From Fistulifera solaris (Eukaryota), in contig AP026169.1 of the NCBI GenBank assembly GCA_030295235.1, forward strand, positions 558,001 to 622,000: 64,000 nt of DNA. Reading direction: 5' to 3'. How positions within the stretch are numbered: position 1 is the stretch's first letter; every line of letters starts with the position of its first letter. The notes under the pieces are model-generated. The model did no database searches. It was given only the letters and a program-made list of their open reading frames with translations, and was not told the DNA's origin. A program made the position numbers and the translations under genes. Positions 1 to 64,000 of this stretch are shown piece by piece.

Positions 1-814
1 TTTTCAGACCAAGAACTAGAACAAGAGGCGACGATGAGAGCAGTGAATAGTGACTCTGATACCGCTGAACTCGAAGCACGTACAGAATCTGAAGCGGAAA
101 ATGCCGCTGAGTCGCCTTTGCCAAAAAAATGAAGACAACGACGATCATGAAGCTGTTGTAGACGAACCAATCCTTGATGCTCAGGGAAATCCGGGAAATT
201 ACACCGGTCTTGTATCAAAACGCACGCGTCGCCCCAACGGTGTTGGTAGACTTGTGTATGGAGATGGCAAACGGATCCATGAGGGCTTTTGGAAGGACGG
301 ACGCAAGGAAGGTCACGGAAGATGCCTATTCTTTCCACATCGTGATTTTCATGAAGGGGATTATCACGATAATCTTCGTAGCGGCAAAGGCATATATAAA
401 TGGAGCGACGGTAGGTGCTTTGAGGGTAATTATGTGAAAGACTTGAGAGACGGCTACGGTGTCTTCACTTACCCCAGCGGGGAAAAATATGAAGGAAATT
501 TCTGCGAAGGCCGTCGATCTGGCTACGGTCGGTTTACGTTTGACAAGGGTAGGAGTGTATACGAAGGTGAATGGAGTGATGGAAAGTATCATGGTTATGG
601 GTCTTTGCGCTGGGGACAAGGCTTTCATTACGAAGGTGAATTCGTCGACGGAAGATTTCACGGACATGGTAAGAAGTTGGACCCCCAAGGCCACGTGATT
701 CTCGAGGGCGAGTGGGTTGCTGGCAAATACCTCGATTTCGAAAACAAGGAAGACGATAAGTCATCGGAGCACTTTGATACAATAGTTGTCACTGAAGGCG
801 AAGAGGCTTACTAA
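1..814 (+). CDS. MORN-repeat protein, 5' end outside window; apparent frameshift in A7 run at 123-129
   Basis: Repeated YEGxW/FxxGxxxGxG motifs in ORF 50..814. Frame 1 from base 1 is an open acidic reading frame (FSDQELEQ...ESPLPK) that joins this ORF if one A is removed from the run. Confidence 0.85.
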
Positions 815-1185
815 AAGAACTTTATCACGCCAGCTAAGCAGGCTAAAGTCGGATTGGATTCGACCCACAAAAGTTCACTCTTTCAAGCGCCAACTTATAA
901 GTAATGCAATTGTGGTATCCGTAATTGATGACATGGAAAACTGCAATCTTCTATGCGGTCCGGGTTAGAAGCCTTGCTACGCTAATATCTAGGATAAAGA
1001 GCCTTACTACTGAGACAGCTAGTCAACGCCGAGGACATAACATTCCGTATTGATGACGAAGTGACTTTAATGGTTCTCAATTTCGGCCTTTGTGTCCGCA
1101 ATTTAATCGACGTGATTGTTGTTGTCTTCTTCATGGAATCCGATTGCGGAGTGGGGCGCCCGCCTTATGAAGGCAAATCTTTGGG

Positions 1186-3371
1186 CTACTCAACGAGGTG
1201 CCCGTTCTCCCACACACCGTGTTTTTTCTTGCCATCAGCGGTAACTTCCATTCCAAGCCCATGTGCCACAGAATTTTTGAATTCACCCGTATACTTTGAT
1301 CCAGAAGCAGAGACGAGTTCACCATTGCCATCATACCGCCCTTCCTTCCATTCGCCTTCATAGTAACCTCCATCAAACTTGTAACGACCAAAACCTTCAA
1401 ACATGCCATCACAGAACTCTCCTTCATATACGTTGCCGTTGTGAAAGGCAAATTTTCCCTGGCCGTGACGCTTGTCCTCGCGAAACATTCCGGTGTATAC
1501 GTCCCCATTGTCCCATTTATAAACTCCTTTACCATGTCTAGCGTCAAATACAAACTCTCCTTCATAAGTGTCTCCATTGGGATTTAATAGCTTTCCCTTG
1601 CCATTCCATTGCCCATTAATCCAATCACCCGAGTAAAGTCGGCCACTATCATAGCTCATTTTACCAGTACCGTGCGGAAGCCCTTCTGACACGAGGAAAG
1701 TTCCAGTGTAACGCCCCGAATCACCGTATTTATCTCTTGATTGTACATTCGACACTGAGAAAAGAAACTTTTCGGTTGGCAATCCAGCTTCTTCGGCGGC
1801 TTTCTTCGCTGCAAGGGCGTCCGCCATCACACCATCATCAAAGAAGCAGTTGTACAGGAGTGGTTCCGCAGAGTCATCATCACTCGGCGCTGTCCCTGCC
1901 GGGCTGGGCAGATCCAACAAATTCGGCGGAGCAATGGATGCGATTCGAGCTAGAGGTTTAGGCTCTTGCGATGAAGCTGAGTCCAATCCCATGGGAGGAG
2001 GAGGAAGAATACTACCTTTTCTGTCTTGCGAGATCAGATTGGGGGATTGATCAGTAGCCCCTCGACTGAGTGGAAGAGCATTCAAAGACGATGTCAACAT
2101 ATCAACTGGCATTTCACCACTATCCCCAACTTCGCTACTATCAACCGTGATCTTGTTTTTCTTTTTTCCTTTGCGAATAGGCGGCGGACCGTTCATAATG
2201 GGGAAATCTGTCGGTTCCGCAGAGTGGGTCCGTACCAGCACGCCACGCACAGGTACCTGTAAAGCGCTTTTCTCGGCCACTCCAATCTTGAACTTGTTTC
2301 GCTCCGTGGCATGATGGGGCTTTGGAGGCTCTTTTGAATGTCCAACAAGCCTCCTCGGAAAGAGGCGAATAATTTTGACGGGTCATTGGCCAAATTGACA
2401 TCGGCATCGTTCATGTACGTGGAGCCGGTTGGCGTTTGCGCCTCCGAACGACTGGCTGGAGAAAAATCAGGAATTCCTTCTTCGAAACTACGCGATCTAC
2501 CCAATGAGGCTCTGTTCGGAACACTAGGTCCTGCCCGAGCGCGATTGGCTCTTTGAAAGAATTTCAGTTGACCTTGCATGCGTGGATCTTCTTGTGGAGA
2601 AGGCGAATTACTCCGGCTACGGGGTGGAAAGGGCGATGTGATCGATTTGTCTGGACTTCCCCTTCGATTCTGCTGATCTATCTCTACACGATTTGGTGAG
2701 GTCATGGAACTAGACGACCGTGCATCAGTATCGTCGTCCGTTTCAGCTTCCTCCTTTTGTTGCAATTGTGCTTCGTACTCCGCTTCCGCCTCCAGTTCGA
2801 GTTGTTTTTGGGTCGCCATAGTTTTGATCAACTTCAAGTCTTGTTGGATGGTCCGACGTAAGGCTCGAATGGTTTGATTCTGCTCAATTACAGTTGTTTC
2901 AGAGTCAGCCAGTCGTTGTTCCAACTTGGATATCTGCATCTTCAAACTCAAGACTTCTTTCTCCTTCGTACGCAACATCCAGTTCTGGACCTGTGACAAA
3001 CGTTTCAATGTGGAAGCCAAGTTATCTGTTTTCTGAAGGACTAAATGTGGAGCCAAGGACTCAACAAAAGTTTCGGATGATTCTGTCGTCTTGGGGGGAT
3101 CGCCCTCAGCCTCGCACTCGGCCATGACGTTCTTCGACGAAGTATTTGTCTGCAACTGCTTCACAACTGCAGCAAAGGACATTCTTTGTTGAATGCCGAC
3201 CGCCTTTTCCTCTGCCGTGCACATGTTGCAAGAGAGGATGGCATTGTTATCTTGCACCAAGATAGGGCAGCTAGGATGTCGCAAACATGTGCCCTTCTCA
3301 CTGATGCCAAGTGCTTCTTGCCAAACGATCTTTTCATCATTCTTTTCTCCTTTCTCTTGCTTTTCAGTCAT
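1186..3371 (-). CDS. Coiled-coil plus C-terminal MORN-repeat protein, with one frameshift near 2327
   Basis: ORF 2193..3371 (CxxH...CxxC motif, coiled coil) joins ORF 1186..2280 (about 7 MORN repeats) if one C is added: DIQKS-PPKPHHATERNKFKIGVAEKSA. Confidence 0.8.
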
Positions 3372-5301
3372 TTTCAGCTATATTTAGAAGCACTTTAGTC
3401 TAAATTTGACTAGTGAAAGCAAGTCTTGGTGTTCAAAAGGATGTTTGTTGCTATTATTTGTGACCTGCCTTTTCGTTTGGTGCAAGAGATCATCAGGTCA
3501 GGGTCTTCGCGGTCTTTTTCGCACTAATGCCAGTTGAGTGACGCAAAGCGTGACTGACACTCACAACTCACAACTCACGACGAATGACGATGACTGCTTC
3601 CTTCTCCTGTACAAGGTACAAGGTACTCAATGGTATTCAGTCCCGAAAGTCATCGCCCTTGACCTAACGCTTGAATTTCAAAAATGAACTGCGACGCCAC
3701 GGACGCTATTTGATGTTAAGGAATCATCACTTCATGTTGGTAAAGAAGCAGGCATTGACTGAGTCACTTTCCAATAGCCAAGTGTGAAATCCGTTACCTG
3801 GTAGTACCTTTCAAAAGCAAAGACTTCTCCGACTCAACGAATTGTCAATCCCGGGAATTATCGCTGATTGCTTATTGCTTATTGCAGATTTTCTTGAAAT
3901 TAACTGTTAGAAGATGCTCGTTTCTTTTAATAGCGAAATGAGGTAGACCGATGTTCAAGTTGACAACTGATCAACAAACGTAAAAGACCTTGACAACGAA
4001 GCGAAAGCAGACTGATGCAAAGCGACATGCGGAACCTTTTAAATAGATAGAGTAGAGAGAGACCAAAAAAACATATTATATATTATAGCTTAGGTATTCT
4101 GCATTTCTTATGGAGTGCATTGTCGATAACTTATCATTTAAGCACCTTGCACATAAAACGACACCTCGGGCATGGACAATTTATCACACATCACAAGCAG
4201 AACCCTGAGTGATGGATTGCGTTTCGGTTCTGTCATAAAGGGATAGGACAGAAGTATGATAAACTCACAGTTTTCATTTCATTTTACGCATCACGCACCA
4301 CCACGCATTTTTATTTCGTAACTCGTAACCAAGCAAGAAGTTAGATGCAGGGCAAAGGGCAAGCTGAAAGCAAATCATCAATCATCTTGAATCATCTTAT
4401 GGTGGTGTAGGATTTGGATATTTGGATTTATGGTTTTGATTGTTGATATTCCGTGTTCGTTTCTTGGTTCGTATTGGGTGCTCTGCGCTTTACCTCTACA
4501 CACTTTCATGGTCTTTATTTCCCCGGTACTTATTAAGAATGTGTTTCGATTCCGAAGGCAATAATAGATGATAATGCTAAATGCTAAGGCAACGACCAAC
4601 GACTACGCCTACGACCTACGATCTACGTGTCTACGTAGGACTGAAATAACGGACAGCCGTCGGAAAGTCCAAGGCAATAGGCAATACAGGATTCGGTCAT
4701 TGTGCTCCTATTACTGAGACTCACTCGAGAGGTATAGAGGTATAATCGAAGTTAGGTAGTTTAATGAACGGAGGTTCGAGGTTCGGGCTTCTTCGCTCTT
4801 CCGTTTTTTGGCTTTTTGATCGGCCAATTTTCGTTTTAGGACCTTTTTTCACTCTTCCACTTTCAACGTAGACTACAGTACATGAGAGACGAGGCACGGG
4901 GCTACAGCCGTTTTATTTTTGTGAAACTGATGCCAAATGTGGAAGGCCGCAATCATCGCCCATTCTACTTTTAGCGTCATACAGAATTCAATCGTTCCGA
5001 TTATTTAAGGAATCGTGAATATTAGACCAAGCGTTCTTCGCGCTCCAGCTGTAAAATCGGACACCTCACAAGGCAAAACTTACGTGCGACGGGGTGCTAC
5101 ATTTTAGCGTGGACATCGTGTCTAAACTCCAAACGCATCGTCGCTGGTGCGGTCGACTCGCAACGTTCGCTGCATTACACAGCACTTCTTGTTCCTCTTG
5201 AGTTAGCGGCTACGCCACACAAAGCGTTCAGCAATCATACTTCGCATACAGTTTCCTTGTACAAGTAACCTACAAAGAGTTGAGAAGAATCGAGAACTAT
5301 C

Positions 5302-6285
5302 ATGGAGCACACAACAATTAATACTAGCAATCCTACGAACGGCAAAGATTCGGGCAAGGCCGTGAAACAACGCAAAGAGAAGAAACCCGTTGCCACCTCG
5401 AAACAGCGCCAGCCGACCAAGAACGAAAAGCCGTCTCGTCCCCTGAGCGCCTACAATGTCTTCTTTAAAGAGGAACGCGTCAAATGGCTGGCAGAATCCT
5501 CCCACAATACCCAACAAAAATTCACACAAATGGGTTACGAGATGGGCCAGCGATGGAAGAAACTCAGCGCTGCCGAAAAGCTCAAGTACGAGAAGATTGC
5601 TCAGGAAGATGTGAAACGCTATCAGAAAGAGATGGAACAGTACGAAAAGAAGGCGTCGCCGAAAAAAGCATCCAAAACAAAAAGTCCCCAGAAAGCACCC
5701 AAAGAAACCAAGAAAGAAGTCGAGAAAGCTCCAGTAGCTACAGCTCCGTCTTCTTCTGATGCGGCTCGTCGAGTCGTGAATGTGCCGTCTCCGGCGATAC
5801 GAGACCCACAAGAACTCATGATACAGCAACTACTAGCGAGTCAACAGGGCGTCCCTTTAGGGCAACAACAACCACAAATTCCCATCCAGTTACATGAACG
5901 CGAAGCCATTTTGCGACAACTCCAACTACAAGAACTAGCCAGTCGGTCACAGTTGTCGCAACTTGTGCCGGGCAATCCCCTGATGGGGTATCCGACCAAC
6001 CAGTATCTGGGCGCATTGTCGGGAGGCGGGGCCATGCTCCCTGGTTTGGAACAGCAACTACTGATTCAGCGTTTGCGAGACCAAGAACTGCGGAGTCAAA
6101 TAGCTTCATTGGAACGCGGGCTGACGGCGCAGCCCTTTGCGCCCTTGTCGAATTTGGACTTATTGGCCTTGCAAGCCTCTTCGCAACCTCAGCCGCCATC
6201 GCTTTCCGACTCGGAGTTACTGGCTAACATGTCGGTAAGAGAAAAATTACAACTTTTGATGCAGTTAAATCAACAAGGGTTTTGA
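5302..6285 (+). CDS. HMG-box DNA-binding protein with Q/L-rich C-terminus
   Basis: PSRPLSAYNVFFKEER...MGQRWKKLSAAEKLKYEKIAQEDVKRYQKEMEQY is a canonical HMG box. Confidence 0.92.
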   Translation: MEHTTINTSNPTNGKDSGKAVKQRKEKKPVATSKQRQPTKNEKPSRPLSAYNVFFKEERVKWLAESSHNTQQKFTQMGYEMGQRWKKLSAAEKLKYEKIAQEDVKRYQKEMEQYEKKASPKKASKTKSPQKAPKETKKEVEKAPVATAPSSSDAARRVVNVPSPAIRDPQELMIQQLLASQQGVPLGQQQPQIPIQLHEREAILRQLQLQELASRSQLSQLVPGNPLMGYPTNQYLGALSGGGAMLPGLEQQLLIQRLRDQELRSQIASLERGLTAQPFAPLSNLDLLALQASSQPQPPSLSDSELLANMSVREKLQLLMQLNQQGF

Positions 6286-7052
6286 ATAGCGACAGAAAGG
6301 ACGTCGAAGAATCGAATAAATGTGTGTTGTAAAAAATAACTCTTTAGTAACTGATACAAGAAGAGACTATGAGTTAAACAGTATTCTTCCATGAGGGGAA
6401 GTGCTCAAGCGTCATTAGGTAAGCGGTTGCCAACCGAATGAATTGAAAAGTACACCCGGGAACCCAAATCGCATTGTCAATGGTAGATGTGAGGTATTCG
6501 CCATACGGAGTCAGGACGCTGGATCGCAAACAGCAATAGTATTCATAAAAGATACCCAGACCCCAGACGATTATTTTTAGTCGGCGCTGATAATAGCGTG
6601 TGGAGAAACGGTCGACAAATGCATTAGCTTGAGCGTTTTGGAAAAAATGACTAAAGTGCAGTCGTGGTTGCTTAGAACTTGCACCGTGGCCCACAGTTAA
6701 TTAGCAAGACAAGACAACGATCCTCATGCATCAACAATTAGTATCAACATTATCTATACTAGAGCAACAGCACCGATAAGCTCTTATAGTAGACACTGTA
6801 TGGATTGTCGGGATTGGTCGACAATCGTAGCGTGGTCATCAGTCTTTTTCCTTGCCTTAAAATTTTTTCAACCATTGCCGGGACTGCATTATTTGAGTTG
6901 AACTACGACAAAAGTACCTCGTGCACTTTACCAGATACCTGCGGTAGTGCACCTTGCGTTGATTGACAAACACAAAACAACTATTCATCATCAAATCCTA
7001 TGGAGAATATCTTCAAAAGGTATTGAAGCACCTTTCATGTACGAACGGAATC

Positions 7053-7955
7053 ATGTTCAAGAAGAGAGCGAATAAGCAAGCGAATTTACGACGACGAAAC
7101 GAAGAGGAAGAAGAACAATCTGAGAGCGCACACAACTCGGAACGCTACCACGACGATGACTCCTCGACAGATCACTTGTCACAAATTCAACAAAAGAAGA
7201 AACGACGAATGATTCTGGAATCATTGCAATATCGTAAAGGTGTCAGTGCTGCAAAATTACTACAACAACAAGCCAACCCCGTCGAACAATTCAATAATCC
7301 CTCCGTGACCACCGATGACCCACGAGAAGGAGTTATAGAACAAAAACATCGCCTAGCCATGGAAGCGTACATTGCCGAAAATTTAGGAGCTACGACTACT
7401 GAGCAACATGACAAGGAGACAAATGGTGTGCACAATGCGACAGAACAATTGTACGCGGAATTATCGGAAGCTGCGATGCGGTTGGCGGGCCGATCCAGCA
7501 TCGATGATGTGGGGGGAACGATGGCGGGCACGAGCCTCGCCGAAGTCGTGCTACCGGTAGAAGAACGCATGGTGACACTGGAAGAAACCGCGCGTGCGAT
7601 GAAAGTGAAGGATGATCCGATGAATCGCCTTCCTTCCAAAGCGAACATCAATTCATCAGCACCCAATCGATTTGCGGCGCCGGCTCGGCCCAAAGTTCTT
7701 TATGACGCTACAACGACTGCAATGGAGCAAGAAAGGGGTTTTATGGAAGAGATTTGTACTGCAACTACTACCACTACTACGAGTGATGATGCCCCAGACA
7801 ACGATCGAGTCGGATTTCAAGCCTTTCGACGACAACAAAACGGGGAAATTCGTCCTTTGAACAATTCTTATGAGAATGGAGGCCGTCGTGCTACAGACGA
7901 TCGAGCATTCAAGAACTTTGTCACCAAACAACGTGAACGAAGACAAAATCGATGA
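7053..7955 (+). CDS. C9orf78/HCA59 (Tls1)-like spliceosome-associated protein
   Basis: Basic N-terminus MFKKR..NLRRR, LAEVVLPVEERM motif and C-terminal ATDDRAFKNF, resembling the C9orf78 motifs PEVDL and ATDD. Confidence 0.7.
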   Translation: MFKKRANKQANLRRRNEEEEEQSESAHNSERYHDDDSSTDHLSQIQQKKKRRMILESLQYRKGVSAAKLLQQQANPVEQFNNPSVTTDDPREGVIEQKHRLAMEAYIAENLGATTTEQHDKETNGVHNATEQLYAELSEAAMRLAGRSSIDDVGGTMAGTSLAEVVLPVEERMVTLEETARAMKVKDDPMNRLPSKANINSSAPNRFAAPARPKVLYDATTTAMEQERGFMEEICTATTTTTTSDDAPDNDRVGFQAFRRQQNGEIRPLNNSYENGGRRATDDRAFKNFVTKQRERRQNR

Positions 7956-8006
7956 TATAGTTACAAGATTTTGATTTTTTTTAGTTATAAGCTTGCCTGC
8001 ATTTAA

Positions 8007-8740
8007 TTAGTTTACGTTGGTGGTCAAAAGTTCGTACAGCATAGAGGGCTTGGCTGGTTCGAGTCGTACGGATGGTGCTCTTGCCCATTTATTGTTCGAA
8101 ATGAGATACCGCTGAATACGACTCGCCATTCGAGAGGCCGCATTCGGTTTTCCCGTCGTCCACCGTTGGTTCAAAACTTCCTGCAGCTCCAAAACGGAAT
8201 CAATCGACTTTTCTCCCCTCTTTGTTTGTACTTCATCGTTTAATAACCACAATGAGTAAGGGATCGTCCAGTACAAAGTGACATGCTGCAGTGAAGAGGA
8301 CAATTGCACATGAACGATATCCATTGGTTCACCTTGAACATTCCATTCTCCGACCGTCTTTTGACTCATCGTACAATTCGCTTCCAAGCACTGCAAAGCC
8401 GCAGCACGTACGTGATACAATGTGTATTGATATTTTGGAGAAAGTTGGCGCTCGTCGTGTTTGCTGGAACTCATTTCATCCAGTTCGATGCGAAAGGATT
8501 GCTTTGATTGGGAGGATGCTTGAATGATTTCCACACTTTCTTGTAAAGAGGCAAGCCATCCCGCAAAACGGAAGCAAATACGGGATTGCGATGTCGTGGT
8601 GCCGCCACCACATCGTGGTGTTCATCGTTGTGTCGAGGGGACGAAGAATAGTACCAGCGAGGCTGGTGAAGAATTCGCCTCCGTGAAGTCGCTAAAAATG
8701 AATTCCAACGCGGCACGGAATTTGCAAGTAGCATTTGCAA
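8007..8740 (-). CDS. RbfA-like ribosome-binding factor, probably mitochondrial; frameshift between about 8471 and 8610
   Basis: IVHVQLSSSLQHVTLYW and RAPSVRL resemble RbfA motifs. The upstream ORF 8471..8740 is an R/S-rich presequence in another frame. Confidence 0.55.
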
Positions 8741-9570
8741 GCAAAGTGCGATGAGCGATTCCTCTCTATTGCTTATTGTTTATTGCTCGTTTTGTTATTC
8801 ATTCCTTATTATTTTGTGCGGTTCAAATTTTTTAATTATTATGCGGCTGTGATCTGTCGTGACTAAACGCAGTCGTGGATAAAAACGAATTAAACGAAGG
8901 GACTACCTGCTATAGTAAATTTTGAGGCTATCAATCCGGGACGATTTTCAACGGAAGGAATCTAGAAGTGCATTGCATATTGCAAAAACGTTGCGAGTAG
9001 TCGCTACCACCTCAATAATAGCGAAACGGTTTCATAGATGATCTTTCTTTATTGGAGTCCGATCACATGGAAAAATAGTGACACCCTATTTCAAGTCGAT
9101 CGTGCACCGTCACTTCTTAAACGCTCAGCCTGATTGCTCAAGCATTAAACGCGAACCGGCAACAGAAATGTGCTAGCGAGCAAGTGGATGGCAAGAAGAA
9201 AAATAGCGAAAGAAACGAGAATGGATGGTGACTCAGGATTATATCCAGTCGTGGATGATTCACCCAGACCTTAGTCCATAGCACCTTTGTGCGACGATTT
9301 TCGACGTAATTTAATCAGGACACTATAGACAAATAACTACTGCTAGTTCGTCGCAGCTAAACATCTAATGCTACACACTAGATACGTATTCTTCATCAGG
9401 ATTCCTCTATTCTCGTTCGCTTTCGTCAGCAACATACGTTACTTTCGGTGTCTTCTCCCATGCGTGATCGCAGCAATGCCTCAACAAAAGTGTGTGTGTG
9501 AACAATCAACTCGGCTGTATCGACTCAGTCCCATGTTATCATTCGTTAATTATTCTTGTTAGTCGATCGC

Positions 9571-10430
9571 TTAGTTTGTGCCAGCGTCTTCCGCCGCTTT
9601 GATTTGACCCCGTGTAAAACTGACGTAAGCAGTCCAGAAGAAGGAAACAATATGGCGAAACGGCATACGAATATGAACAGGAAGGATAAATTGGACACAG
9701 TCACTGGGCCCCCATAATTGTATCATTGCGGTGAGGTCCTCCTGAAGGTCACTCTGTCAGTCGAGAGCATAAAACGGTCTACTATCATCGGAATGCTCAC
9801 ACGTACCTTCATATTTTTGGAGTACTTGGTAATCCCATCATGGGCCCAGTCGACAGGATTCCAACTTGATCCACCGACAGACTCTTTGACCATGTAATAT
9901 GTGGGAAAGTACATCATGGGCAAATGCACAATGACGTCGAACAAGACCATCTTGGCGGCATCGAGCATACCGGCTGGGTACTTGAATTTATCGATCAACG
10001 ACATCTTCGCAAACGTGTCCATCGTAGGAAACCACCGGCGGTATTGGGTCACCATGAGCCAATATTGAAAGCCACCCAGATACACGAAACCAAAGACCAC
10101 AAAAATCCCATTGCGACGCCAGTCAACTTCGGAAAGTTGCTTGCCTTCGGCGACTGTTTGCACTACTAGGTCAGCAGCGGAAGTCTTGACGGTAGCAACA
10201 ATTAATTGAAACGCAAAGGGGTGTTCTTTGGTGAACGAGGCAAATTTGCCGGGTGCCTTGGCGTCTTTTGCGGCATTGACGCCGGCCTTGATATTCTTAG
10301 CAGCTTGTGAGAAGGCTCGACTTCTGGCAGTGACTGGAGCTGACCCTAATGTTCGATAGAAGCAAATCATGGTGATGCAAGAAGAAAGTATTGATTTCAA
10401 TTGCATCCTCAAGAGACTCAATATGGGCAT
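9571..10430 (-). CDS. Mpv17/PMP22 family membrane protein, intron 9742..9806
   Basis: Motifs SAADLVVQ, DWRRNGIF, FDVIVHLPMMYFPTYY. After splicing: WGPSDCVQFILPVHIRMPFRHIVSFFWTAYVS. Confidence 0.88.
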
Positions 10431-10551
10431 AAAATGGCAAACTGTTTTCGTTCTATCGAGGCAAAACGAAGCAAACGAAACCGAGTGATGCGTTTACGAA
10501 AATGTTGACCAATTCACTATAAACCAAAGAGTTCCGACGAGTACCGTGTCG

Positions 10552-10582
10552 ACGTCAGCATTTATGGAAGTACGTCAGCATT
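10552..10582. promoter_or_regulatory. Two ACGTCAGCATT copies (TGACGT-type bZIP sites) 20 bp apart, upstream of the Mpv17-family gene
   Basis: Exact 11-mer at 10552-10562 and 10572-10582. Confidence 0.4.
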
Positions 10583-10915
10583 GTCTCTATCACGACGTTT
10601 CGGGTCTTGTGTCGAGGCCTGCTTGCGACAACACTTTCATCACAATCTACTAAGAATTGTCCTTTATTAGAGTATTGCTTTCTCTACTTGTTAATGATGG
10701 AGAAACTCTCTTAATCCAGTCATTAATGGTTTTACTGTTTTTCATACATACTCGGCTGTTTAGGCATTGATTGAGTACCATGATCAAATATCATATATCA
10801 TTCATATCTGAATGCAGACTAGATATTCAAAGGGATCCCTCATTTGTCTCCGATCCTATCGTCCAAACTCATGAGATTTGATTATCCTTTTCAAATTGAT
10901 CTACGAGTCCTTAAA

Positions 10916-12096
10916 TTACAGGTAAGCAATGGCACCATTGAAACGAAAATCAATAATTTTCCAGTTGAGTGCCATTTCCTCTTCGTTGTACTCTCTCTGA
11001 AAGGCCACGACATACGAATTAGCTCGAATATCGTCCTCTGATCCTTCTACGACTTCTCCACTCTCTTTTTTGCGCACACAGTTAATCTGCTGGCACATGA
11101 AATGAAGAATAATGATAGGTGAACCTTTATTCACGACATCTGGCTTTAAACAAAGAGAGGTGGCACGGTAAGAAAGCCCATACGTCACGCCAGTGGTCCG
11201 CTGCACATCAAATATACATGATTTACCTCAACTGCCAAAATCTCCGAGTTCATAATCGCCAAAACGTGCGTATCTATTTGTACACCTTCTTGTTCACGCG
11301 CCTTCATCTCCGCAGCCAATCGTTTGAACACTCCTTCGCCCAACCACGGTTTCAGTTGATTGATTTTTCCCTCCAAAAACCATGACATGATCTGGGGAAG
11401 CGTGTGTTCCACGACGTCTTCTCTCCAGTCATCTAGCGTAAATTCGGGATCTAACTTACGCAGCTCCGCCACCGCGATGGATTCGGGGGTTTCGGCCGTC
11501 ACGGTTTCGTAAACGGACGATACGCGATAGACCCACGGATTTTGACTAGTTTCCCAAGCTTCTTGAGCATCTTCACGCAAGTGATCCACCTTTTTCTTTA
11601 TTTTCTTGGCTCCTGACTTTTCGTAAAAGTCTTCGGTCCGTGTCAAAATGTCTTGAATGACAGGTGCTTGTGCCAATCGCTTCTGCATCCGTTCCCAGGC
11701 GGTCAAATGTTCCGATTCATCAATCACCATGATTTCTACGGGTCCATTGTAGGGCTCATCACCACCCGGAGTTTCGTGTGGGTGAATGAGTTTTTTATTG
11801 ATGGATTTCCGTTCGCCCGATGCTAACAGTTCCTGCCATGTTTTGCCGACTTCGTCTGTGAATACAGCCCATTTCTCGGCGAGGGTCCTCATGATATCGT
11901 TATTATTATTGCTACTACTTGTTGATTTTTCTTCATCATCCTTTCCGTCCTTTTTGAGACGATTGACTGTATCTCTGAGTGATTCGCCTTTTGGTTCGTT
12001 AGAAGCAAATGATCGGGTGACAACGTAATTGTGTGGCTTCGTTGGCGGACGAATGTGCTGCGCGGACACTCGACGTAGTAATGCGGATCGAAACAT
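10916..12096 (-). CDS. TIM44: Mitochondrial import translocase subunit Tim44, intron 11144..11226
   Basis: Mitochondrial presequence; WETSQNPWV, ELRKLDPEF; after splicing PIIILHFMCQQINCVR..GEVVEGSEDDI...WKIIDF. Confidence 0.93.
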
Positions 12097-12698
12097 AACC
12101 AATGTCTAATTCTTGCGATGATATACTTTGTTTTGTGATAAATTGATAGATAATAACGAAGAGGAGGAAGAATGGACTCCGCGAAAGCGAATGAAGTTGG
12201 AGCTGTTGTTGCGTGTGAATGAAAATGTTAACATTTTTTCTCCATCCAAGAAGTCATAACCATCCTTGTTTCTCGTTTCCGACCGGATGACGGACGACCC
12301 CTCAGGACTCATCGGTCGAGTCATGAGTAAAAACGGAACATGAGGAGAAAACGAAGTCAGTCTGCACACAATAAGCGATAGTCGAATATTTAGTATTCGC
12401 TTTTTACTAAGAGAAATTCACCTATTTCCGATGTGGAATGATAAGAGAAGAAAGGGAACGTCACAACTTCAATGGTCTGTTTCTGTTTTTCTGTCTCGCC
12501 ACTCCGAAAAGGTCATCGTCATGGTCGCGTGCAGAATTTGATGGATGGCGCTGGCACTTTGTGTTCTTCGCGAGCTTTTTTTCTATTCAAGTCACTGCGA
12601 GGAGATTGTCCTTTACTCGCTCCTACCTTATAATTTCCCCGTTTCTTTACCTCATTCATAAACAATAGGCTTTCATAAAAGTCACACGTCAACCAAAC

Positions 12699-13778
12699 AT
12701 GAAAGGTTCATCGTGTGCATTCTTTGTTTCGATGCTTTCCTCCGTAAACGTCATTTATGCTTGGCTTGGTTCGACGACAAAGAAGAAGCCATTCTTCTCT
12801 ACCTTCTCATCAGCTTCTCGTCCTTCAATAACAAGGAAATTGTTCATGGACATTGAGCAAGATGCATTGGCTAAATCGTTTCGAATCGAAATTCCAGGTA
12901 TCGTGTCGGCACTGTCGATTCCTCGACACGTCCAGCATGCTGAAATCGATCCAGCAATCGCATCCAACGGAATGCCATGGCAGTCTTCGATTGATCCTCA
13001 ATATCGTAGTTTAGCAGACAATTCCAATAAACCCTTTTATCTACCATTTTGGGAATGGCAAATGGATTACATGAAAAAACATTTGACCAATCTCCAAGTC
13101 CTGCCGGTCGAAAGCAAGCAAGGTCATGATTTGTCCTATCGAAACAATGGGAAGGTCCGATTGCATACATGTCAGTGCTCTTCGGAAGAATACAAATGCA
13201 TCCGCATGACGGTCATGGACGGCGGTGCACGGACTCAAGTCTTCACTTCACTTTGGTATCCCCAACCCCACTTCAATCTACCCGTTTTGGGTATCGACCT
13301 GCTCCAATTTGGACAATCCAAACATCTCTGTATCGTCGACTTTCAACCGATTCAGGAAAATTCTTCAGATCAACCGTTTGAACAATTGCTGCAACCCATT
13401 CGTGATCAATACCCTTCTTTGCACGGAAAAATGACCCGGAGATTCTATGACGAAGATGCCTTTTTTTCCAAGCAGATGCTTTTGGGGAGAAGCGACCGCG
13501 CCGGGGCCAACGACCTGGTATACAAAGATTTGTTTCCGGCGTACCAGGCCTATGTTAACACACATGTTCAAATGGTCCAATCCGCGACGCCCAGTCCATC
13601 GACCGTGGCCGATGTATTGCAACGACATGCGGCCTATGATAACTACTCGGCCGCCCGCGATCCGGCACATGCCATGCTCGCGGCAACCTTTGGAAAAGAC
13701 TTTGCAGATGACTACGTTTATGATGTCCTGTTTCCGCTTTCGGATAGAGGCATCAGCGGTACATTTGATTCCTGCTGA
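12699..13778 (+). CDS. pebA: Ferredoxin-dependent bilin reductase, PebA-like (paralog 1), plastid-type presequence
   Basis: RMTVMDGG..TQVF...YP...LPVLGIDLLQF...IVDFQP...YDNYSAARDPAH...FG....DDYVYDVLFP; signal peptide ending IYA-W. Confidence 0.88.
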   Translation: MKGSSCAFFVSMLSSVNVIYAWLGSTTKKKPFFSTFSSASRPSITRKLFMDIEQDALAKSFRIEIPGIVSALSIPRHVQHAEIDPAIASNGMPWQSSIDPQYRSLADNSNKPFYLPFWEWQMDYMKKHLTNLQVLPVESKQGHDLSYRNNGKVRLHTCQCSSEEYKCIRMTVMDGGARTQVFTSLWYPQPHFNLPVLGIDLLQFGQSKHLCIVDFQPIQENSSDQPFEQLLQPIRDQYPSLHGKMTRRFYDEDAFFSKQMLLGRSDRAGANDLVYKDLFPAYQAYVNTHVQMVQSATPSPSTVADVLQRHAAYDNYSAARDPAHAMLAATFGKDFADDYVYDVLFPLSDRGISGTFDSC

Positions 13779-14013
13779 GGCATTCTGAGAACATTGTATA
13801 GACAATAGTAAATATAGAAACGATTGTATTGGTAAATCAGTTGATGGGGTGTATAACGATACTGAAGGACGGATATGCTCCCTATCTTTTTAAACTACGG
13901 AGTATATATCAAACAATTAAATATTTAGTAAATTAATTGTTATTATTTTTGGTTTATGTAAAGAAAAATTGTTTGCAAAATAAGGATAGTGTACAAATGA
14001 GCGTTTGAGAGGC

Positions 14014-15115
14014 TCATGGTCGCGCGGCGCCCACCGTTTCCTTGACTCCTATTGGAGTTTGTGGTCGTTGTAATTGTTGTGGTCTTGATCGAGTCGTTGG
14101 CCGCTCACTCATACTGAACAAGAAATCATGGACAAAATCCATGGCCCATTCTTCCCCAAACATTGCCGTAAACAAACCCGTGGCCGGATCGCGTTCTGCT
14201 GAATACGTATCGTACGCTTTTTGTCGCTTCAACACCATGTCAATGTCCGCCTCCACTGGATCCACTTCGCGGATCAAATCCAAGTGCGTCTGGACGTAGG
14301 ATTGGAATGCCGGAAACAGTTCGTTCGAGATAATGGTTTCGTCTTCGAACCGCGAAAACAACATTTGTTGCGAAAAGAATTGTGTTTCATCGTAAAACTT
14401 GGAGGACATGCGTCCCTTGAGATTCTCGTACAGCTCCTTGATGGGTTGGAGTCGGTGTTCATAGGTAGTAGCGTGATCCTCTTCGTTTTCGTGCAAGGGC
14501 TGAAAGTCCACAATCGCCAAATATTTCTTGCGGTTAAAGGCCAACAAGTCGATTCCTAGTACAGGAAGATTGTATTTGGGGTCAGGGTAAAAGACAGCGT
14601 TGTAAACTTGTGTGTTTTCACCAGCATCGTAGTAGGTCATTCGAATCTTGCGATATTCGGAGGACGAGGCAGAAAAGGCTGACTATTCTAGCTTTCTTTT
14701 GGGTGTTCTCGTTGTACGAAAAGTCGGTTTTCCCGTTGGTGCACGGCATAACTCGTAAGTTTGTCAAATTCTCTTTCATAAACGACATGTGCCATTCCCA
14801 AAACGGCATGTAAAGCAGATCTTCCTCCGGGTATTTGGGGTCTATGGAGGATTTCCAAGGCATGCCTTGCGCGGCCTCCGCTTGAGAAATGCTGATGCTC
14901 GAAGGGTAACTATCATGAAGCAATTGATCGAGATTGTATCTAGCTTTTGCATCAATAAAGTCCTTTTCGGTATCCATGCGCATTTCGGTGGAGGAAACAA
15001 ATCTTGGCGATACCTCCTGCAGGCCGAGGAAAGCACTTTTTCGGGACGGAGAACCAATGTAAGCCTCCGTCACAACAACAGTAGCGGTCACAAACAGTGT
15101 ACGACAGGTCCTCAT
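14014..15115 (-). CDS. pebA: Ferredoxin-dependent bilin reductase, PebA-like (paralog 2); one extra base in run 14673-14676
   Basis: RMTYYDAGENTQVYNAVFYP...LPVLGIDLLAF...IVDFQPL...AYDTYSAERDPATGLF...FGEEWAMDFVHDFLF; signal ending TEA-Y. Removing one T gives ..VSLSASSSEYRKIRMT. Confidence 0.88.
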
Positions 15116-15493
15116 TGTCCTTTTCGATTGATTTATTGCAATTTGGATCGATTTGCTCTGTACAAGCTGCCTTTGAAGTTGATATGCGTGAGTTCGTGGG
15201 CGGTGTTGGGAGGAAGTTGAAGAGATTCGCCCATCGGATCGCTGCAGCTGAAGTTGAACCAACGAAGATCGTGAGGTTTGCAGTTCTCCACGTACTTTTT
15301 TAAAAACGGAAAAAAACTACTCGGGTACTTTTGTTAAAATAGTGTACTAGTGCTATGGTGTGGAAAGTAGTCTTGCATTCGGATTGTGGACAACTCATGA
15401 CTGAAGTACAGTGCTGAGTGGCGACTCGGGACTCGGGACAAAAAGGTTCCCCTCACTTTTGTTTTAAACGTAGTATTTTGTACTCCGTAGTGC

Positions 15494-15975
15494 GTTTTCG
15501 ACATCACGAAACGATGCTCCCATTGCTAATGTTGCGGAAGACTTTTACATTAGAATAAGAACGAAATGTAGCTCACAACGCTTGCAGAAAGAATAAAGAG
15601 ATTGTGTTCCGTAGCAGCTGGACGGCGAAAATTATGCTTCATGACTGAATGGAGTCGTGGTCTCGAGAACCAACAAAATGATCTAGAGAATACGAATGAC
15701 AACGATCGGCAAAGTTTTCGACATAATTACGAAACCATTCGCGCATTGCTAATGCTGCTGAAGACTTTTCCATTGTAAATTATACGCTCGGTATTCAGAG
15801 TTCATGCAGGAGGAACGGTGGTTACGCAAAAGAGTAACTCGGCAAAATCATGATTGATGACTGAAATGCAGTCGTGTTGAAAATCGAAGAACTCGTCATC
15901 GCGAAACGATGCGCGCAGCTAAGGCTTTTTCATTGTGAACAAGAAAATAGTAGCTCAAACGCTGGCACAACGAAC
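15494..15975. repeat. Degenerate non-coding direct repeat, period about 220 bp, about 2.5 copies
   Basis: gttttcgacat..cgaaac....cattgctaatg.tgc.gaagactttt.catt at 15494 and 15714; atgactgaa..agtcgtg at 15641 and 15857; partial third copy from 15897. Confidence 0.65.
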
Positions 15976-16109
15976 GGTCGCTAGGTAAAATTTTCGCAGC
16001 AAAAGTATGAGATCGACGATCCGCCCGGCTTTGTGTAGAAGAATGTTGACGCAGTCTATCTAATTGATATCCCGGGATGCTAAATAGTTTTCTATGTAAT
16101 AGAAACACT

Positions 16110-17323
16110 TTAGATTTTGTAAAGGACCTTTCCTTTGCTTTTTCCAGCTTCTAGGTACAAGTGACCTTCCGCAGCTTGGTCCAACGGGAATGTAGTATCC
16201 ACAGTGACCTTCAGTTTGCCTTCCGCGAGCCATCCGAAGACTTCACCAGAACGCCACACCAATTCTTCACGATCTACAGTGTAATCCAACAACTTAGGAC
16301 GCGTGACATATGCTGACTTTCCGATCAAACGAAGAACAGGGAAAGCAGGAACTGCTCCCGATGCGTTGCCGAAAGACACAAAGATACCTCGTCGTGCCAA
16401 GGAGTCAATGGAAATATCCACCGTAGCTTTACCAATGCCGTCAATCACGCACTTGACACCCTGTCCATTCGTTATTTCCTTTACTTTCGAAACAATATCG
16501 ACCGATTCGTAATCTTCGTAGGAAGTACCGGCAACTTCGTCCAAGAGAATCAATTCGTCGCATCCAAGCGATTCCGCAATATCTTTCTTTCCTTTGGGAG
16601 CGGTTCCAATCACTTTGTATCCCAATATTTTGGCCATTTGAGCGGCCCATTGACAAGTACCTCCGGCGACACCATGGATCAAGCACCATTCACCGGGTTT
16701 GATCAAATCCGCGTGAGCCGACGTTGTTAAGTAATGCGCCGTCATTCCCTGCACGACACACGATGTTGCTACATCCAAGCCAATGGAGTCAGGAACAGGA
16801 AGCAGTTTATCGGCCGGCACAGCCGTATACTCGGCGTACGAGCCAAAGACACTGTAGGCCACCCGGTCGCCGACTTTAATGCCTTGGGCGGCAGCCTCAT
16901 CCGAAACAGCCGCAACCGTACCTCCACCTTCCTGACCGCCTACGAAGGGGAGATCACGAGCATAAAGACCTTTGCGATGGTACGTATCAATAAAATTGAT
17001 TCCGGAGTACTGGTTTTTCACAATTACTTGCCCAGGCCCCATTTTGGGTGTGGGAAAGTCCGTCTCGACTTTCAAAGCATGGGCATCACCCGTTTCGCGG
17101 ACGACAGCCGCCTATTTGAGTAAATACATAGAATGAGAAGTCAAGAAAGAGAATGTACAAAAGTAAGTTATGCGCATTACAATCGTCTAATCTCTATCCG
17201 GTTCGAAAGTCAATGATATAGTGGATCACGTACCTTCATCGTTGCGGGGACGGACGACATGAATCGAAGCTGCACGGTTTTGATGGCAGTCTGACGGGCA
17301 GTGGCCTGGAAGGCAACAAACAT
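16110..17323 (-). CDS. qor: NADPH:quinone oxidoreductase (zeta-crystallin/Qor, MDR family) with mitochondrial-type presequence, intron 17112..17233
   Basis: GINFIDTYHRKGLY, GQEGGG, GMTAHYL, FGNASG motifs. Exon 1 reads MFVAFQATARQTAIKTVQLRFMSSVPATMK followed by GTACGT. Confidence 0.92.
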
Positions 17324-18155
17324 GATCTATTACTTGTTTTTGTTGATTGAAAACACAAAGGAAAGTCGAATTAACTTTCGGAATGACAGCGATCGAATAA
17401 GATCTCAAGCGGCCCGCGAGCCCGCGAGGAGTTTGTTGTGAGTTGTGATGGTTGTTTCTCGCAAGGCGAAATACGTCATCTCACGCGTCACAATTTCGTT
17501 ATCCCCAACCCTCTATAGGCTGTGAACACGTACATTCGGAATTTACTAAGGTTACTCGTAAAATGGCGTTATCTTTGACCTGTTGGTGTTATGAAATCAG
17601 TTCATCACTTCATTAATGCATGCTTCTTTTTGCTATCAATATTTTGTCGGAATAATCTTCAGGATCAATGGCGACATGCGACTAGACGACTTCCGATCGT
17701 CCCCTTGATGATGATGCAGGAATTAATTACGTCAATATTTATTATTTCATGGATTCCGCCCAGTTTCACTATAGCGCAAAAGAAGGCTTATTTTAACCTT
17801 TTCCGACTCCTCAAAAAATTCCAGTCCCGGTAATACCAGGTAGACATCGACAACAAAAACAGGAAAGACGCCACAGCAACCACAACAAACTGCACCACGA
17901 AGCGTATAGAAAGCTTATTGCCAGCGACAATAGACAAGTAATTCCACAGCCTTGAGTTTTTATCTAGTCCGGAAAAGGGGAAAATCTCGAGTGTCTCGAC
18001 ATTATCCTCACAACAATTCGCAATTGATACATAATTTGGCAGAAAGGGCACAGGAGGAAAAGCCCTTCGACAGACGACGATAATTCTTCATTGCATTTCC
18101 TTCGTGGAAACTTTGAACTCGTTCCGTCGATTCTTTCATCCCTACTTCATAAGCA

Positions 18156-18527
18156 ATGGCGTCAACTCTCAAAGAATGGAAAGACAGTAAGTGAAAAAGA
18201 GAGTTATTTTGTGTTTGACTCCCTCTAGCACTTGGTCTTACGTCTCTATAAACTTGTTCCTGCATAGAAACGATATGCGTCGTCACCTGCGATGGGCGTA
18301 TTATCATTGGGAAATTGATTGGTCATGATCAGGTTCAAAATCTTATTTTGAATGAAGCACACGAACGAATATATTCGGAAGATACGGACGTTGAGGAAAT
18401 GCCGCTGGGGTTATATTTAGTCCGCGGGGATAATTTGTGTGTCGTTGGCGAGTTTGACGCAGCAAAGATGGATGATACAATACGTGTTCCTGAACCCTTG
18501 CCGCATATATACCAGCAGCAGATGTAA
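18156..18527 (+). CDS. LSM8: U6 snRNA-associated Sm-like protein LSm8, intron 18187..18267
   Basis: Spliced: MASTLKEWKDKTICVVTCDGRIIIGKLIGHDQVQNLILNEAHERIYS...LGLYLVRGDNLCVVGE. Confidence 0.93.
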
Positions 18528-18663
18528 AATGCCAAATGGGGCACCATCACAAATGCCAGAGTCAGGCAGAGAAAATGAAATTGGTGCTAAGTAAATTTAA
18601 CGCTCTTGTTTCCAGATGCCATGTGAATATTCTGAAGTCCATGTAAGTTTGCGCATCATCAGC

Positions 18664-19159
18664 TTAAAGTAACTTGATCGCAATGTAAAGTAAAATCAAA
18701 CAAATGAACCACCTTGCCGGAACTGGCAAGGCTTGAAAAAAGGCCATACGTATCGGCCACAAACGTCATAAAATAGTTTTTCATGCTGTAACCGTCCGCT
18801 ACGTCATGGTGTGATGTAGGAGATAACAATGCATCTCGTGCTTCTAGATCCGTTTCTATCCCACTTCCACCCATCGAAGGTACTCGAAATTCCATGCTAT
18901 CCGAAATGTTCGACCACGCATTCGAGAAGAAGTTGGATCCTGCTTCTGGTGATCCACCGCCATCTACATAGTTCCCATTTTGCGACACAGGAGTATACTG
19001 AGGTACTTGTATTTGTTGCGGTGTACTTGCAGCTGCAGCGGCCTGTTGTTCTCGATTCCTTTGCGCTTGAATTCGTTCGAGAAGAGATTTTCCTGAGCGG
19101 TGAGAGGACGCGGACGCGGACGCCGACTCGTCGACAAAAGCAGCTTCTTCCTCGTTCAT
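18664..19159 (-). CDS. Hypothetical tail-anchored membrane protein; extra base in run 18736-18741
   Basis: ORF of about 165 aa. Removing one T gives a hydrophobic C-terminus GLFQALPVPARWFICLILLYIAIKLL-stop. Confidence 0.65.
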
Positions 19160-19691
19160 AGATGTTCCTTTACTTTCTTAATGATGGTTGTGATGAACTG
19201 TTCTATTGCTTAGCATTGCCTTGATTTTGCGTGCTCGTTGCTCGTTGTGCTCGTGCGTCTCTTTTTTTCGAATTTTGCTTTCGTAAATGAAGTACCAGTA
19301 CGGTTTGTTACGGTATTGCTGTTGTAGGTTTACTTATAGTATCCAGTACCGGCACTCAGGGCTGTCAAGGGAAATGTACTGTTCCATTGCTGCACCCTTA
19401 ATTTTTCACCGAAACGGCCAACAGCGCTGCAGCCCGCGATGCTCCCATCTTGATATTTTTGTTGCTGTATGGAAACGGTTATCCTTACTAATTGAAATCG
19501 CTGAGACGCGATTTACCTTGCTTCATCAATCTAACAACTCAACTAGCACTTACTGGAAATTATTGGTAGAAAGGTAAGGCCGTTCTATCGTCGCTATTGA
19601 ATCATATTCGTGCCCATCGCGCTTGATCATCTCATTCCGCTTTTACCAAAGATTCAAAGTTTCTAAAAATTTATTAAGTCTTTCAATCAGA

Positions 19692-19946
19692 ATGGGTTTT
19701 GATGGTCACGAAGTAGCTTTTGGGACAACCCTAGTGGGTGCGGTTGCATTGGTTCAAAGGACGCTACCCAAAGGTTGGGCGAGGGCCTTTGTGCACCGAC
19801 ATCCCGTTGCCGCCATGTCGTGCTTTTGGGCGTTTACTGGAATTACGCTTCCTTTCCTTATGCCACCTATGCGTCGAATGCTGAAATTGCCTACAAATCA
19901 ATATGATGCGGAGCATCCCAACGCTGTTGTCCCTAAATATGTCTAA
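19692..19946 (+). CDS. Small single-TM protein, complex I accessory subunit NDUFA3 (B9/NI9M)-like
   Basis: HRHPVAAMSCFWAFTGITLPFLMPPMRRMLKLPTNQY resembles the NDUFA3 pattern P..hhS...G..hP.hhPP.R. Confidence 0.6.
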   Translation: MGFDGHEVAFGTTLVGAVALVQRTLPKGWARAFVHRHPVAAMSCFWAFTGITLPFLMPPMRRMLKLPTNQYDAEHPNAVVPKYV

Positions 19947-20017
19947 ACAAGTAGCATGCTGAGTGCTAATGGGCTGTATCTCCTCAATGTAGATGAAGGG
20001 CGATAATTTAAAAAGAA

Positions 20018-20503
20018 TTAATTACGAGTCGCTAGTCTCTCCAAGTATTCAAATATGACTTTCAGTATTGATTCTAGAAAAGGTATCCGAATCAAAACTC
20101 TGCACCACAAAACGTAGAAGACTACAGTCCAAAAGAATGCAACAGAGAGAATCAAAATTCGTTGTTCTCGCTGCTGGGCGCGCTGAAGAGATGTTAGAGC
20201 CGACTTCGCTTTTGATGCGTTCAACAACTGCTGATCTGTCTTTGACTCTGCTAACAGCTTTCCGTCGCTATCAATGGTTCTCCCAACTTTTTCGACGCGC
20301 TCCAACTCGTTTTGTAGCAAGGCTTGAGTTCGACGCAAAGACTCTTGAATCGCTGCTGCCTCGGAAGCAGTTCCGCTTGTATTGAGAGATGATCCCGTGA
20401 AGCGACGCTTTGTGACCCGTTGCTTGTCATCGAAAAGTTCGCTTCGGTCTTGATGAAATGATGCTGTCAATCTTGGGCGTGAGGTGCTTTTGCGGTTCGC
20501 CAT
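20018..20503 (-). CDS. SEC20: Sec20/BNIP1-like SNARE
   Basis: ESLRRTQALLQNELER coiled coil and C-terminal TM ILILSVAFFWTVVFYVLWCR. Confidence 0.75.
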   Translation of the reverse strand: MANRKSTSRPRLTASFHQDRSELFDDKQRVTKRRFTGSSLNTSGTASEAAAIQESLRRTQALLQNELERVEKVGRTIDSDGKLLAESKTDQQLLNASKAKSALTSLQRAQQREQRILILSVAFFWTVVFYVLWCRVLIRIPFLESILKVIFEYLERLATRN

Positions 20504-20876
20504 TTCTCTTAAAATTAGATCGAAGAACAGGAAACAAAAAGGAGTGCTTTTTGAGCAATATAACATCCGTCACCTTGTTATTGTTAACAATAATAAACAC
20601 AACGCGAAAACGCAATGATAAAGCAACGCTCAACACGCAACGCTAGCTAGGTGACTTGACATTCATAAGCATATTAGGGTCAAGGACAATAGCAAAAGTC
20701 GTGTTCAGAAACGACTCCGTATTCCGTCCGTAGCAAACTCAGAAACGGTACACATAGGTACAGAAAAGTTTTATTGTCGTTTCTCCTCCTAGTTCTTTCA
20801 CGCCATACGCTAGTTTACTCTTCACAATTTAAAGCAGGAATTTCTAGGGCCCATGGCCGACTAAACGCCCAGAATG

Positions 20877-20911
20877 TGACGCACGTAAACCATCAATTTC
20901 GCGCAACGTCA
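20877..20911 (+). promoter_or_regulatory. TGACGC (20877-20882) and ACGTCA (20906-20911), CCRE/bZIP-type motifs upstream of the repeat-protein gene
   Basis: Same hexamers as the CO2/cAMP-responsive elements of the Phaeodactylum ptca1 promoter; 150-190 bp before the ATG at 21063. Short motifs, so chance occurrence is possible. Confidence 0.35.
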
Positions 20912-21062
20912 CAATCCTCGGTAGAGCGCCTCTCTTTTTATCGAGAAAAACAGCCGTCAAATAATCGCAAAGTTGCAACAACGACGTCGTGACACATCGT
21001 TCATTACATCTCATTTCTTATAAAGCCTCTGCTCTAATTGAAAGCATTATCAACCTATTAGA

Positions 21063-22523
21063 ATGAAGTTCTCTGTTGCAGCCGCCTTGTTTGCTCTCGT
21101 GCCCTCTCAGGGTTTCCAGGTATCGATGTCGTCCACCGGATACTTCGATTCTATGAGCCGAGGAGCGAGCAAACCATCGAACTTCTCTCCCTTTGGGCGA
21201 AAAATGAGTGACGGAAAGAGTTCCAGTGCCTATCTCAATCAAGTGTCCGGAGCCGCACCTTCTTATTCTGCTCCAGCGGCCTCTAGTTACGGTGGTTCCT
21301 CTCCTCCGTCATACTCAGCTCCTGCTACTTCAGCTTATCAACCAGCCCCGTCTGCTCCTGCAGCCGTCTCCTCCTTCGGCGGTGGCTCTGCAAAGCCCGC
21401 AACTTACAGTCCTTTCGGGAAGAAGATGGCTGACGGAAAGGGATCTAGTGCTTACCTCAATGCTGTCGCCGGATCATCTCCTTCGTACTCGGCTCCGGCC
21501 GCTTCAGCTTATCAACCGGCCCCTGCTGCGCCTGCACCCGTCTCCTCCTTTGGTAGTGGCGCTGCAAAGCCCGCCAGCTATTCTCCTTTTGGCAAGAAGA
21601 TGGCCGACGGAAAGGGATCTAGTGCATACCTCAATGCTGTCGCTGGATCATCTCCTTCGTACTCGGCTCCGGCCACTTCGGCTTATCAACCGGCCCCTGC
21701 TGCGCCTGCACCCGTCTCCTCCTTTGGTAGTGGCGCTGCAAAGCCCGCCAGCTATTCTCCTTTTGGCAAGAAGATGGCCGACGGAAAGGGATCTAGTGCA
21801 TACCTCAATGCTGTCGCTGGATCATCTCCTTCGTACTCGGCTCCGGCCACTTCGGCTTATCAACCGGCCCCTGCTGCGCCTGCACCCGTCTCCTCCTTTG
21901 GTAGTGGCGCTGCAAAGCCCGCCAGCTATTCTCCTTTTGGCAAGAAGATGGCCGACGGAAAGGGATCTAGTGCATACCTCAATGCTGTCGCTGGATCATC
22001 TCCTTCGTACTCGGCTCCGGCCACTTCGGCTTATCAACCGGCCCCTGCTGCGCCTGCACCCGTCTCCTCCTTTGGTAGTGGCGCTGCAAAGCCCGCCAGC
22101 TATTCTCCTTTTGGCAAGAAGATGGCCGACGGAAAGGGATCTAGTGCATACCTCAATGCTGTCGCTGGATCATCTCCTTCTTACTCTGCTCCAGCCGCAG
22201 TGGCCCCTGTCACTCCCAGCTACCAGCCCGCCCCAGCTGCCCCCGCTCCAGCATCAACCAGTAGCTATCTAAGCATGGGAGGAGGTGGCGCAGCCAAACC
22301 CAATTATTCTCCTTTTGGTCGCAAGATGGGAGACAGCAAGTCTTCGAGCACTTACCTTGAAAACGTCGGTAATGCGGCACCGGTTTCTAGCTCTTACAGC
22401 TCCTTCCACAGCTCTCTATCCCAGGCTTCGTCGGCGGCACCCAAGCCCCAAGAAAATCGCTTCTTTCTTCAAGATATTGCCTCACAAGGAACTTACCTTG
22501 ATGCCACCAAGAGCCGGTGGTAA
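21063..22523 (+). CDS. Plastid-targeted intrinsically disordered tandem-repeat protein (candidate pyrenoid/Rubisco linker)
   Basis: Signal MKFSVAAALFALVPSQG-F; S/A/P/G/Y-rich; seven KPx(1,2)[YF]SPFG[KR]KM motifs, each followed by a [AT]YL[NE] motif; 58-aa period. Confidence 0.85.
   Translation: MKFSVAAALFALVPSQGFQVSMSSTGYFDSMSRGASKPSNFSPFGRKMSDGKSSSAYLNQVSGAAPSYSAPAASSYGGSSPPSYSAPATSAYQPAPSAPAAVSSFGGGSAKPATYSPFGKKMADGKGSSAYLNAVAGSSPSYSAPAASAYQPAPAAPAPVSSFGSGAAKPASYSPFGKKMADGKGSSAYLNAVAGSSPSYSAPATSAYQPAPAAPAPVSSFGSGAAKPASYSPFGKKMADGKGSSAYLNAVAGSSPSYSAPATSAYQPAPAAPAPVSSFGSGAAKPASYSPFGKKMADGKGSSAYLNAVAGSSPSYSAPATSAYQPAPAAPAPVSSFGSGAAKPASYSPFGKKMADGKGSSAYLNAVAGSSPSYSAPAAVAPVTPSYQPAPAAPAPASTSSYLSMGGGGAAKPNYSPFGRKMGDSKSSSTYLENVGNAAPVSSSYSSFHSSLSQASSAAPKPQENRFFLQDIASQGTYLDATKSRW
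21392..22195 (+). repeat. Coding tandem repeat, 174-bp unit, about 4.5 near-identical copies (diverged copies flank it)
   Basis: ggcaagaagatggccgacggaaagggatctagtgcatacc at 21591, 21765, 21939 and 22113. Confidence 0.95.
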
Positions 22524-22927
22524 GGCAACCAGAGAAAGATCTATATAATCAAATTCTGTTACAGTACCGCGATATGAAAGGAATAGGCACTGCTGATGGC
22601 CCTAAAATAAGATACATTTCATCCGAATCTCTTCTTTTTAAGTTTTACGTTATTTCGTGGACTTGATCCTTTGACCTTTCCGGTACCGGTACCTAAAGAT
22701 TTATTTACTGCAATCAGTTTTTTCGTAAATGTTTTTACCGTGCAACTTATTTACTAGCACCAAGTACTGGGTACCGGTAAGAGGTTGGACTCTAATCCGT
22801 CTGTCTGTGTCCCGCATTAACAAGCATAGCGTCCAACAAAACGTGAACCGTGAACGAGGTTGATTCAAATTTCCCACCATGAAGACACCAAAAGATCCTC
22901 TATCCATACAAAGTATATCGTCTCAAC

Positions 22928-25900
22928 ATGAACAAGCGTCGACGATTCTCTCCGCTTGGAGCTTCTGAATTCGCAGCCATCTTGAATGGAGAAGATCCGG
23001 GCGCGATTCATGATGCATTGCGTCGATTCGTTCAAACGGTCCGCGAAGAAAGACGGGCTGCGGTAGGCGATTCGTCCCTCGAAGTGGAAAAGACTAGTGA
23101 ATCGTCCACCAGCGAGGATGAAGAAGACAAGCCTCTGCAAAAGAAACAAAAGTTTCGAAAAGAAGACTCGTGGAAAGAGGACACTGCGAAGTATGATGTC
23201 CCTTTTGTTGGGACTTCGGTTGCGAGAGGAGATACAAGTCGGGTTGTCGCGGGAGAATGGCCAACCGGCTTGTTGAAAGCATACGTGGAAAAGAGTCCAA
23301 GAGCTATCGAATTCAATCATCTTTTGCCAGGAGGACCTATTCATAAAATACTACTTCGCCGGAAACATGGCAGAACTTGGCACAAGATTCAGAAATTGTA
23401 TCTCCAGGCTGTATCGGAGCTCATTACTATGGCCGTTCCTCTCGAATGCATCAAGAATGATACCATGCCAGGTCAATATACATCTAATAAGGACAGCTCG
23501 ACCCGCCAAATCGTTGAAACCTTGGTGTCCTCTCACTTTGCTGGATGGTGCTTGTTGTTGAAGGAAGAAACTGGGAATGGAAAGGGAAAGGCGGGTGTCG
23601 TTGGTGGCTGTGGGGAACTTGCTCAGTACATTATTCGAATCTTTCATCGACTGACCCGGATCAGCTCGGAAAAGGCTCGCCACATTATGCGCGATGTAGA
23701 GCAGAGCATTTCTGAACATGTTTTGCGTTTCCTTCTTAAGAAGCCGATCAAAGAGGGGGAAGAGTACGCTGCCAGTTCCAGAGCTGCATCCAAAATTGAA
23801 CTTCTTGAATGGGTCGGCTGGTTGACATCGATTCCTGACCATTCTATCCTTTCTCGACTGTGTTCACCCGGTGCTCGTGAACGAAAGATATCTCCCGGCC
23901 TTTTATACATGTCACTCAGGGACGGTTCGGCGGATTTTGGACATGACAGTGTGGCGTCTGCTATCGGGCTCGTTGTTCGAAAGCTACGAGATGTATTGTT
24001 GAGTGAGGATTCTCGTTCTCGGAAGATACTGATAGACTTATTCTCCAGAGATGTGGTACAAAGTTTGTGCCAAGTATCTGTTCATGCGCCTGTACTGTCA
24101 TCCCAAAATAGTGTCGAAAAGGTGTTACAGTTCATCGACAAAACCGACAATCAAGTCGAAGCAGTCGGGTCAGAGGCCCGTCGTTTATTACTTATCTTGA
24201 TCTGCAATCCTGAGAAGTCCCCTTTTGTTCAGAGCATTCGAAAGAACTTAAAGAGCACCAAGCGGACACGTCCAGTGATATTACAAATCGTTCAGCATTT
24301 TTTAAAATCTGAGAGTGGCGAGATTACAAAGCTCGTTCTTCAGACGGTGCGCGTGAATCCTTCGCTTTTTGGACCGCTTCTACAAAATATCTCGTTCCCC
24401 GACATGAAAAGAGCATTTGCCTTCATAGCGCGGGTCAACTTTGCTGCCAATTTTATCCTTCATGGGCCGTCGATTGAGGAATGTCTGAAAAGTGATGGAT
24501 CATATCAGAGCATCGAGGACGATGCAGCGCTTCTCCATTTGTTCCTTCCGTGCAACATGAAAGATACGATTCTCCGTAAAGCGCTACAGAGTGGGAACAC
24601 TCTTATTGTAGCGGAAGTACTGAAATTGATTGTTTTTGTCTTCAAAAGGATATGTTACTACCCGGCTGCTTCGCAAGATGATGATGAAAAGGTGCTTTTG
24701 GAGCCTCCGCGACTTTGGAATTTGTTGAAAGCATGGATTCCAGAGCCCAGCTTACTTGTTTCTATTTTAGTGAAATTTGATGCGTCGCAGGGGTTGACTT
24801 CGCTGGCAGTTACTAATCGAGTGTGTCTCGTCCTGAATTTTCTCCTTGATCATATTCCTGAGGTTTTTATGGTTTTACTTTTGACTGGTCGAAACTCCTT
24901 TCAAAAGATAGCAACTTTAATTCTGCGAGATCTACTATCCAAGGCGCATTGCTGAGAACGATTATGCTAATGCTGCAAGCAAATCAGGTGAGTCGCTAAA
25001 ACGTATTCTTGGTTGCTTACCATGCTCTTTACTCTAGCCTTACCTTTGTTTCCCGAGTAGCTGCGACTACCCCCGGGGACGGAAGCCAAGTTCTGCTACG
25101 ATCTTTTGCACATCCTCCTACACACAAAATTTGTACACGTGTACGATTTAGCAAAGAAGACTGTTTTATATTACTTATCTGCTCATTTGGGAAACCACGG
25201 ACATTCTGAACAGAGATCATTTGTTGCGGATGAAATTTCGTGTTGGATTGACGGCCTTTCTATTGCTACTTTGAGTGATTTCTTTTCTGTTCTCCAGCAA
25301 ATCTTACAGCAGCCGTATCACTTTACACTTCAGTTTGCAAAAATTTGGCTAGATTGTGTTGGAGATAAAGCAGTACCGCGAATGCCTTTTACTGCTCTGA
25401 TGATTCAATCGCTTCGCTTGGTCCATCAATTGTCCTCCCAGTATACTCTCTTGTACTCGCAAGTTGCGACAAATGCCTTATTGTTTCATAATGACCCTGT
25501 CGCACTTGCAACTGTCATTAAGGAAGTTCATCGCCAGGAAAAGTTAGGTGGAGCAAGCGTATGCATCGACCGACTAGTGCAGCTAATTGACGAGCTATTT
25601 TTCAATGAAAGATCAGGCGAATCTAAGCAGCTCATTACACTGGGCGAACACCTTGAGTCTCTATTTTCGTCTAGTCGACATCCTCTCCTTTGTCTGATCC
25701 AAAAAGTTAAGATTCGAACAAGTCTGTCAATCAGTAATCCTTCATTGGGTTGGGAGGACGTATCATTGCTCGTCCGCCAATGTTCCAATCAAATGATGTG
25801 GCATGAAACTGATCGAAAGGCACTTTCAAATGGATTGAAAAGTGCTCTACCAGGTCTTCTATTGGTAAGTCTTCAAGCGTTTGAGTGCTACATTCCCTGA

Positions 25901-28900
25901 CCACTCATGTTTTCTCATCAATGCTCCTTTGCTAAGCAGAAATTGCCGTCGGCTTGGAAGCCGTGTAGTACAGTCTTAACCGAGATTGCGCACCTAGGTC
26001 TAATTATGATATCTGGAGTTTCAATAATGGATGATAGAGGAATTCAAGTCGATGCTGAAGTTACGCGCAGTCTTTCCGGGAACATGTTGGAACTATGTCA
26101 GACAAACATAGAGAATACCCAAGATCTTTATCAGTTACTTTTCACATGTCCTTGTCTTTCATCGCTTTTGCTCGGCGAATTGCTGTGTCAATTGATCGAC
26201 GAACCGAAAAAAGATCCAATCTACAGTGCTTTAACGGCAAACATTCTCGATTTAGTTGCGAACGGCTTTGTCAAGAATGATAAAGACTACCTTCTTTGCG
26301 GTAAAGTATCTGTAATGGTTGTTAAGCTATGGTGTAGTTTGGGGAGCGAGCTCAACATACCCGAGAACAAGGCGTTGGTCAAGAGTGCCGACAACGCAGT
26401 AAAACAAATGTTATCGGGGAGCAACTTGGCGGCCTCGTTTGCATTATGCGCATTGTTAAAACGAGAACCAACAGAGGTTGTTGCGGAATGTATTGGTGGG
26501 GGAGTCGTTGATCACCCCGAACGAATTGAAATTCTGTTGACTTTACTCGATAGAGAGCCAGCATCATATGCGCCGGCAATAGTAGAAGCTCTTCGCTGCT
26601 TAAAATCCATTCCTTCATCAAAATTCGACGATCTTCTGGTTGCCCTGAAAATTTCTTACTTGCACAACGACGACGAAAAAGAGTTTCTCTTAACCTGGCA
26701 ACATGATTTTTTAAAGCGTTTGTTGAAGGATATCGCCGATAACAATGAAATCGACATAGCTTATCATTTTCAACGCTTCGAGAGAATTCTCGAGGAGGTT
26801 CGCGATTCATCGATGCTCATCGATGCTCTCTCAATCTTCATAAACAAGTGCCGTTTGTCGCCGAAGGAATTCAAGCTCTGTTTCACGAAACTTACTGACG
26901 CGACAGAACGTATCTCTATGTTAGTTACAGGGGAAAGACCAAGAGAAGTAGCTTCCCTATTTTTACTGCTTCTCACCGAGAAGGTAAATCAATCAGTAAG
27001 AAGCTGCTTGCGCAATCTCGGTACAAACAAGGATAATATCGAATCCAAAGCGATAAACGTAATCGACGGTACCATCACTCTACTGAATAGTACAGTCGAT
27101 TTTGACCTGGACTGTTTGAGAAGCGACGGCAAAGAATCAATCAATAATGCAGTCAAAGTATGTCTCCGTGTTGGTTTAAGGCCAGTCAATACGGAAGCTG
27201 ATGTTTTGAGCTGGCGCTGTCTGAAGCTTGCGCGAAGCTATGTATCTTCTATCCAGTCAGGGAAACTGTGTGGCATGTTCAACATACGCGGCGACTTTTC
27301 AAGTTTAGTGTTCGAAATGGCTTCCACCCATTCCAATTTTCATGATTTATTGCGCAATGGAATGAGCGATCTTGCAAAACGAGAGTTGCTTGACTTGCTG
27401 CTGGAGTGTTTAGAGAATGCCAGGCATCTTGCTTACGATAAGGAAGTGTGGCAAACATTGCTTTGTACGTTCGGTTGTGGCATGTCTTCGATTGATTTGA
27501 CTCTAAGAAAGATTGTCGCGCGGTATGGTTGGTTGGAAAAGAGGTAAGACTGCAAACGAACTTGCATTTTATGTAGTTAATGGTCGAATCTAACTTTCGC
27601 GTTAGGTCGATACGTCACTAGTCACGATGGACCAATTTACATGGGGAATGCCTCCTTCGACATCAATGCCGTCAGCAGATTCATTTTTGAATGCTCTGGA
27701 GATGTATAGAATCCAAGCTACGTTGTGCAACTTTCCTATTCACGACTCGACCGACCCCTTTCTCGTTGAATTAAGTAAAGATGGAGAGTTGCAAAGAAAC
27801 TTCATCAAGGATGACAGATATAGTCCTGGGTTCTTGCTCCCCTTGGCGTTAGCTCAATTAGAATTCTCCATGGACATCGACCACGAAGCGACACTCGTTA
27901 GCACGGGCAATGTGAATTTAAAAGCTGTAGAGCTTGCGCAGCGCTACTGCGAAAGAGGAGTTGCAGCGCTGTGTTTTATGGCTTTGGCTTCGAATTGTAA
28001 AAGACTTCGACACACAGGTCTAGCTATTCTTGGCCTATTGAACTTCTTGGCCGGGTCCAAATTAGCTCTTGAATCAAGCACATGGCGGTCAAGGCCCCAA
28101 TTGATGATGCTCTTGGATTCCTTTCGTCGTTCCATGGTGATTTTCAATGAGACCAAGGAATCGACCGTACAGTGCCCACAGCTTCCTGGTCTGTCTGCTT
28201 TATTCTTGGCGAGAGCATCGTTGGTTTTATCACATCCAGGAGATGAAATTTACGCAAACATCAATAGAGTCTTTCTTCGCATTGAAAAGGATCACGGAGC
28301 CTTCCAAGACCTTTGGAGGTTACCATCTTTTGTCGCATTATTTTGTTCTGCTGCTGACGACCACGAGAAACTACTTGAGGAACGAATCTTCGCCCTCCGT
28401 CTTGTTAGAGATGGTTTCCTGAATGAAATGTGCTACAAACCCCTTCATGCCTGCCACGGAATAGAAATGATTTTGTCATCATTCGGTAATTATTGTATGC
28501 GCTCTTATCCCGACAAACGTGATGAGTTTGTAGTGCTAATGGAAGCTTTGGAGAGACTTGTAAACTTCGGAGGCATCAGGAGCAGTGATCATCTTTTCAA
28601 GCGTCTGGGCTTACTGTCGTTTTGGCGCTCGCTTATTTTGGCAAGGCCTTTAACGAGTTATTTCCAAACGTCGAAAGAGCGCGGTGTCTTCTTGTCGTGT
28701 TTCAGGGCATGCATGAATCATGCATCCTCGGTTTTATCAAAGACGACTTTTCCCTTGCTACACAGGGACTCTGGCCACCCCTTCTTGACTTTTTTCTGGA
28801 GCTAATAGCTTCTGACAAAAACTACGCTTTCTCGTGCCTTTCGACATTGAGTGCACTTAAAGGCGCGTCGCATGATAGGAAGTATTTGGATCGACCGATC

Positions 28901-29332
28901 GGCAACTTCAACGGAGTCGCCTTTTCGATGGCGACCAGGCTGTTAAGAGTTATGGAGGCACTCAGGGAAAGTTCCTTTGCCATGATACTCTGTACCATGC
29001 CTTTGTGTACTTCTGAACAAGATGCCGATGCAGAACACGCAGCCACAATCTGCTTGGGTCTTCTTCGTATGGTAGTGCGCAGAGAATTGGCTCTGTATTG
29101 CGCACTGGTGCGAATCGAGTCTTTGATAAATCATTTTGCTTCTCTCACTTTCGATAGAAACGAAGAGCTGCTCGTATCGCTGTTGAAACTTCGATCCAAC
29201 ATTACTTTGGAGGAAGAAATGTTAAGCTTATGGCAAAAGTGCGTTTTTATTCTTGTTAATTCTCGACCAAATGATATCGATGAGCATTGCGCCACTGTGT
29301 TTCGAAAGTTAAGTCTGGACCTTATTCAGTAG
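22928..29332 (+). CDS. URB1: Nucleolar pre-ribosomal-associated protein 1 (URB1/Npa1)-like; introns near 24988, 25864 and 27544; frameshifts near 24865 and 28740
   Basis: Very long helical protein over five ORF segments; DDRYSPGFLLPL and following region resemble the NopRA1 domain; FTFDWSKLL is recovered in the shifted frame; GT-AG introns join the segments. Confidence 0.7.
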
Positions 29333-29384
29333 TACTAATGAATGAATTTTACAATCAATTGAAGCAAAGTCGCATAATCTTACG

Positions 29385-32300
29385 TTAAAGCTGAATTGCT
29401 CTATTCCGTGCGAAAACGACGTCTCTTCTACCTTTCTTAGACATTTCCCGTTTCAAATGAGCCTCACCGTGCTTTAGCCATTGCGCAGGGTCTTCGCCAA
29501 TCATTTCAATCAAACCGCACTCTTCGACAATACCAGCCTGCGAGCATATAATCCGTAGCCTTGAAACGGCGGACTCTCGAGGTGCTGACTGATGGGCACG
29601 AATGCACTCTTTTAAGAGCACCAGGGCGGAGCCTATATGCCCCCGCTTGGAGACGTACTCGACGAGCGAACCATAAGAAGCAAGGTCAAGTGACCTGCCA
29701 CAAAGCTCAACTCTCTCCTTGAATTCCAACGCTCTTGAAAGCCGGTTGTTTTCCAAGAACATCTGGATCATCAAACGGTCACTGTATCCATTCGGCTGCA
29801 AGGAGTAGTCGCTAAATTTCGTGTCGTAAAACGCGATGGCTCTGTCCAAGCTCCCTGCCGAAATTTCTAATTCGAGTGCATTGTTGAGAATGTGATGGTC
29901 CACGATGCCTTTTTCCGCAGCCTTTTGAAGCACGAATTGGCTGGTCAAAACACCCATATATTTCAGCCATGCATTGGTAATGTAATCTGGCATTCTTTCA
30001 CGAATAAGTGGAACAAGATCCAAAATCGACGGATCGCCCAACGACGTTTTGAAAACTTTGCGAATACGGCGAATTCTTGTCTCTGAAAAATAGGGTAGGA
30101 TCTCCCTTAATAAATCAAGATCTGGTTCTGATTCATCGACAGCGGAGTTAAACACTTCCAGGCGTAATTGTTTATCGGTATCGTCCATTTCCAGTCCAGA
30201 ACGATCAAAAATATCTCGCAGTTTCTGTCTGTCATTCTCCTGATTCAAATCAATATCAAATTCGTCAGCCAATGTGTAAGAGTATAGATTCGTCTCTATG
30301 ACTTTCGACTGCACATTCTGTTGTGATGAAACGTTCGGCGTCCTCGCAGAAAAGTTGCATCGAGTCAATTCTCATCCCCACAGAATCCCTGATTCTCAAA
30401 CGAAAGTCGCTTTTTCGCAGAGGAATGGTCGTCGAAGTTGTCAGCCTTTAGCTGGTTACGAATTGAACCCGCTTCTTCAGCAGCTGCCCCTTTATCCACG
30501 GTCTCAGGTACTTTGTTTTCATTACGGCCTTCACGGGAATCGCGAACCTAAGTTTTGTAGGCATAGAATGAGTAAAAGAATCAGAGTATGTCCAGGAAAC
30601 AACCAAACATCGCATACAAATCACGCAAGGCGCTTTGATAGTTTGCAGTTTCAATATAGCCGAGTGTCGATCCAGGAAAGCAACATGAATTGTCGTCATT
30701 GACGTGCTTCGTGGTAACGTGCAAATGACCCGGCAATGAATTGTGCAGCTCTGTGCTACAACTTACCTGATCATTACCGTCCAACGAGAGGATTTCACAC
30801 TCGAATCTTGTCTTCTCGAGGACATCAAGTTCGTTAATCTTTGTCCTAGTCCTCCAACGCATTTCTGTATCATCAAAAAACAACTCTTCTTTTAAAGTCC
30901 CCGCAGAGTCGTCTGGCGCATCACGCAATTCATCCTTTACCGCTAAGATGACATCATCATACTTCTCGTTTTTGGTTTTAGCGACCGTCGGTTCAACAGA
31001 TGCGGTTACCCAACGCATCACATTGGTATCAAAATAGAGGTTGCTCGTAGTTTGAACATTTTTCTCATCGTGTCCGTACGTGCCTTGTTCACCCACCGGA
31101 AGTCGCAGCAGATCACCGTCGTCTTCCTCACTGCCATACTTAAGCTTCCACACGTCATCAGGCGTAATTTTCTGGAATTCAGGTCGTAATTTTCCGTCAT
31201 TGTCAACGAACATCTTTGAATAAGACTCGTCTAACTCATCAAGTGTCGCTGCGCTGGTTTCATCTTCCCAAACGCCTTTGAATTTTGATCGCTTGCCCAA
31301 TTTATGTTTTCTGTCGACGTCCGCGTACTCGCCTTCCCAAGTTAAATTATCAGTAGTACCTTCCCCCGGAATCGCATTGCTGGTATATTGAGGCACACGC
31401 CTCGCCGTCAACAGGCGTAAGGAGTTATCGCACAGATACCCCTTGTTTTCTCGGCCTTGCCACATTAATCCCATTCCCTTTTTATTTACTGCGAGCGCAC
31501 ACGCATGAAGAATCCCGGATAGTGTTCGTGTGTCATTCCCATACTCACGCGCCTCAAAGGATTGCATTTCGTCATCACCCTTAGGCTTCGCCAACGGCAT
31601 ACTCTCTTCAGCTGAAATAGCAATAGAAGTATTATTAGAAAAGGTTCCACTTGAACTAAGAAGTCGTTGCTCTTCAGAAATCAATTGCGGGGATCGATCT
31701 CCGCGCAAACTAGCCAAGTGTTCATCTGAGCCAATAGTACGTAATTGATCGAGTCGACGGATTTCACTGGCTACGTAGATAGCCTTTGCTGTCGCCATAT
31801 CACCAGCCGATGCGGCGCATAAAATAAGTGCAGCTACGAAACCGTCATCTTGCTCAACTTCAGCATTTTCCGCCATGACAACCAGAGAGCGCGCCATATT
31901 TCCGTGATGTTGAGTCAAGAACTCACGACGACGATGCCGTTCGGATGACCCTCGTTCAAACCGAACAGCAATAGCATGACTCCGCGCGACTGCTCGCAAT
32001 GCACTGCTGAAACAGAGAGTCGTTGGTTTTACCTCCATCTGTTGCATCTCTTCCAATAGATTTATAGCTCTCTCAGCATGTCCCCTAGCCGCGCAAACGC
32101 GAAGAATCGCACCATACGCCATGACGTCCGGATTGATCCCCACGACACGCATCTCTTGCCACTTGTTCCATGCCATCTCTCCGGCTCTCGCACGAATCGA
32201 GTGGGGGATACGCCCATCATTGCAGACTTTGTAACACGCCGATAGCAACGAGGTGAACGCCGGAAGCGTCGGCGCAACTCCCCTACTTCCACCATTTCAT

Positions 32301-33174
32301 CCATGGTGCTGGCACATCCTTCAAAATCAGCCACTTTGGCGTACAAATCCACGAGGATACTCCAGCTGTAAGAAGAAATAGGATGCTTGTTTTCTTTCAT
32401 CATTTTAAGAATTCGTCGTCCTTCCGCAGGCGTCCGACAGGAGGATAACAAAGAAGTGTACGTATGCTCACCAAATATAGAAATAGGAACTTGCAGATCT
32501 TGAAGGATGTGGCGAAGTGCTTTGACAATACCTACCGGATCACGCCGCGTGCCATGACGATCACGATACGAGCGAACGACGAGTGATAGATCCTTATCGG
32601 ATGGGAGTTCCGTGGCTTCAATTAACGCGACCTCTTCTTCACTCATTCCTTCTTTCAAATGCTCCATTGTTCTGCGATATTTAGCCATTTGATCGGCAAC
32701 ATGATTGAAATATTTGCGATGCTTATCTCCCAAATACACGGGTTCCGGCGTCGGTTGGCTTGACAAATCCTTAGTATTGCCCATGAGATCATCCAACAAG
32801 GCATCATTGAAGTCATAATCGAGAAGATCCTGATCCGAGTCGTCCTTATCACCAGATTCGAGATAACTTTGTTTCAAAGCCTGCACGAATTCCCTTCGTG
32901 GTCCAGCCTTGCTGCCCGGTGTACTGTGCTTGTCTTGTTTCGCCTGTATCGTCTGAATCTTTCGATTGTATTTCTTGAGTTGTTTTTTGGATGGCTTACG
33001 CTCACGATTTGTGTTGCCGTCGCGGCGTTTGTAGCGTACTTGCTGCCAGTGCCATCGATCGAAAATGGCGGGGTGCAACGTAGGGGGAGCCGCCAGTGTT
33101 GTGACTTGACGAAAGCCGCGAGACGAATTCCGCACAAGAAGAGGAATACGAGTCAACAAACTTGTAGTGGACAT
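29385..33174 (-). CDS. Pentatricopeptide-repeat (PPR) protein, probably mitochondrial; frameshift near 32280; intron(s) around 30550-30766, exact structure uncertain
   Basis: PPR motifs TYTSLLSSC, SWSILVDLYAK, GINPDVMAYGAILRVCA, VKPTTLCFSSAL, LASYGSLVEY; R-rich presequence. Confidence 0.8.
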
Positions 33175-33491
33175 TGTGTGAAATTTTCTATTTCCTTCGC
33201 TGCAACGAGAAACGAAATAACAATATTCGTATGATAAAAGAAAGGCTGGGTGAAAACTGAATGTCAGCAGCAAACTTTTTGCTAACATTTTTTGATGGAT
33301 GAAATCGGATCCCTTATGGTCTGTCTGCAACCGTACTAAGGACTAAAACGATTCAGTCATGGCAAAGTTGGGCTTACACTTTGTAGATATACAAGTAGTC
33401 CATTTCGAATGCATCCATTTCGACGCAAAAAGCAAAACCATCTAAGAAGATGCATTTGCAATAATCTTGTTCATAGAACCAGAAACAAAAA

Positions 33492-34132
33492 ATGAATCAT
33501 CTTGAGGAAGAGCCTGCTGCTGCCGACGATATACAACAACGCATAATACCGGATACCGCGGTCGTAACGAGCGGAGAAACATCGGATGAAGGCATTTCCG
33601 ACACGGAGCAACAACCAACTCAAGATGATGGGAACCACAGCGATGAAGAGCCCCATTATCCCGAGACGGGCGACTTGTACGACGAAAATGCGGATAACGA
33701 AGATGAAGCGTATGTGTACTCTCATCTCCGATCCGGAGTGGAAGAAAGTGTTCGCATACAGCAACCCAACAGCACGCAGATACAAGATATAAAAGTTCTT
33801 AAACCACGCAACTCGGATGCCATCCTGTCATGTCCTTGCTGTTTTCTAATTGTATGCATGGATTGCCAACGACATGAGCGTTATCCCAACCAATTTCGAG
33901 CCATGTTTGTTATGAACATTGCCGTCAAATGGGATCATCGTCTCGTGTACGACGAGCGGCAGAATATGCTCATTGAATACGGTGCTTCGGGAAACACTAC
34001 GACGCAGAAGAGTTCAAACGAAAAGAAGAATTCTATTATACCGTCTGTTGCGCTAATTGCACAACGACAGTCGCGGCTTTGGATATGGAGGATGAAGTGT
34101 ATCATTTTTATGGCTGCCTGTCTACGACCTAA
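33492..34132 (+). CDS. EAPP: E2F-associated phosphoprotein (EAPP); frameshift in A run near 34021
   Basis: SDAILSCPCCFLIVCMDCQRHERYPNQFRAMFVMN. The shifted frame gives EEFYYTVCCANCTTTVAALDMEDEVYHFYGCL-stop. Confidence 0.9.
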
Positions 34133-34223
34133 TGTCTCCCCTCTCTCCATCACTATTTCGTATCATTTGTAGTTGTAAAACGCCATTTGAAAAAGTGTAT
34201 AGTAGATAACAATCGAACTGATT

Positions 34224-34889
34224 TTACTGGGAAATTTTACTCAATAGAGACCCAATGGTGGAAAAGCTGACACCCTCTTGGTAGACCTTTTCTCGTTTCG
34301 TGTTGTCAGCCGATGCCGCAAATACCACACAATCTGCGCTGGCACTTTGCACCACGGGCGATTGCAAAGCTGTAATATCCGCTGCCGTAATCCCTCGCAA
34401 GGCTTTGGAAACCACCGACGTTGGCGCTTCCTTAAAAGTCAAGGCCAGAACTTGCAAGATGGAAGCTTGCAAACGCGCCACGGAGCGTTTGGCGAGACCC
34501 GCCACAACAACATCGGCCGATGATTCGAGGGCTTCGTAAGTCTTCCAAAATTCTGCAAACTGACACGCACTCAAATGGGTCAGACACGTTTGAATGGAGG
34601 CGCACACATCCTTGGACAAGACGGGTTGCGGAATCATATACGACAAGGCCAAGTTATCGGTACTCGGGTACTCGAGCATCGCCAACAAGTAGGCGTGAAC
34701 AGTCAAGTCTTCTTTGGAGTGTTCAGGGAATAGTTGATAGAGTTTCACCAATGTTCGGACGGCATCAAACAGGTAGGGGGCTTCTCCGGCTGTTTGCGCG
34801 GCGAGATATTCTTCCAAAGGTTGCACCATACTGGAGCTGTAGCTCTGTGAGTTCAATAGAGTACGAATATCGTTTTCGGAAGGAGCCAT
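34224..34889 (-). CDS. EIF3K: Translation initiation factor eIF3 subunit K
   Basis: Y.....LEEYL..Q....Y.FDA..TLVKLYQLFP and CQFAEFW PCI-domain motifs. Confidence 0.85.
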   Translation of the reverse strand: MAPSENDIRTLLNSQSYSSSMVQPLEEYLAAQTAGEAPYLFDAVRTLVKLYQLFPEHSKEDLTVHAYLLAMLEYPSTDNLALSYMIPQPVLSKDVCASIQTCLTHLSACQFAEFWKTYEALESSADVVVAGLAKRSVARLQASILQVLALTFKEAPTSVVSKALRGITAADITALQSPVVQSASADCVVFAASADNTKREKVYQEGVSFSTIGSLLSKISQ

Positions 34890-35525
34890 TGTTTGTGTAG
34901 ATAAATAAAATAAGAGAAAAATGCAAAGCTAGAGGGCAGCTTTGAAGAATCACAAGGAGAGTATATTATTACTTCGTATTATTATTTCATCTCATGGTTG
35001 AGAGTCGAGATCGTCTCGATCGTTCAATCCAATATTTTGCTCCACTTTCGTATCACGGCCAGACGATACTTGAGTCGGCCGTATGTACGTACGTCGGACT
35101 GACACATGCGGAAGTTCGTGACGTAATCAAATTCCAATCCTCGCGATGAGAGAAAAAAGCACGGAATCATCTTGCCACTTTCGTGTCATCAAGTGCGCGT
35201 TTTCGCGCTACATTCTTCCCCACCTCAATGATGATGCGATCGAATTTCCATTTCCCTCATATTATTACGAAGCATTTCCCAAAAATAGAAAGGAAAAGAA
35301 AGTAGTGGAGAGCACTCTAGAGAGAGAGAGAGGGCTTTCGTTGGGTCATTTTTGGAGTTGTTGATTGACAAGAATAGCTCGCGGGTCGTACGAGTTCGCA
35401 AATTGTCTTCGAATATTTTCCACTACATCGTCCGTCGGAATACTTTTTTTGTTTTGTGTGTTGTCAACGAATTGTACGTTTCAGAAACGAGATGATAGTG
35501 TAGCAGCTTCTTAACAAGTAAGGAA

Positions 35526-38234
35526 ATGAGAAATAAAGATGCCGAAACGAGTGCTACTTATCGAACAGGAGCACCCCGGACACGATATCATGCTTGGAGG
35601 GGTGCTCTGTTGGGAATGATGCTTGTGATGGTGTCGACCGATGGTTTTTTGCATAGACTCAAGTTACGGAGAAAAATACAAAATAATGTAAACATACACG
35701 AGAGATCCAATCTTCTTGTGCCTTTGACAGAGAACAATTGTCAATCGACGACAAGAGGACAAAAAAGTCGGGATGAGACTCTGCCGAATTCACCGCAGCA
35801 ATCGTTTCTTAATGTCACGACACTGGTCCTCAGAAGCGAAGAGGAAGAATACAATCAAAATCGAGACAGTTCAACGCACGAGCTACGTGCTAATATCATT
35901 TCAGCAGAAAAGAAAAAGCTACTCAATAACTCTCTGATACAACAACAGAACGGAGATGTAGACGAGATATACCCATTCTCTGATAGAGGTGACGACACAG
36001 CTCAAACGCAACCAAGAGAAAAGATAGCTGAGAACCAGATCAGTGATACGCCTTCATATCAGGGACGATCCGAATCATTCATTGCACGAGATATGTGGAA
36101 AAGCCGGAATGCAAAAACAGCGGAAGAAGGCATACGGAATGAAAGGACCACCAACCAACTCTCATCAGTTTTGGCCAAAGCCGAAGACAATTTGAATGGA
36201 CCTGGACGGGAATATGCTGCTCGCACGATCACGGGACTCATCAATGCCCTGGCGGAAGAAGTCACAGACCTGAAGGTGGAAGTCAAAACACAGCCGGATT
36301 CTCCGTTCTGGAGAAAGCAAATCGATGCCATCAAGATTGATTTTTCCCGTCTTGCCTTTAAGCCGCTTAAACTGGGAGGTTCTGTTGGAATATCAGATCC
36401 TGCTCAAGCCGCTGCATCCAACTCACTCAGCGTCAACTCATCGGAATTGTTTTCGGATCTGGCTTGTATCGATACAGTGTTTGATCAGATTGATGCCGAT
36501 AAAAGTGGTGCATTGGATAGCGACGAGATTGCTCAAGCATTGAACCTTGCTACCTTGGTCTCGGCCGTTGATCAGGTGAAACATGAGGATGTAATCAAGA
36601 ACTTGGCTTCTGACTTGGTAAAGCTGTACGATTTTAATGGAGACGGAGTTGTGGACCGGCATGAATATCGAAGTCTGGTAGCAGATATGGCAGCCCTCCG
36701 AAAGTCACGCGAAAGCACGACGGAGGAGGATACCAAGTCACAGTCACAATCAAAGGAAGGGTTTGTTGCGACAGCCAAGCGAATCACCGGCGATTTCATT
36801 AGCAGCCTGGTCTGGAGGTTAGGCATAGCGGGGAAAAAAGACGCCCCAATAGACAAAGATAACATCATGTTGAAAGAAACTGTCCGAAATACGGAAAACT
36901 CCACAGACACACAGACCGAAGTTCACCGCGAGGTGACGAGACACTCCCTCAATGATCATAAAGCAATCCGGATGAGAGAGAACGTCTTTCCGTTGGGGGA
37001 AAAAGTAGTCAACTTGACGGATTCTCCGGATATAGAAAAGATCGCCCAAGGCGTAGGATCAATCACTTTATCAGACCTTAAGCTTGATCTACGAAGGCTT
37101 TTCTTTGGCGCGATTCCGTTGCTGAAACGCATCACACCGGGCGGCCCTCTTGTACTGGAACCCTTTACCGTGACCATTGATGGCTCGTTCAGCAGAGAAG
37201 ACATAATGGACTCGTTTCTACTTGATGCAGGATTACGGAGACTGGTTGCCATGGCATTGAGACGGCGTGTTGGATCTTTACGGGATTTTTTAGAAGGTGC
37301 GCTGTTTCATGGACGGTCTTGGAAGTTGAATAGCGAGTCTGGTCCCTCTGTAAACGTACCGAAGCTTACTAATGTAGAGTTCGACAGCGAGAATCGTCTT
37401 ATCATTACTGGCCGGGCAAGAGTTCAGTCGAATAAGGATGCTCCCGTAATTGAGAATGCTTTCAAGGTTCGAACGAAAATCGGTACAAGGAAAGGTGGAA
37501 AAGTAATCCGGTTGGTTGAACCAGAACTAGCTCTGGTACTTGAATGCCCCAAAGCTTTCGAAGAAAAGTGAGTTTTTTTGCATGGATTTGCTGTTCTTAT
37601 CGGGTCTTTCTAACCATTCGCATTCAGTCTGTCAAAACTATGCAGCGCTCTCAATCTTCCACAGCCGCCGCGTCCAAAACCAATTTATTCCTTTTTTCCT
37701 ATCTATTCACCTTTCAAAGTCGACGATAACGATGGCTTTGACTTGGGTGAAGATAACAGCATCAATTCAATCTACATTCAAGACGGGGCTTTGCATTTTC
37801 AACTTGGCGCCGTTTTGCGTCCGGGTCGGTTCCTGGGTAGCCACTACATTGCTTTCACCGTACCTATCCGCACATTTATTGTTACACTGGACAGAGTACG
37901 CGAAGGTATGAGAGCAGCTCGTCAAGCAAAGAATGCAGCGAAGGACGGAAAAGTCGTCAAACGCGAAAAAGTTCGCACCAAGATTGAACAAGCCATTGAC
38001 GCCGAATTGAGCAGGACGAGTGATCGCAACACAACAAAGCGTGGTCAGCCACCCAAAAGCTTTTTTAGTCGATTCGTTGACGGCTACTTACAAGCAGAAC
38101 GAGATTTTTCCGACAAGGCTCGTTTGACTCAAGCCATTGGTGACTTTTTCGGACGTCAGGGTATCGCGTCTCGAAAAACGAGCTTGGCAAATGAAAATTC
38201 CCAAGAAAATAGAAACGAGACAAAGTCCATTTAA
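35526..38234 (+). CDS. DUF2993/LmeA-like protein with inserted EF-hand pair, probable plastid presequence; intron 37568..37627
   Basis: EF-hands DADKSGALDSDE and DFNGDGVVDRHE; DUF2993-like segments KQIDAIKIDF, LVLEPFTV..GSFSREDI, FDLGEDNSINSIYIQDG; signal ending TDG-F. Confidence 0.7.
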
Positions 38235-38294
38235 AACATAATATAAGAATACCTAGAAGATTACACGACTCTTGTACAATGCTATTTCCTATCG

Positions 38295-38829
38295 TCATCT
38301 TTTAACTGCTGCCAGTTTGTCCATTTTGTCTACCAACGAATCCACCGCCTGAGTGAAGAGATCCGACCGAATGGGCATCTCTAATTCATAAAATGGATCC
38401 TTCAATACACATTCAGCGTACAACAAGTAAATTTCCTTTAATACAATATCCATATCCGGTGTCCCTGGAGTAGCCGTGATGACGAATTTGATTCCTGTTC
38501 GCGTTTGTAAGCATTTCAGAACCATTCCAGTCGTGACGATCTCTTCAATACCATCATCTGCACCATCTGAAAAGAAAAGAATTCTAAACGGTAAGTGACG
38601 AAACTTTCCTACTAAACGTATATATTAAATATGTCGTAATCTTACAGGCGTTCTTGTTGTTCGGAAGCTTGATGGGTGAGGCTTCTGCCGCAATGGCATG
38701 CAGGGAATGAAAGGTCGAGCCAATGCGAAGCCATTCATTCGTTCCGATCGTCGGCGCTTGGCTGCTAAGTGGGCGATGATGAATCAAACCACCCGATTTA
38801 TTCACAATGAAGAGGTTTAACAAAACCAT
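38295..38829 (-). CDS. TRAPPC4: TRAPP complex subunit 4 (sybindin/Trs23), one intron about 38568..38646
   Basis: LFIVNKSGGLI, NEWLRIGSTFHSLHAIA, LKCLQTRTGIKFVI, VLKDPFYELEMPIRSDLF. Confidence 0.93.
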
Positions 38830-39323
38830 GTTGATGGCGTTAATTGTTTCAAAGTATGGAATGCCTTATGTGACGGTAAAAGGAGCCTTTACAATGAAAG
38901 AGCGGAAAAACGTGGCTACATGGTACAGTACTATGGTGGCGACGATGCGAGGATCGAGGATACGGGTAGGACGCGATGATGAGGGATGGGGCTGTTTGAT
39001 CGTGACTACAACTCGTGACTAGCGGTACCATGTACAGTTCTCCATATAACAATCATCTGTACACAGGTCGTATAGTTCCTGTGAATATTACGTTTTGCAC
39101 ATAACGGTTGGAGCTTGTTGACACAATAGTAATAAAGTATTTATTGGCCTTGCAGGAACAAATGAATAACAAGTTGCCAAGCGTGAATAGAACGATATTC
39201 GTGTTCATCCGAGCTAAGAAAGTCCAACATCAAGAGATCTAACAACCTTCATTAAATAACTCTCTCATTCATTGTTCCCTTTTTTAACAAGCTTCAAGGC
39301 ACAGTAGAACAAGCGACAACCTC

Positions 39324-40169
39324 ATGGGAGTTCTCTCCAAGTTGTACGTTGCTCTACTCGAGTTTTGTTTAGATTCTTTTTTTTAATGCGAGACCTCATC
39401 GTCGTGGTCCTTCGTTTCACTGAAAACAGTGATGTCTGCACCTACGGCCCTCTTCATATCCTGACAGTTCTTTCGTCGACAGCGGCGACGGCGCTCACCT
39501 ATTATGCAACGTTTGATTGTCACTTTTTGGAAACGACCACCCACATGGAAGCCTTTGTCGACCTGGATGCCGAATTCGGCTTTCGACGCGGCGTGGGTGT
39601 GTGGACATTGGAGGTGGATGAGAATTGCCAGGGTTGGACCTCTGATGAAGAACTGGATGCACCGACGGTTGTGGCTCGTATTTTCACCATGGTGGTGTGC
39701 ATATTCTCTGTATTGCTACTCATCATGTTGATGGTCCCTTGTTGTTCCATGGTCGGTGGAACAGCATATATGCAAAAGCTGGGACAGTTTTTGTTGATCA
39801 TGGGCGTCTTGCATTCGCTTTCCTTTGTACGTATCGATCTTGCCGTGATGCACATTGTTGCGCCCCAAGTTCGACTATCCGTAGTTCTTACCACTGGTCT
39901 TTTAGATGATCCTCAAAGCAGATATATGTACAAGCGTATCCGTATGTGAACTCGATTTTACGGGCTACGTGAGTCTCAGTGCTTCATTAATGTGGGTATT
40001 TGCTTCCTGTTTGGCCTTTCTGGTTAGGGCGAAGCCTGTCAAGAGAAAATCAACACGACGATTAATTCGAACTACATGTATGCCGCTTCGGACTGTTGGA
40101 GGAAGCCTGCAGGGTGCCACTGACGAAATAGCAGATGAACAATTGGAAAATAGTGCAACAGATCTATGA
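39324..40169 (+). CDS. Four-TM claudin/PMP22-like membrane protein, two introns (about 39344..39467 and 39827..39905)
   Basis: GVGVW loop motif with Cys, ARIFTM then three hydrophobic helices; GTACGT donors and AG acceptors. Confidence 0.6.
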
Positions 40170-40396
40170 AAATTCACCCTCCTGCCAAACTACGGCAAGA
40201 AAATTTTGACCATAAAGGGCTTCCCTTTGTACTAATGATAAATGAAGCAATCATTATGCTTAGCAAGTTCTCGCGATTGTAACAGCATAAATTTGGGATG
40301 TTTTTGAATTTGTATTTAAACTTAATTCTGATACCGAACGGTCAGCACCTGATATTGTTTCACAAGACAGAAAATACGTCTATGGCAACAGTCACT

Positions 40397-40837
40397 CTAT
40401 GCGTCTTCCTCATCCTCATCCTCCTCTTCATCTTCTTCCTCATCATCATCTTCACTCGTCTTTAACGATTTCTTAGAGAAGATATCCCAGGATCCACTTC
40501 GAGCATCCGCTTCGGCGGGCGTAGGGTGGTGTACATGTGGCTCAAACGGATCATGCGCGTGTTCCCAGGGGTGTCGGAATCCGAGCACGACCGGTAAATC
40601 CTGTCGTGCTCTATGGAAGATCCACAACCAACAAACAACTGTAAACGCTTCTCCCCAGCGGGTGTGTGTTTCGCTCACCGTCATGTAGGCTCTGTGATTG
40701 CAGTATATATGAGTCGAGAATGAAGTTGTGATTTGTAAGGCCGCTGCATTCACTTACCCGCCGCCCATAGAGCGCGTTTGTCGCGACACATTTCTCTGAA
40801 TTCCTTGTCGTAGAGTGTGAGAGACACGTGAAAACAT
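40397..40837 (-). CDS. NDUFB2: Complex I accessory subunit NDUFB2 (AGGG), one intron
   Basis: Presequence ending RSMGGG, then GTAAGT; exon 2 ETHTRWGEAFTVVCWLWIFHRARQDLPVVLGFRHPWEH; acidic tail. Confidence 0.85.
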
Positions 40838-41448
40838 ATTATTAGTTAAACTGATAAATAATAATGAAGACAAATCGATTTGTTTTGCTCCAATAACAAT
40901 AAAAAATAATAATGGTGTCGGTTTGTTATTATTTTGCTGGCGCTGCTCGATCGCGCTGCTTATTATTATTTACTACGTATGTATTCTGCTGTTTGCGATG
41001 TGTCGCTTGAAGGTTACGCGTTTTGCTCTTAGGTGTTGGAGAGAATTCTATATCGCAATGGTATTTTACGGTACTAAAGTGGTCTTTTTTCCTCTTAGAT
41101 ATCTCCAGGGATGTTTTTCTACGGATGCATGCCTCTTTGAGGTGTGCATGCCTGACGTTACGATCCAACAATGCCATCTATTTACGTGTATGAATAAAAG
41201 AAATATTGTGCTTAATACCAGTCATATATCATATATTCCGGAATACATGCCGTGACTTTACCTAAGGAAAACGAAACTCGATAGTTGTCTCATGACTAAA
41301 AATCCAGTCGTGGTATTGTTTCGCTTACACTTTAAGGTATAGTAAGGAAGGTCGGCAAAATGAATTCCAGCAAGGAAAATATTCTTGGTTTTGCACCGAT
41401 CCATTCGGATCTTTCTCCAAACAGATTCATTAATTACTACTCCGTACC

Positions 41449-42819
41449 ATGAAGAACACAAGAATACTGTATTTCGCGGCGTCTGCGATGCTCGCATGTC
41501 CAAAGGCGGCCGTCTCATTCCTTCTACCTCGTGTTAGTTCGAGTGCTCCGCGCACGATGCCAACCAAGATTCCGAACTACTTTCCGCACACAAAAATTGC
41601 ATCTCCTTCATCATCTTGGTCCTTGAGGATATCTGTGCCGAGCACACTTCATTCAGATCCTTTCTTTTGCTTATCGGCAATTCTGTTACTGAGCACATTC
41701 GGTATATCTTTAGAACGACGAACGGTCGTGGGCAAAGCCCTTTCCGCTCCATTGGCTACCATGGCTCTGGCTTTGTTCGTAGCAAACGTCGGTATAGTAC
41801 CGTTTGAAGCTCCCATTTATTCCGTCATTAACAAATTCATTGTGCCCTTGGCCGTCCCCATGTTGTTGTTTGATTCCGATCTTCGACGTGTCATCCGTGA
41901 CACGGGATCGTTATTGGTGGCCTTTGGCGTCGGAGCGCTGGCGACTGTCGCTGCCACCCTTGTTGCCTTTCCGCTCGTACCCATGCTTTCGTTGGGGGAC
42001 AACAATTGGCGCGTTGCGTGTGCTTTGGCAGCTCGACACATTGGTGGAGCCATTAACTTTGTGGCGGTGGCGGAAACACTGCAAATTGCGGGCTCGGTCG
42101 TATCGGCGGCCATTGCCGCGGACAATGTCGTGGTCGCCCTCTACTTTGCCATGTTGTTCGCGCTCGCCAAGGAAACTGTACCTTTATCAAAGTCAGAGGA
42201 AAGCATAGTCCAAGTGCAAGGTGACTATGAATACAGTATTACGGACAGTTCCAATAGCCCATCCTCGGAAATGGATCTTCCTTCCGTGGCCATGGCTCTT
42301 TCCGTATCAGCTTCACTTGTGACGATCGGTGGCTTGTTTACAAAGCTACTACTTCCCAAAGGCACTTCATCACTCCCACTGACATCCGCATTGACGGTCA
42401 TCGCTGCTACCATTTTTCCACATTTCTTTGCGCGTATTCGGACGGCAGGAACGGCTCTGGGAATTGTGTTTATTCAAATGTTCTTTGCCGTATCGGGGGC
42501 CGCTGGTTCCATTCGTCTAGTGTTTCAACAGGCGCCGGCCTTGTTTGCGTTTTCCGTGGCCCAAGTGGCCGCCCATTTCGGAATCCTCATGGGAATCGGT
42601 CGGGGATTGTTGCGCTTGGACGCGAATGAATTGTACTTGGCATCGAACGCCAATGTAGGAGGACCGACGACGGCAGCCGCCATGGCACAAGCGAAACAAT
42701 GGAAACGGTTGGTGTTGCCGGCTTTACTCACGGGGATTTTGGGCTATGCCATCGCCACCCCCATTGCTCTGATGCTAGGTCCTGTTCTGTGTAGATTACC
42801 GATCATCGGAAAATTCTAG
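41449..42819 (+). CDS. DUF819 (YjcL-like) multi-pass membrane protein, plastid-type presequence
   Basis: VPLAVPMLLFDSDL, HIGGAINFVAVA, AADNV, ASNANVGGPTTAAAMA motifs; signal ending AVS-F. Confidence 0.9.
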   Translation: MKNTRILYFAASAMLACPKAAVSFLLPRVSSSAPRTMPTKIPNYFPHTKIASPSSSWSLRISVPSTLHSDPFFCLSAILLLSTFGISLERRTVVGKALSAPLATMALALFVANVGIVPFEAPIYSVINKFIVPLAVPMLLFDSDLRRVIRDTGSLLVAFGVGALATVAATLVAFPLVPMLSLGDNNWRVACALAARHIGGAINFVAVAETLQIAGSVVSAAIAADNVVVALYFAMLFALAKETVPLSKSEESIVQVQGDYEYSITDSSNSPSSEMDLPSVAMALSVSASLVTIGGLFTKLLLPKGTSSLPLTSALTVIAATIFPHFFARIRTAGTALGIVFIQMFFAVSGAAGSIRLVFQQAPALFAFSVAQVAAHFGILMGIGRGLLRLDANELYLASNANVGGPTTAAAMAQAKQWKRLVLPALLTGILGYAIATPIALMLGPVLCRLPIIGKF

Positions 42820-42876
42820 AGATTTGAACGTATTCTTTGCTATATATACTATGTAACGTTTCAAATTACTATTCAA

Positions 42877-44414
42877 CTAATATTCCGCGGTTTTTTGCGT
42901 AGCACGGCGAAACGCTTCAGCACCAAAGAGAGCAACGGCTCGGCGTCGTGCATATGGGGCGCTGGCTTGAAAGATATCGAAATCAGGATCACCGGAGAGA
43001 GCAATACCTTCCAAAAGCCCGAGTCCTCTGGTAACAAGAGCAAAGAATGGCGGGACGCTAAAAGGGTATCGAAAGAATACTTCATTCAATTCATTCGATA
43101 TTTCTCGCAGCTTCTTCTTCCGTTTTCGCAAATCCGATCCCGATTCCATCACACCTACAGTCAGAATTTTGGCCAGCAGCGGCTTCAGCTCTGTTGTATC
43201 AAAGTCTTGAGGCAAAAATCCTAGTTCTTTAATATCCTCAGAAACCAGAGCGTCGAAATCCCTTGTGATTAAATGAACTATCGTCTTGGTCAATGAGTTC
43301 CTGTCACGAAGATCCACTTCTGCACACAACCCAAAATCAAGCAGACACAATGTCCCGTTGGTAGTCACCAGAAGATTTCCTGGATGAGGATCCGAGTGGA
43401 ATGCGCCAATGTCGAGTAATTGCGTGAGAAACAGTTCGACACCTACTGGAATCAGTTTATTGATGATTTCTTTCGGACAATCCGCCAACTTGACCCCTTC
43501 TATCCATTGGGATGTGATCACTTGTTCTTTTGTTAAGTTTTGATACACTCTTGGAACTACTACAGGAACCTGTCGAATGCTCAATTCATGCCGGAATCGT
43601 ATTTGATTGGCGGCTTCATTTTCGTAGTCCAGTTCCGAGTACGAGCCCTTGGCGAATGATTCGTACAATTTGTAATGAAATGGAGGCTGGTTCGTGAATG
43701 TTGCGGTGAAAAGATCGACCATGACCCCAACTCGATGCAGTAACAACAAGTCTAAACTGAAAGTTCGGCGCACATCGGGCCTTTGCACTTTGATCGCCAC
43801 CTCCTCGCCGTTGGATTTGAGTTTAGCCTTGTAAACTTGGCCCAGACTCGCCGCAGCCACCAATTTCATATCTTCAAATAGTTCGTCCAAATTGCCTAGC
43901 TCGTTCCGAATAACTTCCAGAGCAATTTCATCCGGAATCGGTTGCACGGCATCACATAACTTTTGCAATTCTTTCAACATGGGTGGTGGAACCAAATCCG
44001 GCCGAATCGAAAGTTGTTGACCAGCTTTGACAAATACAGGTCCTAGTATCGTAAGAGATTCTCTTAAACGACTCGCAAATTGGATTTGTTGCTCTTCTGT
44101 CTTTTCTGGATCGGGAAATAGAACCAATTCCCACACGTAACGTCCCATCAGTGGACTCAGTTCCGTCAGAACCTGGGCAAAACGCGTCCAAGTAGTAAAC
44201 GGACGCGCCGCCCAGTATGTATTCAAATGATCCCAGCAGTATTGACGTGGTAACCAAAGTGCCAAATTGTTCTCATTTTTGGGTTGTTGCTTTGGGCGGC
44301 CAACCGTTCGGTACGATATTCGACGGCCGTAGCGAACCCGATGATACTAGTTCCGCCGATGAGAGATGTCGACACAATCGGTCGCTTTCGAAGAATGCTT
44401 CGCATGTAGGTCAT
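42877..44414 (-). CDS. ABC1/UbiB (ADCK) atypical kinase; frameshift near 44270
   Basis: LGPVFVKAGQQLSIRPD, AAASLGQVYKA, VAIKVQRP, ELDYENEA, FHSDPHPGN, LLDFG. Confidence 0.93.
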
Positions 44415-45116
44415 TCTTTATCTCTCTAAATCATTCTGAATAGAAATCTTCAACAGAACGACAAGGTTGTGGAGAAATGAAATGTTGTTCCTTTCTCGGA
44501 GTCAGGAAAAGAATAAAAAAATACGTACTGCGGACACGTGGTCGATGTCCCCTCTCCCAACTGCGATCTTTTCTATCTCGTAAAGAGTAACCGTCCTTGT
44601 AGTTGAGAGAATTTGGCTACATTCCGACTCAAATCGATTTCAGTCCCGGAAGATGATACGTTTATTTATTATTTATTTTTCTTCAACAACTGCATTTTTT
44701 GATCGCATTGTTTGCTCAAACAAAGCTACTTTGGCAAAAAAATGCCGGTTTAGGCGCTGTTCTAGACACTTGGAATTTGCAGAATAGAAAAAACGTGTTT
44801 TCCTCGACTTCAACCGCATTTCCCGCGTCAGCAGCTGTTATGCCCTACAATGCTAAATTAGTTTGTTGGGCCATTGGAAGGGTTCTTAAGCTATCCATCT
44901 TGCTCAGTTCTTGATTGGACGAGGATGAACGTCGAACTCGTCGTATGACCGTCGAATGGTTTTACTTTGTTGAAGAAGTTTTCACGGTACGGTAATCTCA
45001 AGCGACCTTATTTACAAATACATAATACACATTATTTTATAAATGATCGAAATTTGCGGCGTATTGCCACGGTCTATTAGGAGCGCATCTCTAAAGAGTC
45101 AATCGAATGAATATCG

Positions 45117-46476
45117 CTACGTCTGCATCAGTCTTTTTCGCGCCACGGTCTCGGGCACACTACTGGTCTCGGACAGAAATTCATCCAATTCGTTCTGTAT
45201 CTCACCATTGCGCCGTGGTCGTTTGTTCTCGTCGTCATGATAGATACAAGTGTTGAGTCCATTCTTGCTGGTAAAGAGTTCTTCAAGGATAGCACCATCG
45301 GTAGGGTTGATGACGTGTGCTCGTGTAACACCTCGCTCCAATGCCCAAGTCGACCATCCCAGATGGAGCAAGAGCTCAACGGCCGACGAACTTAGATTCT
45401 GACGTGCATTCTCAAAGCTGGCAAAGCCCGTGTTGAATATCTTGACATCATTGTGCTCGACGAGATCGTTGACGAAGCTGAGAGGGACTTCTTGTAACGG
45501 CAAACCATTTTTCTTCTGCAAAAGGATCCTTCGTTTGCCATGTAAACAAGCTTGTGCGCTCCCAAAGAAGCTGCAACGGATGCCGCCAGATGGTAGCCGT
45601 TCACATCCACCAGTTCACCGTAGGGAGTCGTCCCCACCGTCGTCAAAAGCACAATATCATTGTCGTTCATGACTTGCTTGATTCGTTGGTCGTGCACCTC
45701 CGCCGTGTATCCATTGTATTTAAAGTCCTCATCGTGTACCCTGCCGAATCGTTGCGCCGAGTAAAAGTTACCCGAAACAATGTTTCCTTCATTCTGTGAA
45801 CCATTGTGATGTCGCAAGAAACGATTGAGCTTTCGTTCCACTTCCGTTCGAATGAAACCGGCTTCTTCTTGAAATTGGCGCAGCGTGCTGCGGTCGGTGA
45901 TGCGCAGGGCGTTGTGACATTCGTGAGCATTCTTCATAAGATCAAAGTCGCAGTTGTCGACATTGAAGCGACAACCCACCACAATCACCAGCTTTATGCC
46001 CAACAACCAAGAAAGAGCCAGATCTGACAGAATACTATTAATTTCTTTCGAATCCAGCAAATCACCCGGCAAGTGCACGACACAGATCTTGCCGTGATGC
46101 GACGCAATGTATGGGGCCGAGCATTCCATCATCGCCGCGACCGGATAAGCGTTTTCCAAACCATTCAATCGTTGTGCGTTTTTAAACTTCTCCAACTCGG
46201 AAGCTTTCTCTTCTTCCAAGGCTTGTGTGGAGACAATTTCGACCTCCGACGGATCGCGCAGCGGCATGCAATCGATGGTCGTGTTCGGGCGCCCAATTTC
46301 GTATCAAAGACGGAGAAATCTACCGACAGAGGTGTAGAGTCATGGGATTCTTGTCGTTCGTCGTCGGATAACTTATAGCGGGTAGTAGTCGAGATGGAAG
46401 TGTATTTCAGGGGCACCGAAAAGGATTCCGCCAGTTGTATTCCTGCAATCACGAGCAGAGTCAGCCGTAAAATCAT
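45117..46476 (-). CDS. ArgA (N-acetylglutamate synthase)-type amino-acid-kinase domain protein without GNAT domain, plastid-type presequence; frameshifts near 46300 and 45525
   Basis: APYIASHHGKICVVHLPG, LRITD, NIVSGNFYSAQRFG....DFKYNG, GVTRAHVI....GAILEELFT; signal ending AES-F. Confidence 0.8.
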
Positions 46477-47173
46477 CGTCTTGATTCACTGTTTATTTGA
46501 AATTCTAAATTGTTGTCTACAAAAGAGTCTTTCAATGGGAAATGAAATAGTTATTCTTCGTCCCTTTGAGAGAAATGGCTGGATGCCAACCGAAATAATA
46601 TAAAAAAAGTCTGGCACCTCGCGAGAGGTTTCGCCGACACACGTTCGAAAGTGCAGGTGGCTTTTTCGATTTTCGATGCGAAACGACGACCTGAAAAAAA
46701 GATAACGGTCTCCTATCGAAAAGTCGGAGACTCCGATCGAAAGGGAAGGAACGGGACTCAGTTGGACTCTAGCATAAGGTGTACCCCTACAGTTGAGCAG
46801 TATTGACGCAAGATTGCGGATCGCACATCGTCATCAGGAACATCACGACCGTTAGATACAAGGTAAATAGGCCCGGTAGCATGGCGCGAATGACCTAAAA
46901 GGTGATAGTCAATAGTAGGATTGACATAGCATCTCGGACATCGGAGGTATCACAATTTCCGTAAGCACCATTACATCACTGCGACACGCTGTGCAGATCC
47001 TTCGCGACTGATTGAAGAAAACACGAAGAAACTGAGGAGGTCGTCGTCGTCAAACGACAACGACAACGACCATGGTAATAAACCCCTCACCTGACCATTG
47101 GTTCGCAAGATAACGAATTGACTAACTCGTCACTAAATCAATCAGCTTCTGCTTTAACTGTTGTACGAAACAA

Positions 47174-47377
47174 ATGACATCGCCAGCCTACAAAGTACTG
47201 CAGGCACGCGCATTGCAGTGTTCGTTCTCGTCCGTCGTTCATTTAAAACGTACTGGAATGGATCCAAAACAAGCTGCTTTTCTAGAGAGGGTCTTTATTG
47301 GTGCCGTAGGGGGACCGCTGTTTGTTCTTGGTTTCACTGGATTCATAGCAATCAATGTTTCACAAAGCGACAAGTGA
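47174..47377 (+). CDS. Possible small single-TM protein
   Basis: 67-aa ORF with hydrophobic VFIGAVGGPLFVLGFTGFIAI; no family recognised. Confidence 0.35.
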   Translation: MTSPAYKVLQARALQCSFSSVVHLKRTGMDPKQAAFLERVFIGAVGGPLFVLGFTGFIAINVSQSDK

Positions 47378-47769
47378 ACGATCGTTTTTTTTGACCAAGT
47401 TCCGTCGAGACCTTTTCGACGCTAGCGCTGTCACTCGAACTGATGGAATTCCCGGTCTCAAAAAAGTTACAGAAAAAAATCAGTTGAATTCTCTCTTTCC
47501 TTCGTAATCTGCGTGCTGATATGGTGAAATAAAGATAGTCATGAACGCGTAAAGATTGTGTTCGGCAAATCGAATGCGTCATTCTATTGTTGTGATACAG
47601 AACAAACTGTTTTGACAATGCACTCGTGGCTAAAGCACTATAGTCAAATAAATAGTCAAGTTACTCAATAACAATAAAAGTATGCGTGATCTAAAATTTT
47701 ATGAAAGAACCGTGACACTGGACTCCAAAACAGATACGAGTGGGGATCATGGGTTGACAGGACGAGCCG

Positions 47770-49013
47770 TCAGGCAATGAGACCAGTTTGTAACAACCGC
47801 CTGGGAGTTCCGACCAACGACAATAGATAAGTTTTGACTTTTCCGATAGATTGGCTTCTCATGGCTTCCCACACTTGGGCAGGCGTCCAGTCAGGATGGG
47901 CCTGTAAATACATTGCAGCAGCGCCGGCCACATGAGGACAGGCCATACTCGTTCCACTTTTCCTGTCTACCGCGTCATCACTGGTGTGTCCCGCCGATAT
48001 TATCCGCGCCCCAGGTGCAAAAATATCGACACACTTTCCGTAATTCGAAAACAACCCCATCATGTCGTATCGGGCCGTTGCTCCGACACTGATGACACTC
48101 TTTGCCGCGGCTGGCGAATACCGACACGCATTTCGGAAAAAATTACCGGCGGCAACCACTACCACAATACCATCCGCTACTGTCTCTTCCAGTGCCTCAT
48201 TGAATGCTTCGATGTATTCTCCGGCCAAGGACATGTTGATTACCATCGGCGTTGATGGATTGGCCAGCTTTTGGTCTCGTACATATTCTAGTCCTTGCAG
48301 AGCATTCGCTAGGGATCCTTCCCCTGTCGAAGACAAGACTTTCACAGCAATCAGCTCCACGTCCTTGGCCACACCAAAGGAGCGTCCTCCAACAGTCCCT
48401 GCCACATGGGTACCGTGACCAAAACCATCCTCGCAGTCTTCTCCGCGTATGACATTCAAGCCACACGAGGCCCGTCCACCAAAATCTTCGTGCGTCGTGC
48501 GAATCCCCGTATCAAATATGTACACCTGAACTCCAGCGCCGGTTTGTGTATAAGAATACTGATTGTCCAAAAGGGACGCTCCTGATCGATGCGGTCGAGT
48601 CCCCAGGAAGGCGGATTTGACTGGGCCATATTCGCAACCGTTAATTTGATATTCTGCTCAAAAAGTATTGGTGAGATGTATGAGTAAGTAAAACTCTCGT
48701 ATCTAAGGCAACACTTACGGGTACAACTTTGGCTACTGCCGAATCATTCTCCCACTCTTTGGCTACTTCTTCAGTAAGGCCATCCACTGCTAAGCCTTGG
48801 CGTAGCTCCGTCAAAATTTGTGGTGATTGTGATTCTTGCTGTTGCTCTGCTCTTGCAAATAGTCGTTGTTGAGCGGCCACTTTATCAGAGTCTTCGTTGA
48901 AAAGACAATATACTGGCCGGGAATCTGACTTTCGCCACTGCAAATGTTTTTGACAGTTGCAAGGGAGAATAAAAACAGAGACAATTATCATACTTGAAGC
49001 CTTGTCCTAACAT
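47770..49013 (-). CDS. Secreted subtilisin-like serine protease (S8A, proteinase K/aqualysin type) with I9 propeptide; one intron and several frameshifts
   Basis: Triad FDTG / HGTHVAG / SGTSMACP; mature N-terminus QSNPPSWGLDRIDQ; propeptide IPGQYIVF in a shifted frame. Confidence 0.9.
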
Positions 49014-49527
49014 TGCTATCGAACGCGATATCCTCGATGAATCAAAGTGCGGCGCACACAACAAGAAAAAGGAGAAAGAAGAAGAAACATGCAGCTCTGT
49101 GAAATGTTGTGGTTCAACGTTCAACGCTTTTTTTGCCCTTGACCACAATGTGTCACGTTTTACTCATGTTTCATATTATGAGTCAACAGTACCATGTGGT
49201 ACCCACCCACATAATATCCAGAAAACAAAAACTTGCACTAAAACTTTTACTTCACAAGCGTTCGCGCCATCCCAACATGAAATCCTAATCCGTAATCCGA
49301 ACCCAATCGAAAAATAATCCCTAGAGCTAGACAAACATACCTATGTAGTGATGGATAATGGATAATCGAGTACTTGTACCTTCTTCACTTGAAAATCATA
49401 TAAACTGCATCTTATGTGCAGTTTTAAGCTATTGGCTTGAATCTTTCGTAGTCCATGACAAGATTAAAACGATGTCGTTTTGAACTGTTGATATTCTTAA
49501 AATCGATTACATTCTGGATACATTTGA

Positions 49528-50265
49528 TTATATTTCGGGAAAGATTAGTTTCTCCGGAAGAGGTCCAAAAGACGGAGATCGAAGGTCGATCATCTCAATA
49601 TGCCTGTCAAATAATGGAGCCTGAGGACACACCAGTTTCACATCGCATCCATCTTTTTTTTGGCGTCTGGACGAGTGTAAACGTTTCAGAGTGCTCCTGA
49701 GCTCGGAAAGCGACCTCTTGCTCTCTCTCGTTGTCAGCATCAGCCTTTCGTTCCATCATAGCAAGCACTGGTTGGTGAAAGTTCCTTGCAGGGTTCTCGT
49801 TGCGCGTCCTACGGAAGGAAAGGCGGAATGTGCTTGCAATGGATTTTCGGAGACGATCAGCTGATGCAGGAAGACTTTTCGATGATTTTGCAGTTCGGCA
49901 CATCCTTTCGAATTGGAAGGCAGTTTTGATCTCAAATGGATAATGCAGCGAAAGATTATCTTTGGTAGCGAAGTTTGCAAAAGAATGAGCCAATTTGTTG
50001 ATTTCGAAATGGTTCTCTTCCGACGTCTGAGAGGCAAAATCAGGGAGTAAATGGAAAAATGAGAACCTTTGAACAGCTGGGAAGGCGATTCCCCTTCTGA
50101 TTTCACCACTTCAAACTTAACTACTCCGTCGTTATCAGACAACGGACATTTCAGTTTCAAAATTGAGAAAGACGAAAAACAGGTGTTTACGAGTAACTCT
50201 GAACTCGAACAAAATGTATCCAGAATGACCTTGACGTCCTTACCTTTTAGCGATTGTCTGGTCAT
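49528..50265 (-). CDS. Hypothetical protein in overlapping frameshifted ORFs
   Basis: ORFs 49756..50265, 49607..49993 and 49528..49740 overlap in successive frames; no family recognised. Confidence 0.35.
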
Positions 50266-51144
50266 TTTGAATTACGACTTAACGCGACATGACTCTGTAT
50301 TTTATCTACGACCAATGACCACTGAGAAATGAGAAACAGCTTACAACTTACACTATAGTCCTTCATTTTCGGTGTAATTTAGTCTACTGCATATACGGCC
50401 AAAAGCCAATGACAATGACCCTTTGGGAGTCAAACAGCTAATCGCTTGTTAACGACTAAGTCACGAGTCGCGAGTAGTCGCCACGAAGAAAGTCAAAACT
50501 GGGTTCTAGTTCTAGGTACCGGTAGCTGTTTAGCCCCGGTCAAGTTCGTCTTAAGTTTATAGTGTTCACATAGACGCAGGTCTTGATTACACAAGACACA
50601 AGCTTACTTACCAATCACCTAACCAACATCAAGGGCACGTACAAGCTTAGGAGGATGACGCAAGGAAAAAACTTGATTTGCTCAACGTTCGTTGAGCACA
50701 TCCAATAAAGAGGAATTTCTTCGATGTGGTAAGCGCGATACATCTCTAGAGAGCAAATCGAAAGGCCACTCTAGAACTAAAGACTAGATTTTTTGATTGC
50801 TGATGTTAAACTCGACAATAACCCGAACCTTTTTCACAGAAAGGAAGGCAGGTATTTAGACGTTAAACTGCTAAAAGGGCTCTAAGTGAAAGGATTTGAA
50901 TTTCTCAACCCACTACAATAAAAGAGAGTGTAGCTACAGAACCGCACTCGAATTTATGTTAAACTTCAAAAGTCGTTGATCTAAGCAACGCGCAAGTCGG
51001 AGCAGATCATCACCATGATTTTCTTTCGTTTGCTCTTTAACATCACTCCCCATTATTGTCATTTCAATTGGTCATTGAAGGGCAAAACGAAGAAACAAAG
51101 CATTTAGTTCTACGTTTTTAACCTGATTGAGGCTTTCTATTGAC

Positions 51145-54100
51145 ATGGCTACGCAAAATCAACGACGACGCGGAGCTGTCGTCGCCTTGTTGGTGCTGAT
51201 GTGCACTTCTGTTGTGTCACAAAATGTGGAGTGCCGACTAAAGCCAGATGAATCGGGGGCGCTCAAGTACGTTTGTGAAGTCGATCAGCCACTTCCGACG
51301 GTGAATGCCATGACAAACAATTCGTCCGAAGCACCGACAGCTGCACCAACCGTAACCATGCGGACGATCGTTCCACAACTGCAGTATCTAGGAGAACCCG
51401 TCAATATTCAAACACCCTTGGAAAACTGTCAAGGAGATTGCGATACCGATTGGGACTGCGGATACGGTCTCAATTGTTTTCATCGCCGCGCCAAAGAGCC
51501 CGTGCCGGGATGCGGAAGAGATGGAATCCGAGCCGTGGATTACTGCTATATTCCTCGACCGGGCGAGCTTGTTGTTGTTGGATCAAACGCGACCTCCAAC
51601 ATTTTTTATCCGTTTGGGCAATGTGAAGGCCACTGTGAGAGCGACGCGGATTGTATCTCGGGTTTGCAGTGTTTTCTTCGTGATGATTTCGAAGCAGTTC
51701 CTGGTTGTAAAGGCGTCGGTGCTCAAGGAACAAACTACTGCTACCTCGCCCCTCCGAGTGATCAACCTTCTTCCGTGCAATCCGATCAGCCTTCCGACGT
51801 ACCGTCGCTAGCGCCTTCCGTCGACATATCTGCAAAGCCGTCTTCTGAAATGTCCGCCACACCGAGCACAGACGTCTTTGTTGAGACAGAAGGTACACGC
51901 TTCCAATTCGCCGGTTTCCCTCCTCATAATACTCTACTGGGGATGTGTGAAGGACACTGCGCTTCCGATGCGGATTGCGAACTCGGATTGGTTTGTGAGC
52001 GACGTGCCCCATTCGACAAAATGTCAAGTTGCTCAGGAGTAGGAATGATCGGTGTAAAATACTGCGTGGAACCTCAGGATGGTCAGTTGAGATTGATCGG
52101 AAACGAGAAAGACGCGTTGTATTTTCCCTTCGGCAAGTGTGAAGGTCATTGTACATGCAGCCTGGATTGTCGTGCCGGTTTGCAATGTTTCCGCCGCGAT
52201 GATGTGGAAAGTGTTCCAGGATGCAGCGGTAGTGGTGCCCCTGGAAAATATTATTGTTACGATCCCGACGATTCTGACTTTAATGGGTCTGAAGAGAAGA
52301 CAGTATCGCCTTCCGTGATGGGATCGTTAGAAACAATTAGCGATTTTCCCAGTGAATTGCCCAGCGATCTGCCAAGTGACTTGCCCAGCGATCTGCCCAG
52401 TGATTTACCGACTACAATCTCCTCCGACTACCCTTCTACGGAACCAAGTCAAAGTCCAGTTTTGTTCCGGCCCACCGAACGAGGTTCGTATCGCCCAAGC
52501 TCGACTCCTTCCCTTCGCCCTACAGTTCATCCATCGGCTTCGTCATCTTCAGTGCCAACTAGCCATCAATCAGGGGCTCCCTCTCAACAGAAAACTATGA
52601 CCCCTACGAGCTTCAGAGGAAATGATCTGGAGGAGTCAAGTGTCCCCAGTTCCGAGCCCTCGACTGCAGTATTGTCAGACCTCCCGTCGATTGTCCCCAC
52701 TAGGCAGCAATCGTCTAATCCGACTGCCACAAAAGATTCATTGGTACCATCTGCATCTCCCAGTGTCGTTCTTGATTCTACCGTATCTTCAAGTACTCCT
52801 TCGGTGGCCCCAGCTGAATCTCAAAGTGCCACACCTTCTTCAACAATCACTTCCGATATGCCTTCTACAGCACCGACAGTGCAACAATCAGCTGAGCCCT
52901 CTGGGGAACCTTTATCAATGTCGCCATCGAGTATTTCCACCACCATGCCGTCAAATCTCGCTTCTTCGAACGTCCCCTCAATTCCACCCTCCGTTCAGCA
53001 ATCGTCGGAGCCGTCTGCAAAAGCTACTTCTTTGGCACCATCCGCTGTGCCATCAGTCGCAGTCACTTCGAGTACACCGTCGCTTTTACCTTCCGTCCAG
53101 CAGTCGTCGGAACCCTCTCGAACTACTTCTTCGGCACCTTCTGACAATAAAAGCGCCCAACCCTCGACTGCGGCCAGTACGAATGTACCGTCCTTATCAC
53201 CTTCCGTTCGAGAATCATCTGATCCTACAGTGCAAGCAGCCTCATCAGATACCCCAAGTGCCGCGCCATCAAATATACGGTCAATCCAAGTGTCACCCGA
53301 ACCCTCTATGATGACCACTTCCTTGGCCCCATCTGATACTCCCAGTGCCGCACCATCAATCAGAAGGTCTGTCCAAGAATCATCTGAACCCTCAGTGACA
53401 ACCACTTCATCGGCGCCGTCCGACAGTCCAAGCACAACGCCATCGTCTTTGCCTTCTGTTTGGGAATCGTTCGAGCCCTCAGTGAAGGCTACTTCATCAG
53501 CCCCATCTAATATTCCCAGTGGCGCACCATCAAATGTACGATCCATCCAGCCTTCAGCTGAGCCCTCATTGAAAGCTACTTCAATGGCTCCGTCTGACAG
53601 TCCAAGCACGATGCCATCCATTGCGGTCGCTTCGGATTCACCAACATCTCTGCCTTCTGTTCGAGAGTCATTCGAGCCCTCAGTGAAGACTACTTCATCA
53701 CCCCCTTCTGATATGCCGAGTGCCGCACCATCAAATGTACGGTCCATCAAAGAGTCAGACGAGCCCTCAGTGACGACCATGTCGATGGCCCCGTCCGACA
53801 AACCAAGTGCCTTGCCATCGACTGCTGCAACTTCGGATGCTCCATCGTTTTCACCTTCCATTCAGGAGTCGTTCGAGCCCTCAGTAAAAACGACGTCCTT
53901 TGCCATTTCTGATATTCCGAGTGCCGCGCCATCAAATTTACGGTCCATCGAAGACTCAGATGAGCCATCAGTGACAACCATTTCGATGACTCCGTCCGAT
54001 AATCCAAGCACTTTGCCATCGATAGCTGCTACTTCGGATGCTCCATCACTTTTACCTTCTGTAACTACATCTGATATACCGAGTGCTGCACCGTCAGTTG

Positions 54101-57100
54101 AAGCCTATTCGGATGTCCCCTCGCCTTCGCCGTACTCTGATTCTCCAAGTAACATGCCATCCACTGCAGGATCTTCGGACACACCATCACTATCGCCGTC
54201 TGTCAATCAATCTTCTGAACCCTCAATTGGAGTAGAATCGTCGGCGCCATCAACGCTCGATAACAACCAAGTTGGAGACAGCTCCGACGCGCCTAGTTCT
54301 GTCCCCTCACCAGTGGCAGTAGGGTCAAAAGAGCTTGAATACTTAGGACTGCCTCCCTTTGTTGACTTCCGTCTATCCGAGTGCCAGGGGGACTGTGACA
54401 GTGACCTCGATTGCGACTTTGGACTGAACTGTTTTAGGCGAACTGCCTTTGAGCCTGTTCCTAATTGCCTAGGCACCGGGATCAGGGCGATAGATTATTG
54501 CTACGTCCCTCCTTCAGGTCATTTGGTTGTGACTAACATGGGACCCAATATTTCTCTAAAGAAGTGCGAAGGGCATTGTAAGACAGATTCCGATTGTGTT
54601 GGCGCGCTGAGATGCTTCCAGCGCCAGTATCTACAGGAAGTTCCTGGATGCGACGGGCTTGGGGCTGTTGGTACCGACTACTGTTACGATCCCAACGATG
54701 AGGTCCCTTCCAGTCCAAACCAGCCACCGTTGCCGTCTCCTGCCGTCATTTCAATTACTCCAAGTGATTTGCCATCTACTGCAGCCACGTCAGATGTTCC
54801 GTCACTTTTGCCTTCTGATGAACCATCGTCAGTACCTTCAACCATACCATTATCAGTTCCCCCTCTACTTTTGACAATCAAACTGGAGACAAATCCGACG
54901 CGCCTAGTGACGTCCCCTCGCCAGCGGTCGATGGGTCCAAAGAGCTCGACTTTATCGATACACCTCCCTTCGGGGATGATCCCTTAGGCGAGTGCCAGGG
55001 AGATTGTGACAGCGACCTTGATTGCGACTTTGGGTTGAACTGCTTCAGGCGATCGTCTTTCGAGCCTGTGCCAGGATGTACAGGGAGTGGAAGGGAAGGT
55101 GTCAACTATTGCTACGTTCCACCTCCAGGTCGCTTGGTTGTGACAGGTATGGGGCCCAATCTTTCGTTGGAAAAGTGTGAAGGTCATTGTGAGGTCGATT
55201 CGGATTGTGCTGGTAAACTGAAATGCTTCCAGCGCCTGTATCTTCAAGAAGTTCCTGGATGTAACGGTCTTGGTGCCATTGGCACCAACTATTGTTATGA
55301 TCCCGCAGCAGCTAATGAGCTCGAGACGCCATCGCTAAGTCCAGCAGCTTCGCTCTCGTATTATCCAAGTGATTTGCCATCTACTGCAGCCACGTCAGAT
55401 GTTCCGTCACTTTTGCCTTCTGATGAACCATCGTCAGTACCTTCAACCATACCATTATCAGTTCCCCCCTCTACTTTTGACAATCAAACTGGAGACAAAT
55501 CCGACGCGCCTAGTGACGTCCCCTCGCCAGCGGTCGATGGGTCCAAAGAGCTCGACTTTATCGATACACCTCCCTTCGGGGATGATCCCTTAGGCGAGTG
55601 CCAGGGAGATTGTGACAGCGACCTTGATTGCGACTTTGGGTTGAACTGCTTCAGGCGATCGTCTTTCGAGCCTGTGCCAGGATGTACAGGGAGTGGAAGG
55701 GAAGGTGTCAACTATTGCTACGTTCCACCTCCAGGTCGCTTGGTTGTGACAGGTATGGGGCCCAATCTTTCGTTGGAAAAGTGCGAAGGTCATTGTGAGG
55801 CCGATTCGGATTGTGCTGGTAAACTGAAATGCTTCCAGCGCCTGTATCTTCAAGAAGTTCCTGGATGTAACGGTCTTGGTGCCATTGGCACCAACTATTG
55901 TTATGATCCCGAAGCAGCTAATGAGCTCGAGACGCCATCGCTAAGTCCAGCAGCTTCGCTCTCGTATTATCCAAGTGATTTGCCATCTACTGCAGCCACG
56001 TCAGATGTTCCGTCACTTTTGCCTTCTGATGAACCATCGTCAGTACCTTCAACCATACCATTATCAGTTCCCCCCTCTACTTTTGACAATCAAACTGGAG
56101 ACAAATCCGACGCGCCTAGTGACGTCCCCTCGCCAGCGGTCGATGGGTCCAAAGAGCTCGACTTTATCGATACACCTCCCTTCGGGGATGATCCCTTAGG
56201 CGAGTGCCAGGGAGATTGTGACAGCGACCTTGATTGCGACTTTGGGTTGAACTGCTTCAGGCGATCGTCTTTCGAGCCTGTGCCAGGATGTACAGGGAGT
56301 GGAAGGGAAGGTGTCAACTATTGCTACGTTCCACCTCCAGGTCGCTTGGTTGTGACAGGTATGGGGCCCAATCTTTCGTTGGAAAAGTGTGAAGGTCATT
56401 GTGAGGTCGATTCGGATTGTGCTGGTAAACTGAAATGCTTCCAGCGCCTGTATCTTCAAGAAGTTCCTGGATGTAACGGTCTTGGTGCCATTGGCATCAA
56501 CTATTGCTACGATACGAACGAAGCACCTGACATTGATATGCCTTTTGCATTCCCATCTTCCGCCCCAACTTTGGTTGGAGTAGAGTCTTTGAATCCAGCT
56601 ACACGTGAAACCGTTTATCCTACGGGACTTTCATTAGCTTGTGATATGGACATCGATCAGCGAAGGATCGGAATCACACAAGTGATTCGAACGGTGTCAT
56701 CTACGGAAAGTTTAGTCGACCCAATGACAAACCAGCACAAAGCATTAAACTGGATAGTCAATCATGACCGATTCCGTTTGTGTCCTGGGGACCCAAATGT
56801 TTTGCAGCGCTACATTCTTGCTCTCTTGTACTTCCAAACGTCCGGTGATTCATGGAAGAGATGCTCTGCGAATCAGACAGATGACCTGGCCTGTGAAGGT
56901 GAACCTTTCTTGAGCCCTTCTTATGAATGTTTTTGGGGTGGTATTCGGTGCGAGGCCAACGTTACCGTTACAGCGATTCACCTTGATGACAATAAACTTT
57001 TTGGACCTTTACCGTCAGAAGTTAGCGCATTAGAGGATCTTGTTGAATTGGATTTGGATAATAACGCATTAGTAGGAAAGCTTCCTTCATCACTCGGAAA

Positions 57101-57464
57101 TCTCACGAAGCTGGAAGTTCTGGACCTGGATGAAAATCTACTCACAGGAGCTATTCCGGTTGAGCTCTTCAATGCGAAGTCCTTGAGAGTTCTTGACCTT
57201 GATTCCAATCAATTTACAGGTAGTCTTCACGCTCAAGTGTCCCGCTTGCACAATCTTTATTTTATACAGCTTGACTTCAATCTCATGACTGGAGGGATTC
57301 CTTCGGAGTTGGGTTCTTTGAAAGACCTGCGTTTCTTATCGGCTATTCAAGCCGGTTTTTCTGACGCCATCCCATCTAATCTTTGTGGAAGCGATATCGA
57401 CATTATTGCCGATTGCCGGATCTGTACTGTCGAGGGTTGTTGTTCCTCGTGTTTCGAAGACTGA
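51145..57464 (+). CDS. Large secreted protein: 12 frustulin-type acidic cysteine-rich domains, Pro/Ser/Thr stalk, C-terminal LRR domain; frameshift at C run 54859-54863
   Basis: Signal peptide; C[EQ]G[DH]C..D.DC...L.CF.R.....VPGC.G.G.....YCY repeats; PS(D/A)xPS repeats; LxxLDLxxNxLxGxIPxxL LRRs. Confidence 0.88.
54759..56506 (+). repeat. Coding tandem repeat, 606-bp unit, about 2.9 near-identical copies
   Basis: tccaagtgatttgccatctactgcagcc at 54759, 55364 and 55970; first copy one C shorter. Confidence 0.97.
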
Positions 57465-57525
57465 TCTGCAGTAAATCATACATTCTAAAAACAGAAACAG
57501 TATTTGTCTAGGAAGTGAGAAAGTT

Positions 57526-59865
57526 CTATTCAAACCAGCGTCTCTCGAGGGTCTTCTTGCCCACTCTTTCTGCATCCTCTTGAGGCGTGATCACTGGGAT
57601 AGTACTTTTGTACTTTTCAACGATTTCTGTAAACTGTTCCTCGTCCTTGTTAACTTTTCTTCGTTTGATTGGCTTCACACCTTTATTCTGGTGCTTCACA
57701 TTCTCGCCCCTTTGATTCTCTAGATGTTGATCATCAGTGTGGCTATACTCACGATCTTCGTTTTTACTAGATGGCTTAGCCGCATCAAGATATGAAATGC
57801 CTTCTTCTCTTTGCTTGCGCTTCTTCTCGCGCTGTCTTGCTCCACGACTGGCCTTCTTTTCCTTTTTATCCACTTTGCCATCCGTACTTTTCTTTTGCTT
57901 AAGCTTGTTGACCAGTTGGGCAGTCCGGTGCTCTGCTTGATGTTTTGCTTTAACCTTGTTCTCAACAGCAAACTCTAGAATGAGGCGGGGTATTTTCGAC
58001 GCTTCACCCTCCGTTTCCCCTTTCCGTTTCCTTGATTTCCTTAACAAAGATGCTTGTTTGCCACCAGCGACATACTCGGCTGAATATAGAGTATTATTGT
58101 TAAGCTCTCGTAAACATGCCAGCGCATGAATGTGATGCTGAAACTCAACAAAGCCGAATCCCCCTGCTAGGTGGTTTCGGGTCGGTTTTGTCCTTGGAAA
58201 CCATAAAATCGCGATTGATAAAAACAGAAGGGATGTATTTCTTGATATTCTTCGGATCAAACGGAATCAAAATATTTTCCTTTGGCTGTTCCAGTAAACT
58301 CATGATGTCTCGGGCTGTTTTATCACCAGTAGCTTTCCAATGTGCAACGGCGTCTTCAACAGTTACTCTTCCCATGCCTTTCAAAGTCGCTTGGGCAACC
58401 AGCGCTTTCAGATCGGCTTCGTCTACATGCTTCGCTAAGTTGCGAATACTCAATCGAGTTGGATTGATGAAAAGAGAGGACTGCGCAACTTAGACTGCTT
58501 CTCAGTCCACGCAGCTTGTCGCTTCAATTGATCTGTTTCAGGCAGATGCTCCCAGTCGTCTTCAACACGACCGACAGCTTGTAAATAAAGATGACGTCGA
58601 TCCGCTCGTAGCGATTGATGATGATCGAATGTATGCGCGCTATCTTTGTCCACAGTCAGGTTCACCCGCAGAGGACGACCTTTCAAGGTCAAGCCACTGG
58701 AACCGATCTCATTACTCTTCATTGCAACAAACGTGGAATCCATACCTGCTCCTTCTAACGCGCGCTGTGCACCAGCCGCAGTTTCAAACACAACGAACGC
58801 AGTTCCCTTAAATACACCTTTTTCTTTGACCAAATAGATACTTGATACACGGCCGAATCGTCGAAAGCACTCAAAAAGATCATGTCGAGTAGCATCGAAA
58901 GGAAGATTTCGCACAAACAATGATCGCTTCTCGGATATTTCTTTCTTTCGTTTTTCCTTTTCGTTCTCTTCGTCCATAGTGGTGGAAGTAACACTTTTCT
59001 CTTCATCCTCATCGACGTCCTTTGCGCTTCCGTCGTTTTCCTCGTCACTTGAAGAGTCGTCGTCGTCGTCGTCGTCGTTGTCGTCGGAATCACTAGCTTC
59101 CTCTTTGTTAGAGTCACTGGCTTCTTCATCATTCTTGTCCTTGTCGTCACCATCTTTCTCTTCAGGCTGATTCATCGCTTCGTCAATGTCTTCGCTCTTC
59201 TGTTTTGCGGTACCCTTCTTGATGTTTTGCGATTTGTTTTCCTCATAGGTTTGTTTCGACAAACTCCAAGCAATTTCGACTGCTCGTTTCGCCACTTCAA
59301 TCGAATGGGCTGCTACACATTTAGCGGCATCCGCTTTCTTATCAAACGTAACAAAACCGAATCCACGATGTTGCTTTTGCACCATGGGCAAATGAATGTC
59401 ATGAATGGTCCCAAATTGCGACAAAGCTGATCGAATATGCGATTCTTTGGCATAGAACGATAAGTTTCGCAAGATGACTCGACAATGTTTCTTTTTGTAA
59501 TCGTTTGGTTGGACCTCTCCTTCCACTTCTGCGGCATGATTCGTCTTTTTTCGTTCGTGACGATCTTCCGACGCCAGTGCCACACGTATTAGCACCGCGG
59601 TCGACCCCACCATAATGGTGTGATCGTTCAAAGTCTTGGCAGCTTGTTCGGCATCTTGTTGTTTCGTATATTTGACGAAAGCATAAGAAGATGATTTGTC
59701 TTCATTGTGAATGACGGCCGACTTTTGATCGGACCGATTTGAGAAAAGGCATCTTCCAAATGGTGTCGTCGAATTTCCGATGTCGCCGGAACAAAGCGGA
59801 CAAATACCGTCGCTTCGGTTGACTTTTTTTTTCTGTTGTGGCACTTTGGGAGTTGTCGATTGCAT
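57526..59865 (-). CDS. RBM28: Multi-RRM nucleolar protein RBM28/Nop4; four frameshifts (about 59828, 59724, 58470, 58162)
   Basis: RRMs RVILRNLSF..RGFGFVTF, SLFVRNLPF..KGTAFVVF, RLSIRNL..RGFGFVEF..H.HAL..LRELNNN; acidic linker; RLILEFAVEN. Confidence 0.9.
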
Positions 59866-60245
59866 TTGTTTTGAGTCTATTTAGGTTTGAAACACACTCT
59901 CACACACGTTTCCCTTTTCCATCGACTGGCTATCGTTGATTTTTGTTTGGAATTTTTTCTGTGGGAAACGATTTTTTTTGTTGGTTATGGGTGGCAATTA
60001 TTTGTTTCTGTCGGACGAGCGAGCGAGCGAGCGAGGAGAGCTACAGACGCTGACGTTTGTCCTTCGCTCGTTCGTTGGTTCGTCCTGACTCGTGACCCGA
60101 ATTCAACTTTTACCGTTTACCACAGATTACTAAAAAAACGAAACACTCGACAGCAGCGCCTTTGGCTTACGGTATATCATCGTTGTGTTTGTTCACCCGT
60201 GCTGTATACATCCGTTTGCAGCACATTAATTAATCATCAATCATC

Positions 60246-60761
60246 ATGGTATGTTTTTGTTTCAAGATAACGTCAATCTATTCGCTGCTATAAATTATGC
60301 GCGACGAGAACAAAGAGGACATTTATTTGTAGTGATTGCAAAGGCAACAGCTTTTCGCGTCGCGGTCTGCGCAATTTTTCGTTTAGGGATGGTTCTGGCA
60401 AAAACAAAAACATGCTGTTCCTTTGTTTTTTCCATGAGGAGATGAATTGCGCTTAGACACTCATCCGGAAACGTGACTATTGAAAGCTATGAAGAGGAGT
60501 GATTCGCTGTTGTTTTTTCCCTTGCCTTTCACAAAAATCTCATGGCATTTTCTAACACACTCTTTCTTTGTTTTTTTTTTTGCACTTTTTGCACCTTGTT
60601 CGTTTCAGCCGGCACAAAAAAGTTTCCGCACCAAGCGCACACTTGCCAAAGCGCAACGACAGAACCGTCCTTTGCCACAATGGATTCGCATGCGAACGGA
60701 TAACACAATCAAATGGAACGCCAAGCGTCGTCACTGGCGCCGTACCAAGTTGGGTCTATAA
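60246..60761 (+). CDS. RPL39: 60S ribosomal protein L39 (eL39), intron 60249..60608 directly after the ATG
   Basis: ATG then GTATGT...TTCAG, then [50 protein letters not shown]. Confidence 0.96.
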
Positions 60762-60864
60762 ATTCCTACACAATTATTGTTTCAAAAAATAATAATAAGA
60801 ATAATAATACTTAATGTAGAAGAACTTTCTGGATCCTACCGAACTGAGGGACCGCCTGGATCAA

Positions 60865-61812
60865 TCAATGAAGTTTCGTTTTCCAGGAACAGGGGTCGTA
60901 CACATCCAATCCATGTTTCCATATAGAGACTCTCTTGGGCCCCGCGTAGCGGGAGATGATTGCTTGTGTTATTGTAGGAAACCATTGATACAGATACATT
61001 GCACTTAATGTCGGTTGCCTCGCGATCCATACTTCGTTATAGCCCTGTCGTGGTCGTTTTCGTCGCATTGCCGCCGTCACAATGTGAGCGCATCGTGTAG
61101 CCGACATTTTCATCGATTGCGTTGCTCTAGAACGAGGATGAAAGGGTGTATCTACAGTCCCCGGGCAAAGGACATCCACGCGCAATTGTGGTTGCTCGGC
61201 CGTCAGGGATTTCAGAAAACCATGCAACGCGTGTTTCGAAGCCGCATACGCCGATGACAATGGTACCGGCAAATGACCCGCAACCGACGATGTAACAATG
61301 AAATGTCGTATATCTGGCCGTTCCTGACAAAGTAGTTGAATCAATCGCATCGGTCCGAGTGTATTGGTCTCGAAGAGCTGTCTCACATAGGACGGGTTCA
61401 TACCTTCCACCGTCGACAATTGCCCTCCCACACCTGCATTGATCCATACGGCATCGACACGTGCAGGCAACTGGCGTATAGCGCGTCTAACTTGTCGTGG
61501 CAACGTTATATCGAAGGGAAGGAGGATAGGCATGTTCTCACTTCGGTGACGCGTCTTGCGAGAGAACTCCACTGCGACTTGTTGCAACTTTCTTTTCGAT
61601 CGAGAGGAAAGAATCAGTTGAGAAGTTGGCTGCAACAGAGCTACTTCTTTACCGATACCGGAACTTGCACCAATAATCCAGAGCGTCTTGTTGTTGCTCC
61701 TGCTTGGTGTGGTAACGAGTCGATTCCATTTCTCATAGAAATACATGGAAGGCGAGCAGTCCAGGATCGAAGTAGTCCATCCTGCCGCAATAATCCACAG
61801 CCATGGAAACAT
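60865..61812 (-). CDS. Short-chain dehydrogenase/reductase, DHRS7-like
   Basis: GASSGIG, NAG, SSVAG, YAASKHA motifs; hydrophobic N-terminus. Confidence 0.9.
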   Translation of the reverse strand: MFPWLWIIAAGWTTSILDCSPSMYFYEKWNRLVTTPSRSNNKTLWIIGASSGIGKEVALLQPTSQLILSSRSKRKLQQVAVEFSRKTRHRSENMPILLPFDITLPRQVRRAIRQLPARVDAVWINAGVGGQLSTVEGMNPSYVRQLFETNTLGPMRLIQLLCQERPDIRHFIVTSSVAGHLPVPLSSAYAASKHALHGFLKSLTAEQPQLRVDVLCPGTVDTPFHPRSRATQSMKMSATRCAHIVTAAMRRKRPRQGYNEVWIARQPTLSAMYLYQWFPTITQAIISRYAGPKRVSIWKHGLDVYDPCSWKTKLH

Positions 61813-61999
61813 CAAGTCAAAGCTGGCTGTAATTTTTGGCACACAGTGAATCCGTTTGTTGTTTTTTTGTGTGTGTGACGAAGAAAATGAAAAGACTGGT
61901 AGGTCAAAGAATGAATACTCTGACAGAAAACAATGAAAGAAAAATGGATCCGACTTTTTTGTGTTGTTGTCGTTTGTCGTTTGTCGTTGCCACCTTCGA

Positions 62000-62180
62000 C
62001 GTACCGGTACCGGTACCCTGGTACTCTTTCGGGTGAAGAGGCACCAGAAACCGTACAGGTACAAGGTACAGTACCGGTACGGTACCTGTACCTGTTAGGT
62101 ACCTGTACCAGATCCTCTGCAGTACATCCGTTAGAGTTAGGGTCAGGGTAGTTGGTACGCCGAGCATCGTACCAGGTACA
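62000..62180. repeat. Low-complexity cluster of GTAC-core palindromic words
   Basis: gtaccggtaccggtacc, gtacaggtacaaggtacagtaccggtacggtacctgtacc and further GTAC words. Confidence 0.8.
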
Positions 62181-62760
62181 GTCATGGGACGTGAAGTTAC
62201 GATACGCTTCAGATGTCGAGAGTCAAGATCCGCCATGATGTGGAAGAATGACGAGTTTGTCGTCTTCCCGCTTTCTGAGAATTCCTATGATGTCCTTTTG
62301 CACTGCAAAAAGTGAAAGAAATGACATCATCACGGTCCTAAATCCTGTATTTTGTTGTAACTGTGGACGACCTTTTTAAACGACTTAAGGATTTCAGTCC
62401 CGTCACTCGTCAACTAGAGCGTTTCTTACACTTTTTTGCGCCGTCTTGTGACATAGACAAGATGGTCGAAAGATCTCATTGCAGGATAACCAGACATCAA
62501 AATAACAACATAGTCATTCTTTGTGACTAATCATCGGAATTTAAAAGTTGTAATTGATCTCCCTCCCTTTCACCACAGCCACGAGATTCATAAAGAATTC
62601 TCGGACGTATGTTGTAAGGACTTTGTTGTTGGCATTGTATGTCGCTTGCGACAAAAACAGTGGGTTGTCATTTGAAGAGACGAACGAAAGCGTCCTCATT
62701 TGGATGCATCGACGTCGTGTAAGTCTTATTGATTCAACAAGAATGAACAGGATGATTCAG

Positions 62761-63476
62761 TCAGTAACCAACGGTAACAGCCACACAAACAACAATCATA
62801 TCCGTATTCGTATCGCCCATCGACTCTATAGCTTTTCCACTGTTCGCGATCATTCCACCGTCTTGAATTTGGACGCGTATGTGACCATAGGGGAAGGCTG
62901 CTTTCACCGCGGAAAGATCCAAATCCGCCTGGTACTTGGAAGGAACAGCGACTAACACATCCAGTTTCATGGCATCTCGACCTCCCGGTATGATATCTCC
63001 AATACTAGGAATCTGATTGAATTCAATGGCGTTTCGACACGCTCTCACTAGGGGAATTATCGGAACGAAAGACGAGAGAGCAGCGATTTGTCGTGAACGT
63101 AAAAAGCTATGATTCAGTGTAAAAGACAATCCTCTTCAAAGCAAGATCCCTTCCCTACTTACCAGCTGCTTTGGTGGAATTTTGCCCATGGGCGTCGGCG
63201 CCGAAACCTGGCAGAAATAAAATATAGAAGGATGAGTGTTATTCAAGAAAAAAACAGCTTTTTGCTATCTTTCATCACTACTGACAAGAACGCACCACAT
63301 TCAACAAAGAGAATCTTTTCAACATGGGGATTTTCCGATAAAAATAGTCTCATTGTTGACGACCGGACGGAACATTTATCGGCTCGCAGTATTGAAAATG
63401 AAGGTCGTGCAACGAATCCCTGGACGGATGTTGTAGCAGCAAATAGAGCCACCAAAAAGAGTATGCAAGGATTCAT
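62761..63476 (-). CDS. Lin0512-family conserved protein, plastid-type presequence; introns 63208..63295 and 63048..63162
   Basis: Spliced: ILFVECGFGADAHGQNSTKAAVRACRNAIEFN...VKAAFPYG...IVVCVAVTVGY; signal ending VQG-F. Confidence 0.85.
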
Positions 63477-63945
63477 GGAAAGAGAAAATGTAATAGGATG
63501 ATTCTTTTCTAGATGGTTGAAAGTTGAAATAGGGAGTAATAATACAGAGTACCGGTACTCCGTAATAAACAATGGCGGCGGCAGACATCCGACTGAACTG
63601 CATTTCAGTCACGAGACGAGAAAGCTTCCTTACTACTCCTTATTCATTAGCGAATAATCTACCTTTATTAGCACCAATTTTAGGTCAATGGTTGATACAC
63701 GAGGACACTTGAGCTCGAACGTCATTGGTGTACGGGCAGATGAAATTGCGTTTCGCCTACCAAAACCTCCGTTTGACAATTAATTGGAAAGTGACTCGAT
63801 GCTTGGTTAATAGTTACAGCATCATTAGATTTCTTTGAAGCAGGGAGCAAACGATGCTAGTACCAAATTCCTATAGCTAGAAGACCAGCGAGAATATGTC
63901 GCAGTCAGAGCAGTTTATTGCAGTAGTATGTATCGACACAGTTGA

Positions 63946-64000
63946 TTAATATCCGACAGTCACAGCGACGCAGACGATCACCATATCCGCATTTTTGTCT
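63946..64000 (-). CDS. 3' end of a second Lin0512-family paralog (gene continues beyond window)
   Basis: Minus strand reads DKNADMVIVCVAVTVGY-stop, against DTNTDMIVVCVAVTVGY-stop in the neighbouring gene. Confidence 0.8.
   Translation of the reverse strand, partial: DKNADMVIVCVAVTVGY

Follow-up and report, generated by a model that had tools for sequence, protein, structure and literature searches.

The window analysed here, a stretch of 64,000 nt of the Fistulifera solaris genome, carries an uninterrupted open reading frame of 486 aa at 21063–22523 (+). It starts with ATG, has no internal stop and needs no intron. We take it to be the whole coding sequence, without introns, of a protein here called P0001 (486 aa and a stop codon), and its ends are matched in relatives: both the start MKF[ST]V... 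and the end ...[KR]RW recur in P0026, P0004 and P0007. All 22 listed coding differences between P0001 and a second sequence type (run X1) are synonymous third-position changes. Because the frame is intact and every listed difference is synonymous, we conclude that the gene is real; it is intact and under purifying selection. A further + strand frame at 21460–22272 (270 aa), which overlaps the gene in another frame, was discarded as a by-product of the repeats. The X1 contigs span coding and flanking DNA equally and are therefore uninformative on expression. Their cover is absent in bins 21778–21931, as expected from identical repeats. Indeed, repeat units 3, 4 and 5 share identical DNA (3 × 174 nt), so the copy number in P0001 hinges on correct assembly.

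Composition and repeat layout

The initial annotation described a mature chain made mostly of Ser, Ala, Pro, Gly, Tyr and Lys with few acidic residues, and the composition bears this out: these six amino acids make up 76% of the chain, and residues 18–486 contain 12 Asp+Glu against 33 Lys+Arg. The protein has a pI of 9.73 and a net charge of +21, with Lys and Arg at about 7% of residues; it has no Cys, and its single Trp is the last residue (486). All seven of the motifs previously noted are present, alternating with [AT]YL[NE]. The first Ser of SPFG[KR]K falls at residues 42, 116, 174, 232, 290, 348 and 416; every copy has K-P-x(1,2)-[YF] ahead of it, which gives the full motif K-P-x(1,2)-[YF]-S-P-F-G-[KR]-K-M seven times, and [AT]YL[NE] 16 residues on. 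Two extra YL sites lie at residues 402 and 478. The [YF]SPF and YL elements had been taken for two kinds of binding motif, but the two go together in every case, an almost constant distance apart, and we therefore treat them as one composite module. The spacing from motif to motif is 74, 58, 58, 58, 58 and 68 aa; the proposed period of 58 aa (174 nt) thus holds for the five central units and fails for the outer spacings.

Module 1 (21159–21254, +) is a divergent copy, RGASKPSNFSPFGRKMSDGKSSSAYLNQVSGA. Modules 2 to 6, with their Ala/Pro/Ser/Tyr spacers, form a tandem array at 21304–22196 (+), in which Tandem Repeats Finder counts 5.1 copies of a 174-nt (58-aa) period, 95% matching and free of indels. 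The modules themselves occupy 21381–21476, 21555–21650, 21729–21824, 21903–21998 and 22077–22172 (all +). Module 7 (22281–22376, +) is again divergent, with SSYLSMGGGG just ahead. In the C-terminal region (22380–22523, +), the family alignment reveals a conserved P-[VM]-S-x-S-Y-[SN]-S-[FM]-[HQ]-x-S block, followed by the unique tail reported earlier (FFLQDIASQGTYLDATKSRW; ...TYLDATKSRW). Residues S442, S444, Y445, S447, S451, A455 and Y478 of this region are invariant across the family alignment, and P0026, P0018 and P0022/P0030 likewise end in [KR]-[KR]-W or SRW.

The repetition in P0001 could be explained by tandem duplication alone. Two observations suggest that it is more than chance: module 1 has kept the motif although 33 of the 90 nt compared differ in module 3, and the same type of module is met again, between spacers of another kind, in other proteins.

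A family sharing the module

Judged by sequence similarity, P0001 is not an orphan. We found about 30 relatives, all of them unnamed or "hypothetical" and without a Pfam family, which together with P0001 make up a diatom family that had not been described before. What unites them is a composite module about 32 aa long, present in 5–11 copies per relative; the Ala/Pro/Ser-rich spacers are conserved in composition only. In an exhaustive HMMER search, P0001 gave 10 matches at E ≤ 0.001 among 1.84 billion representatives, namely nine short-motif relatives and one unrelated repeat protein. Two candidates were removed from the family by inspection: P0010, an unrelated repeat protein of the D-G-K/V-A-G-G type, and P0025, a cluster member of 55 aa that lacks the motif. 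When the module core (25 aa) was compared with 13 targets among the relatives, order-specific z was at least 3.0 in 12 of them and reached 9.4, whereas a spacer of equal length attained this value in 4 of the same 13, with a maximum of 3.3. Across 72 module instances from 14 proteins, the positions not fully fixed by the pattern show K at −4 in 58%, S/N/T at −1 in 99% and K at +6 in 79%, the two Lys positions being somewhat favoured by a module filter that asked for a K or R close to the core.

The only named relative, and the only one returned by our NCBI search, is GKY90407.1, the hypothetical protein MPSEU_000014600 of Mayamaea pseudoterrestris (Bacillariophyceae). It resembles P0001 in its presequence, which is of plastid type (SAAT|FVP, scoring 6.62 and 5.53 in ASAFind), and in its repeated modules, at least 10 in number (GDYLSAMSGS...KKSYAPGGGSMKVVKE[ST]GYL[GS]NL), with a YAPGG core where P0001 has YSPFG. 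Unlike P0001, it is 1256 aa long, and a stretch of about 270 aa between its presequence and repeats is acidic (pI 5.1) and coiled-coil-like. It is possibly a merged gene model.

The UniRef search for the family gave no match. With none in UniRef and one in NCBI, the family does not show up in the annotated proteomes of model diatoms, and this speaks against a role common to all diatoms. Pfam returned no family for P0001 at E ≤ 1, and the ESM Atlas search with P0001 gave no usable match. A metagenome scan with alignment A2 matched 146 stretches, none of which was confirmed by tblastn. Five PDB searches at E ≤ 10 (with P0001, P0003, P0017 and profiles A1 and A3) found no chain similar to the family except for a WD40-like "FSPDG" match to PWP2 (E 0.72), which we consider due to chance; P0001 is devoid of the 40-residue WD periodicity. 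Literature searches yielded nothing of relevance on the P0001 motif strings or on a second linker in diatoms.

Presequence, predicted disorder and possible partners

According to the ASAFind rule, diatom nucleus-encoded plastid proteins have an ER signal peptide, F, W, Y or L at +1 and a transit score above 2 (PMC4329603). We scored targeting with the published matrix and this threshold (PMC4329603), setting the cleavage site of P0001 by a crude hydrophobic-core and (−3,−1) rule of our own that stands in for SignalP 3.0 NN, with which ASAFind begins. The N terminus reads MKFSVAAALFALVPSQG|FQV. Its predicted signal peptide covers residues 1–17 (21063–21113, +), with the h-region at 5–12, and VPSQG|FQV is the only (−3,−1)-compatible site past the h-region. 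The cleavage score of 5.30 at this site agrees with the signal peptide followed by Phe (SQG-F) that had been read initially, and the transit score is 4.55. The transit-peptide-like region starting at Phe18, FQVSMSSTGYFDSMS (21114–21158, +), also bears a family-conserved F-x-[VL]-[ST]-M-S-S-x-x-Y-[LF]-[DE] block; G17, F18, M22, S23, S24 and Y27 are invariant in alignment A2. Across 14 family N-termini the +1 residue is Phe in 12, Tyr in one and Leu in one, and the transit score exceeds 2 in 12. Plastid targeting of P0001, as originally suggested, is supported in silico. Within the window, two neighbouring plastid-type genes encode presequences built in the same way (IYA|W and AVS|FLLP), and a secreted mucin-like ORF is acidic, Cys-rich and without an aromatic +1 residue (best ASAFind score 1.76).

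An Ala/Pro/Ser/Tyr/Lys make-up also resembles that of secreted hydroxyproline-rich or wall-associated proteins, and diatom biosilica proteins such as silaffins and cingulins are marked by an RxL propeptide site and by KxxK or pentalysine clusters. P0001 might accordingly be a secreted or wall-bound low-complexity protein (of frustule, mucilage or adhesive), with the Phe after its signal peptide being incidental. Such a protein would have a signal peptide and Ser/Ala/Pro/Gly/Tyr/Lys-rich repeats, which are wall-protein-like, and the specificity of ASAFind calls of "high or low confidence" is just 0.82. We nonetheless hold secretion to be quite improbable. An F, Y or L at +1 has been kept in all 14 family N-termini although their signal peptides have diverged, and most of them have transit scores above threshold. 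P0001 also contains no RxL, no K..K and no KxxK cluster, lacks Cys and a C-terminal hydrophobic (GPI-like) segment, and differs from the mucin-like ORF of the window in each of the features given above.

The predicted structure agrees with the disorder expected from the initial annotation. Taking pLDDT as a proxy, AlphaFold2 gave a mean of 35.6 for P0001 alone (483 of 486 residues below 50) and of 44.1 with a 9-sequence alignment (422 of 486 below 50), with no secondary structure in either case. By this proxy the protein is largely disordered in the sense of FLIPPer. With its seven modules, a core conserved in order and a spacer conserved in composition only, P0001 would be a disordered, basic, multivalent protein of sticker-and-spacer design, as had been envisaged; the models and the composition support this in silico. 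Its spacing of 58–74 aa and its pI also lie within the ranges of linkers, given as 20–120 residues between elements in PMC11570498 and, following the Ulva preprint, as a pI above 8 (bioRxiv 10.64898/2026.07.16.738900). According to PMC11570498, FLIPPer expects repeating structured elements, of which it asks for at least three; P0001 has seven conserved modules, with a fold predicted for 0 of 7. This missing predicted repeated helix counts against reading P0001 as a linker. So does the low base rate among FLIPPer-type proteins: such features mark 13 proteins of Chlorella and 8 of Ulva, and a single one in each set is the linker (PMC11570498; bioRxiv 10.64898/2026.07.16.738900).

The remaining 12 of 13 Chlorella and 7 of 8 Ulva proteins lend weight to a plastid-imported, multivalent P0001 whose partner is something other than Rubisco: the PyShell lattice, the acidic lipids of thylakoid membranes, whether they penetrate the pyrenoid or not, the nucleoid, RNA, or a different condensate of the stroma. 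Targeting, disorder and charge fit this equally well. With its net charge of +21, the protein would be well matched to acidic lipids or nucleic acids, and the pairing of modules with an acidic coiled-coil-like region in GKY90407.1 suggests a structural tether. However, Pfam finds no nucleic-acid- or membrane-binding domain in P0001, its only hydrophobic segment lies in the signal peptide, and the proportion of Lys and Arg is low for such a role. Moreover, the repeat proteins of the same design discussed in the linker literature cited here are all Rubisco linkers. On balance, we see a non-Rubisco partner as a serious but rather unlikely possibility.

A candidate Rubisco linker and its known counterparts

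Our preferred reading, which we put forward tentatively, is that P0001 is a plastid-imported scaffold of the pyrenoid matrix, a Rubisco linker analogous, but not detectably homologous, to PYCO1 and EPYC1. We infer its location in the stroma and pyrenoid, Rubisco as its partner, and condensation. The nucleus-encoded protein would be imported into the plastid as an intrinsically disordered, basic repeat protein. Its seven modules of about 32 aa (K-P-x-x-[YF]-S-P-F-G-K-K-M-x-D-G-K-x-S-S-x-Y-L-N-x-V) would use their aromatic and Lys residues to dock on form ID Rubisco at a conserved surface, with Ala/Pro/Ser/Tyr spacers of about 25 aa separating them such that one chain could bridge several holoenzymes. 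Spacer tyrosines may contribute weak self-association, and docking, bridging and self-association would jointly drive condensation.

Diatom pyrenoids account for roughly 1/5 of global CO2 fixation (bioRxiv 2023.10.26.564148). PYCO1 (Phatr3_J49957), the Rubisco linker of the red-type pyrenoid of Phaeodactylum tricornutum (PMC10288592), is the only known diatom Rubisco linker. Its authors report no BLAST homologues outside Phaeodactylum (PMC10288592), and no linker is known for T. pseudonana (bioRxiv 2023.10.26.564148); a different linker family is therefore expected in other diatoms. The P0001 family provides a concrete further candidate, with a sharply defined module. If P0001 binds Rubisco, red-type Rubisco condensation could be understood beyond one model species, and the design of synthetic pyrenoids would gain a second, independent sticker; should it not bind, the family would still be an unstudied one of disordered plastid proteins. 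A bolder proposal, which we think unlikely, is that this family and not PYCO1 is the widespread diatom Rubisco linker, with K-x-x-Y-S-P-F-G-K-K...S-Y-L-[DN]-x-V a portable "pyrenoid address" on form ID Rubisco and PYCO1 a Phaeodactylum-specific replacement or altered derivative. If true, it would supply the missing linker for diatoms without a known one, and a second red-type sticker for engineering.

P0001 and PYCO1 have much in common. Both are nucleus-encoded, mostly disordered and basic (PYCO1 with a pI of about 10), with an ASAFind-type presequence and tandem repeats whose conserved half is Lys/Arg-rich with an aromatic-Ser-Pro core; Tyr-bearing low-complexity sequence lies between the repeats, and a distinct C-terminal region contains Trp. 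This shared architecture (a presequence, repeats with one basic, conserved half and one low-complexity half bearing Tyr, and a special C terminus) could mean that P0001 is a true but divergent PYCO1 homologue, derived from a common ancestral repeat with the sticker altered beyond recognition. Short resemblances may be seen as well: K-W-G-P-G-K-S-T and K-F-G-P-T-K-S-N (in P0003, P0004 and P0011) recall KWSPRGGS, and [DN]-Y-[LM]-S-x-[LM] recalls the RbcL-binding AAEWGSMNQ, but they span 4–5 residues and could be chance. In PYCO1, the KWSPR/Q sticker, with its essential Trp, binds RbcS (PMC10288592), and GTGYNP motifs mediate self-association (homotypic condensation). P0001 has neither: it contains no match to KWSP, WSP, GTGYNP or GYNP, and its abundant spacer tyrosines (PSYSAP, SAYQP) stand in another context than those of PYCO1. 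The repeats of PYCO1 number six and are each about 80 aa long, against seven modules at 58–74 aa in P0001. The PDB searches returned no PYCO1 chain, from a PDB copy whose content of PYCO1(452-592) is unconfirmed. The HMMER relatives are the nine short-motif proteins, from a library that is nameless, so that PYCO1 is not formally excluded there. The BLAST of the PYCO1 authors found no homologues in other algae (PMC10288592). Homology of P0001 to PYCO1, which the initial annotation had entertained, is not supported by these sequence comparisons, and we rate common descent as very improbable. The localisation of PYCO1, its Rubisco binding and its phase separation with form ID Rubisco are experimental (PMC10288592), whereas P0001 is known here from its sequence. 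Bacterial form IC Rubisco is not recognised by PYCO1.

The green-lineage Rubisco linkers EPYC1 (Chlamydomonas), CsLinker (Chlorella) and SUPA1 (Ulva), described in PMC11570498 and bioRxiv 10.64898/2026.07.16.738900, differ from P0001 in their interacting elements, which are predicted or observed helices on form IB Rubisco; P0001 has no predicted helix, and its putative partner is form ID. Its targeting signal, a bipartite diatom presequence, is likewise unlike theirs. Similar to these linkers, P0001 is predicted to be disordered, is basic and has evenly spaced short elements, theirs numbering 5–6 or more at a spacing of about 40–60 aa. Among green linkers, as described in the same two sources (PMC11570498; bioRxiv 10.64898/2026.07.16.738900), sequence is poorly conserved and it is the architecture that is kept between lineages.

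The P0001 gene and its repeats

The coding sequence of P0001 (window 21063..22523, + strand) is one ORF: it opens with ATG, runs for 486 codons and calls for no intron. The protein begins with MKFSVAAALFALVPSQG, then FQV; Ser, Ala, Pro, Gly, Tyr and Lys account for 76% of the chain, Cys is absent, and the sole Trp is the final residue. Residues 18-486 hold 33 Lys and Arg and 12 Asp and Glu, for a net charge of +21. There are seven SPFG[KR]K motifs, each directly preceded by K-P-x(1,2)-[YF], and in all seven an [AT]-Y-L-[NE] lies 16 residues past the motif's aromatic. Every sequence feature listed in the initial annotation (signal peptide followed by Phe, composition, seven motifs with [AT]YL[NE]) is present. 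The motif-to-motif distances are 74, 58, 58, 58, 58 and 68 residues; the 58-aa period claimed there fits the five central units, a count that relies on three identical 174-nt units having been assembled correctly, and not the outer spacings (74 and 68 aa).

Tandem Repeats Finder places the array at 21304-22196 and counts 5.1 copies of a 174-nt period, which match at 95% and contain no indels. Repeat units 3, 4 and 5 are DNA-identical, and unit 2 departs from their sequence at 14 nt (nine synonymous and three nonsynonymous codons). Between outer module 1 and module 3, 33 of 90 nt are different, with the motif kept. At 21555-22076, three successive 174-nt units are base-for-base the same, and short-read contigs leave them unbridged. 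This identity indicates a very recent amplification or gene conversion. Because the short-read contigs do not span these units, alleles may differ in how many repeats, and so how many stickers, they encode, or the assembly may have the count wrong.

Two sequence types occur in contigs of the public sequencing run X1: that of the window and another that diverges from it by about 8% (one 397-nt contig has 32 differences). Among the differences listed, beyond which there are 20 more, all 22 in coding sequence are synonymous and at the third codon position, and those 5' of the ATG include two insertions. Relatives that start MKF[ST]V and end [KR]RW confirm the P0001 start and stop. We infer from sequence that the gene is real and under selection. 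Across window 20700-23000, one X1 type equals the window and the other is about 8% off, intergenic DNA included, which suggests that the source organism has haplotypes, or homoeologous copies, that have diverged strongly.

AlphaFold2 models of P0001 contain no helix or strand, whether built from the single sequence (mean pLDDT 35.6) or from a nine-sequence alignment (44.1), and so lend support to the predicted disorder of the initial annotation. Disorder and a spacing of 20-120 residues, as used by FLIPPer (PMC11570498), both occur in P0001, together with evenly repeated elements; the exception is a structured element, which is not predicted. The pI of P0001, 9.73, lies within the pI>8 filter quoted in an Ulva preprint (bioRxiv 10.64898/2026.07.16.738900). 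The pI exceeds 9 in 25 of 28 tabulated family sequences (P0025 left out), the exceptions being P0021 (8.5) and P0022/P0030 (6.2-6.7).

A family sharing a composite module

A word-seeded search with P0001 returned five relatives, and an exhaustive HMMER search of 1.84 billion representatives gave 10 matches at E<=0.001. One of these, P0010, was dropped as an unrelated repeat protein. Searches with A1, a profile from nine members, and with the member P0016 yielded 17 and six matches, respectively. The related sequences number about 30, cluster members counted in; all are without a name or labelled 'hypothetical', and Pfam domains are absent from every one of them. Their sources are ENA, JGI/IMG and Logan assemblies, with the single exception of GKY90407.1 ('hypothetical protein MPSEU_000014600') from the diatom Mayamaea pseudoterrestris, besides which the P0001, A1 and P0016 searches found no family match in annotated NCBI/UniRef proteomes. 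The exact P0001 sequence is absent from a 15-billion-protein collection.

All members carry 5-11 copies of a composite module, K-[KP]-x-[SN]-[YF]-S-[PG]-[FYV]-[GS]-x-K-[PMWF]-x(5-9)-[SG]-Y-[LM]-[DNSG]-x-[VLM]. As its copies across the family reveal, what had been read as two kinds of motif are two halves of this one module. In many cases a third aromatic element, [DN]-Y-[LM]-x-[SA]-[LM]-x-G (SSFGSG in P0001), stands ahead of the module. Among 72 instances from 14 proteins, Lys occupies position -4 in 58%, Ser, Asn or Thr position -1 in 99% and Lys position +6 in 79%; the search pattern did not fix these positions outright, and the module filter, which demanded one Lys/Arg near the core, somewhat favoured the two Lys positions. 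Measured against shuffled controls, the 25-aa module core reached z>=3.0 in 12 of 13 relatives (maximum 9.4), and a spacer of the same length in 4 of 13 (maximum 3.3). What is conserved is therefore the order of residues in the module, and chiefly the composition in the spacer. The core, [YF]-S-P-[FD]-G-[KR]-K, is similar to the 'FSPDG[KR]' turn found in WD40 repeats (PDB chain 7mq8_LO, E 0.72, chance-level), which may hint that the sticker is a tight turn instead of a helix.

P0001, P0026, P0021, P0003, P0004 and P0011 have in common an N-terminal block, G-F-x-[VL]-[ST]-M-S-S-x-x-Y-[LF]-[DE], along with a block in the C-terminal region, P-[VM]-S-x-S-Y-[SN]-S-[FM]-[HQ]-x-S. The chains of several members (P0026, P0018, P0022/P0030) finish with [KR]-[KR]-W, and that of P0001 with SRW (22509-22520); the P0006 and P0017 types have F-G-K-K-W within each module. 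Whether at the terminus or repeated, this basic-Trp element may serve as a short docking motif in its own right. In the Mayamaea protein, a region of about 270 aa (residues ~60-330) that is acidic (pI 5.1), Glu/Lys/Gln-rich and coiled-coil-like sits between the plastid presequence and at least 10 modules; it would be a genuine oligomerising head attached to an array of stickers, or else the product of two merged gene models.

Plastid targeting and neighbouring genes

In diatoms, ASAFind calls a protein plastid-targeted when a signal peptide is followed by F, W, Y or L, and with high confidence when the transit-peptide score also exceeds 2; PMC4329603 gives specificities of 0.99 for high-confidence calls and 0.82 for high- or low-confidence calls together. 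We scored its published matrix (supplementary file 5) at sites after the hydrophobic core obeying the (-3,-1) rule, in place of SignalP. Only one site in P0001 is eligible, VPSQG↓FQV; it scores 5.30 for cleavage and 4.55 for transit, the latter above the threshold of 2, and the proposed reading of signal peptide plus Phe as a plastid address is supported in silico. The best site is followed by Phe in 11 of 13 family N-termini and by Tyr and Leu in one each; that of the Mayamaea protein, SAAT↓FVP, scores 6.62 and 5.53. That P0001 is a secreted or wall protein is rather improbable: the aromatic +1 residue, kept while the signal peptides diverged, is the strongest argument against such a role. 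P0001 has no second hydrophobic segment, so nothing suggests a thylakoid-lumen, transmembrane or GPI-anchored protein. Two neighbouring genes in the window, one for a bilin reductase (IYA↓W) and one for a DUF819 protein (AVS↓FLLP), have the same presequence style, and the clearly secretory mucin-like ORF at 51145-54987 has no such plastid-type site (best score 1.76).

This last ORF (+ strand, 1280 aa), overlapped by ORFs in other frames, has a signal peptide without an aromatic +1, several Cys-rich units (C-x-G-[DH]-C-x-[ST]-D-x-D-C...G-L-x-C-F...V-P-[GN]-C...Y-C-Y), a long, mucin-like middle part that is acidic, rich in Ser, Pro and Thr and built with ~50-aa repeats, and no Pfam match; its product looks like a secreted or cell-surface glycoprotein. 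The ferredoxin-dependent bilin reductase with the IYA↓W presequence lies at 12699-13778 (+; PF05996, E 7e-44) and adjoins a second one at 14014-14640 (-; PF05996, E 3e-49). The ORF of this second gene begins inside the domain, so the simple ORF call has probably missed its 5' exon. Two neighbouring MORN-repeat protein genes (PF02493) lie at 101-814 (+; E 6e-29) and 1186-2196 (-; E 3e-32).

Candidate function and comparison with Rubisco linkers

P0001 combines a family-wide plastid presequence, full predicted disorder, positive charge, seven evenly spaced aromatic-plus-Lys modules whose residue order is conserved, and freely varying spacers. Among repeat proteins of such design discussed in the linker literature consulted (including PMC10288592, PMC11570498 and bioRxiv 10.64898/2026.07.16.738900), only the Rubisco linkers EPYC1, CsLinker, SUPA1 and PYCO1 show this combination. 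By analogy, we tentatively suggest that P0001 may be a pyrenoid Rubisco linker or scaffold. Against this stand the absence of a folded sticker from the AlphaFold2 prediction, the lone annotated NCBI/UniRef match, GKY90407.1, and a low base rate: candidates of the FLIPPer type included one true linker among 13 in Chlorella (PMC11570498) and one among eight in Ulva (bioRxiv 10.64898/2026.07.16.738900). A plastid scaffold sharing these features and holding a partner other than Rubisco is somewhat unlikely.

Literature searches on the motif strings, PYCO1, diatom linkers, repeat proteins and Mayamaea, which took in few subscription journals and no supplement PDFs, returned no description of the family or of a second diatom linker. 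No linker is known for diatoms other than Phaeodactylum, and bioRxiv 2023.10.26.564148 gives none for Thalassiosira pseudonana. What is new is a family, delimited here, of putative linker-type sticker-and-spacer proteins that have a sticker of their own and no detectable homology to PYCO1 or EPYC1; P0001 gives the question of Rubisco condensation in most diatoms a directly testable candidate.

PYCO1, the Phaeodactylum tricornutum linker, is described in PMC10288592 as plastid-targeted (ASAFind high confidence), with six repeats of ~80 aa each. Trp is essential in its KWSPR/Q sticker, and four stickers make up a tetrad on the small subunits; self-association is due to GTGYNP motifs, and the large subunit is bound by C-terminal helices of the AAEWGSMNQ type. 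The only BLAST homologue reported there is a short isoform encoded by P. tricornutum itself. P0001 contains no KWSP, WSP or GTGYNP, and its central units have a period of 58 aa. PDB searches (P0001, P0003, P0017, A1 and the module profile A3; E<=10) found just the chance WD40 'FSPDG' match, in a set whose inclusion of the PYCO1 fragment is unconfirmed. Because the motifs are absent, the period differs and the PDB gave no PYCO1 match, we do not file P0001 as a PYCO1 family member, and the homology initially proposed as one option is not supported. A true homologue diverged past recognition, a reading that overlaps with that of a linker, is very improbable. Short likenesses of 4-5 residues apiece, which we treat as leads only, link P0001 [YF]-S-P-x-G to PYCO1 W-S-P-R-G, K-W-G-P-G-K-S-T of the P0003-type relatives to KWSPRGGS, and the family's [DN]-Y-[LM]-S-x-[LM] to E-W-G-S-M-N.
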